From assembly GCA_964016885.1 (NCBI GenBank), contig OZ024741.1:86056001-86120000 (forward strand): DNA of 64,000 bases. Reading direction: 5' to 3'. The position numbers and the translations under genes are program-made. This stretch comes from Eledone cirrhosa (lineage: Eukaryota). Below, in pieces: positions 1 through 64,000 of this stretch. A model generated the notes under the pieces. It did not search any database. It saw only the letters and a program-made list of their open reading frames with translations, and was not told where the DNA came from. Every line of letters starts with the position of its first letter. Within the stretch, counting starts at the first letter, position 1.

Positions 1-2093
1 TATAGCCTGAAGGGCAATAATAAATAGTAGGGGGCTGAGAACAGAGCCCTGATGGACGCCAACTTTTACGCTAAACTCTTCACTATATTCGTTGTTAATT
101 CTAACCTTGCTGACTGTTTCTTTATACATGGCTTGTATAGCCCTCACAAGCCATTCGTCAACGCCTAGTTTTCTAAGAGCCCACCAGATAATGGAGCGGG
201 GGACTCTGTCGAAGGCTTTCTCCAGGTCGACAAAAGCTAAGTAGAGGGGTTTACCTTTAGCTAGGTACTTCTCCTGTAGTTGTCGTACTATGAAAAGAGC
301 GTCTGTGGTGCTTTTGCCTGACACAAACCCGAACTGCATTTCATCTAGATCAATTCTCTCTCTGATTAGTTGCGCTATTACTTTTTCCGTGACCTTCATG
401 ACCTGGTCGATTAATTTAATGCCTCTATAGTTACTCCTATCTAGGGCGTCTCCTTTACCCTTATAACAGTTAACGATGATGCTGCTATGCCAGTCCTTCG
501 GAACAACCCCATTCTGTACGACTTGGTTAACTATGCGGGTGACCATGGTGTGTCCCACCGTGCCAGATGCCTTCAGCATCTCAGCAACTATTTCCGAAGG
601 CCCAGCCGCCTTACCAGTCTTCATATCCTTGATTGCCTTACTTATTATACTCCCCTCGACTAACACTGCTGGTCCCTCTATCGGGTCGATATGGGGGAGA
701 CTGTCTTTCTCCCATTTATTCTCCTCATTTAGTAGCCTTTCATAGTGACACTTCCAAGCTACCTTCTTATCAGTGTCGGTGATGGCAAGTATGCCATCAT
801 CGTTAAGTACACACTTCTCCCCGACAATATCACGGTTTTCCTTGACGCATTGCCTGGCAATCCTGAACACCTCACGTTTTTGGTCATCGCGTTGTAGAAC
901 ATGCTTGAACTTTCTTTCCTCAGCTTCCCTTCTTGCTAAGTACACTTCTCTCCTAGCTTCCCTCCTGGCCACTTGATAGTCTACTCTACTTCCCCCATCC
1001 CGCCATACTTTCCAAGCCTGCTTTTTGGCCTTAATTGACCCCTCCACCCTATTGTTCCACCACCATGTTACTCTCCTCCTGCCTACGGGCCTGCTCCAGC
1101 CACAGACTTCGTCTGTCGCCAACAGCAGGTTTGCTTTCAGAAATTTCCACTGTCCCTCTATATTGTCCAATTCTAGATGCTCTTCCTTACTGTCGAAAGC
1201 ATCAAGTAATATGCTTTGAAATTTATTTCTGGCTGTGGGGTCCTTTAGTTTCCATATTTTCCTCCTGAGGATAGTCCTCTTCTGCTGTCGGGTACGTCTC
1301 GTCCTGACTATGAGGTCGCTAATTATCAGTCTATGTTGGGAGGTGCATTCTTCATGGGGGAGGGATTTAGTGTTTACAACAGACACTCTGTCACGTCTTC
1401 TGGTAAGGATATAATCTACCTGGCTTGTGTGTTCCCCGGATCTATAGGTGATCAGGTGATTGTCACGTTTTTTGAAGTTAGTGTTACAGATAGTTAGGTT
1501 ATTTGCATCACAGTATTCCAGAATTCTGGAGCCTTCCTCATTTCTAGTACCAAACCCATAGCCTCCATGGATTTCGTCGTAGCCGTCACAATGTTGTCCA
1601 ACGTGACCATTTAGGTCGCCTGCAATAATTATATAGTCACTGTCAGATATTTGGGAGGTAGTTAGCAACAGTGTCTCATAGAATCTGTCTTTTATAGTGC
1701 CGGGCAGTCCGGATTGGGGTGCGTACGCAGATATTACTGTCACCGTAGTTCTATTGAGGACAAGTCTTATTTTAATTATTCTGTCGTTCACTCTATTTAC
1801 GTCTATTATCTTATCTGTCCACTTTTCTGCTACCATGATTCCTACTCCACCCAGCCCATCGTCGTTTCCCACCCAGAAAAGCTTATAACATCGTTTTTTA
1901 CCCTCAATGAATCTAGCAGACCCACCCCTCCACCTGGTCTCTTGAATACAACAAACATCGACCTCCTTACGTTCAAGCATTTCTACAACCTCGTTAGCGC
2001 GACCCTTTAGGGTGCCTACATTTATGGTACAAACTCTGAAGTTTTGGGTTGCGTTTGGAGGGGGGGGGGGGGAGATAGGGTTATGTTAGCCAT
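1..2093 (-). CDS. RTE ORF: apurinic-like endonuclease plus reverse transcriptase (partial)
   Basis: Hand translation gives FRVCTINVGTL, CCIQETRW, SAYAPQ, AGDLNGHVG, VDYIL, LAFVDLEKAFDRVP, GVHQGSVLSPLLF. Start and end motifs share one frame from ~2060 to 1. The ATG at 2093 is offset by one base across a G13 run. Confidence 0.9.
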
Positions 2094-2722
2094 CCGCGGA
2101 CGAAACAAAGAGGAGTGCTCGCATTCTCGTCCACGAGGTGAATTTGACTTTAACTTTGGCATTTTCGCTCTGGGCGTCCAGATTTTTCTCTCCCTTCCAC
2201 TCTCCAGGATTCCGCAGTCCGTCCGTCCATCCATCCATCCATCATATATCGAAGGCAACCGGGCAAGCGATAGTATAGGCCTCTGGCTTATGATTTGGTC
2301 CGCGTAATAATAATAATGGTGATGCGTGGGGGTGGGGGTGGGGGGCTCTGGCTTATAATAATGGTGGTGATGCGGGGGGGGCTCTGGCTTATGATTGGTC
2401 CACGTATTAAGTATGGTGGCGTGTGGGGGCGGGAGGGAGGGGTGTGGGGTAGCTAGCTGGAAGGTTATGAATGTTTAACAAGCGATTTAACAAAAAGCAA
2501 AACTGCAAGATTTGTTCTGTTCAATACAACAAAAACACCGTATTTAAACCTTAAATAGATAACAAAAAAATACAGATTTCGGATTTTGCGAGATTGGATG
2601 TTTGTTTGGACTATGTACGGAATTGAGCGTGGAAATGGAGAGAAGAATTTGTACTTTACGATTTACATGAGTCCATCATAGAAATAATTGAAGCAGCGGT
2701 GGATTGGCGAAAGTGAATAAAC
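1..2722 (-). mobile_element. RTE-clade LINE, 5' part with ~630-bp 5'UTR, running off the left window edge
   Basis: Minus strand reads APE endonuclease then RT. The 5'UTR has repeated CTCTGGCTTATGATT(T)GGTCC units (2281, 2382) and abuts a (TA)n tract at ~2722. Confidence 0.93.
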
Positions 2723-2760
2723 ATATATATATATATATACATACATATATATATATATAT

Positions 2761-2833
<73 letters not shown>

Positions 2834-2852
2834 CATACATATATATATATAT

Positions 2853-2887
<35 letters not shown>

Positions 2888-2910
2888 CATACATACATAT
2901 ATATATATAT

Positions 2911-2943
<33 letters not shown>

Positions 2944-3000
2944 CATACATACATACATATATATATATATATACATACATACATACATATATATATATAC

Positions 3001-3033
<33 letters not shown>

Positions 3034-3034
3034 C

Positions 3035-3099
<65 letters not shown>

Positions 3100-3120
3100 C
3101 ATACATATATATATATATAT

Positions 3121-3179
<59 letters not shown>

Positions 3180-3224
3180 CATACATACATACATATATAT
3201 ATATATACATACATACATATATAT

Positions 3225-3255
<31 letters not shown>

Positions 3256-3308
3256 CATACATACATATATATATATATACATACATACATATATATATAT
3301 ATACATAC

Positions 3309-3345
<37 letters not shown>

Positions 3346-3444
3346 CATACATATATATATATATATACATACATATATATATATATATACATATATACAT
3401 ATACATACATATATATATATATATACATACATATATATATATAT

Positions 3445-3491
<47 letters not shown>

Positions 3492-3500
3492 CATATATAC

Positions 3501-3536
<36 letters not shown>

Positions 3537-3550
3537 ATATATATACATAC

Positions 3551-3603
<53 letters not shown>

Positions 3604-3816
3604 CATATATACATATACATACATATATATATATATATACATACATATATATATATATATATACATATATACATATACATACATATATATATATACATAC
3701 ATATATATATATACATACATATATATATATATATATATACATATATACATATACATACATATATATATATATATATACATACATATATACATATACATAC
3801 ATATATATATATATAT

Positions 3817-3847
<31 letters not shown>

Positions 3848-3848
3848 C
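2722..3848. repeat. Compound (TA)n/(TACA)n microsatellite, ~1.1 kb
   Basis: Seen directly in the sequence. Confidence 0.98.
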
Positions 3849-5219
3849 CCATGGGAACTCCTATACGCAGACGACCTGACACTCATAGCGGAATCAATGG
3901 CCGAGCTAGAGAAGAAATTCCAAACATGGAAGCACGGCCTAGAGTCAAAAGGACTTAAAATTAACCTGGCTAAGACCAAAGTACTAGTTTGTAGGAAAGA
4001 AAACAAGGCGGCGGTCCCTTCTGGGAAATGGTCGTGCTCGGTGTGTAGGAAAGGCGTAGGTAGAAACTCCATTTTATGTCCTAAATGCAAAGTATGGGTG
4101 CATAAAAGATGTAGTGGGATCACAGGTAAGCTAACTAAGAACATAGATTTTACATGTGGCCGGTGCTCTGGTGCAATAAGTAGCAGCAAGTGCCCACAAA
4201 CTACTAGCTCTTTCAATTGCGCAGAGGGTTCTATAGAAATAGTGGACAGCTTCCGTTACCTGGGCGATAAAATCAGCAGTGGGGGAGGGTGCTCTGAAAG
4301 TACTGTAGCTAGAGTCAGAACTGGTTGGAAAAAGTTCAGAGAGCTTATACCACTATTAGCTGCTAAAGGGTTCTCACTAAAAATGAAAGGCAGGTTGTAC
4401 GATGCCTGCATACGAACAGCAATGCTGCATGGCAGTGAGACCTGGGCATTGTGTGCAGAGGATATACGCAGACTAGAGAGGAACGAAGCTTGCATGCTCC
4501 GCTGGATGTGTAACAGTAATATACGTGAACGGCAAAGCATAAACGAACTAAGGAAAAAATTAGAGATAAGAGGGATCAGATGTTGTTTACTCGAGAGAAG
4601 GCTACGTTGGTATGGACACGTGATGCGCATGAAAGTCGATAGCTGTATAACAAAGTGCAGGGCAATAAAGATAGACGGTAGTCACGGAATAGGCAGACCT
4701 AGAAAAACCTGGGACGAGCTGATAAACTCCGACATCACACACTTACACCTCTCCAAGACAATGTCACTGGACCGAGACCTTTGGCGGTACTCAGTAACAG
4801 AGAAGACCCGCCTTACCTAAATATATAGTAAAACCTACTCCAGCCAGTAGGCATCTCTAACAAAATACACCCCGTCCCACCACCACCACCCCCACCCGAT
4901 CCACACCACCCCGTTCTATGTAAAGTTATGTTGGTGCCGCGCCATCGAGGCCGAAACAAATGAGATCGTGTAGGTGTCACGACAAAAAAACACACAGTCC
5001 ACGCTGTAATGTGGCCGTGTAGGCAACACGGTAAAAACCTCCCAGACCCACACTGTAAATGTGGTTGGTGTTAGGAAGGGCATCCAACTGTAGAAAACCT
5101 GCTAGACAGTCCTATGCGAGCAAGACAATCACTCTTGCCTCAAGTGGGACTACCCCCGTCCAAACCCATGCAAGCGTGGAACACGGACGTTAAACGTTGA
5201 TGATGATGATGATGATGAT
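3849..5219 (+). mobile_element. 5'-truncated RTE LINE (RT C-terminal half, 3'UTR, (GAT)n tail)
   Basis: Starts at [10 protein letters not shown]; ORF 3897-4820 includes FRYLG and [11 protein letters not shown]; 3'UTR motif GGTTGGTGTTAGGAAGGGCATCC; (GAT)n tail at ~5198-5219; flanked by (TA)n. Confidence 0.93.
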
Positions 5220-5271
5220 ACATATATACATATACATACATATATATATACATATATATACATATATACAT

Positions 5272-5309
<38 letters not shown>

Positions 5310-5313
<4 letters not shown>

Positions 5314-5530
5314 AAACTTTTTTCGCTCTACATGGCTGAATACAATTCGTTTGCAATTATGCAAACAAGCCTCAATTTTATAGCCATGTCAGTAGAATGA
5401 ACCCACCATTCATGCCAACACAAGAGCAAGAATGAAGGGTTCATTCTACTGACATGGCTATAAAATTGAGGCTTGTTTGCATAATTGCAAACGAATCGAA
5501 TGTTATTAATATTTGAAAAACTCAGATTAT
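5310..5530. repeat. PLE-terminus family fragment with ~59-bp perfect inverted repeat
   Basis: 5346-5404 is the reverse complement of 5437-5495. Same family as 30890-31015 and 59520-59680. Confidence 0.7.
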
Positions 5531-5719
5531 ATATATATACAGTTTCAGCCATCCGGCTGAGGCCGTGCTGGGGCACCGCCCTTGTTGCTACATATTTTAT
5601 CGCCAGCCTGCATTGGTTGGCCACTGGTGCAAGAAGGAGTTTGTTGCTTCTGCCCTTAGTATTGTTAGTTGTGGGGTGGGCCAAGGGGGTGGGGCGGTGA
5701 AAAGGAGGAGTGTTAGTGG

Positions 5720-6605
5720 TGTTTGTGGGGGATGTGTGGGAGGTCGAAGGCTAAAGGAATAGGGGTGGGGAGTTCAGGCCGCGGGGGGGGGGGAGTCTGT
5801 AGGGTGAAGATGGTGCGTTGTTCGAGCGTGAGGGGGGTGGCGGGTGTTCCATGGCATTGGAGTAGGCCACAGACTGTGAGGTAGTGAGCGGAATGTCAAG
5901 GGGAGCCAAAGTGGCAGGCGATGGGGGAACTGCCACTGAGACGAATATCCCGGAGGTGTTCAGTGAAACGGTCCGCCAGGTGACGCCCAGGTTGGCATAG
6001 TTTGGACCCATTCTTGTGCTCATGGCTACCCCTGTGACCTGTTGGTAAAACTCACCCGACGAGAAGCAGTTGAGGGTGAGGACCAGCTCGGCGAGGCAAA
6101 GGAGGGGGGGGGGGTGGAAGAGATGGGGGAGGGGCGAAGGTCGAGGTAGTGCCGGAGTGCACGTAGGCCATCGGCGTAGGGGATGACAGTATAGAGGGAC
6201 TTGATATCTAGGGTGAAGAGGATGGGGTGTGGGCCAGGTGGGAAAGTGAGGGAGTCGAACAGGCGAAGGGTGTGGTTGGTGTCAGAGATGTGAGAGGGAA
6301 AGGTGGTGACGAGGGAGGCGAGGATAGAGTCAAGAAAAGCAGGTGCAAGCTGAGACAATAGGGCGGCCGGGGTTGTCGGGTTTGTGGCATTTGGGGAGGA
6401 AGTAGATAGTGTGGGTGCAGACGATGAGGTGGGAAGCGGTGGGAGGGAGGAAGGAGGAGGAGATAAGGTGTTGGATGGTGGAGGAAACTTGTTGTTGGTA
6501 GAGCGGTGTGGTGAGTGTAGAGGGCTATAGAAGAGGGGGTTACGGAGCTGCCTGAGAGCTTCGGCCGCCACACCACCACGGCGCCTCCCTTGTCCGCCGG
6601 TTTGA
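5720..6605 (-). pseudogene. Penelope-like element RT plus GIY-YIG C-terminus, internally deleted and frameshifted
   Basis: TLDIKSLYTVIP, ELVLTLNCF, QQVTGVAMSTRMGPNYANL, then VARHF...H...EQRTIFTLQT..PRGLN across frames. Confidence 0.85.
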
Positions 6606-6655
6606 TGACGATTCAACTTGGATTGCCTCGGAAACATAACCTTATTATGTAACAA

Positions 6656-6729
6656 GCTGTCTGATGATGTCACGACACTCGCACACAGAACAGTGTGGCC
6701 AGTGTCGTCATTGAAATATATATCACAGC
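6656..6729 (+). ncRNA. Type I hammerhead ribozyme (copy 1)
   Basis: GCTGT / CTGATGA / helix II (ACGACACT..AGTGTCGT with inner CACAC..GTGTG) / GAAA / TATATA / TC / ACAGC. Helix I GCTGT:ACAGC is perfect. Confidence 0.85.
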
Positions 6730-7920
6730 ATTATTATTAAAGGACTTGAACATCTGAAACTACTTCGCTTTTACTTATTCGATATTTACTCCGTCACTCC
6801 TATGTGGAAAAAGTACGTTGAGTGCTTGAATTGAATTGCATCAATGTTTACCCTAAGAATTTAGCTCCAATTAGTTGAGCGCTCTATGATGTAACCGATA
6901 TGGTGGAGAAGAGAGGAACCAACCATGAGCTACCCCTGGAAATTCCCTCTACCATGGGGATGGAAACCCCTGACACTGGACGGACATAATAGTAACTTTC
7001 GGCAGGATAAATACGCGGAAACAAAAACTAAGATAAACCCATATTTTCCTGCACCAAATCGTTTTTGAACAGAAGCCCCCTCAATTCAATCTATACATTG
7101 ACAAATTGACAATCATATGGATCATTTTGCATATATGTACTGTGTTTTTGCATTTATTCATTATTGGTTCTTTTCTTTTGTGTACTTTATATCTGTTTTC
7201 CTTTGGTTTTGTTCCATGTGATGGAAATTATGACTGTGTACCAGATTGACTACTGCCTTGAATACTGTAGTTTACCCTCCGTTCTAATGTACGGCACTAT
7301 CGTTCAATATGTGGATAGTGTAACTGTGACATTGGAACCCCTCTCAGAACTTCTTACTTAAACATCTCTCTCCATATTATTTACTCACTTCAATCTATGT
7401 TTTTTTACTCACCTCAATCCGGATTCACTTGAAAAATTTTTTAATTTCTAATTTTTGATTTAGGATTTTAATTTTTATTTCCAACTCTCACTCATAACTT
7501 CCAATGTAAAACCATGATACCTAGAATTAAGTATATTTTCTCTTGGGAGTTGATGGTCAGTCGTACTGTCCATGCTTGGTGAGAGGTAGTATTGTGACCT
7601 GTAAAAACTAACACTCTCCCATCCCCTCTGGCTTTCGGCTGACTGCCACAGACGGGACGGGTAGCAGTAAACTATGGTACAGGCCTAAATGGGTCATTGT
7701 TTGGCTGAGAGGGTGAACTGACTAAGCGAATTTCGTTGAAATCGGCGGTAGCTAATGGTCAACTTCCTTCGGACATACGCCTGCACAGAGCTGGGGGGGG
7801 GGGGGGGGGGGGGGGGGGTACTCACGGGAACTGATGAAGAACCCAAAAGCACACACTTCGTCCGTTCCCATGTGGATTCAACTTGGATTGCCTCGGAAAC
7901 ATAACCTTATTGTGTAACAA

Positions 7921-7994
7921 GCTGTCTGATGATGTCACGACACTCGCACACAGAACAGTGTGGCCAGTGTCGTCATTGAAATATATATCACAGC
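7921..7994 (+). ncRNA. Type I hammerhead ribozyme (copy 2)
   Basis: Identical to 6656-6729. Confidence 0.85.
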
Positions 7995-8054
7995 ATTATT
8001 ATTAAAGGACTTGAACATCTGAAACTACTTCGCTTTTACTTATTCTATATACAT

Positions 8055-8107
<53 letters not shown>

Positions 8108-8159
8108 CATATACATATTTATATATATATACATATTTATATATATATACATATTTATA

Positions 8160-10155
8160 GACCCTATAGAGGGACCAGCAGTACAAGTCAGCGGCAGCGT
8201 AGTAAGTAAGGCAATCAGAGATATGAAGATAGGGAAGGCAACCGGTCCATCGGGTATAGCTGCCGAGATGCTGAAGGCATCTGGGTCTGTAGGTCACACT
8301 ATAACCACACGTATCGTTAACCAGGTAATACTAGAGGGGGCCATACCAAAAGATTGGTGCAGTAGCATCATTGTCAACTGCTACAAAGGTAAAGGCGATG
8401 CACTAGATAGAGGAAACTATAGAGGTATAAAGTTGATGGACCAGGTCATGAAAGTAACAGAAAGAGTTATAGCACAGCTGATTAGGGACCGGGTGAATAT
8501 AGACGAGATGCAATTTGGGTTTGTACCAGGGAAAGGCACCACTGATGCGCTCTTCCTTGTGAGGCAATTACAGGAAAAGTACCTAGCTAAAAGTAAGCCA
8601 CTCTACTTGGCATTTGTCGACCTTGAGAAAGCCTTTGACAGAGTTCCACGTGCAGTAATCTGGTGGGCTCTTAGAAAACTAGGAGTAGATGAATGGCTTG
8701 TGAAAGCGGTACAAGCCATGTATAGGGGAGCAGTCAGCAAAGTTAGGATTGGCAATGAGTATAGCGAGGAATTTAGCGTACAGGTTGGGGTCCACCAGGG
8801 CTCTGTTCTTAGCCCTCTCCTGTTCATCATAGTCCTGCAGGCAATAACGGAGGAGTTTAAGACCGGATGCCCATGGGAACTCCTGTATGCTGATGACCTC
8901 GCACTCATAGCTGAATCTATGGTAGAACTAGAGAATAAATTCCAAACCTGGAAGCAGGGACTAGAGAGAAGGGGCCTCAAAGTCAACATGACAAAGACTA
9001 AGGTCCTTATAAGTAGACGAGAAAACAGAACCCAGATCCCCTCAGGGAAATGGCCTTGCTCAGTATGTAGGAAAGGTGTAGGTAGGAACTCCATTCTTTG
9101 CCCCAAATGCAAACAATGGGTACACAAGAGATGTAGCGGGATCTCAGGAAGCTTAATTAAGAATGTAGGATTCACATGCAGCAGCTGTGCTGAAACAGCA
9201 AGCAAACAGCCACAGGAAACAAGTACCACCAATCTCTGGGAGGGCCCTGTAGAAACAGTAGACAGCTTCTGCTACCTAGGTGACCGAATTAGCAACGGAG
9301 GTGGGTGCTCAGAAAGTACAATAACTAGGGTAAGAACGGGATGGAAGAAGTTTAGGGAACTACTACCACTGCTAGCTGCAAAAGGCTTCTCCCTCAGAAT
9401 GAAAGGCAGACTGTATGATGCGTGTATCCGAACAGCGATGTTGCATGGTAGTGAGACCTGGGCGCTGAAGGTGGAAGACTTACGTAGATTAGAGAGAAAC
9501 GAAGCCTGCATGCTCCGATGGATGTGTAACAGTAATATACGTGAACGACAAAGCATAAAGGAATTGAGAGAGAGACTGAGCATAAGAGGAATCAAATGCT
9601 GCGTGCAGGAGAGGCGGTTACGCTGGTATGGACATGTGATGCGTATGAAGGATGACAGCTGCATAAAAAGGTGCAGAGCACTAGAAGTTGATGGAAACCG
9701 CGGAGTGGGGAGACCCAAGATGACTTGGGATGAGGTGATAAAAGCCGACCTTACCCAACTACACCTCTCAAAGTCAATGACACACGACCGTGACTTCTGG
9801 CGTCACGCAGTAATACAGGGTACCCGACCTCCCATGGGTACATGCTGAAGCATATAAACAATATGCCTCCCCCCCCCCCCCACCGCAAGGTGGTCGTGGA
9901 GGTGCCACGGCAAAAAAGCACCCAGCCCACACTGTAAAGTGGACGTGTAGGCGCCACGAAAAAGCACCCAGCACTCACTGTAAATGAGGTTGGTGTTAGG
10001 AAGGGCATCCAGCTGTAGAAATCAAGCCAGATCAGTTCCTGTATGAGCAAGGCATGGTCAGCCGACCAGACACTGCCCACAACAGGACAACCCGTCTAAC
10101 CCATGCTAGCGTGGAAGAACGGACGTAAAACGGTGATGATGATGATGATGATGAT
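8160..10155 (+). mobile_element. 5'-truncated RTE LINE with uninterrupted RT ORF, 3'UTR and (GAT)n tail
   Basis: ORF 8223-9848; 3'UTR similar to the 3849-5219 copy; flanked by (TA)n. Confidence 0.95.
8223..9848 (+). CDS. RTE reverse transcriptase (541 aa, no endonuclease), with internal Cys/His finger
   Basis: KATGPSG, NYRGIKL, QFGF, FVDLEKAFDRV, GVHQGSVLSP, LYADD, FCYLG. Confidence 0.92.
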   Translation: MKIGKATGPSGIAAEMLKASGSVGHTITTRIVNQVILEGAIPKDWCSSIIVNCYKGKGDALDRGNYRGIKLMDQVMKVTERVIAQLIRDRVNIDEMQFGFVPGKGTTDALFLVRQLQEKYLAKSKPLYLAFVDLEKAFDRVPRAVIWWALRKLGVDEWLVKAVQAMYRGAVSKVRIGNEYSEEFSVQVGVHQGSVLSPLLFIIVLQAITEEFKTGCPWELLYADDLALIAESMVELENKFQTWKQGLERRGLKVNMTKTKVLISRRENRTQIPSGKWPCSVCRKGVGRNSILCPKCKQWVHKRCSGISGSLIKNVGFTCSSCAETASKQPQETSTTNLWEGPVETVDSFCYLGDRISNGGGCSESTITRVRTGWKKFRELLPLLAAKGFSLRMKGRLYDACIRTAMLHGSETWALKVEDLRRLERNEACMLRWMCNSNIRERQSIKELRERLSIRGIKCCVQERRLRWYGHVMRMKDDSCIKRCRALEVDGNRGVGRPKMTWDEVIKADLTQLHLSKSMTHDRDFWRHAVIQGTRPPMGTC

Positions 10156-10209
10156 ATATACAGATATACATATATATATACATATACAAACATATATACA
10201 TATACATAG

Positions 10210-10263
<54 letters not shown>

Positions 10264-10575
10264 TAGCAGTTTAGCCCGGCGTTGCTCGGGTTTGTTCATT
10301 TGCTATGAAAAGTTACATACAGGTAAACGTGGCTTGAAAGCGAATAAGCTTATCAATTAAGTGCATAAAGCAGTTGAACCGGTTATTAAAAGTTACGAAC
10401 CAATTAGCATTTTGGTCAATCAATGTTGGGTTAATAATCTTCCAAAAGCGAATTTAGTAGACCAAGTTGCAAGATGGTGACCCTGATGCCGCTGCGTGTC
10501 AGATCTGTCCGCCATGGGATACCCTACCAGGAAATAGTGTTCCAGACGGCATAGCTCCAACACCTGCACCAACAT

Positions 10576-11530
10576 CTATAGCACCTCTTTGTAGATGATA
10601 TTGCGTGTCATCCCTTGAGGAGTGTTAGCAAAAAGTCCATTCCTGCTCCCTATGCGGGAACAGGCAACATAAAGTTGGCCATGGGAGAAGCATGGCTCCC
10701 CCAAATGGATGCCCACCACCGACAATGTTTGCCCTTGTGACTTGTTAATGGACATGGCAAAACATGGTCTCACCGGGAATTGGGATCGCCGGAAATCGAA
10801 CGGGATATCTGACGCCGAGGGGAAAAGGTTCATCCTTGGAATGAAAACATTCTCCCCTCTCCCGCACCCTATTACAATGGTGGCCTCAATCAAGTGGGGT
10901 GTCAGTGACTTGACGACCATGCGAGTACCGTTGCACTGCTTTGGTGGACGCAAGTTCCTTATTAGCATAATGGGACAGTCAACCCTAAGCTTAATAATGT
11001 GAGGTGGGAGCCCTGGGGGCTCAAGGGAATTTAATAACTCAACCGGATAATTAACGATATCGTCGGGGTCTGACGTCCGGTCGATAGATTTGAATATGTG
11101 CTCTTTACCGGGTATTTTCTCAATCAGCTGCTCGTTAATAAAATTAACCATGCTATTTTTCGGTGCAAGGATGGCTCTTTCGCTGAGCCAATCGAGGTTT
11201 TTAAAGTTAGATGAGACATCAGGAAAAACTGCTTCCCAAAGGTCAGAAGGGCTGCTCACAATGTTTCACAGGGAGTCGATTGCTATGCCGCCCTTGTCAT
11301 CCGCAGGGACCTTGCCCTCACCAAGTGCTAAAATGTTCTGAGCAAATGCTGCAGACATGTTGTCACCATGCAAATGAGCACACATTTGTGCTCAGGTACA
11401 AACTCTTCACCTGGAGCCACAACATGGACGACTTAAGGCAGGCACGCACTTCATCAGCTCTTGTCCCTTTGGGGATGACAGGCAGCGTTTGCCGAAAATC
11501 CTGATAGCAGAAGGGTTACGCCACCCATAG
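10576..11530 (-). pseudogene. Helitron Pif1-family helicase C-terminal region
   Basis: DFRQTLPVIP, ERAILAPKN, PIMLIRNL, CNGTR, RSQFPVRPCFAMSINKSQGQTL, FSHGQLYVACSR. Confidence 0.92.
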
Positions 11531-11539
11531 GAACCGTAG

Positions 11540-11830
11540 AATCCCTAATAGGGCATTTTATTTGGGAGGTGGGGGGTGTTTTTTATTTGGAATCCGTTTT
11601 TTATTTGGGGGGGGATGTCCGTTTTTTATGGGGTGGGGGCGTTTTTTATTGGTGGGGGTCCGTTTTTTATTGGGGGGTCCGTTTTTATTGGGGGAGATCC
11701 GTTTTTTATTGGGGGGGATCCGTTTTTATTTGGGGGGAGAAGGGTCCGGTTTTTATGAGGGGGTGATCCGTTATTTAGGGGGGATCCGTTTTTTATTTGG
11801 GAGGTGGTGATCCATTTTTATTGAGGGGTG
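11540..11830. repeat. G/T-rich minisatellite (~19-bp CCGTTTTTTATTGGGGGG units) inside the Helitron
   Basis: More than ten degenerate units; related units at 49400-49460. Confidence 0.85.
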
Positions 11831-13094
11831 ATCACACTTTTGAAGCAAAATGGCAAAGAGTTCCCGTAGACCTTTAGGTGATTTCAACAAAGCACCTTCT
11901 GCTAAAGTGGAATCCCATTGCGAATCATCTTCCAAAAGACCTTGCTTAAAGCAGGCTTCCCGGTACGTATCACATATTTCTCCATCAACAGTTTTGAGGT
12001 CCTGAAAACTTTGTGGGCCTACAACTTTATGCAGAAGAAGGCTGAGATGAAAGCACTCATGCTGACTTGGGGGCACAGTGTAAACCCTTCCAAGACAGCT
12101 GTCAAATTTTACACCAGGATGTCTTTCAACAGCCTGACCTGACTTCTTCGCACCCAAGTGTTTTTCGACCATATAAAGTAGGATGGAACCTGGGGGTACA
12201 CAATTGTTTGCACAAATGTATCGAACTGGTAAAGTTTGAAGAAACCCGTCAGAGTGGTCTCTTTCGGATCGGCAGCCAACTTGGTGGCGGTTTGGTCCGT
12301 AAAGTAAACCCTTTGCCCATTTTCCAAATGTACCGCAAGCTGTACGATGGCGGGGTGCCGTTGGTGTAGGGGTAAACCAAATAGGCGCCAAAGAGCTTCA
12401 TTGCTACTGATGTACCGCCCCGCCAGGTATTCTGTGACCTCGTCCCTACTATTTTCAGCTTAAAATGCGAACATTGCGGCATCAGAGCCCTTATTTACAT
12501 ATTTGCATATGTATTTTATCGACTTGACGGAGTTGCAAAACTCAACGTTGATGTGGGCGTTGAACATCTTCAAGAGAAGCGGGCAGTAAGGGACCACCCA
12601 TCTATTGTCGACTTGACCTCCCTTTACTGTTGTGGTGAAGTCACCGTTCTCGGGCCGTCTCCGCCTGTACAGGTGGTACCCGTCGCCACCAGTCTGAGTC
12701 TGGTCAACAAACCTTTTTGGGTATCCCTTACTGCACGACCCCTTTTCAGATACGTGTGATACTCATTTGGACCCAACGCACACGGACCATGTTAGCTTTG
12801 ACGATGTCATGTAATTCCTGGTCAGTTGCTGGGTTAGGGATTTCAGCCGAAATGAAGGTCTATGGCATTTGAATTGATTTTATCAGCTAACCAAATCAAA
12901 ATGTGAGCATGTGGCAGCCCTCGTTTTTGCCATTTGACGGTGAACATGTCACATTTTACAGCCCCAAATACCTGACCCTTTTTGATTAAAGCCATGAGTT
13001 TAGCCAGTTTCAGTCTGAACACTCTGGGAATGAGGTCATGTCTGTTCGAATAATTTTGCCCAGGAAAAAGTTCACGGGTTACATTCCGATTCAT
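11830..13094 (-). pseudogene. Helitron Rep (HUH) fragments
   Basis: WQKRGLPHAHILIW (motif 2), HINVEFCNSVKSIKYICKYVNKGSD (motif 3), ENGQRVYF, GPQSFQDLKTVDG..TYREAC..GLLEDD. Confidence 0.9.
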
Positions 13095-13530
13095 AGGTCT
13101 ATAGCATTAATCTGTTATATGAAGTGTTATTTTACGGGTTGTTATTTGCAATAAGCCAATTGAAAATGCCCCAGATAAGCCGCATGCCAATACGGAACGC
13201 TCAATACAGAACGCTCCACTGCAGTGTTGTCATATAGGGAGTGAAGAGCGACAGAGAGAATAAAGCAGTTAAATTATAGAGAGAGAGAATATACGGAACG
13301 CTCCATTTGATCATACACACTGTTTCTCTCTCTACAGTGTTGTCATATAGGGAGTGAAGAATGACAGAGAGAGCAAAGCAGTTAAATTATAGAGAGAGGG
13401 AATGATCATGATCGATTTTTGCCCTTATTGTTTTTGCCTCATGACCTTTTCCTGATCAAAAGCAATAATTGTCCCGACTTTGAATAGAATCCGTTGGAAA
13501 TTGTGGACGTGCATACGTTACAAACCTCAG

Positions 13531-13578
<48 letters not shown>

Positions 13579-13584
13579 ATATAT

Positions 13585-13762
13585 ATAGAGAGAGAGAGGG
13601 GAAGAGGGGGGGGGGAGAGAGAAATAAATACATTCCTACACACATTTCAAGAAAGGAAAAAAGAAAACAGAGCAGAAAGACAGTTAAATAGATACATATA
13701 TATCCTGAAATGTGTGTAGGAATGTATTTATCTCTCTCTCCTCCCTTCCCCCTCTCTATATG
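13585..13762. repeat. Inverted repeat, probably a PLE end foldback
   Basis: AAATACATTCCTACACACATTTCA vs TGAAATGTGTGTAGGAATGTATTT, plus purine/pyrimidine outer arms. Confidence 0.6.
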
Positions 13763-13799
13763 TATATCTATATGTATATATATATAGTACTAGTGATAA

Positions 13800-14125
13800 G
13801 GACACCAGTATGATGATGATGCTGATGATAATGACAATGATGGCAGTGGTTGTAGTGAGGAGCTGCTGCTGATTATCCTAGTGTCAGTGGTGGTAGTGTT
13901 AGCCATCCCCTCACCCCCATCACACTCTGTTAGTCTTGGTGCTGGTGGCTGTGCTAATCATGATGCTGCTGCTGTTAGTCATGGTGGTGATGATGATGAT
14001 GCTACTGTTAGTCCTGATGGTGGTGATGGTGGTGGTGGTGGTGCTGCTGATAGTCATGGTGGTGATGATGGTACTGGTACTTCTGCTGCTAGTTGTGATG
14101 GTGGTGGTGGTGATTGTGATTGGGA
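13800..14125. repeat. Degenerate (GAT/GGT)n trinucleotide low-complexity region
   Basis: Seen directly in the sequence. Confidence 0.8.
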
Positions 14126-15399
14126 CAGACAAAATTCTTCTAGACATTGATTTTAGTAGAGAACTAATCAGATGAGACAGCTATGGTGTGATGAGAGAAA
14201 GAGAGGCGAGATAGGAATAGTAGTGTGAGAGAGAAAGAGAGAGGGATAGTTGTGTCTAAGAGGGAGGAGGATAACTATGTGAGATAGAAGAATGAAAGGT
14301 TAATAGTTTAACCTGAGAAAATTTCAGATAATTTTTCAGCAGCCCACAATATATTTTAACCATCCACCAATATATCTACCTACCTATCCATCCACCTACC
14401 TAACAAACTATCTATCTTCCCACCTGCATATCTATCTACCTACCAACCTATCCATCTATCTGTCTATCTATCTACTTCAACCACCAAAACTGCCAAGTTT
14501 GCAGAATGTATCAGAAAAATTTGTTTAAAAAACCTCCAGCAGAGAACAGATGTGAATACTGCCAACCTCATCAAATTTTTATATATTTTGAGGCCATTTT
14601 AACTTTAATAGAATTATGTCATCATAACTGCCAACGTCCAAAATATAATGGAATTGAACTTGCTAGAAATAGAAATTAAATGTTCCTTAAATTACAGATA
14701 CATACACTTAACTTTTTTTTTTATACAAAACTCCCCTAAAAACCTTCCACCATAATTTTATGCAAGAACTGTAGTTATGTTATGTTATAAACAGCAGCTG
14801 ACAAAGTTAGTTATATTATGAAATGACAAAGTTAGTTATATTATGAAATCTTTCCAAATTCTTTTTTCCAAAATTTTTGGAAAATCATAGGCATTGTCTT
14901 TCATTAGAAATATGGTAATGAAAAGTGTAAAACCATTTTGATATCAACCCACCTAAAACTACCCTTGGATTCATGATACAGAACTGTCCAGTTAAAAATG
15001 GTCAGAATTATTTTAGTACATTCCATTGTAATTTTACTTTAAAAAATTTTGGTAAGTAATGTTCCAAACATCATTTACCCAATCAAAAAATGTATTAAAT
15101 TACTCCAGATTTTAGATTATTTTCCAACATAAGCAGTGTACTTTCTACATCGGCAGTGTATTTTATCAGAAAGGGTTAAATAAGTTATATTTTTTATGAT
15201 ATTTAAATATGTGACTTCTCCTGTAACTTTCTTTCTGTGTCCTTTCTTTTTTTTCTGGAATCTTGTACAATGTTCTTAGTCCGGAACACAGAGCGGAGAG
15301 GTGGGGTGAGTAGGCTAAGGGACCCAAATTAATCTTTTGCTATCAAAAATAATATTCAAAGGCCCTAATTACATTTTCAGCCAGGATTATGTGGATTAA

Positions 15400-15630
15400 T
15401 TGTCAATTCAATTCCTGGTGGCGCATTGTGTCTTTGAGCAAAACACTATTTCACATTGGTCCATGTCACTCAACAGGTAAAAATTAGTTGTACTTGTATT
15501 TCAAAAGGCTGACCTTGTCACACAGTGTTATGCTGAATCTCCCTGAGAACTACGTTAAGGGTATATGTGTCTGTGGAATGCTCAGTCACTTGTACATTAA
15601 TTTCACAAGCAGAAGTTCCATTGATCATCA
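15400..15630 (+). mobile_element. SINE fragment (family B, GTGTCTTTGAGCAA motif)
   Basis: Its body is the reverse complement of 22050-22155. Related heads at ~16600-16700 and 18150-18235. Confidence 0.65.
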
Positions 15631-17028
15631 GGAAGATACATCATCGAAAGTGGCAGATTCAGCACATGTGTACATGCAGGTGTGTGTGTATGTGTAATTG
15701 ATCGAATTAAGGATAGAACACTGAACTAGTTTCATCTTACAAAAATAGTGTACTATTTCTGAGAAGTCGAAAGATAAAACTAAGATGGTACACAGCTTTC
15801 TGATTGAGAGAAAGAGAAAAAACAATTTTGAGGTGTAGTTTGTTTTTTTTTCTTTTGTTATTCCAACATTCAATCAAACATCAAATAGTTGTGAAGAACT
15901 AATCAATAGAAACAGCTGATGGTTAAATGATTATTTTGATTTCCTTTTTAGCTCATTAAAGTACAAGTCCAGGGATAGTAGATTGGCAGGATTGTTAAAG
16001 AGTTTGGCAGGATATAACTGTTATGAATTTGTTCATTCTGAGTTCAAATCCTGCTGCCTGTTACCAGAAAAAGTGTTGACATTTCTGCCATGAATTGCAA
16101 CAAACAGATAGTTTCAACAATGGAAAGACCAATGGAAATATAAATTTCCTTGGTGCAATTTGACAATTGGCTGATTTCTTTTCCTGAGTCCAATCACCAG
16201 CAAGGTAGTGACACTTCTGCCAGGAATTGCAATATAGACAGTATCAGCAATAGAAAAACCAATGGAGCCATTAATCGAATCTAATTATTATTTTCTACCA
16301 GGCTAAACAACCATGTAGAGCAGCTATTCTTAACCTAATTTTAGAGCTGGCACCCTTCAAATTTCCAAATTTTTTCTCACTGACTCCTGCTTTGATCTTA
16401 ATGTGCTAAAAAAAAACAATCAAAATTATTTATTTATTCCATTGACTGCTGTTGCATTTTGTTCAATCAACTTTGAAATGCATTGTTTTTGCTGCTGAGA
16501 GCAATTCAAATCATTTACTGATTTTGATCATGAGAAAGAAAGAAAGAAATTTGTGCTCTCATTCAGTATTGGTCCATTAAAAGTGAACGAGATGTCATGA
16601 TGGCCTGGTGGTTAAGGTGCTGGACTCATGATCATAAGGTCATAGGAATATTCTTAGACTAAATGGTACATATTTTTTAGCAGGATGCTTTATTTCACGT
16701 TGCTTTTCATATTTATAACTGAGCTGTAACAACAACAATGATGATAACAGAATTAATGAATTGATGTCAATACTGGTATCAATACTTTCAAATCACAAAA
16801 AATATCATGATTTATCATCATGGTCATCACTGTTTTACATCCATTCTCCATGTTGGATGGGTTGTCACATTCTGAATTATTTACAGTTTTTGCTTGATAC
16901 ATTTTCCTTAACGTTGATTTTAAGGATGCTAATGTTACATTAATATAAATCTTTTACTATTGTGTAATGTATTGCACACAAGACAATTAGTGTTAAATTA
17001 ATACAAGGCATCGTGCAAGGTATCAAAT

Positions 17029-17160
17029 TGGCAGTCATTAGATTGACAGTTATGCAGTATTCATTCTGGCCCCCTGTGTTCTAAGTTCAAATCCCGCCAA
17101 GATCAACTTTACTTTTCATCCTTTCAAGGTCCATAAAAAAAGTACAAATCCAGTACTGTA
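17029..17160 (+). mobile_element. tRNA-derived SINE (family A), degenerate
   Basis: B-box-like AGTTCAAATCC followed by ACTTT..CTTTTCATCCTTTC core. Confidence 0.75.
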
Positions 17161-17482
17161 ATTGATTCTTTTTTTTCCTTCCCTCTTTATTCTTTGATAG
17201 AAATTGGCTGTGTTCAAATCTGGAGATGGGATGGGCTCCGCTGTTTTAAAATGCCCAGACATGGCGTATGTCAGTATGGCACCCCTACAACACCACTAGT
17301 AGTTATTAATTTAATCGTCCATATATAGAGTTTGTAAGCCATGACAGATTATGGAAGGTAACTAGTACCCCTTACAGTTAAGAAACAAAAACAAGATAGA
17401 TAGATTTTAAAAAGGGGGAAGGGCAGCTATAAGACAGCTTGAGTCTATGTATACAGTATACAGCACTATTAATGTTAAATTA

Positions 17483-17666
17483 ATAATTGTTTCTACTTTT
17501 GGCACAAGGCCAGCAATTATCCAATACATTACTGGTACTTTATTTTATCGACCCCGTAAGGATGAAAGGCAAAGTTGACCTCGGCGAGATTTGAACTCAG
17601 AATGGAAAGGGCCGTAATTCAATACGTCAAAGCATGACGCCCGACCCTCTACCGATACTGCCAATC
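17483..17666 (-). mobile_element. tRNA-derived SINE (family A)
   Basis: Reverse complement of the copies at 49100 and 62905. Confidence 0.88.
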
Positions 17667-20600
17667 AAAATGGGTTGCTAATATTGTTACAAAATTAGTT
17701 TTTCAGAAGACTACTTTTTTTTTAATCACCTGGTGAGTAAAAGGGTAAAATACAGATACAGGCAGGGTCAAGCTTTAGACAAAACAGGCGTCTTGTCTTT
17801 TCTTTTTACCTAATAAACATATTCCAGTTTGTGAACTTTATTAATCAAACGACATATTTGACAATTATGCACAATGACCAATGCTTAAAACTGAACTTTA
17901 AAGTTCAAAGGTAGGCGAACTTGACCGTTGAATATTAACGGTAATTCATAAACTGGTGAGTCACGTATGTGGTTCGTTCGCTCTCTCGATTTCAGTGGGA
18001 AATAATTATTGTTCCTCGTTTATTTTTTGTTTTGTTTTTTCGTGTTATCAACTAATCTGTCCTCTGAACATGATGCAGAGCGAAGTGTAGGGAGACTAAA
18101 AAAACTAATAATATAATAATTATTTCCCACTGAATTAGAGCAACATGAAATAAAGCATCTTGCTCAAGGACATCGTGCCGCCAGGAATCGAAATGACGAC
18201 CTTATCATCATCAGCTGAACACCCTAACCACTAAGCTTTCACTTGTATAATGTGGTAGTATCATGGCTGACAAGAAGCTAAACAAATATATTCTTATAAC
18301 ACAACATAAATTTTACACAAATTTTAAATATAACACGACATAAATATTAAGATAAAATGTAAGATTCGTTTACTGAAGAAATAAGGATGACGAACGTGTT
18401 CACAACTGATAAACTTATTTCTCCACGTGTCCATGCGACCAACAGTAATCTTTTATTTTAAGTCTATGTACAGGAAGTTGTGTATTTTTGTTTTTGTAGT
18501 CGTTAAACTGTATGTGTACAATATTATATATATATATTGTACACAAATTAAGATGATAAATAATTGTACACAATATATATACTGTACACAAACAAATTAA
18601 GATGACAAATAAACGTTGAAAATATAAATAAATCATTTTTTTAACGCTTATTTATCATATATATATATATAAACGTTAAAAATATTTAAAAAATGTTTTT
18701 CAAGTTTATCTGTCATCTTAATTTTTACATGCATGTGTACATACATATATGACTTCTTTAGCCACTATGAAAACAAAAATAAAGAACTGGCGCCTAGACG
18801 AAGGTTCGCCAAATTGTGGTTTACAACTTCATGTGTTTAATTTCGACCTCCTCATAATCCCACATATGAAACCCAACCATCCGAAATTGCCAGCTTTAGA
18901 AGGTACGGGGCTTAATTAGGTGTTGCAATGTATTGTTAGATGTACCTGAAGAACCAAGAGTATATTACTTTAGCGCAGTCTTGAGAACTGCGGTCCATTT
19001 TTGGTTTTCTGAATGACACGCCGAATTTCAAAATTATCATACCTTGAATTTTTGTTATGATGAGCCATATCTTATACAGCCTACTGCTCGAAATAGGTTG
19101 TCCCTGTCTACTCTAGCGCCTCTAATGTGGTGCGTTGAATATATTACTACAGAGCCGCCCCCCCCCCCTGAAGTGTAGGGCTCGATCGGGAGCAATTTGT
19201 ATAATTGGGTTAAAACCGACACTGCTATCAGCATAGATCACACGTGTACCTAATAACATACGAACCCGCAAGACTTAGAATAGCCATATATTGTAACTGG
19301 ATACTGTATTCAGATACTATACCTACAACACTCAATAAATCACTTCGAAGTACAATAAGTGTGTGTGTAATGACGTCAATGTCAGTAATTTACTTTCACT
19401 TTTTTTTTTTTTAACCTAAAATAAGATTTAACCAAATCGAGTATAGATAATAATTTCGTACGATCAATTTTATTTCAGAGTGAATAACTGGGAGAAGCGA
19501 GCGCACATTATAGGACTAGCCAAGGCCGCTACGTACCCAGGCGCCGGTCGTATTATCAATGATACCCGTTGTTAACATACTAGGTGTAATTTTCATAGAA
19601 TCGATTTTAATTCCACATCGAGTCCATTTCTCTTCGCATACATTTTCCTTGTTTTCTTTTGGTTTTGGTGTTTTTCTTATCTTTTCTTTGATTACTTTCT
19701 TACTGCAAATTGTTAATCTTTCCCTAATACTCTTGGAAAATATGTGTATGTTCTTTACTTAGTTTAAAGTTCACGCCTTATGCCAGCTGGTAGCACCGCC
19801 TTAGAGCTGTCCTAGATACCTACCCGAATCGGGGCAGGGGGACAGTTTTTCACTTGTAAAAACAAATCATTTTTACTGATGACTGGTACAGGATACTTGA
19901 AAGAAATGACCAATCCAGGAAAAAGTCACAGGAGACAGTTACATTTTATTTAAATACCATAAAAAGCTATATAAGGTATATGTGTGTGTGTATATATGTT
20001 CACACAATCTAAAGAGATAAGAGAACAAAAATCACCGAAAACACTTAAATTCTGGTTTAAATCTTTTTCCTTTTCTATATAGCCAAATGTGTGACATTTT
20101 TCTAAGATTTTATTTCCGTTTAACGGGGGGGGGGGGGGGTAAAAGAGAAAAATCGCTGAATCATGTAGACTAGCCAGAAAAATACCTGATAGTTTTCTGG
20201 TTCCTTTCTCGTGAAAGTTGTATTTTACATCGGTAAATTAGTTGTTTTGTAATTTTATATTCGAGCAATTTATTTGAGAATGAACGGAAATTAAATTTTG
20301 TTGCAATCAGATCTGTCAAATAAAAAGTTTGAGAAACATTTTCCTAACGCTCTCATAGATTAGAATTTATCTACCCATATAATGAAAAGATACCCTTATT
20401 TCTAATTTGGGACAAGGAAAATGTTACTCTAGATATAGATCTATCACGCGAGGAGAGAGACTGAAGACCCTTAATATAAACAATGTAAAGATCTGAAAGT
20501 ACAATAAGGTGGATTGTAATGTTTAGGCTTTTCTCAAGGTCATTGACGAATAGAAATTTGTACGGTGGTACTAAGTGGGATATTGAAACAGTCCCCTTTT

Positions 20601-21180
20601 AACATTAGCAGAATAATAGCCACATAGCTAATACCATGCATTCTAAATATTTGTGTGTGTGCGAATGTAAGCACGTCGCCAGTGGGAAGAAGCACTGGGT
20701 GGCACAGCCCTCTTACTTTTCAACAGTGCTCCCTCGGGTTTAGAAAATGGTTTATTTTAAATGTCCTGAAATACTTTCCCCGCCCTCTTAACTCTAAAAC
20801 CTGGCGATGAACCTGTGTGTATATATACATGTATACATAAACAAACACAAACATATATATATATAAATTTACAAAAGAAAAAACATATCTACAGTACAGG
20901 AAACGTTACTGACAACAATTAAATCAAATTATAATCACAAAATAAATATAATACAGTCATTTATCTTCTTTTTTTCGTTTCTTATTAGAAAATGAAATAT
21001 CATTGTAGTTGTACTAGTTGTTATTATTATTATGTTTCCCAAGACTTTCTGCTTTTTTTTATTTTATTTTTGTTTCCGTGTGAATTTATATTTTTATTTT
21101 ATTTTATTTTGACCTTTTATACTTCCACTTTACTTGTTTATATATATATATATATATCTCTATTCTAAGGACATGATTTA

Positions 21181-21254
<74 letters not shown>

Positions 21255-21640
21255 GTATATATAATGTGTGTGTATACATATATATGTGTGTGTTATGGAA
21301 AGAGAAAAGAGGGGGAATGTGTATATACAACCCTGGATTAACTATTAAGATGAGCACGTTTTTTTCTTCTAGTAGATGGGAGTTTTTTAGGGGGGGGGGG
21401 GGTCCATATACAGTATATGAGAGTACCATAATCTTTATAGTCCTTCATATTTCCAAAGGTCTTAATTCAGCCTTGCATACATGGATCCTTAATTCCTAAT
21501 GGTGACGTGAAAGCAACGTCTTGAGATGGGCTGTCTAGAGCATTTTTTAAACCTGGCGAAATCCATCTTTCTCCAGGTCTGAACTCAACCGATTTCTTCA
21601 AGTGATTCAGAAAGAGCGAGACAGAAAAAAAGGACAGTGG

Positions 21641-21792
21641 ACCAGTACTTGACTGTTACTTTATTTATCAACCTTAAAGGGATGAAAAATTAAAATTGAC
21701 CTCGACGGGATTTGAACTCAGAGTACAGAGAGCCGGAAAGAATACTACAGCATCCTATCCGACGTTCTAAACGACTCTGCCAAATCGCCGCC
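21641..21792 (-). mobile_element. tRNA-derived SINE (family A-related)
   Basis: Reverse complement reads GGCGGCGATTTGGCAGAGTCGTTAG..GAGTTCAAATCCCG..TTTCATCCC..ATAAATAAAGTA. Confidence 0.8.
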
Positions 21793-22049
21793 TGTCTGTT
21801 AAAGAATGTTGACTAAAAAGAATTATATATATATTATGATTCTATAGGACGGAATAATATCTTACTTAGGGATTATGTAAATATTTTTCTGACTACAAAG
21901 GCATTGTGTGTATATAAAGACATCTGTCTATACATACAGTGTTGGCTAAAAAAAATCTATAGATATTTTCTATTGCTGCACCTTTGTCGGTTCCGACGAG
22001 TATTCCAGACATCAGAAAACCAGAATAACCTCCGCGTGAAATTATCGTG

Positions 22050-22155
22050 CTAGTGACTGAGCATTCCACAGATACGTGTACCCTTAACGTAATTCTCAGG
22101 GAGATTCAGCGTGGCATAGTGTGACAAGGCTGGCTCTTTGAATTATAAAAGTATC
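22050..22155 (-). mobile_element. SINE family B fragment
   Basis: Reverse complement of 15490-15600. Confidence 0.7.
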
Positions 22156-23860
22156 TTCCTCGAGAATACATCTATCTATGAATACAGTGTTGGCTGAAAA
22201 AATCTATAGATTTATTCTATAGTACAGAATAACATTTTACTAAGGACCTAAGTAAATATTTTTTTTGTTTGTATGTTTTTTATGCCCCCCCCCCCCCCCC
22301 CCCGAAGCTATTGTATGTAAAGACAAGCTGTTGAGATCAAGTGTTGCTAAAAAAATCTATAGTTACATACCTACAGCATTGAAACAAATCATTTAATTAT
22401 TTTCTCTCTGGGTTAATTCAGGAAACTCATAAACTGTTTGGTATAGGACAATGATGTTGATTTGCCCGTAATATAGCCATCTCCATTCTAGAAAGAAATA
22501 TGCTACCCAGTGTATCGGTCGTTTGTTTTTCTTTTCGTTTTTTGTTTTTTTCAGGTGTGTAATTTAAGGGGAAATTTAGCTACTATTTCGAATGGACGGT
22601 GTAGAAACATAAATATACAGAGTTAGAAATATATAGAGACAGACACACACACATATACATAGAAATATAGATACATACACACAAACATCTACAGAGAGAT
22701 ATAGATATATACACACAAACATCTACAGAGAGATATACACAGACATAGAAAGCTAGAACGAGATATAGATAGATATACATACACACATATACAGAGAAAT
22801 ATAGATAAACGCACACATTCACAGACATATACAGAGCTATATATAGAGACATACACATATATAGAGCGTTATAGATACAGACACTTACACAGATAGAGAT
22901 ATAGACACACACATATACACATTCACAGGTATATACAGATAAAGAGAGCTATACATACACAGACATACACGCACAAATACCCAGTTATATACAGAGCGAT
23001 AGAGAGATATAGGCACACACATACAAAGATAATAGACATATACACAACCATATGCACACATATACATGGAGATAGAGATACAGCCACACACATAAACATA
23101 TACAGAGAGAGAGATATATGTACACACAAATAAACATATACAGAGAGAGAGATATATGTACACACAAATACAGACATTTACAAAGGAATAGATATAAGCA
23201 TACAAACACATCAAGACATTAAAAAACACAAATACACACAGGCATGATACAGAATGAAACAAAAGCACGGTTAAAGTTCACGCGTATTTATACGTGTATA
23301 TAATCAAACATAAGTTAAAGTATATATAATGTTTGTGTCTTATGTTATATACAGGATGTACAGATATAAACATAGGTGTTTGTGTTTATATAACAGAATA
23401 TATATTATAAGATGGTATGAAAATAGATAGATAGATTGGTAGACAAATTACATCGATTCAAAGATACCCGCAAGTGTATATTCATATAATGTTAAATCAC
23501 AAATATATCGTATATACTGCTTTTGAATAGTATGCTGGTGTATACATATACATATATATATATATTTTGTATATATATATATATATATTGTATATATATA
23601 TACATAAGTATACACCACACGCGCGCACTCATATACATATACACACACTGCAAAGAAGCATAGGCCCATATGTACATAAAAATATGATGTAATCTATAAA
23701 TGAGATAAGATTTATATTAATCTAAATCAAAGCAAACAAAATAAACAAGCAGGCGTCGTTCAAGCATGGCCATACATGTTTATATATAGACATGACATAT
23801 AAACAGCATATATATATATATATAATCATACGTTAACATTATACATCATGTTTGTGTGTG

Positions 23861-23895
<35 letters not shown>

Positions 23896-23898
<3 letters not shown>

Positions 23899-23943
23899 TC
23901 ACAAAAGTGGCTTCCACTGTGTGCATTGTATATGTATGTATGC

Positions 23944-23985
<42 letters not shown>

Positions 23986-24033
23986 GCATACATACATATA
24001 CAATGCACACAGTGGAAGCCACTTTTGTGATGA
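23896..24033. repeat. Perfect palindrome centred on (TA)n
   Basis: TCATCACAAAAGTGGCTTCCACTGTGTGCATTG...(TA)n...CAATGCACACAGTGGAAGCCACTTTTGTGATGA. Confidence 0.9.
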
Positions 24034-24179
24034 CTTTGGGTCGGAGCCTTTTAAATAACATTAATCAGCTGATAACATTAAGCAGAAGGTATAGCAATAT
24101 CCTGAGTGTGTTCGGGACTCACTAATTTTCATAACTATTTGATAACATTATTCGTCCTTACAACTAGCGGCTTCCATTG
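24010..24179. mobile_element. Tc1/mariner-type MITE
   Basis: Terminal inverted repeats CAGTGGAAGCC / GGCTTCCATTG followed by TA. Confidence 0.55.
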
Positions 24180-24221
24180 TACGTGTATGTATATATATAT
24201 ATACACACACACACATACATT

Positions 24222-24281
<60 letters not shown>

Positions 24282-25626
24282 TACATACATACATTTGTGT
24301 GTGTATTTTTAATAATAAAGTGACCAGATCAAACTAACCTTCCCATGTAGTTTTGTGCTTCTTACTCTCTCTATATAAAGCAGAGCAATGCGAGCCGAGT
24401 CTTGCAATCTCAGCGAATGGTTTTCCTCTGTATGTTTGTATGTATATATTAGTGTAGCTTTGTTAGTCTGTAAATGCTGGATTATATGTATGTAATGTCT
24501 GCTTATATACGCAAGTGTCTGTTTGTGGGAGTGTATCTGTTGGTGAGTGTGTTGCTACTGCTGTTATATATGCTGGTCGCTTTCACTGAGTGTAATTGTA
24601 TACATATGTCACTGTGTGCGTGTGTCTGTCCCTATGCTTATGTGCGCGTAATAGACGGCTTATCTGTGTAACCGTGTACGTTTCTCTTACTTATATATAT
24701 ATATATACTTACTTATATATATATATCTGTCTGTGTTGTGGTCGTATGCGTATGCTGTTACAGTATATGTGCGTTTATGCGTATCTCTCTATATATGTGT
24801 GTGCATGTTAGTTATGTGTAATTGTATACGTATGTTGTCACGGTATGTGTGTGTTTATGTGTATACTGTATACGTATGTGGGTTAGTTATATATGTCTGT
24901 TATTTATGTATCTGTGTGTTTGCTGAAAATCTTGCAGTGTAATCGTATACATATGTTGTCCTGGTATGTGTATGCGTGTTTTTGTGTATGTCTGTTTATA
25001 TAGCTCTGTATGTACGTTGTACCGGTAAGCAGCTCCGTTGAGTATGCTTTTAATGTGTGTGCGTGTGCGTGTACGTATGTATTGTCTTTGTGTGTGTATA
25101 TATATGTATGGTTTTGTCTTTGTGAGTATGTGTGTCTATGTATGTATGTGTTTGTGTGTATGTATGTGTGCCTGTGTATACGAGAGCAATAGAAAGTCTG
25201 CTTTTAAATATAGTTGCGTATGTATGTGTCTGTTTTCAGCATATATGTGTCTATGCTACTAAATAGGCATGTATGTGCGCCTGTCTGTTTATAGTTGTTT
25301 TCTGCATATTCATATTAATATGTATGTGTGTTTTACTAAACATGCTTGTGTAAATATATTATGTATGAGTTTATGGAAGAATGTCTGTGCATATTTTTGT
25401 TTTCAATATATTCATAAGTGTGTCGCTAAATATGTATGTATGCACGTATATATTTTTCTATCGACGTGCGTGTATTTGTTTGCTTTACAAAGAACTATAG
25501 AAGTGTCACTGCGTGTGTGCACCTGTGTTTGGGTAAGTGGAAGATCCGTGTAGTCACATAGATGCAGAATGCTATTGTACAAACCGTTAAATATGCTTAT
25601 TTTATATGTAAATGTTATATGTAAAC

Positions 25627-25643
25627 ATTATATAAGTATTATA

Positions 25644-25730
<87 letters not shown>
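25627..25730. repeat. (CT)n microsatellite
   Basis: Seen directly in the sequence. Confidence 0.97.
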
Positions 25731-25732
<2 letters not shown>

Positions 25733-26008
25733 GAAAAACAAGGGGAGAAGAATACTGCATGGTTGCACATGGATTACATATTATAAAATTAGTCCCTCAT
25801 CAGTGATTTGCCAACCATCATTGGTATTTCATCGCATTAAAAATCAGATACCTCAGGTTGGTGCGAGCAATAACTAAAATAAGCTATTGGGACAAGTGAA
25901 ACGCGTAAAGCGAGTGAGACAAGTACACAACAGAAGGAAAAGCAATATATATACTGTTATATATATATATACTGTTAGCTTCTCGCTACAACAATTTCTA
26001 TACCTTTC

Positions 26009-26042
<34 letters not shown>

Positions 26043-26474
26043 ATATTTGGGGAGGGTCATATTTGCGTAATATTGCCAGAATTAATAACAGAACACACTC
26101 ACTGTTGGTTTTCGCTTCTCGCTGTCTTTTATATCTGCGATCTAACTTACTCGGTCCTCAATGTTGCCATTGACTGACCGGCGGTCAAAAATAATACAGA
26201 TACAATATAGGCACAAACACATATATATAGTTTACATAATTTACATAAATCTTTCGTTGCACATCTGCAACATCGTCATATTTATACACACACACACAAT
26301 ACATTTGTGTGTGTATATATTACACAGATATATGTATATGTGTATTCAACAACTCAAAATATTAACGTAATCCACAGACAGATATATTCACATATATTTA
26401 AATAAGTATATATCTACATACACATATGTCGTTAAAAACTGTATAGTTATATTTTTTAAAAAAATTTAAAAAAC

Positions 26475-26505
<31 letters not shown>

Positions 26506-26825
26506 TTTCACACAGGCAAATACAGACAACGGACACACATACACACATACACACAGGCATTGGCAGCACATGTGTATATGTTGATATTTCTATTTTTAGC
26601 TCAATAGTTAAATGACCACATCGATGCTTCTGCCTATATATAACCCCTCGCTACCCATAATAGCTGCTACTATTACTACTACTACTACTACTACAATTAT
26701 TATTATTATTATTATGACATTGCTATTGTTGTAATTGCTACTACTACTACTACTTTCATTCCGCTCTCACTACCTTCAGCACCATCACCATAATCACCAC
26801 TATGTATATATATATATATATATAT

Positions 26826-27027
26826 ATAGGAAAAAATATGACCCCGACGGCAGAGCTCAAGCCGTTTCGACGGCTATTTGTGGACTAAATAGTCCAGAAA
26901 TAGCCGTCGAAACGGCTTAAGCTCTGCCGTCGGGGTCATACTTTTTCCTATTTCCCACTCTACTACCCTAAGTATTGAGTACTCTGGTGCGTTGTGCTCC
27001 ATCTGGTTCCTTACCACAATTCCTTCG

Positions 27028-27030
<3 letters not shown>
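26826..27030 (+). mobile_element. PLE-like terminus with foldback palindrome and 3' half of an HHR
   Basis: Arms 26826-26879 and 26898-26951. GAAA-CGGC..GCCG-TC present. The tail sequence recurs at 50828-50880. Confidence 0.65.
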
Positions 27031-27088
<58 letters not shown>

Positions 27089-27207
27089 TATATAAGATAT
27101 ATATATATATATATATATATACTATAAAGTATGTCCATAGAATCATTTGATAATATATATATACATATATACACACACACATATTATAAGTATATATATT
27201 ATATATA

Positions 27208-27256
<49 letters not shown>

Positions 27257-27264
27257 TATTATAA

Positions 27265-27344
<80 letters not shown>

Positions 27345-27355
<11 letters not shown>

Positions 27356-27590
27356 TAAGTATTTCCGAAGAAAAAGTAAAGGAAAAAAGAGTGCTCTATG
27401 TATAAAACAGAGCTATTTAATTAGAAAGTGAACAACACAATATATAACTACTCCATTACCAAAGGTTTCAGGACCCTAGACAGTATTAACATATGTCTAG
27501 GTCGTTCATCAAAAAGAGGGGTTACAACCCCTCTTTCTGAAACCTTTGGTAATGGAGTAGTTATATATTGAGTTGTTCACTTTCTAATAT
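27345..27590 (-). mobile_element. PLE terminus with inverted arm and variant HHR (27451-27518)
   Basis: Minus strand: CTCTTT-TTGATGA-(GACCTAGACA..TGTCTAGGGTC)-GAAA-CCTTTGG-TA-ATGGAG. Arms 27420-27471 and 27538-27590. Tail recurs at 40020-40090 and 45340-45430. Confidence 0.65.
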
Positions 27591-27605
27591 ATATATATAT
27601 ATATT

Positions 27606-28198
27606 TAACGAAGGGTATTTATTAATTAATAAGTCGTTATTGTTAGAATGATTGTAACATGATTATTAGAGGTAATAACAAAGTTGAAGTTGTTAGATGA
27701 AATGACAAGTATAAATGGAATAGTTTATATATGGTTTACTTCACGTGAATCAATTAAAAAGTACAATAAAACAGTTACCAAAAGTTGAGAAGGTTGACGT
27801 TGTCGTTGTGAGTCTGAGACCATAGTGAGTGAGAGAGAGTAATGGTTTGTATGCCTCCGAATGGTCTGTAGATGACTGTAGACCCGTGTGGCCTGTAGAT
27901 AGCGGTGAATCCTTACATAGTTAGTTGCTAGCGTAATGCTCCGATCTTTCTGTCTTTCTGTAGACCACTGGGGTCTGTTGATAGTGGTGAATCTTTCACA
28001 TAGCTTGTTCTGTAGTAGGGTGCTCCGATGTCTCTGTGTAAACGTGGAATGATAAAGGCTTTATATACCTGTCGCTTCCTGCCTCTCACCTTGAGGGGAT
28101 AGCCAACGCATCAACCTGTTCACACCAAAAGGGTGGTGACCTAGAATTTGACCTTTAGGTGTCACCCAAGGTTCAAGGCGTGGACAGATCTCGCTACA
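27606..28198 (-). mobile_element. Probable solo LTR
   Basis: Minus strand starts TGTAGCGA, ends TCGTTA, and contains GGTATATAAAG and AATAAA. Second copy at 40749-41492. Confidence 0.7.
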
Positions 28199-28899
28199 TA
28201 TATATATATTATAAGCATATATATATTATAAGCATATATAATTATATGTGTGTGTGTGTGTGTCTCTCCTCCTTCTTTGTCTGCACTTTGGCTATAGTCC
28301 TTATTCTCTTCTGTTTTACTGTTTCTCTCCTTTCTATATTTTTCCTCCTTCGGCGCTCTATATTTGTGTACTTTGCCTAAAATCATAACTTGTTTCTGCC
28401 TGTTTTGTTATGTCCTAATGTGCACTGGAATAAATGGTATCAACCTTAATTTACGGAAACCGTAGTGATTTCAAGAGGTTGACTGCGGAGTGGGACTGTC
28501 CGTCTTTCCGTTGATTGGAGTAATGGGTGACAGTGTTCGCTCCCAAGAAAACTCTCACAAATCAGTTATGTAGCTACAACGAGGCGAGTAAAGGTGGCCT
28601 CTAAAAAGCCTAGTATTCGCTGTTCTGATAAAAGTGCCAAATTGGGGACTGGCGTGAATGAGATCACCACAACACTGCAATATGGCTGGAAACAGTAAAA
28701 ACATCCATATCGCATCGTCCTTCGCGCGCGATAACAAGGGATGCGTTCAGTCCTTCTGTAGAGGGGGACGGTTCGAACAATATATTGCAGTCTCCACCAA
28801 ACATTGCAAAAACTAGCGATAGGCCAGCAACCTGTCCTGGGAGGCGTGAGATGGAAGCAAAAAAAGTTATGTATCCCGAAACCTCAGAGTGAGCCCGGA

Positions 28900-29785
28900 A
28901 GGGAGCAAATCTTTGGAATTGGTAACTGAACCCTTACAACCCATACGGGCACGGACCACGAACTAATAGAGGGTGCTAGAGGCTCTCGGCTAGATATAGT
29001 CTGGATTTTCTCAACAGCTTCGTGGCTCTGGTACTGTAGATTTGGATGGAGGGTGGAAATTCCACTATTCTGGTGTGGCACCCGAAAAGATTACACAGGC
29101 GGGAGTGGGAATACTCACAAGTTCCCTGCTGTCAGAGTGTGTTTTGGATTGGATCTCATTAGGAATGAAGATTTGCTTCTAGAAGCTTAAGCTGAAAGAA
29201 AGGTTCCTGTGGGTGATGCAAGTTTATGTGATAAATAGTGAGCCTGAGTACAGATCCTTCCTTGATGAAATCATAGCTACGTTAAATATAATTAAAACTG
29301 AGCCATATATCCTATTGGAAGACTTCAATGCACATATTGGCACTGACTACCTGATATGGAAAGGAGTGGTTGAAAGAAACAACGATACCGATTTCAATAC
29401 GAATGGAGAGACCTTATTAGACTGCAGTTCTCGCAATGGGCTTTCCATTATGAACACCTTCTTCCAGCACAGAGACATCCATAAATACACATGGTATAAA
29501 TGGAATCGGGGACAGAGGTCAATAATTCATTTTGTTATTGTCTAATCTCTTCCATTCTGTGTTGGATGTTCGTGTTAAAAGAGGGGCTGAGCTGTCAACT
29601 GATCACTATCTAGTTATCTACAACCTGAGACTACCTACTTGTGGCCCACAAAACTGGCAGGTCTGGCTAGACCTACAGGGTAACGTGTGAAGCGCTGGCA
29701 GATAAGAAAGTCAGGAATAGGTTTGCAGATACTATTGCATCCAAATTCAGAGAACTCCCTGAACAAATTGAAGACGTCGAAATAT
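28900..29785 (+). pseudogene. Degenerate RTE-type APE endonuclease (different family from the RTEs above)
   Basis: GVGILTS, LEDFNAHIG, NGLSIMNTFFQHRDIHKYTW, DVRVKRGAELSTDHYLV, with stops. Confidence 0.85.
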
Positions 29786-30388
29786 ATATATATGGAGAGA
29801 GAAAGAGCCATATACCGTTTGAGAAACATAGTATTTTGTAGATATATATAAAGCACATAATATTTAGGAAAAAGTACATACTTTAAGATGTAAAAAGCCA
29901 TTATTTTCCTTACGGTATTGTTTCATAGTTCGTAAATCGAAGCAAAAATCGATCTAAGTAATCGATTATCGATTACCAACTATCGATTTTGGTAAAGCTA
30001 CGGAAGATGCGGAACTAAACATCAGAGAAATCGTCATGGGATAAGTCCCAGTAGAGTACAAAACACATTTATATAATATGTTGGGATCTGGGAGCTAGTT
30101 AAAACTATACACCGCGTGGTGCGGGAGAACGTTTTAACTGTCCCGGCAAATACAAATAGGACTGGACGTCATATCTGCTAGAAAGAGGTGCTGATTAACA
30201 GTTTAAGCAGCTCAACAGAATTTTGAGCTGTTATTTACTATGTTACGGTATTATAACATACATAATAATGACTCTCCCATCTTAAAGGATGTACTTTTTC
30301 CTGAATATTATGTGCTTTATATATGTGTACAAACTACTATATATTTCTCAGACGATATATGGCTCTTACTCTCTCTCTATATATATAC
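29782..30388. mobile_element. MITE with ~120-bp diverged terminal inverted repeats
   Basis: 29782-29904 is approximately the reverse complement of 30266-30388 (ATAAAGCACATAATATT..GGAAAAAGTACAT). Confidence 0.75.
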
Positions 30389-30838
30389 ATGTATCTTTTA
30401 ATATGAATTTTATATATATATATATATATACCCTTTTTTCTCTCTTTCTCTCTCCTTTTCCACCTGGCCTTTTGATTAATAAAAGGCCTCGGGCGCACCC
30501 GAACTACACCGATGTCCTGTAATTCAGCGCCGAAACATCGAATCGGGAAACATTTACAGCTGACGATGGAAACTCCTTTCCTCCTTTCTCCTCCTGTTCC
30601 GTCCTAACCACCATCCTAAACCTTGTTTTTAGTAACCACACAGCTCCTTTCGTTTCATATCATTTTATATATATATATATATATGCTGATCTGCAAATCT
30701 GGCTGATCAGTGGGTCTGCTAATATGCAGATCTGACAGATTAGCAAATCTGCTAATATGCAAATCAGGCCGATCAGTCACTGTATATTTAAAAAAATATA
30801 TATTTTCACTAGCTCTGACAAATGGCAGGTAAGCAGTA

Positions 30839-30887
30839 AACTGTACTGATGAAGGTTAATCACCCAGAAACGTTAGTGTCTGCAGTT
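30839..30887 (+). ncRNA. Minimal type I hammerhead ribozyme in a PLE terminus
   Basis: AACTGTA-CTGATGA-AGGTTAATCACCCA-GAAA-CGTTAGTG-TC-TGCAGTT; helix I 7 bp including one GU. Confidence 0.75.
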
Positions 30888-31012
30888 CTGTTTGCATGCC
30901 AACACAAGAGCGATAATGAGGGACTCATTCTACTGACATGGCCTATAAAAGAGGGTGTTTGCATAATTACAAACGAATCTAATATTATTATTAATATTCG
31001 AAAAACTCAGAT

Positions 31013-31083
<71 letters not shown>

Positions 31084-31104
31084 AGAGAGAGAGAGAGAGA
31101 TGAA

Positions 31105-31300
31105 TAAATAAATAATAACCAGGATTTCAGGATTTTAATTAAATTATTTAATTGATTGTCGAACTTCTCGATTAAAATAACAGGAATATTCATTCCTGCC
31201 ACATTAATCACTTCAGAATCTTTTAAATAACGTTAATATTTACCAACACATTTTCATAAGACGATCACAGAAATTCAGCAAAACCTTATAGAGGTGGTAG
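31105..31300 (-). repeat. Degenerate copy of the PLE terminus at 38330-38540
   Basis: Reverse-complement similarity; HHR core is mutated. Confidence 0.65.
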
Positions 31301-31665
31301 AACTAAGTGCAATCTTTGTCTGGCGGAAGCATTTGCAATAATAACTTCTAAAATTAACCTTCTCAGCACTAGAAACGAGATAATCACTTCGTGTCCACAT
31401 AGAACCTTTCACTCTTTCTTTTACAAAATCCCCAAACCTGATTAATTATACCAGTTTACATTCGTGCTTATTTTTCTTTTTTTTAAACCTTAAATAGAGG
31501 TTTCATATATTTTTTATACCTTGCATCTAGGTTAAACTATCTTATAAAATTTATTTTGTTATTCATCTCAAACCTCAGTATTTGAACTGAAATTGAAATT
31601 CATAGTTAGATATGTGTATGTAAGTGAAGCTCATATGTATGCATATGCATGTGTGTGTGGATATA

Positions 31666-31844
31666 CAGGTAAAATTCCGTTATAACGAATACCATTATAA
31701 CGAATTTTTCAGTATAACGAAATTTTTTTCAATCCTCGAGGTAATAACAAACAAACGCTCGATTTGTTTCAGTCGATCTCGTTATAAAGAATATTTCGTT
31801 ACAACGAATTTTTAATACTCCGTGAATTTCGTTATAACAGAATT

Positions 31845-31850
<6 letters not shown>
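31666..31850. mobile_element. pogo/Tigger-like MITE
   Basis: TA-CAGGTAAAATTCCGTTATAACGAA ... TTCGTTATAACAGAATTTCACTA-TA, with internal TATAACGAA repeats. Confidence 0.75.
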
Positions 31851-31929
<79 letters not shown>

Positions 31930-31962
31930 ATTATTATGTAATAAACAACATAAGGCAATTAT

Positions 31963-32020
31963 TCCATTTACCAGTGGTTTCTTAAAAGCAAAAGGTTTTG
32001 CTTTCAATCCTCAGAATGAA
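31963..32020 (-). ncRNA. Type I hammerhead ribozyme
   Basis: TTCATT-CTGAGGA-TTGAAAGCAAAA..TTTTGCTTTTAA-GAAA-CCACTGG-TA-AATGGA. Confidence 0.85.
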
Positions 32021-32169
32021 AAATCCTGGTTTGTTTATTGAATATGGATTCTAAAAACAAAAATGCAATCTATATGAAAGTGAGGCTGGAAAAGGGAGAA
32101 GGAAAGGAAAAATAAAATAAAATAAAACTACACATGCAAACACACACAAAAAAAAACACAAAAGCATAT

Positions 32170-32248
<79 letters not shown>

Positions 32249-32271
32249 CATATACACACATATACACATAT

Positions 32272-32302
<31 letters not shown>

Positions 32303-32701
32303 TGTGTGTGTACAAGCCTACACATACACACACACATATATATACACACACATATACATACATTCACACAAACATACAACGTACATACATACACATACAT
32401 GAATGCACTCCACTACATATTAACACACGCAAATAAATATAAGAAAAAAATATATAAATAATATTAACAAATATTTGACAGCGATACATGCCCCAGCTAA
32501 CAGGACAGACACGCGTGGTAAGTAATACGCACATAAGCACATATACATACGTTCGAAATAGTAAACACATACACACACTCTCACACATAAATATACATAT
32601 ACAAATACATAAACACGTACATACACATACATACGCAAACACGTACACGTATACAATATAAACACACACATGTATATGTAATTATATACGCACACACACA
32701 C

Positions 32702-32740
<39 letters not shown>

Positions 32741-33184
32741 CAAAAATATAAAAATATAAACGCACACACACATATAAATACGTAAACACACATATACATA
32801 CATAGCTAAACAATTATACACATGCAAATACGTATATATCAAAAGAACGCACAACCAAATACAAACACACACACATATATACACACACACACACCCACAC
32901 ACAAACCCACACATACATAAAAATAAATAAAAACACACGCAACATATACATACATACACATACATATACATATATACATACATACACATTATATATATAC
33001 ACATATATACATATAAATATATATATATATATACACGCATACACGTACACATACACACATGCATACACATACACACACACATATACATGTGTGTATGTGT
33101 AAAGCTCAGTATTAGATAAGACAAATGAACCTAACATAAACGTATATATAGTAGTAAAGTAATAAAGCCATACAAGGCAATTAA

Positions 33185-33242
33185 TCCATTCACCAGAGGT
33201 TTCTTAAAAGCAAAAAAAGTTTCCTTCAATCTTCAGAATGAA
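33185..33242 (-). ncRNA. Degenerate hammerhead copy (GTG at the cleavage site, likely inactive)
   Basis: TTCATT-CTGAAGA..GAAA-CCTCTGG-TG-AATGGA. Confidence 0.6.
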
Positions 33243-33318
33243 AGAAAGCCCTGGTTTATCCACATATACATACATATACACACACAAATATACAAATATA
33301 TACACACATACAGACACG

Positions 33319-33386
<68 letters not shown>

Positions 33387-33684
33387 CAGACATATATACA
33401 TACACATATATACACATACATATATATACATACATACATACACATACATATACATACACAAACACATACGTACACATATACATATATACACACAAAAATA
33501 CATACACATACACATAGGTATGTGAAGGGCAAAACAAAAAGAATATATGGGGGGGGGGCTAAGAGGAGGTAAAAATATAAGGGGAGGTAAGGGAGAAAAC
33601 AATTTTTTTAAATACAAGAGTACAGAAGGTAGAAGCAGCAAAATAAAAGCCGTAGCAAAAGTAAAGAGCAGAGAAGGAGTTCAA

Positions 33685-33952
33685 GGCGGTTGATTTATCG
33701 TAGGAGTGTCAATCCAGTTGCAGATCAGATGCGATTTCAGATGAGGACAGCATCTGAAGATCTCAGTCTTAGAGTTAAGGCAAGCGGAAGTGTCTCTCAA
33801 GTTTAGCAAAATCCTATACTTTTCTGTGGTACACAAAGAACAATTCTTTGTGCCCCTTTGGTACTCCCTCGAATGGTCTAATATAGACCAATCAATAGAG
33901 TACGGGATATTACTATCCTTGAGATCCCATACCTTACTTGCGAGGGCCGTTG
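33685..33952 (-). pseudogene. PLE GIY-YIG endonuclease C-terminus with W / CxxC / CxH motifs
   Basis: Hand translation TTALASKVWDLKDSNIPYSIDWSIL..KNCSLCTTEKYRIL..LNSKTEIFRCCPHLK. Confidence 0.8.
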
Positions 33953-34398
33953 TGTGTGCGTATATAATTACATATACATGTGTGTGTTTATATTGTATAC
34001 GTGTACGTGTTTGCGTATGTATGTGTATGTACGTGTTTATGTATTTGTATATGTATATTTATGTGTGAGAGTGTGTGTATGTGTTTACTATTTCGAACGT
34101 ATGTATATGTGCTTATGTGTGTATTACTTACCACGCGTGTCTGTCCTGTTAGCTGGGGCATGTATCGCTGTCAAATATTTGTTAATATTATTTATATATT
34201 TTTTTCTTATATTTATTTGCGTGTGTTAATATGTAGTGGAGTGCATTCATGTATGTGTATGTATGTACGTTGTATGTTTGTGTGAATGTATGTATATGTG
34301 TGTGTATATATATGTGTGTGTGTATGTGTAGGCTTGTACACACACATGTGTGTGTGTGTGTGTGTGTGTGTATGTATATGTGTATATGTGTGTATATG

Positions 34399-34472
<74 letters not shown>

Positions 34473-34624
34473 AATATATGCTTTTGTGTTTTTTTTTGTG
34501 TGTGTTTGCATGTGTAGTTTTATTTTATTTTATTTTTCCTTTCCTTCTCCCTTTTCCAGCCTCACTTTCATATAGATTGCATTTTTGTTTTTAGAATCCA
34601 TATTCAATAAACAAACCAGGATTT

Positions 34625-34682
34625 TTCATTCTGAGGATTGAAAACAAAACCTTTTGCTTTTAAGAAACCACTGGTTAATGGA
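34625..34682 (+). ncRNA. Type I hammerhead ribozyme (inverted copy, GTT site)
   Basis: TTCATT-CTGAGGA-..-GAAA-CCACTGG-TT-AATGGA. Confidence 0.75.
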
Positions 34683-34876
34683 ATAATTGCCTTATGTTGT
34701 TTATTACATAATAATAATAATTAAGCTCTGTTGCTTACATAGAGCACTCTTTTTTCCTGGACTTTTCCGATGGAATTACTTCATTCATACATATATATAT
34801 ATATATATATATACGAATATGTGTATATATATATATATGTGTGTATGTATATGTATGTATGTGTGTGTGCGTGTGT

Positions 34877-34908
<32 letters not shown>

Positions 34909-35614
34909 ATTGTAATGTATGTGTGGTGCATATTTGTGAGTATATATATGTCTATATATATATGAATGTGTCTGATTTCCTTTATACTTATCATCCCTAT
35001 CTATATATATAAAACAAAGAATGTCTGTGTATCTGTTTCCCTAAAACTCGACAAGTCCCCAACCATTTTTTTTTCAAACTTTACACATTTAATACGTATG
35101 GCCCTGTGAGTGTTTTGAGCAAAAAAAAATTTCAAATTATTTAGTCCTAGGGATCGAATTAGTGAAGTGGCCAATGTTGTACATAATAAGGGAGTGAGAG
35201 AGGAGAGAAAGAAACGGAGAGGCGAAGTGACGAAGTGGGTCTCTACTCCTCCTCCATCTCCCCATTCGTCACAGCGTTTTTCGATAGAGGGGAGAAATGT
35301 GAGTGAGTTATAAAGAGAAAGAGTGAGAGTGAAAGAAACAGACATACTAAAAGAGGGGGGATAGCGGGAGAGAGAGAGTGACAGACGCTGTGTTTGATAC
35401 ATGACAGTGGAAGAGGGGAAGGAAAGCTATAACTAATTAACATGTGTGCGTGTGTGTGTTCGTGCAGCGTTCCACTAAGAATTAAATCTATTAACATGTG
35501 TGTGTGTACGTGCACACGTGCGTGAGTTTGTGCGTTTGCGTGCGTGAGTGTGTGTGTGTACGTGCATGTGGCGTTTCACTTACGCCATTTTTTTCAGTGA
35601 CAACATATTCACTT

Positions 35615-36048
35615 TCCCTTCCCAGCTCGAGCCGGTGGGGCTGGATCGAGCAGACGGCAAAAGGCCAGATGGCATGACCATCTTCCCATTCCGTGGTGGC
35701 AAACTCCTCGTCTGGGATACCACTTGCACCGACACTTTCTTCAGCCGCAACCTGGTGCAGTCTGCGACTGACCCAGGTTCTGCTGCACGTCGGGCTGAGG
35801 GGGCCAAATACCTGTCGCTCTCCGACATGTTTGTGCTCCTACCCCTGGCAGTGGAGACTTCTGGTGTCCTCGGCCCCAGGGCTACCGCTTTACTCACCAC
35901 CATAGGCGCTGAGCTGGCCAGATGCAGGTGTGAGCCCCGCGAGTTGGAGTGGCTTTTCCAGCGCGTCTCCCTTCCCGTCCTCCGAGGAAACGCCTTCTCC
36001 ATTCTGTCCGCCGGGGATGTGGGTGGGCCCCATCGCGTACTGTTGTAG
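35615..36048 (+). pseudogene. CRE-clade non-LTR retrotransposon restriction-like endonuclease C-terminus, inside the Helitron
   Basis: EPVGLDRADGKRPDG..LVWDTTCTDT..PLAVETSGVLG..QRVSLPVLRGNA. Confidence 0.85.
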
Positions 36049-36333
36049 TTGTTGTAGAAGAAACAGGAAGACAACAACTGGAAAGTTTGATTTTCTACTT
36101 TATCATTTACTTCTGCACTGAAATATATATACATTCACTAACTTACACTCATTCCAACCGCTGCTCTTACTGTTACCCCTCTCCCTATCCATATCCCGGT
36201 TAAGACGGCACTCTTGGCTTAGCAATTACATAGTCAACCGTTCGGAAATCACATGCATCGGTTTTTAATTCACTGACGAGTTTACTCCTTACTCTACCAT
36301 TGAGTTTCAGTGTACTGCTTCCTGCTTTAGGTC

Positions 36334-36760
36334 ATGCCTCGAAGGAAGAGATACTCCATTGGCCGAAAAACTGCGAAAGCAGCAACAAGAACAGGGCGGG
36401 CAAACGAATCGTCAGTGGAATCTGTTATTCGACGGACGCAAGATGCTAAACGTGCTGCCACCAGAAGAGCACTTGAAACAGACAACCAACGAACCATTCG
36501 CCGAACACTAATGCCGCATCAACTTCTGTTGCACGAGCAGCCGAGACGGAAGACCAGCGTAAAAGACGTCGGAGTACGAATGCTGCGAATACTGCTGCTG
36601 CGCGAGCTACACAGACCTCGCAAGAACGAGACATTCGACTACAATTGCTCAACGAAGGGCCTTTGGGCAGGGTATTTCAAGGCCGTGTTGCTCACGATAG
36701 TCCTTAAAAGCATTCGAGTACAACCCTGACTTTGATTACAGTGGCCATCCAGACATTGAC
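36334..36760 (+). pseudogene. Helitron RepHel N-terminus (R/E-rich repeats, AFEYNPDFDYSGHP), truncated
   Basis: MPRRKRYSIGRKT..RANES..RR..RALET pattern resembles animal Helitron ORF starts; frameshifted. Confidence 0.65.
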
Positions 36761-38417
36761 CCCTCATTTTTAGGGCTGTCAGTGAACGCACACACAATCC
36801 TATTTAAGGTGCCTTACTTGAAATTGTTTGACGGTTACCGCAATGGTAAATTCAAATCGTCCAGCATCCGCTAAAACAGTGTTATAAGCGTTACAGTGGA
36901 CAGAGAGATACGTTATCGCTCTTCTTAACAAGCTCGGTTTACCTTTACTTATTTTTCCTAACAACATTTGCTTCTCAGAATTGATTTCATCGTGTGTCCC
37001 AATTGAAGAATAAATTGAATTTAGAATAACGCATTTCTATACAACATATTTTGCTCTTTTCTTCTAATATGTGGGAAGAGTGAGAAGGAGTTGGATGTAT
37101 CTGTTTCCCTAAAACTCGAGAAGTACCAAACCGATTTTTTTCAAACTTTACATGTGTATTACTTATGCTTCAGAGAGTGTCATGCACATAAAAAAAATTC
37201 AACTTTTTGATCCCCTAGGGCCTGCATTAGGTAAAAAACTGCGTTTTTTCAGCTTTTTATGGGTTTTTTTATGCGTTACGTCAGACCGATTTCCTTGAAA
37301 TTGTAACTATGTATTAGTTAGTCTCTTCTTCATACTGTGAGCAAAGAAAATCCAACTTTTTTATGGCCTAGGGCGCGCATTAGGTGAAAAACTTCATTTT
37401 TCCAGCTTTTTAGGGTTTTTTTGAGGCGTTATGTCTAGCCAATTTTCCCGAAATTTCAAGGCATATTATGCACATAAAAAAAATTCATTTTTTTTATTCC
37501 CTAGAGCCGCATTAGGTGAAAACCTGCATTTTTCCTGCTTCATCGAGGAAAATCTTAAAGATTACCCAGCCAATTACCATAAAAAAGTGCTACATTAATT
37601 AATTAGCTTATCCACGCTCATGTAAATAGAAAACAATTCCAAACTTCTATCCTGGTGACTCATGCCACTTCATTAAAGTCCAAAAGCACCAAGCCGATTT
37701 TCTCCACGTGGAAGGAGAAGCATACCTAATACTAATTGCATCAGAGTATTCGGTTTATTTTCTTTACATATTGTCCAGGCATGCAGTTTTTCCATGATTA
37801 GGTCTGTTGGCGGCCCGCGTTCCAAAATACCTTATCCCGTGCAACGCCGGGTACCACTGCTAGTTTATTCTAAAAATATTCTATAGCCTTTATTAATATA
37901 TCTTAAGTTATAAATTTCTTAGTAACCAGGCCTTCTCTTAATTATTGAGATATTTATTACTGATTTAAGCTTCCATAATGTTTGCATTGTTTTTCTTAAT
38001 ATATTCTATTAATGTTAATTTTATAACTTCAATTAATAAGTATTATTAAACTCATATGCTCTAGTTGTATACCTATAACTTTAATTTTGTGAGTAGTAAA
38101 TGTGTATTAGTGTGTAATAGCTTAGTGTAATGGGGCGTATTTATGAAAAGAAAAACTCTTTATTGTAGTTATTTAGATACATAGATAGATTTAGAATTCT
38201 TAGTCAAACACACAGAAAAGAAAGCAACACTGGAAAGGATTATAAATGTCATAAATGTGAGGAAAAAGAGCAAGGAATATTTTTATTACTAATAAATTTT
38301 TGATTGCGTATTTAGACTTCCATAAAATGTTACTGTTTTCTCAACAGTATTTTAATTTGTTTAAGTTTTCGGATTTCTGTGTCTTATGGACATGTGTTGA
38401 TAAATATAAATTTTATT

Positions 38418-38494
38418 TAATTGATTCTGAGGAGATTAATATGGCAGAAATGAATATTCCTGTTATTTTCATTGAAACGTTCGTCAATCAATTA
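38418..38494 (+). ncRNA. Type I hammerhead ribozyme in a PLE terminus
   Basis: TAATTGATT-CTGAGGA-(ATGGCAG..CTGTTAT)-GAAA-CGTTCG-TC-AATCAATTA; helix I 9 bp. Confidence 0.8.
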
Positions 38495-38729
38495 AATGAT
38501 TTAATTTAATTTAATCCTGGTTATTCTTTATTCATTTATATATAAGCTCTGTGATATTGTAAAACTAATATGAATGGAAATTTACCGATTGGATTAAACT
38601 CTGAACTGTTTGTTACCTATCTTGCTGTGGACTATAAAATCACATTGAGCTTTGAAATGTTCTTTGCCTTTATATGGTTGTATTATCAACTCATCTAAAC
38701 TCTTTTACATGTGTGTGTGTGTGTAGTAT

Positions 38730-39795
38730 GTGTTCATTACGCACCTCTTACAACATTATGACTGGGTACTGAAACAACTGTTAGGCCGTTCAAACATGGA
38801 TGTGATACATCTCGACTTTGCGAAGCCCTTCAACAAGGTTGATCATGGAATATGTCACAAAACAGGTAGTTTCGGCATAGTTGGAAAATTAGGTGGATGG
38901 CTTCAAGACTTCTTAAAAGACAGAAGTCAGACTGTTGCAGCCAACGAGGCCTCCTCAAAGGAAATATCAATAACAAGAGGTGTGTCCCAGCGAACTGTCT
39001 TGGGATCATACTGTTTGTCGTGGTTCACTTAGACATACCCTCTGTAGTACAGCCAACCTCCCTCACTAGCTATGCTGATGATACGAAAGCAACACAAGCA
39101 ATACGATTTGGATGCCATATACAAATGGGCTGGGGACAATATGAAGTTTAGTGCTGGAAAATTTCAAGCCCCCATTATTAATCCGCAAACATAAAACTAT
39201 TTTAACAAAACTACACCGAACCAGGAGGAATCGAAATCTCCAAGTCGAAGTCAATACGGGACCTGTTTATTGACATGAGCAATGATGCATCGTTTTATGT
39301 ATACATCACCAAAATAACGGCAATGTGCAAACGCCTGGTGGATTGAATTCTGAGGATTTTTAGGAAAAGAGACCCGGAAACCATGTTGGTCTTCTGGAGG
39401 ACTTTCGTTCTCAGCCGACTGGACTATTGCTCTCAGCTGTGGACGCCCCACAGTATCAGAGTAATTGCAGAACTTGAAGCAATCCAACGAAGTTACACCG
39501 AGGATAGCCTCAATGAAAGAGGTGAGCTACTGGGAGAGGCTGAAAAAATAAAGCTTTATTCCCTGGAGCGAAGGGAGAGATACGCAGTGATATACGTACG
39601 GAAGATCCTGGAAGGGTTAGTACTAAACTTCGGCATTGACAGCAGGACCAGCCCTCGAAGAGGACACCATTTATAGTGCCAAAGGTCCCATCCGTCGCAT
39701 CAAGAATAAGCACCACATACTGAAATAGCCTGGTGTTCAAGAGACCCCAGCTTTCTAATAAGCAGCCAAAAAATCTGAGAGATCCACATGTGTAT
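38730..39795 (+). pseudogene. Degenerate CR1/L2-group LINE reverse transcriptase
   Basis: DVIHLDFAKPFNKVDH, FLKDRSQTV, GVSQRTVLG, YADDTK, FVLSRLDYCSQLW, LYSLERR. Confidence 0.85.
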
Positions 39796-39797
39796 TG

Positions 39798-39999
39798 AAC
39801 AATAAAAATAAAAGTCAGAAACATGTAGTTAATTAGTTTATTGTTTTACGAACGTTTCAGAGAGTTGATTGATCGTGGTAGATCAATATATTGACTAGCT
39901 AGTCAATATATTGATCTACCACGATCAATCAACTCTCTGAAACGTTCGTAAAACAATAAACTAATTAACTACATGTTTCTGACTTTTATTTTCATTGTT
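39798..39999. repeat. Spacer-less ~200-bp palindrome (PLE-end foldback)
   Basis: Centre CTAG|CTAG at 39895-39902; arms match for over 90 bp. Confidence 0.92.
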
Positions 40000-40683
40000 A
40001 CACACACACACACAGATATATATATATATATAATATATAGAACGCTCTTCTTTCCTTTACCTTTTCTACGGAAATACTTAACAGTATAATATACACGTAT
40101 ATATATATAAACGACTCTGTAACTTGAGCAGATTCTTCGTGGAAACCTTACGCGATGAGCACCTATCACAAAACCTATGGGACTCACCACCTAATCTCAC
40201 TGAAACCATCTCTTCAAGGCTACATGGCGTTCTAAGAACGTTATTGGTCCCTCCATAAACAAGTGGAAACCAATATATATATATAGTCCAAACCTGGGGG
40301 GGGGTCTCTTGATAAGCTCTAAGCCTCATGGATAATACCAAGATCGGACATATCCACAAAGTACGAGTGAAATTATCGATAGTCGAGACTAGAGGAATCT
40401 TGGTAAAGTTTATATGCATTTTTTCTTCTAACTTATATTTTAGACTTAGCTCCGTTTAATTGATTATTTGTCTAGTTAATTTCTACGGACTAGGAGGAAA
40501 GACTGGATAAATTTTATCTGACTGTTCCTCGCGGAAAATAGTCTGTGTCGTTTATCTATTATTTCTTCATAGTTACATTTTAAACTTATAACTCCGTTTA
40601 AATGATTATTTATCTAGTTTATTTCTACGGACTAGGGTGAAGAAAGACTGGATATATTTTATCTAATAATTCTTCAAACTTGC

Positions 40684-40748
<65 letters not shown>

Positions 40749-40753
<5 letters not shown>

Positions 40754-41488
40754 CGAAGGGTATTAATAGAAATTAGTTAGAAGGATTTAACATGAATAAT
40801 AGTTGAAATAACAAGTATAATAAAAATAAATGTAATAACGAGAAATCGATAAGAATAGGTGATTTGGTTATATATAGTTTACTTCACGTGAATCAATTAA
40901 AAAGTACATATAAAACAGTTACCAAGTGTTGTTAACGTTGTTATTGTTTCTGATGTGAGGCTGTTGTAGTCTGTTGTTGTTGTTGTTGGTGTGAAAACAG
41001 CGAGCGACAGATAATTGTTGTTGTTGTTGGAATTTGGAGACCGTGGTAGTAGTTGTGAGACTGTAGTTAGTAAGAGAGAAAGAGATATGGTTTGTATATC
41101 TCTGAATGGTCTGTAATTAGTTGTAGACCACTGTGGCTTGTACATGGTCTGTAGGAGTAGGGTTCCAATCGCTCTGGGTATTTCTGTAGAACACTGGGAT
41201 CTGTTGATAGCAGTGAATCCTTACATAGTTAGTTGCTAGCGTAATGCTCCGATGTCTCTGGCTGTAGACTACTGGGGTCTATTGATAGCAGTAAACAGTT
41301 AATTATAGGTGTAATCTCCGATGTTTATCCTTGAGTGGGATAATAGCACAGGCTTTATATACCTGTCGCTTCCTGTCCTCCACCTTGAGGGGATAGTCAA
41401 CACATCAACCTGTCTACACCCAAAAGGTGTTGACCTAGAATTTAACCTTTAGGTATCACCCAAAGTTCAAGGCGCGGACAGATTTCGC

Positions 41489-41492
<4 letters not shown>
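40749..41492 (-). mobile_element. Probable solo LTR, second copy
   Basis: Homologous to 27606-28198 along its length. Confidence 0.7.
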
Positions 41493-41541
<49 letters not shown>

Positions 41542-41774
41542 CGAAAGAAATGTTTTCCCACAGCCACCAAGTAAGTGAACTGCGACCTCGCAGGGAAGAC
41601 AATAGATAAATTTCTCTGATGGTAGGATGTACGGCGCCAATCCTAGGAAGGAGAACATTATCTGGTGCCATCTGTTATCTAACAGTAAAATAACTAATGG
41701 TCATTATAAATAGGTTGTCCTGTGGCCCTAGCACCACTCAGCCCACTACCTCTTCGCCTGTATATATATATAAT

Positions 41775-42248
41775 TTATAATAAACAATACAATATAATTA
41801 CCTCATTACCAGAGGTTTCCCGAATAAGACGAATACAAGAAACGTCCTCATTCGTTAGTCGGACAAGGCAATTTAAAACATAGTGAAATATTTGAAAAAT
41901 CTCCCCAAGAAAGGCAAAAGTTTAACGAGCAAAAAAAATATATAAATAAAAGCAATGCAAGAGATATATAAAAATAAAATAAGGAAATATAGTTAGGTTA
42001 TGTGTATAAATGTGTGTATATTCACTCACAAATGTACATATGTGTGTATGTACAAATGCGTGTGCATAGTGAAAAAATGTGTGCGTAAGTACATATATGA
42101 GGGCAAGCATATCAGTGTATGTGTGACCACAAATACGTATATAATATATGTTAAAAAAGAAATTGTAAGATAATAGAGTGAACGTACATCCATACCCAGG
42201 TACTAAGGATTGAAATATATACACATACAAGTATGAACGCACGCGTAT

Positions 42249-42285
<37 letters not shown>

Positions 42286-42810
42286 CGCGCGCGCGCGAGT
42301 GATATATACAGAGAAGGGAAGGGAGTGTATCAGTCAAAGCAGTGTCAGACTGAAGGTCGATAATATATATAAAAATGAAAAATTAAAAAAATATATGAGA
42401 ATAAAAAAATTAAATCAAAGAGAAAGTAAGAGGGAGGGGTTATCAATTATACAAAACAAACATAGGTTCGTACATACACGTATATATATTAAAATATATA
42501 TATAAATATGTACAGACAAAAGCACATACATGCGTACATACATACAAAGGCGCGCATACATACACACGAAGCACATATATATATATACGTACATGTACAT
42601 CTAATCACACGCACGCACGCGACTATATATATAATTGCCTTGTCCGACTAACGAATGAGGACGTTTCTTGTATTCATCTTATTCGAGAAACCTCTGGTAA
42701 TGAGGTAATTATATTGTATTGTTTATTATACATTAAATTTAGCTCTGGTACTTACATAGAGCATTCTTCACTCCTATGACTTTTTCAATTTTCAACGGAA
42801 ACTTCAATAC
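41775..42810. mobile_element. PLE-like remnant with ~100-bp inverted termini carrying a degenerate HHR
   Basis: 41775-41875 is the reverse complement of 42633-42730. CCTTGT-CCGACTA-(CGAATGAG..CTTATTCG)-GAAA-CCTCTGG-TA-ATGAGG. Confidence 0.65.
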
Positions 42811-43059
42811 TTATATATATATATATATATATATTAAAATAACAGATTAAAGTTTAAGCAAATTATTACTATTATTATTATTATTACTATTATTACTATA
42901 TATATATATATAAATATAAGTATGTATACGTACATACATATATGTATGTACAGTAGTATGTATATATACGCACAGTAGTATGTATATATATACATACATG
43001 CACACATATATATATATGTACGTATGGGTTTACCAAACATTTATTATAATGTTCGGTTT

Positions 43060-43960
43060 GTTTGTAAACAAACAGCCCAAATTACGCCGTACAGTGCTCG
43101 GCAACCATCGGCGATGTTGATCCAGGATTTGCTGGCAGCACCGCCAGGCACATTTTCATATGCGACATTGAGGTCTAAACTCATAAAGCGGACATCCGTC
43201 TTTCAATAGCAACAAATTAATCAGCTGCTTTACTCAGAGGAGTTAGGCGACAAGAAACCGTCACAGTTCTTAAGGTTGGGGAAATACCATAGAGATGGCC
43301 ATCCTAAAACAACTGTTCCTACAAAGGCTACTGCTAGCTACTCCCAGCATTTTGGTAACTAGTAAAGCATCTACCCCAATCGAGGAGCTTGCGGAATCAT
43401 GGAAGTAGCAGCACTACAGTTATTTGTGGCCTAGGAGACACACACCCGCCCACTAATGAGCTCTTTTTTTTTCTTAATTTTCTCCTTCTTCGTCTTCTGT
43501 TTCGGGGGGTGGCATCTCTGGAGGCTCGGATGGAAAATCAAGATGCACAGTTGAGCACACTTATGGCCACGCCAGCCCATCTTGGCGTGCTTTTCATCAG
43601 CGCCCGCGAGATCGGAGTTGTACCCGGACGACCGACCCTATATGCTTTTACCAGTGTAAATTCGGCAGAAGGGCTCGTAAATGCCTATTGCCCTGTTTTT
43701 TTTCGGAGGGACTCTCGTTATGCTCCGGGAAATGACGTGATCAGGCAGTAACGGCGGCAAGTACACTTGGCTCTTTCAAACCTAGTCGTCTGTTTCAAAT
43801 TTTGTCTGGGCTGGTGTGAACTAGGATGTCAGGGAATATGCCAGGCGTTGCGTCCAGTGTTAGAGGCAAAAAGTCACCACCATGTCAGAACTTCTCTGGG
43901 AACCTTAGCAACACCAGATACACGTTTCCATCATGTGCACATCAACATCGTGCATTATCT
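43060..43960 (+). pseudogene. Ty3/Gypsy gag plus integrase fragments
   Basis: YATLRSKLIKRTS..QLLYSEELGDKKPSQFLR, ILKQLFLQRL, CFYQCKFGRRARKC, PDTRFHHVHINIV. Confidence 0.82.
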
Positions 43961-44224
43961 CGTGGATTACTTTACTGATTACAGAAGAGAGTGAAACACA
44001 GTCTCTCGTCAATTTTTGTGCATATTGTCAATTACGATTATATTTGAGGTATCATATCTACATGCATATATATTTGTGTATAATATCAATATGCACACTA
44101 CACATGCTAGCAGAAAACCACCCGAAAGGTGATTTTTCTGCTAGTAATATATAATAAATATATATATAATAAATAAAATCGTCAATTTATATATAAATAA
44201 TATAATATAACTATTATATATGTT

Positions 44225-44770
44225 GAAGCTATGTAGCCGGTAAGAGGCTATATAGCCGGTAAGAGGCTATATAGCCGGTAAGAGGCTATATAGCCGGTGA
44301 GAGGCTATGTAGCAGGTAGAGGCTATGTAGCCGGGGAGAAGCTATATAGCTGGTAAGAGTCTATGTAGCCAGTAAAGGCTATGTAGCCGGTAGAGACTCT
44401 GTAGCCGGTAAGGAACTATATAGCAGGTATGGACTTTGTAGCCGGTAAAGGCTTTATAGCCGGTGGAAACTATGTAGCCGGTAAGAGGCTATGTAGCCGG
44501 TAAGAGGTTATGTAGCCTATATGAGGTTATGAAGCCGGCAAGAGGCTATATAGACAATACAAGTTATGTAGCCGATAAGAGGCTATATAGAAGGTAGAGG
44601 CTATGTAGCCAGTAGTCGCCGTGTAGCCGAAAGAGGTTATGTAGTCGGTAGTTGCTATGCAGCAGGTAAGAGGTTATGTAGCCGGTAGAAGCTATGCAGT
44701 CAGTAAAGGCTATACAGCCAGTAAGAGGCCATAAAGCCGGTACAAGACTATGTAGCTGGTAAAGGTTATA
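44225..44770. repeat. 18-19-bp minisatellite GGCTATRTAGCCGGTAAGA
   Basis: About 28 degenerate units. Confidence 0.92.
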
Positions 44771-44900
44771 AAATCTTACACTCACTCTACAATGCTGCAA
44801 GAGAGACTAGTTAGCTTGGCAACTATATCAATTGAACATACTCTGGATTCATCACTTGGTTTAGCTAAACTTTGCCGAGAAAAAGGCACAGAAAATGAGA
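44765..44900 (+). pseudogene. hAT transposase C-terminal dimerisation-domain remnant
   Basis: KSYTHSTMLQERLVSLATISIEH resembles the hATC motif LRSTMxQERLxxLAxxSIE. Confidence 0.65.
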
Positions 44901-45430
44901 TTTTGAATTGTCTTTCTGTCTGCATTTATCCCTCAGCCAAATTTGGTTTAGGTGTATTATCAGGGGCGGTGGAGGCATTTCTGTATGGGGTGGGGGTGGG
45001 GGCACATTTGGACAATTTAGTTGTAGTGATTAGTTTAGCTCTTTGGTCAGAACACTTGATATGCGATAAACATAACATCTACATAAATTGTAGCGCATAT
45101 CCAAATAGATGTATTTTTGGTAGTTTGGGGAGAAAATATAATTATTGGGGGGGGGGGGGGGGGGGGGGGCATGCTCCCCAACCAGTTCTATCGCCACAGT
45201 ATATAATTAAAAACATTATGCTCTGTGCCCTTTCCTAAGGGGTTAATATATCAAGCTTCTTCGCATTTGGTAAGAAACTGGTATTATACCCAATTTATTC
45301 ATCTCATATATATATATCTGTGTGTGTGTGTGTGTGTTAGGTAATTCCAAAGAAAAAGCAAAGGAAAAAAGAGTGCTCTATGTATAGAACAGAGCTATTT
45401 AATTATATATTGTGTTGTTTACTTTCTAAT

Positions 45431-45432
<2 letters not shown>

Positions 45433-45467
<35 letters not shown>

Positions 45468-45558
45468 TTATATATATATGTATATGTATGTATATATATA
45501 TATATGTATATATATATATGTATATATATATATATGTATATATATGTATATATATATG

Positions 45559-45653
<95 letters not shown>

Positions 45654-45720
45654 GTATATATGTATATATATGTATATATATATATATGTATATATATATA
45701 TGTATATATGTATATATATG

Positions 45721-45751
<31 letters not shown>

Positions 45752-45836
45752 GTATGTATATATATATGTATATATATGTATGTATATATATGTATATATA
45801 TGTATATATATGTATATATATATGTATATATATATG

Positions 45837-45867
<31 letters not shown>

Positions 45868-45892
45868 GTATATATATATGTATATATATATG

Positions 45893-45925
<33 letters not shown>

Positions 45926-45936
45926 GTATATATATG

Positions 45937-45969
<33 letters not shown>

Positions 45970-46256
45970 GTATATATATGTATATATATGTATATATATA
46001 TGTATATATATGTATATATATATGTATATATATGTATATATATATGTATATATATGTATAAATATATATGTATATATATGTATATATATATGTATATATA
46101 TGTATATATATATATATGTATATATATGTATATATATGTATATATACATATATGTATATATATGTATATATATATATATGTATATATGTATATATATATA
46201 TGTATATATGTATATATATATATGTATATATGTATATATATATATATGTATATATG

Positions 46257-46287
<31 letters not shown>

Positions 46288-46530
46288 GTATATATGTATA
46301 TATATATATGTATATATGTATATATATATGTATATATGTATATATGTATGTATATATGTATATATATATGTATATATATGTATATATATGTATATATATA
46401 TGTATATATATGTATATATATATGTATATATATGTATCTATATATGTATATATGTATATATATATGTATATATGTATATATATATGTATATGTATACATA
46501 TATGTATATATATATATGTATATATATATG

Positions 46531-46567
<37 letters not shown>

Positions 46568-46818
46568 GTATATATATATGTATATATATATATGTATATA
46601 TATATATGTATATATATATATATGTGTATATATATATGTGTGTATATATATATATGTATATATATGTGTATATATATATATGTGTGTATATATATGTGTG
46701 TATATATATATGTATATATATATATGTGTGTATATATATATATATGTATATATATATGTGTGTATATATATATGTATATATATGTATATATATGTATATA
46801 TATATATGTATATATATG

Positions 46819-46903
<85 letters not shown>
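45433..46903. repeat. Compound (TA)n/(TATG)n microsatellite, ~1.5 kb
   Basis: Seen directly in the sequence. Confidence 0.98.
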
Positions 46904-46905
<2 letters not shown>

Positions 46906-47120
46906 TCGTTTTTCGTTTATTATGGCTATTGGTGAGCTTTGTTACTCTAAAGTTTCACCTGCGTACTCAAGAGATCACCTGTCTTGTCTGGTGATCCTGT
47001 GAGTACGCAGGGGAGACTCCAGAGTAACAAGGCTTAGCCATAATAAATGAATATTTGAACTCTACTTCGGTATTGAGTTTTCATTCTTACGTCCGTCAAC
47101 AATTCACGTACTCTCAGGTC
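46904..47120 (+). repeat. Diverged foldback palindrome with HHR 3' half (PLE-like end)
   Basis: Arms 46917-46979 and 46990-47047. Left arm reverse complement reads GAAA-CTTTAGAG-TA-ACAAAG. Confidence 0.65.
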
Positions 47121-47474
47121 TTGAATAATCGTCCCCACCCCCACCCCGCTTATTAATTTGTCAGATTGTTTCCACCCACCCCAACCCGGTTTTTATTCCA
47201 TCCCCATTCCACACCCGCTTATTAAATTTTGCTAATCTATCTCCGGCGAAATTTTATTGTAAGTGATTCATATTGATACAGCAGCTGGAGAATCTAATAA
47301 TTATTTCATTTTACGTTAAAAAAAAACTATATATGACAATAGAAGAACATTACAAGAAATCCCATATTTAAGAACGTACACTATATATTTCCAAAGCCAC
47401 CCCACCGCCTTCCTCATCATTATTGTCACCCCTCCTAATATATGGGACCCGAGAGTGCCACCGAATGCTCCTGC

Positions 47475-48522
47475 TCTCTATGGCTATCAAAACTCTCTTC
47501 CAATCCCCCTCTCTAAATCAATTAAAACCAAACTCTCCCCCTCCCTATATCTACCTCACGGAACTCTCTTCCAATCACCCTCTCTATATCAATAAACATC
47601 AATCTCCCCGCCTCTCTACATCAATAAACATCAAACTCTCCTCCTCTCTACACGGAACTCTCTTCCAGTACCCCTCTCTATATCAATAAACATCAACCTC
47701 TTCCCCTCTCTATATCTAATATACAACACTCTCTCCCAATCTCCTCTTTATATCAATTATCACCAAACTATCCCCTTCTCTAAATCTACCATACAACACT
47801 CTCTCTCATTCCATCTCACTCTATCCATCACTACCAAAACCTCTCCCTCTCTATATCTATCAATACCTATCTCTATCAGTCCTTTTCCTCTATTCATTAC
47901 CACCAAACTCTCCCCCTCTCTACATCAACCACACAACAGTCTCTCCCAGTTTCCCCTCTATATCAATTAATACTAAACTCTACCCCTCTCTATATCTACT
48001 ACACGGAACTCTCTTCCAATACCCCTCTCTATATCAATTAACCCTAAATTCTCCCCCTCTCTATATCTACTACACGAAACTCTCCAATACCCCACATTAT
48101 ATCAATTAACACCAAACTCTGCACCTCTCTATATCTATTAGACGGTACTCTCTTCCATTCCACCTCCCTATATCAATAAACATCAATCTCTTCCCCTCTC
48201 TATATCAATTATCACCAAACTATCCCCTTCTCTATATCTACCACACAACACTCTCGTTCATGCCATCACTACCAAACTCTCCATCTCTCTGTCTATCAAT
48301 ATCTATCTCTATCAATCCTATCACTTTATTCATTACCATCAAACTCTTCCCCTCTATATCTACTACACGGAACTCTCTTCAAATTCCTCTCTATATTTCA
48401 ATAAACATCAATCTCTCCTCCTCTCTATATCTAATACACAATACACTCTCTCAACCTTCCTCTCTATATCAATTACCACCAAACTCTCCCCCTCTATATC
48501 TATCTCTCCCATCTGTATCTAC
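47475..48522. repeat. C/T-rich satellite with ~35-bp sub-units in ~70-bp dimers
   Basis: Recurrent TCTCTATATCAATTA..ACCAAACTCTCCCC / TCTCTATATCTAC.ACACGGAACTCTCTTCCAAT. Confidence 0.85.
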
Positions 48523-48689
48523 ATAACATGATTAGTATTGAGGGTCTGTTCAATTGTCCATTGTGTTGTTAGTTCATCACTAATGTTTATCTTTGTTTGT
48601 TTATTCTTGTCTTAATTTTGAAAAAATAGTATTTTTTGGTGGTGTCCGGACATTTGAGCGCAGAGGGATACATTTTTTTAAATTACCTT

Positions 48690-49060
48690 TGGTAAGAGGC
48701 TATGTAGCCAGTAAGAAGCTGTTGCCGGTATGAGGTTATATAGCCGGTATGATCTACGTATACAGTAAGAGGCTACGTAGCCGGTAAGAGGCTATGTAGC
48801 CGTTGGAGGGTATGTAGCCGGTGGAGGATATGTAGCCAGTATGAGGCTTGTATCTTGTATGAGGCTATGTAGCCTGTAAGAAATTATGTAGCCGGTGAAG
48901 CTATGTAGCCGGTAAGGCTATGTAACCGGTAAGAGGCTTAATAGACGGTAGTTGGTATATAGCCGGTAATAGGCTATGTAGCCGGTAGAGGCTATATAGC
49001 CGGTAAAAGATGTGTAGCCGGTAAGATGCTATGTAGTTTGTAAGAAGCCCTGTAGGCGGA
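48690..49060. repeat. Second array of the GGCTATGTAGCCGGTAAGA minisatellite
   Basis: Same unit as 44225-44770. Confidence 0.9.
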
Positions 49061-49099
49061 AAGTACCTAAGACTACATCGTTGGATGCGTTCGTCATTA

Positions 49100-49287
49100 T
49101 GGATTGGCAGTATCGGTAGAGGGTCGGACGCCATGCTTTGACGCATAGAGTTACGGCCCTTGCCATTCTGAGTTCAAATCCCGCCGAGGTTAACTTTGCC
49201 TTTCATCCTTACGGGGTCGATAAAATAAAGTACCAGTAATGCACTGGATAATTGCTGGCCTTGTGCCAAAAATAAAAACAATTATTT
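49100..49287 (+). mobile_element. tRNA-derived SINE (family A)
   Basis: A-box-like TGGCAGTATCGG, B-box GAGTTCAAATCC, core CTTTGCCTTTCATCCTTACGGGGTCGATAAA. Confidence 0.9.
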
Positions 49288-49697
49288 TAAAACGTAGCGA
49301 GTGGGAAATATTTGACTGCTATTTCTAGCTGGTTGTGGGCTATGTAGCCGGTAAGAGTCTATGTTTGCTTTCGGTTTCGGGTTTGCATCTGTTATTCGTT
49401 GGAGGGCGTCCGTTTTTCGTTGGGGGGTCCGTTATTGTTTGGTCGGGGTCCGTTTTTCTTTATATGTGTATGTATATGCATGTGTATAAGTGTGTATTTA
49501 TAGATATGTATGTATGTATGTATGTATATGCACACATGTGGGTGTTTTTGTGTATGTGTGTGGGGTGTGATTATAAAGACCTGACCATTTTGTATACTTT
49601 AACAGCATGTTAACACAGTCACTTAAGAATTTCTTTTTTGTCTGCTTAGCATAATTGAACCTTGAAAAAAAAAAAAAAAGATATATATATATATATA

Positions 49698-50585
49698 CAG
49701 TGGCGGACTGAGTCTAAAAATATTGGTTGCCAGGAGATGAAGGGGGCCCACCTACATATAGAATGCTATCATTTAATTGTTATAATAAATAAATAACATT
49801 TTCAAAAAATACTTAAGTGGAAACAAAACAGTGCAATCAAATTTTTGCGGGAAAATATCTTACCTTCCCCAATAAAAAATATGTATTTTACGAAATCCAG
49901 AGACTTTCAATAATGACCAGAAGTCGACCTTAAATATTACTAATAGCTCTAGGAAAGCCATGAACGACACTACGTTTTTTATCTTTGATTTTGAAAGTAG
50001 GCTTATAAATTATCAATTTTCATTATACTCTTGTAGCTGTCTCGGTGGCCTAGTTGAAGGAATGATAGACGGTGTCGGGTGAAGGGTTCTCGGTAAACCT
50101 TTTCAGTTTTTTCTATTGGTTGTAAAATAAAAACTGAAAAAGGTTACATGTACCTCTTGACCAGGATTGAAACCAAGGCCAGGATCTCCACCGTCTCTAG
50201 TACCTACCGCTAGGCCACAGAGACAACTACGAAAATCTTACGAAAATTCATAGTTATAAACCTACTTTGAAAATTTTCCAAACAAAGTGTTGTGGTGTCG
50301 TTCATGTCTTTCTTAATGTTATTGCTCCTACTTAAGGTCCACTTCTAAAACATTTGGGTGTTCCATAAACTACATCCTCGTCTTGTTCCTCATCTATCTA
50401 GACTATATTTTAACCTGTAATCCATGTTTCATTTCTGTTGCACCTCATTTCTCCCCCCCCCCACTCCCTCTCTCTGTGATACTTTGAATCTACTATGATT
50501 TGGGCTTACCTTATTCCTGTATATGTTTTTGTTTTTTGCATGTCAGTTAGATTCAAACTTACAATGATTGGCATTATATACTGTG

Positions 50586-50640
<55 letters not shown>

Positions 50641-50754
50641 GTAGAACACCGGAAGGTAATATCAATTGTTCTCGGTATGGTGAACTAACTGTTGTATAAC
50701 CACTTCTACGGATATTACCTTCCAGTGTTCTACCACTATCTCTCTCTCTCTCTC

Positions 50755-50827
<73 letters not shown>

Positions 50828-51379
50828 CTGGTGCGTTATGGTCCATCTGGTTCCTTACCACAATTCCTTCGTTATATATATATAACGAAGGAATTGTGGT
50901 ATATATACACCACCTTCACCACTGATTGATTTGACAGATGTCTTTAACCCATTGATACCAAATATTATTTGGTCAGTAGTTCGTGTGTAAGTATTTATAT
51001 ATGTGTGTAAGTATATCTATACATATATATATATATGTGTGTGTGCTTGTGTGTCTGTGTCTATATATGTATGTTTCCATGCATGAATGAATACACTAAG
51101 CTTTAGATTTAGTACAATGTACAACCACTGATTCCAGCTTTCCGTATATTTTGGTTTCTAGTAATTCCCTGCTGAATTGGTTGACCAAATGCTTTGCTTA
51201 ATTGTTTTATTTATTTATTTTTTTAAATTCTTTTTCTTAGATTTCAGGTATTTTTGAAAGCAATTCATTGGCCCCTAAAATACTACAATGGGCCCTGCAA
51301 TGCTACTGTGGGCTCTTGAGATACTACCGTGGCCCCCCGGGGGCCCACTTGCCTTTGGGCAACCTGGTCAGTCCGCCAC

Positions 51380-51381
<2 letters not shown>
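49698..51381. mobile_element. Non-autonomous hAT-like DNA transposon with nested insertions
   Basis: 14-bp terminal inverted repeats CAGTGGCGGACTGA / TCAGTCCGCCACTG; internal GGGGCCC motifs. No clear 8-bp target duplication. Confidence 0.7.
49919..50346. mobile_element. Foldback element with tRNA-like segments in both arms
   Basis: Diverged inverted symmetry along its length (CATGAACGACAC/GTGTCGTTCATG, AAAGTAGG/CCTACTTT, GTGGCCTAG/CTAGGCCAC, TTTTCAGTTTTT/AAAACTGAAAA). Confidence 0.7.
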
Positions 51382-51446
<65 letters not shown>

Positions 51447-51878
51447 TTGTAGACACCTGACCATTTTTGCAAACCTCATCATCCTTTAGCAGAGCATTTT
51501 AATATTGCCACTCAATGAAAACCCTTTGTTTGCTTGGAATAAATGAACCTTAAAATTGGGAGTGCTTGTCAGTGTGTTTGTGTTTGTCTATAGGTACGAA
51601 GCGTGAATTTACTTCTTCTTTTGTATCACTGTGTATAGTTTTTTTTAAAGAATCCCCTTCCTTTAAATCTATCAGCCAATGACCTCCACCCATCCCAGTC
51701 ACCACCCTCTCCTACCACCAGAAAATGTATAAATACCACCATATTTCCTGATGATTTCTTCCGAATGAAACAGTTCTAGTCCTGTAGAAGCCATTTCCAT
51801 ATTTAACATTTATACTTTGCTATGTATTGAATATCTTACTTACTGTGGTTACCCCCGATTGAACCCGGGATAAACACA

Positions 51879-51949
<71 letters not shown>

Positions 51950-53137
51950 GTGTATGTGTGTGTGCGTGTGTGCATATATATATGTGTATATATATGTATC
52001 GTGTGTACCAACAATATCATCCCTTAACGCATCACCATTACTATTGCCGAGACTGATGGCACCACCACCATCATAATTATGACCACACCGACACTTGTCA
52101 CAGTAAAACTATTGTAACACCGTCTACCCTCGCACAAACGTCATTATGAGAAGAGTATCTACGTGGTCGCTCTTTCTGTTTACTAGAAATACCAGCCAAC
52201 AGCAACACCACCATCACCAAAAATGACGTAGTAGTTCTCGGTAAACAAAAAGTCACGGCTGGAAAGCAGAAATGTGGCTAAACACTATTACTATAAACCT
52301 CACCCCTCTCCCCACATACACACACGTATGCACAGACTTTCCAGGCAACAGAACTCTCCACTATCACTACCACCACTCTATCACTGTAGTATAAACTCTA
52401 GTCTCGTCTCCCCCACAACCTCAACTGTCACCACCATCATCCTGCAAGAAACTTCCACGTCATCAGGAACAACATCAACACTACTACAACTATAATCCCC
52501 GATACCGTCTTCACTCTTGTTCTGCAGTTTGTATGCCGTCGCTCATAACCTGCTAGAAATAGCAGCCAAATGCCCTTAATTTATACCCTCCTAACATATT
52601 TTTTATTGTTTTGTTTGAAGGACGAGATCGTACCCCTGGCCTTTGCATACCCTCCGCTGAAAAAAGAAATAAGCTTCGGACAATTTAGTTCTAAGTGAAA
52701 AAAAATCGGGAGTGGCTGAACCCTAGACTTTCAGGTATTTCGCACATCAATGCTTCACCCAACTACAACAAAAAGAGATAAAGCGCTCCTCGTCCCTACG
52801 GGACCCTTAGGTTTTTGAATAGTTAGCCTTATGAATAATACGGTTGTGTTGGAGGGTCACGAGTGGAACGCCTTTGATATGATCATAAATCTCTGTTCTA
52901 TCAGGCTGACTTTGTGGGGCAAACGCAACCATCTATGTTATCACTATCATCTTGAGCCCTATCACTATCACCATAATAAATATCCTCCACCACTATCATA
53001 ATCCCCACCAATACCACCATCATAATTCGCATCGACACTATCATCATAATCCGCATCACTACCTCCTACACCGCCACCATCATAATGCACATCACTGCCT
53101 CCATTACTGCCACCATGCACATCACCACCTCGTTACA

Positions 53138-53335
53138 GTTAATGGTTTCTGATATAGGCACAAGGCCAGCAATTTGGGGGGAGGGGAAAGTCGATTAAAT
53201 CAACCTCAGTGCGTTATTGGTACTTTATTTTATCGACCCGTAAGTGATGAAAGGTAAAGCTAACCTCAGCGGGACTTGAACTCAAGATGTAAAGGGCCGT
53301 AACTCTATGCCACTACCGATACTGCCAATTCACCC
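53138..53335 (-). mobile_element. tRNA-derived SINE (family A)
   Basis: Reverse-complement homology to 49100-49287. Confidence 0.82.
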
Positions 53336-53469
53336 CAGTTTATGACAAAAAGACAGATAGATAAGAGTCACGTGGTTTTGATTCCAATAAGCACCCCTTC
53401 TTCCGGTTATGTGCTTCATCCTCCCATATAAAATAATTTCAATTTGCAATCGGTAAGCTGACGAACCTT

Positions 53470-54960
53470 GTCTGACACTTTTTGCTCTGACCACACTAAG
53501 AATATTATGAGGTCTTGGCTGATCTTCGACTCAAGCATTCCGAGCCACCCGCAGACGTCAGACCCATACCTCTACCCGATCCTCACCTGTTATATGTGGC
53601 CTTTGAGACAGACATAATCCCTGCCGTGAGATCTTTATTGCTTGCAGCAACGGAGAGGCCGACAGTCCAACCCGGCCATCTCAAGGATTTGATGTCTCCC
53701 CTTATTGCCAAGGCCGGGCACCGCCTGCTGAACGCAATTGTGACATCCATAAACAGGTTCATTTATGGCGCTCTGGACACTTATTCTCGAGACCTCTTCT
53801 TTTCAACCAGCCTGGTCGCTCTTAGGAAGAAAAACGGTGACATACGCCCTATCACTATGAGTAATGTCTTAAGAGGGCTAATTGCCAAGGTCATATGCAA
53901 GTCCATCGCCTCTGAACTGAGCGAGGAACTAAGCCCAGTGCAGCTAGGGATCGGCGTGACTAGCAGGTATAAGGGGTCTGCCCACACCGCTAGGCAGGTC
54001 TTAAAGACTGCTGACACGAGCCGGCGACGAAGATCCAGACATCTCATCATTAAGTTAGAGATGAAAAATGCCTTCAACTGTCTGCGCCGTGACCACTTGC
54101 TCGAGCCTTATCTCAAATATGCTCCCTTCGCCTAACCATTGGCCTATCTGTCGTACGGGTCTCCGCGCATAAAGTTATATCATCTCCCACCGGTGTTCAA
54201 CAGGGAGATCGATTGGGGCTCTTCCTCATCACTTATGGAATAGACAACGTTGCTCAGAGCATCATGGCTCCGTTCAACGTCTGGTACATCGATGACTCAA
54301 TGGTCGACGGGCTCGTAGAGACTGTCTGTCACTATCTCCGACTGGTGGTACCCGCTCTGATGAGGATCAGCTTTGAGATTAAGACATCTGAGGTCATGGA
54401 CGTCAATTACGACGCAAAGGGCTAAACAGCTTCCATCTCAGATGTGCGACCAATACTCCACTGGGCGCAGGTGACCCCGAAGGAAGACGTACTTATCCTC
54501 GGTTCTCCAATCCTTCCGCCTTCCATCCGTTCGATCCTTAGGTCCAGACTTCACCAGCTCGAAATACTTATGAACAGACGGAACCTGATCAACGCGCAAT
54601 CGGCACTCTTCCTGTTGAGTAATTGCTTTCGCAATGCTCCCTGCTAGTCAGGCATCTCTCCTCACAGATCTCGACGGCTGTACCCAGCGCGGTATGAGGA
54701 GATACGCAACGTCAAGTTTGACTAGATCGGGTGGCAACAAGCCATTTCACTCGTCATAACCTGTGACTTCAGTCTCCAGTTTTAATGGCTTTGCCGGCAT
54801 TTCTTTTGTCTGCGTCCTCCAGTCGTATCTTCATCAAAAAAGTTCTCCACAGCACAACAAAACTTGCTGTGATCGAGGAACACGTGGCGGCCTATGCAAC
54901 CTAAAACCAGCTCGGCTTCCGCTCTGCGATCGTCCTACCCCACCTTTCTGAACACGTCCA
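53470..54960 (+). pseudogene. Degenerate CRE-clade non-LTR retrotransposon RT
   Basis: LVALRKKNGDIRPI, PVQLGIGV, KLEMKNAFNCLRR, GVQQGD, WYIDD, ILGSPI, with stops and frameshifts. Confidence 0.85.
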
Positions 54961-55099
54961 GACTAAAATCCAAAGAGGCCTCGATAAGGATAAATATATA
55001 TAAGAACGGTAGAGCAAATATTTATTAAAATAACAGATTAAAGTTTAAGCAAAGAATCGCTGCTTTCACCCTTAACGGGATCTTCTGAAATATATATAT

Positions 55100-56489
55100 T
55101 TAGGTTTGTTGGTTCACCCCCCCCCCTTATATACTTATCCTTGTACTCATTAGTGCATGACCCTAGAATATTACTCTCTGTACCCTTATATCTGTTCATC
55201 TTTATTCACTCCCCTTACCCACTCAAGATTCACACTACGTATAACCCGGACTAACTGGGGACTAACTATAGTCTATTGACACATTTCATCAGATTTTGCC
55301 ACTTTTAAACTTCACATCACGGGTGTGAATAATTAATAATCGTTTGGTACACACGATGATCCGACGGATATGGCAGCTTTCCCGACTGCACGCCAGGCGC
55401 TCGGGTCGATCAGCTTTCATAAAATGCTTGGAAAAATTAAATTTCCCCTTCTTTCGGTAAACGAATATACTCGGAACGGCTGTTTCGCCCTGGGGCCCTG
55501 TCAGACTTGGAATACGCCATGCAACCGGGTATTGACCGCCAAACAGTACCTTTAAATTCTAGGCTTAATCATAACTTTTAACTTTATCATGCCTCCTTCT
55601 ACTAGCACTCAACTAAATTCCCCAACAGTGTGAATAACTAGTAATCGCTAGGTATATACGATAGCCAGCTGACGGTGGCGGACTTCCCGCTAGCACACCC
55701 GGCGCTTAAAACAGTTAACATTCCTGGAGTGCTTGGAAAAATAAATTTCCCTTTCTTTCGCTAGACGAAAATACTCGGAACGGTTGACACGCCGTTGGGC
55801 CCCGGGCTGGCCGGGGGGTCTGCAACGTCACTGGTTAATGTCCGCTAAGCATGGGCTTAATCTTTACTCCATATTCCACCCTGAAACTTTATCGTGACTA
55901 TATATGATACACTTATACTTTTTCTTAAAAGCCTCCTTCTGTAAATTCTTTAACTTAACTCCCAACCTTAAACCTAAATGTTACTTTTCTAATTTCCTCT
56001 TAAATGGCATCTTTTAACTCTAAACTTAAATTTAACGTTTCTAATTGCTAATCGTAATTTCTGACCATACAATGTACTGTGCTGACGCCATATATATAGC
56101 TTTGTTAAGGAAATATCTTTTTTGGGAAAAATATTTTTCGTGGCACTTTCTAGCACTCCTGACCAGCTTGAATGTAACCTGATCTCACCGCTGGCCTCTG
56201 TCTTTGACAGGGTGGTAGTAGTACACTATAAGCCTACGCCCCTCCACCACAAGGACATAAGTAGACTTAATAATCATCACTTGAGGGCGGTTGACCGGGC
56301 TAGTAGCTGCTAAATGGTCGGCCGCCCTCATGTCTCTGATTTCAGCACCATGGATTTTGTCTATTATATTCCTTTGTTATATTTCGAATACCTGATGATG
56401 TCACCGGATTCATACTGAACCCGGTCACTGAAATGATCATAGTATAATAAACCTTTTAAGGAATTACACTAGTCCAGCCACCTGTTATT

Positions 56490-56490
<1 letters not shown>
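55100..56490 (+). mobile_element. Non-coding structured element ending in an HHR, related to 6610-8045
   Basis: HHR with the same TGTCAC..GTCAYT helix-II base; shared GGTAGYAGTAMACTAT motif; bounded by TA-rich tracts. The 5' boundary is uncertain. Confidence 0.65.
56388..56445 (+). ncRNA. Type I hammerhead ribozyme
   Basis: ATAC-CTGATGA-TGTCACCGG..CCGGTCACT-GAAA-TGATCA-TA-GTAT. Confidence 0.82.
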
Positions 56491-56518
<28 letters not shown>

Positions 56519-56521
<3 letters not shown>

Positions 56522-57822
56522 AAGAATTAATATCTAGTAACATATATATACATACAGATGCATATCAATGCTAGCAAATATATAGGTTTTGTCTTAGTAA
56601 CTTTGTGGTTCAATGCATGGGGTTGCAGAACAATAATATGAGAGACGTAAAATAAGAAAATTATAAAATTAGCTTACTTACTAAAATTTCACTCCCAACT
56701 AATTAGTTTCTGAAATGGAATAAATATACTTTCCGAAGAAAATATGGAGAAGCATTTCGTCGTCAGGGAAGACTATTCTCAGCTAAGTATCCAGGCAAAG
56801 CGTGGACTCTGGAAACTTATACAAAAATAATTCAGTGGATAGAAAATAGCAAAGCGTGGACGGAATTCCTAGCCATTGAGAAAATCACTGCCTCTGCGTC
56901 GGTGGCAAATTCAAAAAGAATCAATCACGTGACATCGAGGTCAATCAGTGGAAAGTGGTTTGTTAATAAGACAGCGGCCTGCCTGCTACCATAGCAGCAG
57001 TCTTGGCCAATATTGCTCGACAAATAATTTGGAGATAATTATAAAGAATTAATATCTAGTAACATATATATACATACAGATGCATATCAATGCTAGCAAA
57101 TATATAGGTTTATTTTTGTATAAGTTTCCAGAATCCACGCTTTGCCTGGATACTTAGCTGAGAATAGTCTTCCCTGACGACGAAATGCTTCTCTATATTT
57201 TCTTCGGAAAGTATATTTATTCCATTTCAGAAACTAATTAGTTGGGAGTGAAATTTTAGTAAGTAAGCTAATTTTATAATTTTCTTATTTTACGTCTCTC
57301 ATATTATTGTTCTGCAACCCCATGCATTGAACCACAAAGTTACTAAGACAAAACCTATATATTTGCTAGTATTGATATGCATCTGTATGTATATATATGT
57401 TACTAGATATTAATTCTTTATAATTATCTCCAAATTATTTGTCGAGCAATATTGGCCAAGACTGCTGCTATGGTAGAAGGCAGGCCGCTGTCTTATTAAC
57501 AAACCACTTTCCACTGATTGACCTCGATGTCACGTGATTGATTCTTTTTGAATTTGCCACCGACGCAGAGGCAGTGATTTTCTCAATGGCTAGGAATTCA
57601 GTCCACGCTTTGCTATTTTCTATCCACTAAATTATTTTTGTATAAGTTTCCAGAGTCCACGCTTTGCCTGGATACTTAGCTGAGAATAGTCTTCCCTGAC
57701 GACGAAATGCTTCTCCATATTTTCTTCGGAAAGTATATTTATTCCATTTCAGAAACTAATTAGTTGGGAGTGAAATTTTAGTAAGTAAGCTAATTTTATA
57801 ATTTTCTTATTTTACGTCTCTC
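56519..57822. repeat. 522-bp unit in tandem with an inversion (~2.5 copies)
   Basis: 56519-57040 followed by a restart at 57041-57110; 57111-57822 is a reverse-complement tandem copy with very few differences. Confidence 0.9.
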
Positions 57823-57879
<57 letters not shown>

Positions 57880-57882
<3 letters not shown>

Positions 57883-59525
57883 TACATAATTATCAAAGTT
57901 ATGTTCAAATCATTTAATTGCTGACAATCGTTTCTTCCAAACTTTCGTTTCGAATCATCGGAGCATTATCAATGTTTGTACATATAATTAACCTCCTATT
58001 CAACTGAACAATCATATAGATACATATATATTGATGTTGTGTGCAACAGTTTCGTATTTACAGGGTGTAGTGGATGCGACATATATTATACGAGAATTGT
58101 ACAAAAATTAAAATTAAAATTAAAAGCACAGATAATACAAGAGAATAGTCTAATAATTGAAGAGGCATTGAGAAAGAATGAGTATATTAGCAGTACATAT
58201 GCGTGTAGAAAGTGGACATGCGTTAGTCATATATATGAGAAGGAAATAAGCAAAGGTATTAGGCATATATAGATAAATAAATAAATACTGTATGGCAAGC
58301 AAATGTGTTAATGTATTAAATATTTAAGGCGGATTTAATGTGATGATAGTGTTCAAATTTGTGTGTGTTGAGAAAATCAGTTATTGTACATATGTTAAAT
58401 TATATTTTAGTTAATGTTTATATTGAATGTTTTAAGTTAGTTACAGCAATGGATTGTAAATTGGTCTTAGTGTATTCTTATTCATGGGTTAGAGTTGTTC
58501 AACAGGTAGTTTTTCCAACGATTTAATTTCCGGAAGTGAGTATGAGATACAAGATTAAGGGGAACTAATGCGTAAGGGGAGGTAACTAGCTAATTAAATT
58601 AAATTAAAGTATATAGGAATATCAATTATTTAAATTCATTACTCTAATACACATTATATTGTGATACAAGTGAATCTTTATTACATAATGTTATATATTT
58701 ATACTTAATTTTAAATACAGTCTATTTTCCTATAATACATTAAAGGTCTCATTAGATTGTTATCTATCCATTACTGGACAAGATATAAGTTATGGAAAAA
58801 TGTATAGTTGTTTACATGTCCAAATAGTTAGATCATTTGTGTAATAATATACATTATATTGTGTTAAAAGTTAATCCCTTATATTCAATGCTATTAATTT
58901 ATATATTTAATTATAAATGTATATATAATTTATTATTATTATATTGTGTTAAAAGTAAATCCCTTATATACAATGATATTAATTTAAATATTTAATTATA
59001 AATGTATATATAATTTATTATTACATATTACATTAAATGTCTCTACATATTATATATCCATTACTGTATATAATATAATTAAGCTATAGTAGTTATATTA
59101 AAAGGTGGTAACTTTATGTTTATTTCTAATAGTTATTGTAGAGTATGAGGTTAGAGATAAATAGGAGTTGTGTAGAGGAAAGAGCTGATCAAAGAGTGTG
59201 TTGCTGTGGGGGCTGATAAGTCATAGAGGTGAAGTGTTAATGGTGGTGAGGAATTCAAACCTGACATTGTTATATACTAGCAGCTAGGTTTAAAGTTATG
59301 GAACGAATGTCGGTAGTAGTGCTGGCATGAGGAAAATACCTCTGATTTTCTATTTAGGAGGTCCAGTTTCGAAAAGATTATAGTACGGGTCGCTAGAAGA
59401 CAGAGGTTACACAATTTATTCGGTGGTTTATACGATGTGGCCCTACCTACTTCTTCTCATTGAAGTGTATATGGTCTATTCCTAGCTTTCAGAGAGTGTA
59501 TGTAGCTAGATAAAGAAGTGGTGTT
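57880..59525 (-). mobile_element. 5'-truncated Penelope-like element (endonuclease C-terminus, long AT-rich 3'UTR, HHR)
   Basis: 59278-59522 translates TTSLSSYIHSLK..YTLQ*..LCNLCLL..LLNRKSEVFSSCQH. HHR at 57919-57965. Confidence 0.8.
57919..57965 (-). ncRNA. Minimal hammerhead ribozyme, U4C variant
   Basis: TGCT-CCGATGA-TTCGAAAC GAAA GTTTGGAA-GAAA-CGATTG-TC-AGCA. Confidence 0.7.
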
Positions 59526-59685
59526 GGCATGTAAACAGAACTGCGAACACTAATGTTTCTGGGTATCACCCTTCATAAAAATGAGGCTTGTTTGCATAAT
59601 TGCAAACGAATCGAGTGTTATTAATATTCGAAACATTCAGATTACATTTATTGTATTCAGTCATGTAGAGCGAAAATTTTCTCTC

Positions 59686-59760
<75 letters not shown>

Positions 59761-59768
<8 letters not shown>

Positions 59769-60450
59769 GAGAGGTATAGAGATTGTTTTAGCGAGAAGCT
59801 AATAGTATTCTATAACATATATGCGACTATAACGTCAAGATGGGAAAAGTAGTTAATGTAAGATTTAGGAAAAATAATTCAAACTCATCTCAAAAGAGAA
59901 TCAGGATACAAATTCATCCACAGAATTTAGTGAAATCCAGGGAAAAATCAATAGACCTTTAACTCATGATAAAATAAAGTTTAAAACACTTATCCTTCAA
60001 TTTGGAATAACATCAAATGCTCTGTATAGTCTTAAAATACTATTTCATGAAAACTTTCAGTGGAGATGGTCACGGTTGGATTTCAATCGTCAGCAGAGCT
60101 CAACAGAAACCAGGGCTCTCACAGTATTATAATCCGAAAAAGGGAATTCTAAAACTGGCTAGTTCGCCATCATGTGTTATTATGAAAAAGCACATGAGGA
60201 AAAACAGGGCTAGTGACGTCAGGATGAAAGTAAATGTTTATTTACAAGAAATAGCAGTCAAATACATTCTGAAAAAAACTCTACAAAAGGAGTTCAGCAA
60301 ATAGCAATAATTATCACAGTTTTTATAAAAAACCCGGGATTAGTCACAGATAGTTTAAGCACTCTAGGAAAAGAATCCGAATATAAGTATAAATGAGAGG
60401 TATAGAGATTGTTTTAGCGAGAAGCTAATAGTATTCTATAACATATATGT
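59761..60450 (-). mobile_element. Partial-tandem HHR-bearing non-coding element (~628-bp unit)
   Basis: ~60-bp direct repeat at 59763-59822 and 60389-60449; HHR in between. Confidence 0.65.
60019..60099 (-). ncRNA. Type I hammerhead ribozyme with a full helix III
   Basis: GCTCTG-CTGACGA-TTGAAA..TTTCAT-GAAA-TAGT(ATTTTAAG)ACTA-TA-CAGAGC. Confidence 0.82.
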
Positions 60451-60649
60451 ATATATATATATATATGTGTATATATATACACACAGATATTAAATGCAAA
60501 AAACATGCCAGTGTGTTTTTTGCATTTAACATCTGTATGTATAACTTGACAATTCCAATTACATGCACAAAGCCGACTTTGAAATGGAAACTTGAGGTTT
60601 GTTGCATATTTTAATTTTGTGAGTATGAAGATCCCCCAAAACCTGAAGT

Positions 60650-61460
60650 GCTACAGGCCCCCAACAAGTTCTAAATCCAGCACTAAATGTCGGAGTACAA
60701 CGTTCCTGGCTAGCAACAGGGTCATCCGCCCTTACCCTTTCCAGTATATCCTGCATCATAGTTATCGTCATCTGTCCCCCACCCTAGTCTGTGCGCTCGT
60801 CTCTTGGCGTGGCTACGTGCTGTTCGGAACCACTCCGCAATTGGATAACGGCCCACTAGTCTCCAACACACCAAGAACAGTTCTCGTCTCTTCATACTGG
60901 TGCCCAGTTCTGGGATTTTGTTTCCCCTTTGAAATACCAATACGGCCGCTATGTCTCTTCACAGCTTGAGCCCCAGTGCAGCTCCTCTTTTCATCGTCTC
61001 CGGTGATTCCGCGGTTGATCCAAACCTTTATAGGTAGCATTTGACGGTATCACTGTCTCATCCAGTAAGATACCGTCAATATAGGAATTGGTGACCTTTT
61101 TCATCTTGTCCACCTTTCCCAGGACGGCATTGAGAACCGTCGCCATGATCTTTGGAGCTGAATGCAGCCTAGTCAAACAGTACGCACCTTGTCAGCTGAT
61201 ACTTCCATAGTTTCTCAGCCACATGTGGCTGCAGATACGCCGACCTTAAATCGAAGATTATGAAAACCCTCGTCATTTATCTCCACTCTTGCAGACATCT
61301 GTAACCTCAACGCCCGTGTGGCACAATACGTAGTTGTTCAACTCTCGAAAGTTCAGTACCGGCTTGACCTTGTTTTTCGTTGGCTGCATTACTGCCATTA
61401 GCGGCAACATTCCGCTCTTTATCTCTTCCTTCCACGGCAAGGCACTCTCCAACCCGAAAT
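60650..61460 (-). pseudogene. Degenerate Ty3/Gypsy-type pol (RT) remnant
   Basis: PLMAVMQPTKNKVKPVLNFRELN, DLRSAYLQ, SAPKIM, NSYIDGILLDE. Confidence 0.75.
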
Positions 61461-62904
61461 ATTTGGTTTGCATCAAAACAATACATATTATACAGAAGAT
61501 TACAATAAAAATATCTAGGCGTTCTTTCTTTTAAAGTAGACGAAAGTCTCCGGTCAGTAATTTCATTTTGCATTTATTTAAATAAATCCATTACAATAAT
61601 TTTCTTTAATCATGGTCAAACATAATTTAATTTTAGATATATGTACTGATACCTATCTTTTCCAATCCAGTGGGTTTATACACCCCGTTATTAGACTATT
61701 TTATTTGGTCAAAAAGTTACGGCGAAGCATTCTATTTCAATTATCTTTTACTAATAGAACAGTCTGAATTTACATTCAAAATTCATGCAAATTCGTGAAA
61801 TGGAGATAAACGTGACGTCACATACATGTTGCAATATTTAGTTTTCTTTTACGAATAAATTACTCGGAATTTACATACATAAATCAAGCAGGTACCATTC
61901 ATTTGCATCTTGTTATTCATGACGATTGTTGTCAATTTATAATGAATAATAAATATTAATCCGAGGGTAGGCTGCAGTACACGGAATCTTAATCCGAAGA
62001 GACAAACATATTGTAAGCCGGTTCACTTGCTCAAGGGGAAATACTCCTGCAGTCAAAATTATGTAGAGGTTTGTTAATTAATAGGTGGTGTGCTATACTG
62101 GAGATTACATTAATCCATCGAAGACGTTAATCTTCTTAATTCGGCATTAAACTCTTCTATTTAAAAAAAAGCTATTACGGAGAATATAATAAAGTTTGTA
62201 TTTCACATGGCTTTTTAGCTGTTCTCTAATAACAAGTGACGGCATTTAAAGGGGGGAGAACCGGTGATCATTCAAATAAAATACGTAGTACATGTGTGTG
62301 TGTTTTCTCTATATATATAGGTTAGGTGCAAATGTCACAGCGATTCATACATATATTTTATGTTTTTATTTTGATATATACGACACAATCCTAAAAGTTC
62401 AGTCATACTGATTATTTTCAAATAATTTTGAGAATAAGAATTTAGAGTGATTTAGTAATGTCTCACAATTGTTTGGAGCATAGTTTAACGAATGTTCTTA
62501 CATAAAATTACGATAGAACGTTTTTAGATAAATATAAACACGATGAAATAAACAGCTTAGGCAGTTCAGTATTGAAGGTATTGGTAGAAGAAGAAAAAAA
62601 GACTAACATCAAAATGAAAGTCTTATTTCAACATCTTGAATAATGGTTTATGCTGTGCTCGACATTTAATTCAATTCAACAATCCTTCAATTTGATGACT
62701 TGTTAGTATATTCTCCAATAATCGACATAACTAGTTTTGTGCCTTCCACAAATTTTGTTTCTCCATATGCAAATTTTAAAATGAAATTTTGCAGAGGTAG
62801 CTTGCGATTATAGTGATTTTTAAAATAATTAATATAATTATTTTAATACTTTCATTATTGTATACTTTCGCTCATTAACGCTATTATTTACTGAATACTT
62901 ATAT

Positions 62905-63090
62905 GGTGGATTGGCAGTATCGGTAGAGGGTCGGACGCCATGCTTTCCAGCATAGTTACGTCCCTTTATGATCTGAGTTCAAATCCCGCCGAGGTTGACT
63001 TTGCCTTTCATCCTTACAGGGTCGATAAAATAAAGTACCAGTAATGCACTGGGTAATTGCTGGCCTTGTGCCTAAAGTAGAAACAATTAT
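62905..63090 (+). mobile_element. tRNA-derived SINE (family A) with 18-bp target-site duplication
   Basis: Near-identical to the 49100 copy. ATTATTTACTGAATACTT occurs at 62883-62900 and 63086-63103. Confidence 0.92.
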
Positions 63091-63499
63091 TTACTGAATA
63101 CTTGCGATTTGTGTTTGGAAATATTCTATATGTAAACTCGAATAATTTCATAAATTATATCAGATTTTCTACAGGAATGTAATGCCATCTCTTACTTCTT
63201 AATACTATTTCTTTATATTTTCTATTTAAACATCTTTTATATATGTTTCAAATTTTGCAGGAATTTTATTACTAATTCTTAATACTTCGCAGCTGATTTT
63301 CATTCCTACCGGGTAGCAAACCTATCAAGTGCATGTCGGAGATCAGTCTGACGAGTTAATTAGTACCATGTCTTTCGCAAATTCCAGCTGACTGATCCTA
63401 CACCCGCGATATACAATACTTAATTACATAATCATTTCACATAAAAATATAGAATTAAAACGAAAGAAAATATCAATTCAAAATTGTCAATCGCTCACA

Positions 63500-63683
63500 C
63501 ACCACAGCTTGGAGTGGCGGAGTCTCCCTCTAATACATTTGAAGAAAGCTAAGACGCTAGCAGAATTACTGCAGGTGATAGTGAGGCTAAAGCGCTGGGA
63601 CAACCAAGCACCTGCACAGGCATCATCTAACACCTCGGTAAGGTGAGTCGCCAACGATGACAAGGACTTCGTTGTCAGCGGCC
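63500..63683 (-). pseudogene. CRE-type endonuclease C-terminal fragment, adjoining a SINE tail (63683-63735)
   Basis: AWLSQRFSLTITCSNSASVL matches the motif seen at 35615-36048. Confidence 0.6.
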
Positions 63684-64000
63684 CAGTAATACACTGAGAT
63701 AATTCCTGGCCTTGTGCCAAAAGTAGAAATAATTACTTAATATTGAATTAATATTTTATTTCGTTTTGATTTCATATTTTAAATTATAAACGCAGTAAAG
63801 ACTAGAGAATAGGGTGTCATTAAACTATAGTTATGCTTAAGAATAGAAGTTTTCTTGAGTACAAGAGAAAAAGTCTGAATGAACCACCAGCTTTTTATGT
63901 ACTCCGTCTACGTTTGAGAGCGGGGAAAACATTTATTTTCATTACGTATTTGAAGTATTCAATGGCACAATTATAATTTTGAGTAATCTTCCGATTTAAG

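Follow-up and report, generated by a model that had tools for sequence, protein, structure and literature searches.

The window analysed here, a stretch of 64,000 nucleotides from the AT- and microsatellite-rich genome of Eledone cirrhosa (3.0 Gb in 1796 contigs), raises the question of why a hammerhead element without a coding frame carries two diverged copies of one domain, and of what the RNA of this domain might do. A sequence-only reading of this DNA had located two such copies, D1 and D2 (Table 1), and had seen in them a selected structured RNA module. Both copies are present with the short anchors listed for them and align nearly gap-free, the family majority letters of D1 and D2 being 71% identical; one of the anchors, TGCAAC, is not conserved. 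The minimum-energy fold of D2 has a z-score of -3.9, with none of 200 shuffles as good, and it contains the GGAAA/TTTCC and TCG/CGA hairpins that had been pointed out, as well as one of the two long helices described for that copy (P2 in Table 1). The D1 of the window folds no better than shuffles (z -0.2) because it bears 12 differences from the subfamily majority, two of which (55422 and 55424) break the apical helix. When majority letters are folded, D1 and D2 (z -2.3 and -2.4) give an identical nested rod with an apical three-way junction, with 41 pairs in common, nine of them with changed letters and two of those changed on both sides. Two further pairings were not recovered: CCAGGCG/CGCCCTGG forms no helix above 10% probability in D1, and the ATCG/CGAT hairpin, a competitor of the basal helix, does not show up in older families. 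The loops of hairpin A (55435-55441 and 55740-55745) read AAUAAA, AUUAAA, AGUAAA or ACUAAA in most first-copy families; the list of polyadenylation variants is easily matched by A-rich loops.

Table 1. Features of the window in and around the domain-bearing element (positions count from the first letter of the window; folds are predicted).
Feature	Position	Strand	Details
Decayed non-LTR reverse transcriptase, neighbour outside the element	53500..54900	+	Pfam RVT_1 match under the cut-off (E=0.002)
Piece of the terminal repeat of a Hydra-type Penelope-like element, autonomous and abundant (candidate helper family)	54960..55090	-	abuts the window copy
Inverted scrap of the element's own 3' tail at the 5' junction (Penelope-like inversion)	55100..55118	-	100% match to the L014 tail
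Family A element, 5'-truncated copy of a ~2.1-kb non-coding hammerhead-to-hammerhead type	55127..56497	+	extent common to 29 further genomic copies; fuller units L010, L014, L030
Domain D1, genomic copy decayed	55324..55572	+	predicted nested rod 55342-55544
D1 apex, P7/P8 and three-way junction	55416..55476	+	hairpin A 55430-46 (A-rich loop), hairpin B 55452-66 (GUAAA loop)
Domain D2	55629..55862	+	predicted nested rod 55647-55850; P2 55663-74/55826-36, P3 55678-87/55814-23
D2 apex	55721..55780	+	P7 55721-24/55777-80, P8 55727-31/55772-76
D2 apex hairpins	55735-50 (hairpin A), 55756-70 (hairpin B)	+	predicted fold
Minimal type I hammerhead	56388..56445	+	core CUGAUGA 56392-98, GAAA 56430-33
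3' end motif CTGTTATTTTATAAT, running into (AT)n	56482..56497	+	near-identical motif terminates Hydra-type autonomous elements

The element that carries the two domains, referred to here as family A, was delimited from its genomic copies. With 55300-55880 as DNA query, 40 of 1680 candidates were scored, and all 40 were near full length at 88-100% identity. Thirty loci have in common a stretch that sets in near 55127 and extends past 56497; the 5' ends of these 30 copies, which were chosen for holding both domains, are scattered, none being fixed at the domain. In fuller units (L010, L014) the distance from hammerhead to hammerhead is ~2.09 kb, and these units have no reverse transcriptase match, their longest stop-free stretch being 143 codons. 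The monomers of ~2.1 kb are mostly dispersed and 5'-truncated, and are not the short (<1 kb) monomers of tandem arrays. Family A copies bear the marks of Penelope-like elements, namely inverted or partial tandem ends, (TA)n junctions and an optional tail. The best reading of these sequences is a high-copy, non-coding, hammerhead-bearing and non-autonomous element of Penelope-like or large retrozyme-like kind. The decayed reverse transcriptase upstream of the window copy was ruled out as a part of it, being found beside none of the 29 other copies. A third GC-richer block lies 5' of the hammerhead (56140-56350), with a z-score of only -1.5 for the fold of its family majority; motifs resembling it occur in old families and perhaps also in the first element of the window.

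The hammerhead has a stem III of 2 bp, a palindromic GAUC loop and a predicted cut after A56441. Stem I covaries between families (ATAC/GTAT, ACAC/GTGT and CTGT/ACAG), loop III covaries as well and stays palindromic or nearly so, and the hammerhead pattern matches the genome 6520 times, against 147 matches in the control. Minimal type I hammerheads have been described for Penelope-like elements (PMC4209133). Among 18 scorable family A copies, nine end 56-66 nt and eight 208-224 nt past the core; one of the 18 is without a TA run. These two 3' end sites parallel those of the anole element, for which two reverse transcriptase start sites and a tail in an AC-rich stretch past the hammerhead are reported (PMC11167929). 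In that element, the sole Penelope-like one studied in vitro according to the same report, the RNA required for insertion sits just past the hammerhead, so that a separate site for the reverse transcriptase would not be required (PMC11167929). The motif GAGTGCT is found in the domain apex and also in the tail that follows the hammerhead in families A and C (L010 tail), and its complement lies just 5' of the start codon of a Hydra-type element (L228:1340-1360).

With a model built from young copies, a diverged form of the domain was detected next to a hammerhead variant, and iterated searches led to about 20 domain families; a strict apex pattern has 611 matches in the genome and none in the control. 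Tandem domains are old (e.g. L125, L182, L186, L203). In the tree, D1 and D2 of family A stand apart from the old second copy, and the domain has therefore been re-duplicated or converted. Two first-type apexes, 710 and 284 nt apart in L308 and L309, suggest further independent re-duplication. At least one domain is retained, and the second often decays or is lost: 11 of 24 matches to an old second copy span only its first ~70 nt, and 7 of 40 pattern-picked loci, with one common junction, have no second-type domain after the first. Families E, F and H, which are derived, have lost ~20 nt from the 3' arm and pair the rod anew. The domain is not needed by all elements of this sort, since the unit between the hammerhead cores at 6661 and 7926 is without it and has only the hammerhead start in common with family A. 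This second non-coding unit of the window (6560-8040) measures 1265 bp and belongs to an abundant family; beside it lies an inverted reverse transcriptase fragment (5650-6620) of a Penelope-like family whose full-length relatives carry another hammerhead. A link of family A to the window's first hammerhead element and its reverse transcriptase was likewise rejected, only the hammerhead start being common.

Outside this genome, the strict apex pattern had no match in viral and metagenome contigs, and a loose pattern had none in viral and 34 in metagenome contigs, none of which reached a model E<0.35 and which were treated as chance; as these collections hold few animal genomes, they do not bound the range of the domain. 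Comparison with Rfam, which had been proposed as a check, matched no family over the domain, whether the whole window was searched at gathering score or 55100-56600 and 12 loci at E<=10. The Rfam matches elsewhere were microsatellite hairpins and one inserted tRNA-like repeat.

In most families, the domain is predicted to be a nested rod of ~200 nt that ends in a three-way junction, from which two short hairpins project. The 46 pairs derived from young copies were tested on an alignment of 47 sequences, 45 of which come from older families. This structure pairs 64.9% of the cells, against 35.0-52.5% when it is slid along the alignment, and its covariation score of 0.120 was reached by 1 of 500 shuffles (0.100 with a slide of +1). 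Counts of double-sided changes on the 47 sequences were not above shuffles (33 and 62 of 500). A per-column scan of 19 family majorities yielded no significant pair and none with more than two compensated branches, the top pairs lying outside the helices; no column pair stands out in such a scan because the helices slide in register. When the arms were compared free of any alignment, co-evolution did emerge: the duplexes formed by a family's own arms were 9.9 kcal/mol better than the additive expectation, 18 of 19 families being negative, and a 12-lineage subset gave -10.6. None of 100,000 permutations was as good, a value that is optimistic because the families are related, and no more than 3 of 19 rows had the own arm as best partner. 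In 17 of 20 families (10/11 and 7/9), the fold of the plus strand, on which the hammerhead lies, is better than that of the minus strand. Individual compensations are seen in hairpin A (GGAAA/UUUCC to GGGAA/UUCCC, in 1 of 20 families), in hairpin B (UUCG/CGAA to UACG/CGUA via a U-U intermediate, and also to UCUC/GAGA) and in P3 (UGGCGG/CCGCCA to UGACGG/CCGUCA). The apical helix is absent from the minimum-energy fold in 3 of 9 derived-family folds, and shuffles fold as well as the D2 of families E, F and H.

This predicted fold, a nested rod with an apical three-way junction, replaces the pseudoknot around a multibranch domain that had been proposed from the sequence. In the window subfamily, TGGCGGAC (55676-83) is indeed complementary to GTCCGCTA (55840-47), and 6 of these 8 bp are found in all young copies; in the shortened families E, F and H, the strands of the crossing helix form the basal helix, although nested. 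However, the crossing helix pairs in only 43.7% of the cells of the 47 held-out sequences, a value equalled or exceeded by 500 of 500 shuffles, one of its pairs is broken in 22 of 28 young copies, and it excludes P1 and P3. In the predicted fold, its 5' strand pairs with 55814-23 in a helix that is longer and nested, and the nested partner is stronger than the crossing partner in 18 of 19 families, though it was tested with a longer strand. A knot of this kind, such as an Xrn1 block or a frameshift-type knot, is the least probable of the readings considered here. A near-invariant core within a retrozyme-like RNA, matching no Rfam family, could also be that of a new ribozyme, for instance a ligase or a second nuclease working with the hammerhead. 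This is quite improbable: most of the conserved bases belong to ordinary helices and A-rich loops, a pseudoknot is not supported, and the 5' ends of the 30 copies, selected as they were for both domains, do not fall at the domain.

Conservation is concentrated in the apex. Compared with families E and F, family A is 86-94% identical in the apex and 31-78% in the other parts; across 19 families, the mean identity is 0.80 in the apex against 0.54 and 0.56 in the arms. After insertion, private non-CpG changes in 26 copies affect the apex (101/2816) and the linkers (95/2805) alike (p=0.72). An apex that is kept between families but mutates like linker once inserted indicates that selection acts on source elements and not on host loci. 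We infer that the domain is kept for helping source elements to spread rather than for a use of the loci by the host. Letters are conserved even at paired positions, as would be expected for a binding site. A domain with no function at all, being either the remnant of a coding frame or a GC-rich inverted repeat that hitch-hikes, would be in keeping with the lack of any single significantly covarying pair and with the frequent loss of the second copy, but is very improbable given the apex conservation and the co-evolution of the arms. A coding origin, which the sequence-only reading had itself named as a competing explanation, fails because only 2 of 66 family frames are stop-free, these being in different frames, and because loop lengths vary by single bases (6, 7, 8 and 9 nt in hairpin A). 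The description of a selected structured RNA module in a hammerhead element thus stands, on conservation between families, arm co-evolution, the lack of an Rfam match and the lack of a coding frame.

A candidate for the mobilising element is present among the autonomous elements of the genome. This abundant one carries RWR, DKT and CxCx5C motifs and intact ORFs, and has the (TA)n target in common with family A; these motifs fit the description of the Hydra clade (PMC8557442). The last letters of its copies before (TA)n are CTGTTATTTTAATAA, an end that nearly matches that of family A. This common end motif and the terminal repeat fragment next to the window copy make a Hydra-type helper likely, and family A is probably mobilised by Hydra-clade Penelope-like elements, an assignment based on a motif of ~15 nt that is rich in A/T. 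In the 3' UTR and terminal repeat of the Hydra-type element (L254-L265), the hammerhead core is a variant that reads CAGAAGA instead of CUGAUGA, and directly 5' of this core the element has a diverged tandem duplication of its own, ~125 nt long. In 105 autonomous-element loci (519 kb), no apex match better than E=7.7 was found. At locus L239, a decayed Penelope-like ORF ends ~330 nt 5' of D1, where it is cut short at the junction; the domain was nevertheless rejected as the 3' UTR of an autonomous element, the L239 junction being absent from 29 of 29 relatives and the 105 loci containing no such case. The neighbourhood of this ORF would also agree with a cap-independent translation element (an IRES or a 3' enhancer) derived from an autonomous ancestor, as would the GNRNA-like loop in hairpin B of first-copy lineages. 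Such a loop binds eIF4G in the BTE, a 3' cap-independent translation element (PMC3597692). The BTE moreover resembles the domain in that its GNRNA-like pentaloop closes a short hairpin, which stands at a junction and is carried by a variable scaffold. Unlike the BTE, the domain has neither the 17-nt consensus nor an ORF, and its loop is not kept in second-copy lineages. A translation element is improbable: the junction truncates the ORF of L239, whose family has the domain in 0 of 29 other copies, the 105 loci have no apex match, the domain is under selection in ORF-less families, and an IRES is disfavoured because the unit holds no ORF to serve.

Several functions had been listed for the module at the outset. 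Among them, a recruitment scaffold fits best; an IRES lacks its ORF, and nothing positive speaks for a ribozyme or a nuclease block. We propose, with a probability of about one half, that the nested rod with its conserved apex is a protein-docking module that aids copying in trans by the Hydra-type reverse transcriptase/endonuclease. The RNA of the element would be transcribed and would fold as the predicted rod, the variable part of which would merely hold up and space the invariant 60-nt apex, its stem sequence and length being free. The A-rich loop and the GNRNA-like loop of the apex would then bind a conserved protein, and this binding would raise the odds that an uncapped, ORF-less RNA meets the helper protein; the latter would subsequently prime at one of the two sites ~65 and 210 nt past the hammerhead. 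As sampled autonomous elements lack the domain, a host factor (a ribosome-side or export factor) is slightly favoured as the docked protein over the helper reverse transcriptase itself.

A related possibility, which we put forward tentatively, is that large retrozymes have evolved a dimeric, Alu-like docking RNA of their own, the three-way junction of which captures the telomerase-related reverse transcriptase directly, or its ribosome, as CR4/5 holds TERT. CR4/5 of telomerase is a polymerase-binding, Y-shaped RNA with a three-way junction on a stem. In the Alu dimer, which docks through SRP9/14, a non-autonomous retroelement has a tandem structured domain that is better kept in its first copy and absent from the helper. 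Family A is likened to Alu in its working only, as it has no 7SL/SRP homology (no Rfam match); unlike for Alu, no host parent RNA was found for family A, and both the fold and the helper are different. Penelope-like reverse transcriptases are described as the sister group of telomerase reverse transcriptase (PMC8557442), and the flavivirus SLA is, like the predicted domain, a stem topped by a three-way junction (PMC11098461). Unlike SLA and CR4/5, the domain is internal and far from the priming site, and it has no sequence or Rfam similarity. If direct capture of the reverse transcriptase or of its ribosome were true, Penelope-like elements would have in this domain their first defined module for recruitment in trans.

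The domain might instead stabilise the uncapped, unspliced, hammerhead-cut RNA or promote its nuclear export, with no bearing on the encounter with a helper. Export elements of retroelements are long rods with conserved loops that work better in tandem; the rod and loops of the domain are reminiscent of them, and an RNA without an ORF under selection on source elements would agree with such a role. The lack of an Rfam match and the spread of the window's other hammerhead unit without the domain speak against it, and we consider it rather doubtful, although sequence data cannot separate it from docking. A domain that merely stabilises or exports RNA would be a modest addition to transposon biology.

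Whichever protein is docked, the docking module proposed here would belong to an element close to two known kinds. Like the animal non-LTR retrozymes, non-autonomous Penelope-like elements described in PMC7229834 and in a preprint (bioRxiv 10.64898/2026.07.22.740005), family A is non-coding and has at either end a type I hammerhead whose loop III is palindromic, and it occurs as dispersed monomers and partial tandems. Its unit of ~2.1 kb contrasts with the ~300 bp given for retrozymes (PMC7229834) and with the 51-972 bp given in the preprint, where repeats were searched with a period <=1000 bp (bioRxiv 10.64898/2026.07.22.740005). Unlike retrozymes, family A has discrete conserved domains between G-poor linkers, and its copies are mostly 5'-truncated instead of forming long tandems. 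With the Hydra-clade elements, as described in PMC8557442, it has in common (TA)n targets, hammerhead terminal repeats and inverted 5' pieces; unlike them, it has no ORF and a different hammerhead sequence, and its domain is absent from the sampled autonomous loci. No description of the domain was found in the openly accessible papers searched, and the supplements of the preprint could list similar families (bioRxiv 10.64898/2026.07.22.740005). The domain would thus appear to be an RNA motif new to Rfam, in a larger, modular form of a known kind of element.

By what means Penelope-like proteins pick up hammerhead elements that have no ORF is an open question, one such protein alone having been studied in vitro according to PMC11167929. 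The present genome supplies a compact conserved core of 60 nt, about 20 natural variants whose rods are compensated or shortened, and a candidate helper whose ORFs are intact; the question of pick-up is therefore directly testable. Other repeats surround the element in the window. Beside its 3' end (56513-57826) lie three copies (98-99%) of a 300-480-nt segment, in direct and inverted orientation. On its 5' side, 53207-53310 is a dispersed short repeat with more copies within the window and in many loci. Further away, the minus strand of 10576-12397 holds pieces of a helicase-like ORF, which we take to resemble a Helitron.

What the first reader, a model, noticed from the sequence alone, without database searches (positions are those of the whole stretch)
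56120..56490. Two dissimilar elements share one ordered RNA architecture upstream of a distinctive HHR subtype
Seen: 7540-8045 and 56120-56490 do not align overall but share, in order, a CCTCTG-led hairpin, GGTAG(C/T)AGTA(A/C)ACTAT (7660-7675 vs 56214-56229, 14/16 identical), a long GAGGG..TGAC..GCTAA(A)TGGTC stem, a CCATG..GATT motif, and an HHR whose helix II opens TGTCAC and closes GTCA(T/C)T with a six-base palindromic helix III (TATATA vs TGATCA). Inference: an old, diversified family of non-coding HHR retroelements conserved at the level of structure.
Basis: partly seen in the sequence, partly recalled or inferred. Interest (0 to 1): 0.72.

Follow-up and report, generated by a model that had tools for sequence, protein, structure and literature searches.

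The report
Non-coding Penelope-type hammerhead retroelements
These two stretches are the end parts of two distantly related, protein-less jumping repeats that carry a hammerhead motif predicted to cut RNA and that sit in the genome with the footprint of Penelope-like retrotransposons, whose enzymes they likely borrow; this is a known kind of element, so the finding is largely ordinary.

Summary
The hammerhead (HHR) motif is not chance: 3 copies in the window against 0 in shuffles, and 2,904 in the 3.0-Gb genome against 0 for the reversed pattern.

The two "elements" are only the 3' parts of larger non-coding repeats:
- el1 has a 1,265-nt unit, present here as a partial tandem (6605-8045).
- el2 has a unit of about 2.1 kb, present here as a 5'-truncated copy (55097-56497).

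Both families show the insertion signature of Penelope-like elements (PLEs):
- pseudo-LTR partial tandems;
- head-to-head inverted 5'-truncated copies;
- two discrete 3' ends (short, or with a "tail");
- insertion into (TA)n.

The HHR is the known PLE kind: type I, long helix II, an extra U after A9, and a 1-bp helix III with a self-complementary loop.

Outside the HHR, only two blocks are shared above chance:
- the 16-mer GGTAGYAGTAMACTAT, at marginal profile E-values;
- a block at the start of the tail (ACTCCGT).

The other listed motifs and a common secondary structure are not supported. Alifold covariation terms are about zero, and whole-unit similarity equals shuffles.

I found no RT ORF in either unit and no autonomous partner with this HHR. 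Other notes of this scan describe similar PLE hitchhikers elsewhere in this genome.

The parts
6605..6785 (+). el1 upstream partial copy (pseudo-LTR): 5'-truncated copy holding HHR copy 1 and the 56 nt after its cut site
   Evidence: 181-nt direct repeat, 98% identical to 7870-8050, spacing 1265
6656..6729 (+). el1 HHR copy 1 (helix I GCTGT/ACAGC, core CTGATGA..GAAA, loop 3 TATATA). The predicted cut lies between 6724 and 6725
   Evidence: pattern match at 6661-6716; anatomy read from the sequence
6781..6863 (+). Start of the el1 unit. In other loci the same sequence forms the optional 3' 'tail'. It contains ACTCCGT at 6789-6795
   Evidence: copies L009, L021, L026/27 and L028 run on past the short end into this sequence and then stop at a simple repeat
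6786..8045 (+). el1 full unit (non-coding), ending at the short 3' end next to (TA)n
   Evidence: units of 1,321-1,322 nt in tandem arrays in L038; no RT similarity
7660..7675 (+). M1 block GGTAGCAGTAAACTAT (el1)
7793..7818 (+). 26-nt poly-G private to this copy; relatives have GGTGGGGGTGAATTGGG here
7921..7994 (+). el1 HHR copy 2. The predicted cut lies between 7989 and 7990, so 6725-7989 is a predicted 1,265-nt self-cleaved monomer
55097..55118 (-). 22-nt inverted copy of the end of the el2 tail, joined to the sense copy through the 6-nt microhomology TTCACC, next to a short (TA)n
   Evidence: reverse complement of ggtgaaccaacaaacctaaata, seen at the tail ends of L001, L005, L007 and L025
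55113..56497 (+). el2 5'-truncated sense copy (non-coding). It contains an internal duplication, 55323-55498 against 55628-55802
   Evidence: 88-96% identity to 19 genomic copies across 55091/55125-56497; 676 candidate copies of 55760-56130
56214..56229 (+). M1 block GGTAGTAGTACACTAT (el2)
56283..56329 (+). Long hairpin GAGGGCGG..CCGCCCTC, 63-109 nt upstream of the HHR core
   Evidence: predicted in the MFE and centroid folds
56388..56445 (+). el2 HHR (helix I ATAC/GTAT, loop 3 TGATCA). The predicted cut lies between 56441 and 56442
56442..56497 (+). 56 nt from the cut site to the short 3' end, which abuts (TA)n from 56498
   Evidence: fixed 3' end at 56497 in every el2-type copy that BLAST matched; 10 of 22 sampled el2 copies have the short end
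5751..6612 (-). Degraded fragment of an older, GC-rich autonomous PLE (RT N-terminal part: KPADKGG, FTLDIKSLYT, FYQQVTGVAMS). It abuts the el1 partial copy head to head. It is not part of el1
   Evidence: ORF pieces; family of at least 150 scored copies; full copies carry a different HHR

Best explanation
Both stretches are the 3' parts of two non-coding repeat families. Their units are about 1.27 kb and 2.1 kb, and together they account for at least 2,904 hammerhead-motif copies in this genome. They lie in (TA)n tracts with the partial-tandem, inverted-copy and two-alternative-ends layout of Penelope-like elements (PLEs). They are likely copied in trans by a PLE reverse transcriptase/endonuclease, and the hammerhead is predicted to cut multimeric transcripts as a dimer.

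**Shown**
- Copy number and the extents of the units.
- Lack of an ORF in either unit.
- Fixed 3' ends with variable 5' truncation.
- Head-to-head inverted copies.
- A short 3' end 56 nt after the predicted cut, or a longer end with an 83-nt (el1) or roughly 135-nt (el2) tail.
- Flanking simple repeats.
- An intact HHR core with compatible helices I and II and a self-complementary loop 3.

**Inferred**
- A multimeric or partial-tandem transcript is bound by a PLE protein.
- The GIY-YIG endonuclease nicks AT-rich or (TA)n DNA.
- Reverse transcription starts internally at one of two sites. This gives the short and the tail-bearing ends, as shown in vitro for a lizard PLE (PMC11167929).
- It often stops early, which gives 5' truncation, and a second cDNA primed on the other DNA end gives the inverted partner.

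**Relation between the two families**
- The families share the HHR, the M1 16-mer upstream, and ACTCCGT at the start of the tail.
- This is most simply residual homology of a common pseudo-LTR. These blocks may have been kept because they serve in cis, but that is untested.
For: **Abundance**
- HHR motif: 3 in the window against 0 in 100 shuffles. In the genome, 1,461 + 1,443 matches against 0 + 0 for the reversed pattern.

**Layout in the window**
- Partial tandem: 181-nt repeat at 98% identity, spacing 1265.
- The window el2 copy starts with a 22-nt inverted tail end joined at a 6-nt microhomology.

**Layout in other loci**
- L038 holds arrays of 1,321-1,322-nt units on both strands.
- The el2 unit of about 2.1 kb is seen in L049, L054 and L059.
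- Fixed 3' ends at 56497 and 8045 with scattered 5' ends.
- 3' ends of the 30 sampled copies: el2 has 10 short and 12 with tail; the el1 superfamily has 4 short, 3 with tail and 1 other. 28 of the 30 show a simple repeat of 10 nt or more at one of these two ends; L023 has only a short TA run there and L012 is the inverted hairpin.
- Among the first 100 places listed, 8 head-to-head (-/+) HHR pairs lie within 1.7 kb and no tail-to-tail pair does. Inverted partners are also seen.

**Non-coding**
- Longest ORFs are 143 aa and 83 aa. tblastn with a PLE ORF gives E >= 3. No tRNA-like part.

**HHR fold**
- el2 type: 95.3% of 510 cells paired in 35 copies. Three pairs changed on both sides (18 of 500 shuffles reach this), in 4 cells (3 of 500).
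- Between families, helix I, distal helix II and loop 3 differ in sequence but keep pairing or self-complementarity: GCTGT/ACAGC, ATAC/GTAT, ACAC/GTGT; TATATA, TATGTA, TGATCA, TGTGCA.

**Published match**
- PLE HHRs have a long helix II, a 4-5-bp helix I, an extra nucleotide after position 9 and a palindromic loop 3. Close opposite-strand pairs 100-700 bp apart are described (PMC4209133, parts 1-2 read).
- pLTR, inverted 5'-truncated copy, tail and (TA)n bias (PMC8557442, passages read).
- Two internal RT start sites define the tail (PMC11167929, main text read).
- Animal retrozymes are described as PLE derivatives (bioRxiv 10.64898/2026.07.22.740005, abstract and section 14 read).

**Possible source of enzymes**
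- Autonomous PLEs abound in the same genome.
Against: **No partner found**
- No autonomous element with this HHR type was found. I looked at about 110 loci out of 2,904 HHR copies.
- The young PLE-A shows no BLAST similarity to either unit.
- PLE-B carries a different, canonical minimal HHR.
- The enzyme donor is therefore unidentified.

**HHR doubts**
- Rfam hammerhead models do not match, either at gathering score or at E <= 10.
- The base of helix II departs from the published G10.1-C11.1 rule: a U.U mismatch sits next to the core, followed by G:U or G:C.
- Covariation within the el1 superfamily HHR is not above shuffles: 2 pairs, reached by 220 of 500 shuffles.
- Loop 3 is not self-complementary in 8 of 35 el2 copies (TGTTCA).

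**No expression data**
- No RNA data are at hand, so transcription, cleavage and circles are all untested.
Confidence: 0.78

Rival explanations
1. One reading: an old family whose upstream RNA architecture (hairpin, M1, long stem, CCATG..GATT, HHR) is kept by selection on structure rather than on sequence.
For: - M1 recurs in el1, el2 and two deeper subfamilies, L028 and L036.
- A profile of the el1 superfamily has its best non-self hit in the whole window exactly at the el2 hairpin plus M1 (56197-56235, E 0.051; the next hit is E 1.2).
- The reciprocal profile finds M1 of L036 (E 0.0087; the best of 700 decoys scores 2.4 bits against 4.3).
- Both RNAs are predicted to form a long hairpin between M1 and the HHR.
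- The el2 region folds better than shuffles: z -2.93, with 1 of 200 shuffles as good.
Against: - No common structure emerges. Alifold gives a covariation term of +0.91 for the el1 superfamily. The joint fold has only 14 pairs, at -4.84 kcal/mol.
- The el1 fold is not better than shuffles: z -1.15, 15 of 100 as good.
- Which el1 hairpin corresponds to the el2 hairpin is ambiguous.
- GCTAA and CCTCTG are not kept in L028, L036 or L037.
- The long pre-HHR profile finds nothing significant on el2 (best + strand hit E 1.6).
- Global alignment and k-mer chains equal shuffles.
Confidence: 0.15
2. [quoted passage not shown] This would give the tandem and palindromic arrays.
For: - Two identical HHRs in the same orientation flank a full unit in the window (6661-6716 and 7926-7981).
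- L038 holds arrays of three or more units on each strand, forming a palindrome.
- Loop 3 is self-complementary, which suits dimeric cleavage of multimers.
- The model is proposed in PMC4209133 (discussion read) and for metazoan retrozymes in PMC7229834 (abstract in the search listing only).
Against: - No RNA evidence was obtainable.
- Most copies are single and 5'-truncated, with one HHR.
- In the only PLE tested in vitro, HHR mutants did not change insertion, and RNA-seq reads did not start or end at the cut site (PMC11167929, main text read).
- The units are several times longer than the metazoan retrozymes I recall (about 170-400 nt; recalled, not checked here).
Confidence: 0.2
3. These are not separate non-autonomous families but internally deleted or truncated pieces of an autonomous PLE that I did not sample.
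For: - Only about 110 of 2,904 HHR loci were inspected.
- Published surveys find that only a few HHR copies per genome map in full PLEs (PMC4209133, part 2 read).
- A PLE RT fragment abuts the el1 partial copy in the window (5751-6612).
Against: - Unit length is constant and ORF-free in independent loci. el1 has units of 1,265 nt and 1,321-1,322 nt. el2 has a unit of about 2.1 kb in L049, L054 and L059.
- 19 of 19 long el2 copies are collinear with the window copy.
- The adjoining RT fragment belongs to a family whose full copies carry another HHR.
Confidence: 0.1

Closest known systems
Insertions of endonuclease-bearing Penelope-like elements (Neptune/Nematis/Penelope-Poseidon types) and their pseudo-LTR hammerheads
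   Same: - Partial tandems that form pseudo-LTRs.
- An inverted 5'-truncated copy at the 5' side.
- An optional tail at the end.
- (TA)n target bias.
- A type I HHR with long helix II, short helix I, an extra nucleotide after A9 and a palindromic loop 3 (PMC8557442 passages; PMC4209133 parts 1-2; PMC11167929 main text).
   Different: - No RT/GIY-YIG ORF in the unit.
- Tails are 83 nt and about 135 nt, not the 30-40 nt described.
- A U.U mismatch lies between the core and the first G:Y pair of helix II, instead of G10.1-C11.1 directly next to the core.
Metazoan non-LTR retrozymes, described as non-autonomous PLE derivatives (PMC7229834, abstract only; bioRxiv 10.64898/2026.07.22.740005, abstract and section 14)
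   Same: - Non-coding.
- Type I HHR.
- Tandem arrays.
- Co-occurrence with PLEs.
- Similarity confined to the pLTR-like part.
   Different: - Units of 1.27-2.1 kb, against the few hundred nt that I recall for retrozymes.
- Most copies here are dispersed, 5'-truncated singletons in microsatellites.
- Circular RNA is not shown.
Non-autonomous Chlamys elements such as MRC1 of Chlamydomonas (PMC8557442, passage read)
   Same: Protein-less PLE hitchhikers that form pLTRs and head-to-tail multicopy insertions.
   Different: - Those share 3'-end sequence with an identified autonomous family and lack canonical HHRs.
- Here an HHR is present and no autonomous relative is identified.
Plant LTR retrozymes (PMC4918200, search listing and abstract only)
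   Same: A non-coding body of about 1 kb between two HHR-bearing direct repeats.
   Different: - Those have type III HHRs in true LTRs, with PBS/PPT, and are mobilised by Ty3-gypsy enzymes.
- None of these features is seen here.

Membership tests
Hammerhead ribozyme, type I, PLE variety | Conserved core: C3-U4-G5-A6-N7-G8-A9, G12-A13-A14, A15.1-U16.1, H17 | tested here: met
   - el1: CTGATGA..GAAA-TATATA-T-C.
- el2: CTGATGA..GAAA-TGATCA-T-A.
- Read directly from the sequence. The same form is seen in the 69 instances collected (61 after removal of duplicates). Note that the search pattern itself fixed both core boxes.
Hammerhead ribozyme, type I, PLE variety | Helices I and II base-paired, with helix I open (type I) | tested here: met
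   - 95.3% of cells paired in 35 el2-type copies.
- 89.3% of cells paired in 15 el1-superfamily copies.
- Slid controls give 12-59%.
- Covariation is weak within families but clear between families.
Hammerhead ribozyme, type I, PLE variety | Extra nucleotide between A9 and 10.1, and a G10.1-C11.1 pair (PMC4209133 discussion) | tested here: inconclusive
   - The extra U after A9 is present.
- The next G pairs with U (31 of 34 distinct copies) or C (3 of 34). An unpaired U precedes G12, so the pair is displaced by a U.U mismatch.
Hammerhead ribozyme, type I, PLE variety | Short helix III with a palindromic loop, allowing a dimer | tested here: met
   - TATATA and TGATCA are palindromes.
- TATGTA and TGTGCA are self-complementary with a G.U pair.
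- TGTTCA, in 8 of 35 el2 copies, has a central U.U mismatch.
Hammerhead ribozyme, type I, PLE variety | Match to the Rfam hammerhead covariance models | tested here: not met
   No hammerhead family at gathering score in the window, nor at E <= 10 on either region. This is expected for a 1-bp helix III but is still a miss.
Hammerhead ribozyme, type I, PLE variety | Self-cleavage | not testable with these tools
   No RNA run is listed for this sequence. A bench assay is needed.
Penelope-like element (autonomous) | Single ORF with a telomerase-like RT and a GIY-YIG endonuclease | tested here: not met
   Longest ORFs are 83 aa (el1 unit) and 143 aa (el2 unit). tblastn with the 777-aa PLE ORF gives E >= 3.
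PLE-type insertion (autonomous or hitchhiker) | Pseudo-LTR from a partial tandem; inverted 5'-truncated copy; optional tail; microsatellite or AT-rich target | tested here: met
   In addition, 8 head-to-head pairs against 0 tail-to-tail pairs.
Metazoan non-LTR retrozyme | Tandem non-coding repeats, each with a type I HHR, expressed as circular RNA | tested here: inconclusive
   Tandem arrays are present (L038). Circular RNA could not be tested. Unit size is larger than I recall for this family.
SINE (pol III, tRNA-derived head) | tRNA-like 5' part | tested here: not met
   ARAGORN finds no tRNA-like gene anywhere in the window.

The most novel reading that the evidence does not exclude
Two otherwise unalignable protein-less PLE hitchhikers keep only three blocks in common:
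- a small stem-loop 16-mer, about 180-270 nt upstream of the HHR;
- the hammerhead itself;
- ACTCCGT, 61-64 nt after the cut, exactly where the optional tail begins.

These blocks would be the minimal cis-code that a Penelope-like RT/endonuclease reads to start reverse transcription and to be hijacked in trans. The families would be driven by an autonomous PLE that shares none of their HHR or end sequence.
Probability: 0.18. Interest if true: 0.55.

Novelty: new member of a known kind. Interest (0 to 1): 0.27.

Why it matters
The finding gives a correct annotation for two abundant repeat families: non-autonomous Penelope-type elements, rather than a new RNA class.

It also provides a natural experiment. 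The two families have diverged until only the ribozyme, one upstream 16-mer and the first bases of the tail remain alike. Both families show the same two discrete 3' ends that in vitro work on one lizard PLE ascribes to two internal RT start sites.

This narrows where to look for the cis-signals of PLE mobilisation. Beyond that the finding is ordinary. PLE-type hammerheads, their insertion footprint and protein-less derivatives are all in print, and other notes of this scan report similar hitchhikers in the same genome.

Tried and rejected
**Rfam**
- Nothing for hammerhead at gathering score or at E <= 10.

**Search for an autonomous partner**
- L031-L040 upstream flanks: only unrelated LINE or PLE ORFs.
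- Same-strand HHRs 5.3 kb apart (L091/L093): separate insertions, and the nearby RT ORF belongs to another tandem element.
- PLE-A (L034, 777 aa): its pLTR has no TGTCAC HHR and no BLAST similarity to el1 or el2.
- PLE-B (the family of the window fragment): no such HHR within 1.5 kb of the RT core in 11 loci. A full copy, L106, carries CTGAGGA-A-GGGC..GCCC-GAAA-CG-TC instead.

**Pfam**
- No family at E <= 0.01 for the 777-aa PLE ORF or for the window fragments.

**Expression**
- No RNA holder is listed.
- Contigs of three runs of unknown kind from one sample were laid. They cannot show RNA ends or strand. They only show that the last 160 nt or so of el2 has about 100-200 times the summed word depth of the body. 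This fits many short 3' stubs if the runs are DNA.

**Whole-unit homology**
- BLAST with word size 7, long profiles and collinear 8- and 9-mer chains are all at chance level outside the HHR, M1 and tail blocks.

**Ideas rejected**
- SINE idea: no tRNA-like part.
- My early idea that the minus-strand RT fragment at 5751-6612 is the inverted arm of the same insertion. It lacks a 3' end and belongs to a family with another HHR.

**Not run**
RNAalifold on MAFFT alignments was used instead.
- No covariance model was built.
Full report
**1. What is at the coordinates.**
I read both regions. None of 100 dinucleotide shuffles gave a match.

All three are type I hammerheads by direct reading:
- el1: helix I GCTGT/ACAGC (7921-7925 with 7990-7994), core CTGATGA, helix II, GAAA. 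Then A15.1:U16.1 closes the 6-nt loop TATATA. H17 is C7989.
- el2: helix I ATAC/GTAT (56388-56391 with 56442-56445), loop TGATCA, and H17 is A56441.

"Opens TGTCAC, closes GTCAYT" is correct. Read antiparallel it gives U.U, G:Y, U:A, C.C, A:U, C:G, which is four pairs and two conserved mismatches. It is followed by 3+3 further pairs in el2 and by a long rod in el1. The six-base palindrome is the loop of a 1-bp helix III, not a helix.

Rfam finds no hammerhead at gathering score or at E <= 10.

**2. The elements are larger than reported.**
- **el1.** 6605-6785 and 7870-8050 are a 181-nt direct repeat, 98% identical, 1,265 nt apart. This is a 5'-truncated upstream copy followed by a full unit, which is the pseudo-LTR layout. 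Elsewhere the unit stands in arrays with a period of 1,321-1,322 nt on both strands (L038).
- **el2.** The window copy runs from about 55097 to 56497. Nineteen other genomic copies are collinear with it over 55091/55125-56497 at 88-96% identity. The piece 55760-56130 alone has 676 candidate copies, of which 40 were scored, giving 42 matches. Three loci (L049, L054, L059) show the full unit of about 2.1 kb between two HHRs.
- **No coding capacity.** Neither unit encodes anything RT-like. The longest stop-to-stop ORFs are 83 aa and 143 aa, tblastn with a PLE ORF gives E >= 3, and there is no tRNA-like part.

**3. Abundance and insertion signature.**
The own genome (2,995,841,428 bases) holds 1,461 + 1,443 exact pattern matches, against 0 + 0 for the reversed pattern.

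In the first 30 loci, 22 are el2-type and 8 belong to an el1 superfamily that includes a third helix II subtype. The features are:
- **3' ends are fixed and 5' ends scattered**.
- **3' ends fall at two discrete places.** One is 56 nt after the predicted cut (the window copies end at 8045 and 56497). The other follows a further 83 nt (el1) or about 135 nt (el2). Counts for el2 are 10 short and 12 long. For the el1 superfamily they are 4 short, 3 long and 1 inverted hairpin. A simple repeat of 10 nt or more, mostly (TA)n, stands at one of these two ends in 28 of the 30; L023 has only a short TA run there and L012 is the inverted hairpin.
- **Head-to-head inverted partners are frequent**. Among the first 100 places listed there are 8 -/+ pairs within 1.7 kb and no +/- pair.
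- **The window el2 copy begins with a 22-nt inverted copy of the tail end** (55097-55118), joined through the microhomology TTCACC.

These are the published hallmarks of Penelope-like-element insertions:
- pLTR, inverted 5'-truncated copy, tail, and (TA)n bias in Neptune and Naiad (PMC8557442, passages read);
- two internal RT start sites that bound the tail (PMC11167929, main text read).

The HHR also fits the published PLE type. That type has a long helix II, a 4-5-bp helix I, an extra nucleotide after position 9 and a palindromic loop 3. Opposite-strand pairs 100-700 bp apart are described, and most copies are single and truncated (PMC4209133, parts 1-2 read). The one departure is at the base of helix II, where the published rule is G10.1-C11.1.

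**4. Is the shared upstream architecture real?**
- **M1 is real.** The 16-mer occurs twice in the window against 0.03 expected. The genome holds 579 copies against 13 for the control, and all 100 listed are one of the two family versions. It also occurs, slightly changed, in the deeper subfamilies L028 and L036.
- **Profiles point to M1.** A profile of nine el1-superfamily sequences, searched over the whole window, has its best non-self hit at 56197-56235. This is the el2 hairpin plus M1, at E 0.051, with the next hit at E 1.2. The reciprocal el2 profile finds only M1 of L036, at E 0.0087 and 4.3 bits. The best of 700 decoys scores 2.4 bits.
- **Pairwise alignment is marginal.** The best local alignment covers the same block: 30 against 22 +/- 3, reached by 12 of 500 shuffles. 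The global score is reached by 354 of 500 shuffles.
- **The other motifs fail.**
  - The GCTAA of GCTAA(A)TGGTC is private to el1 proper. Deeper relatives read GTTGATGGTC or GTGGATGGTC. CCTCTG becomes CCACTG or CCACTA.
The correspondence is therefore ambiguous.
- **No common structure is shown.** Alifold gives -10.64 kcal/mol with covariation +0.91 for the el1 superfamily, and -4.84 with -0.08 for the joint set. Single-sequence folds give z -2.93 for el2 and z -1.15 for el1, the latter distorted by a private 26-nt poly-G.
- **Whole units are at chance level** for BLAST and k-mer chains.
The tail begins with ACTCCGT 61-64 nt after the cut in el1, el2 and the deeper subfamilies that have tails. 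A tail profile of el1 hits the el2 tail at E 0.021.

**5. HHR fold support.**
- el2 type, 35 copies: 95.3% of cells paired. Three pairs changed on both sides (18 of 500 shuffles), in 4 cells (3 of 500). Slid controls give 16-38%.
- el1 superfamily, 15 copies: 89.3% paired. Two compensatory pairs, not above shuffles (220 of 500).
- The search pattern fixed both core boxes, so only the inner helix II, helix I and loop 3 could vary.
- Between families these parts are replaced while pairing is kept. This is the best support available here.
- Cleavage itself is untested.

**6. Who moves them?**
The genome holds at least two autonomous PLE lineages.
- **PLE-A** (L034).
  - It has a 777-aa ORF with RT, a C-x4-C-xx-C motif and GIY-YIG.
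  - It is very young and abundant: 150 of 150 scored EN-domain matches are 99-100% identical, out of 22,550 candidates, and many have intact 777-aa frames.
  - It also ends in simple repeats at a short or a roughly 37-nt longer end.
  - It shares no detectable sequence with el1 or el2, and I saw no TGTCAC-type HHR in its pLTR.
- **PLE-B.**
  - This is the family of the degraded minus-strand fragment at 5751-6612.
  - It is older: 67-85% identity in 150 scored of 7,231 candidates.
  - In a full copy it carries a canonical minimal HHR in both pLTRs.
- **No ORF-bearing unit with the TGTCAC HHR was found** in the loci I inspected. The driver remains open. PLE-A is the better candidate only by its target and end signature, which is an inference.

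**7. Verdict.**
These are two diverged families of non-autonomous, Penelope-type HHR elements, which is a known kind. The relevant papers are PMC4209133, PMC8557442, PMC7229834 (abstract only) and bioRxiv 10.64898/2026.07.22.740005.

Earlier AI notes of this scan describe similar protein-less PLE hitchhikers and HHR communities in (TA)n elsewhere in this genome.

What remains of interest is modest. Only three short blocks have been kept between the two families, and each lies where PLE biology would place a cis-signal.

Noticed in passing
L034:266-5300 (G000:C1, about 92.68 Mb); not in the window: A very young, very abundant autonomous Penelope-like element with a 777-aa ORF. All 150 scored EN-domain matches are 99-100% identical, out of 22,550 candidates, and many have intact 777-aa frames. 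It carries a long internal (TG/TA)n tract in its 3' UTR and ends in (TA)n at a short or a roughly 37-nt longer end.
   Followed up: partly
window 5751-6612 (-): A frameshifted, GC-rich PLE RT fragment (KPADKGG, FTLDIKSLYT, FYQQVTGVAMS) abuts the el1 partial copy head to head. Its family has at least 150 scored copies (7,231 candidates) at 67-85% identity. A full copy (L106) has 294-nt pLTRs, 4,891 nt apart, each with a canonical minimal HHR (CTGAGGA-A-GGGC..GCCC-GAAA-CG-TC).
   Followed up: partly
window 7916-8003 and relatives (alignment A3): RNAalifold prefers an alternative 9-bp pairing between the 5' core box (TGATGATGT) and the sequence just after helix I (GCATTATCA). This pairing excludes the active hammerhead fold. 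It may be a competing inactive conformation or only a thermodynamic artefact.
   Followed up: no
window 56335-56497: In contigs of three runs of unknown kind from one sample, the last 160 nt or so of el2 has about 100-200 times the summed word depth of the rest of the element. Many contigs diverge just upstream of 56340, at the 3' foot of the long hairpin. This would fit cDNA synthesis often stopping at that hairpin.
   Followed up: no
window 56279-56295 equivalents in L004, L008, L010, L015, L017, L018, L024: Seven of 22 sampled el2 copies start within 17 nt of each other, at the 5' foot of the GAGGGCGG hairpin. This could mark an RNA 5' end (a transcription start about 55-70 nt downstream of M1) or a preferred template-switch point.
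   Followed up: no
window 55323-55498 and 55628-55802: An internal duplication within el2, 72-76% identical, which is present in all long copies examined.
   Followed up: no
window 7793-7818: A 26-nt poly-G run private to this el1 copy. Relatives read GGTGGGGGTGAATTGGG at this place.
   Followed up: partly
window 2721-4820 (+) and 7980-9848 (+): Two copies of a LINE-type RT ORF with a PHD-like zinc finger ([18 protein letters not shown]..). Each emerges from a long TA-rich microsatellite. The two are about 74% identical over 300 nt (4185-4484 against 9201-9500).
   Followed up: no
L034:5772-5814 (-): A different HHR-like motif (CTGATGAG..GAAA-TATATA) lies inside a short inverted-repeat element. 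It suggests further hammerhead families in the same genome.
   Followed up: no
L093:1806-3683, 4120-8106 and 8543-9901 (+): A tandem retroelement with a period of about 4.4 kb and an ORF of up to 1,329 aa. The ORF is only 20-24% identical to the PLE RT. The element was not classified.
   Followed up: no
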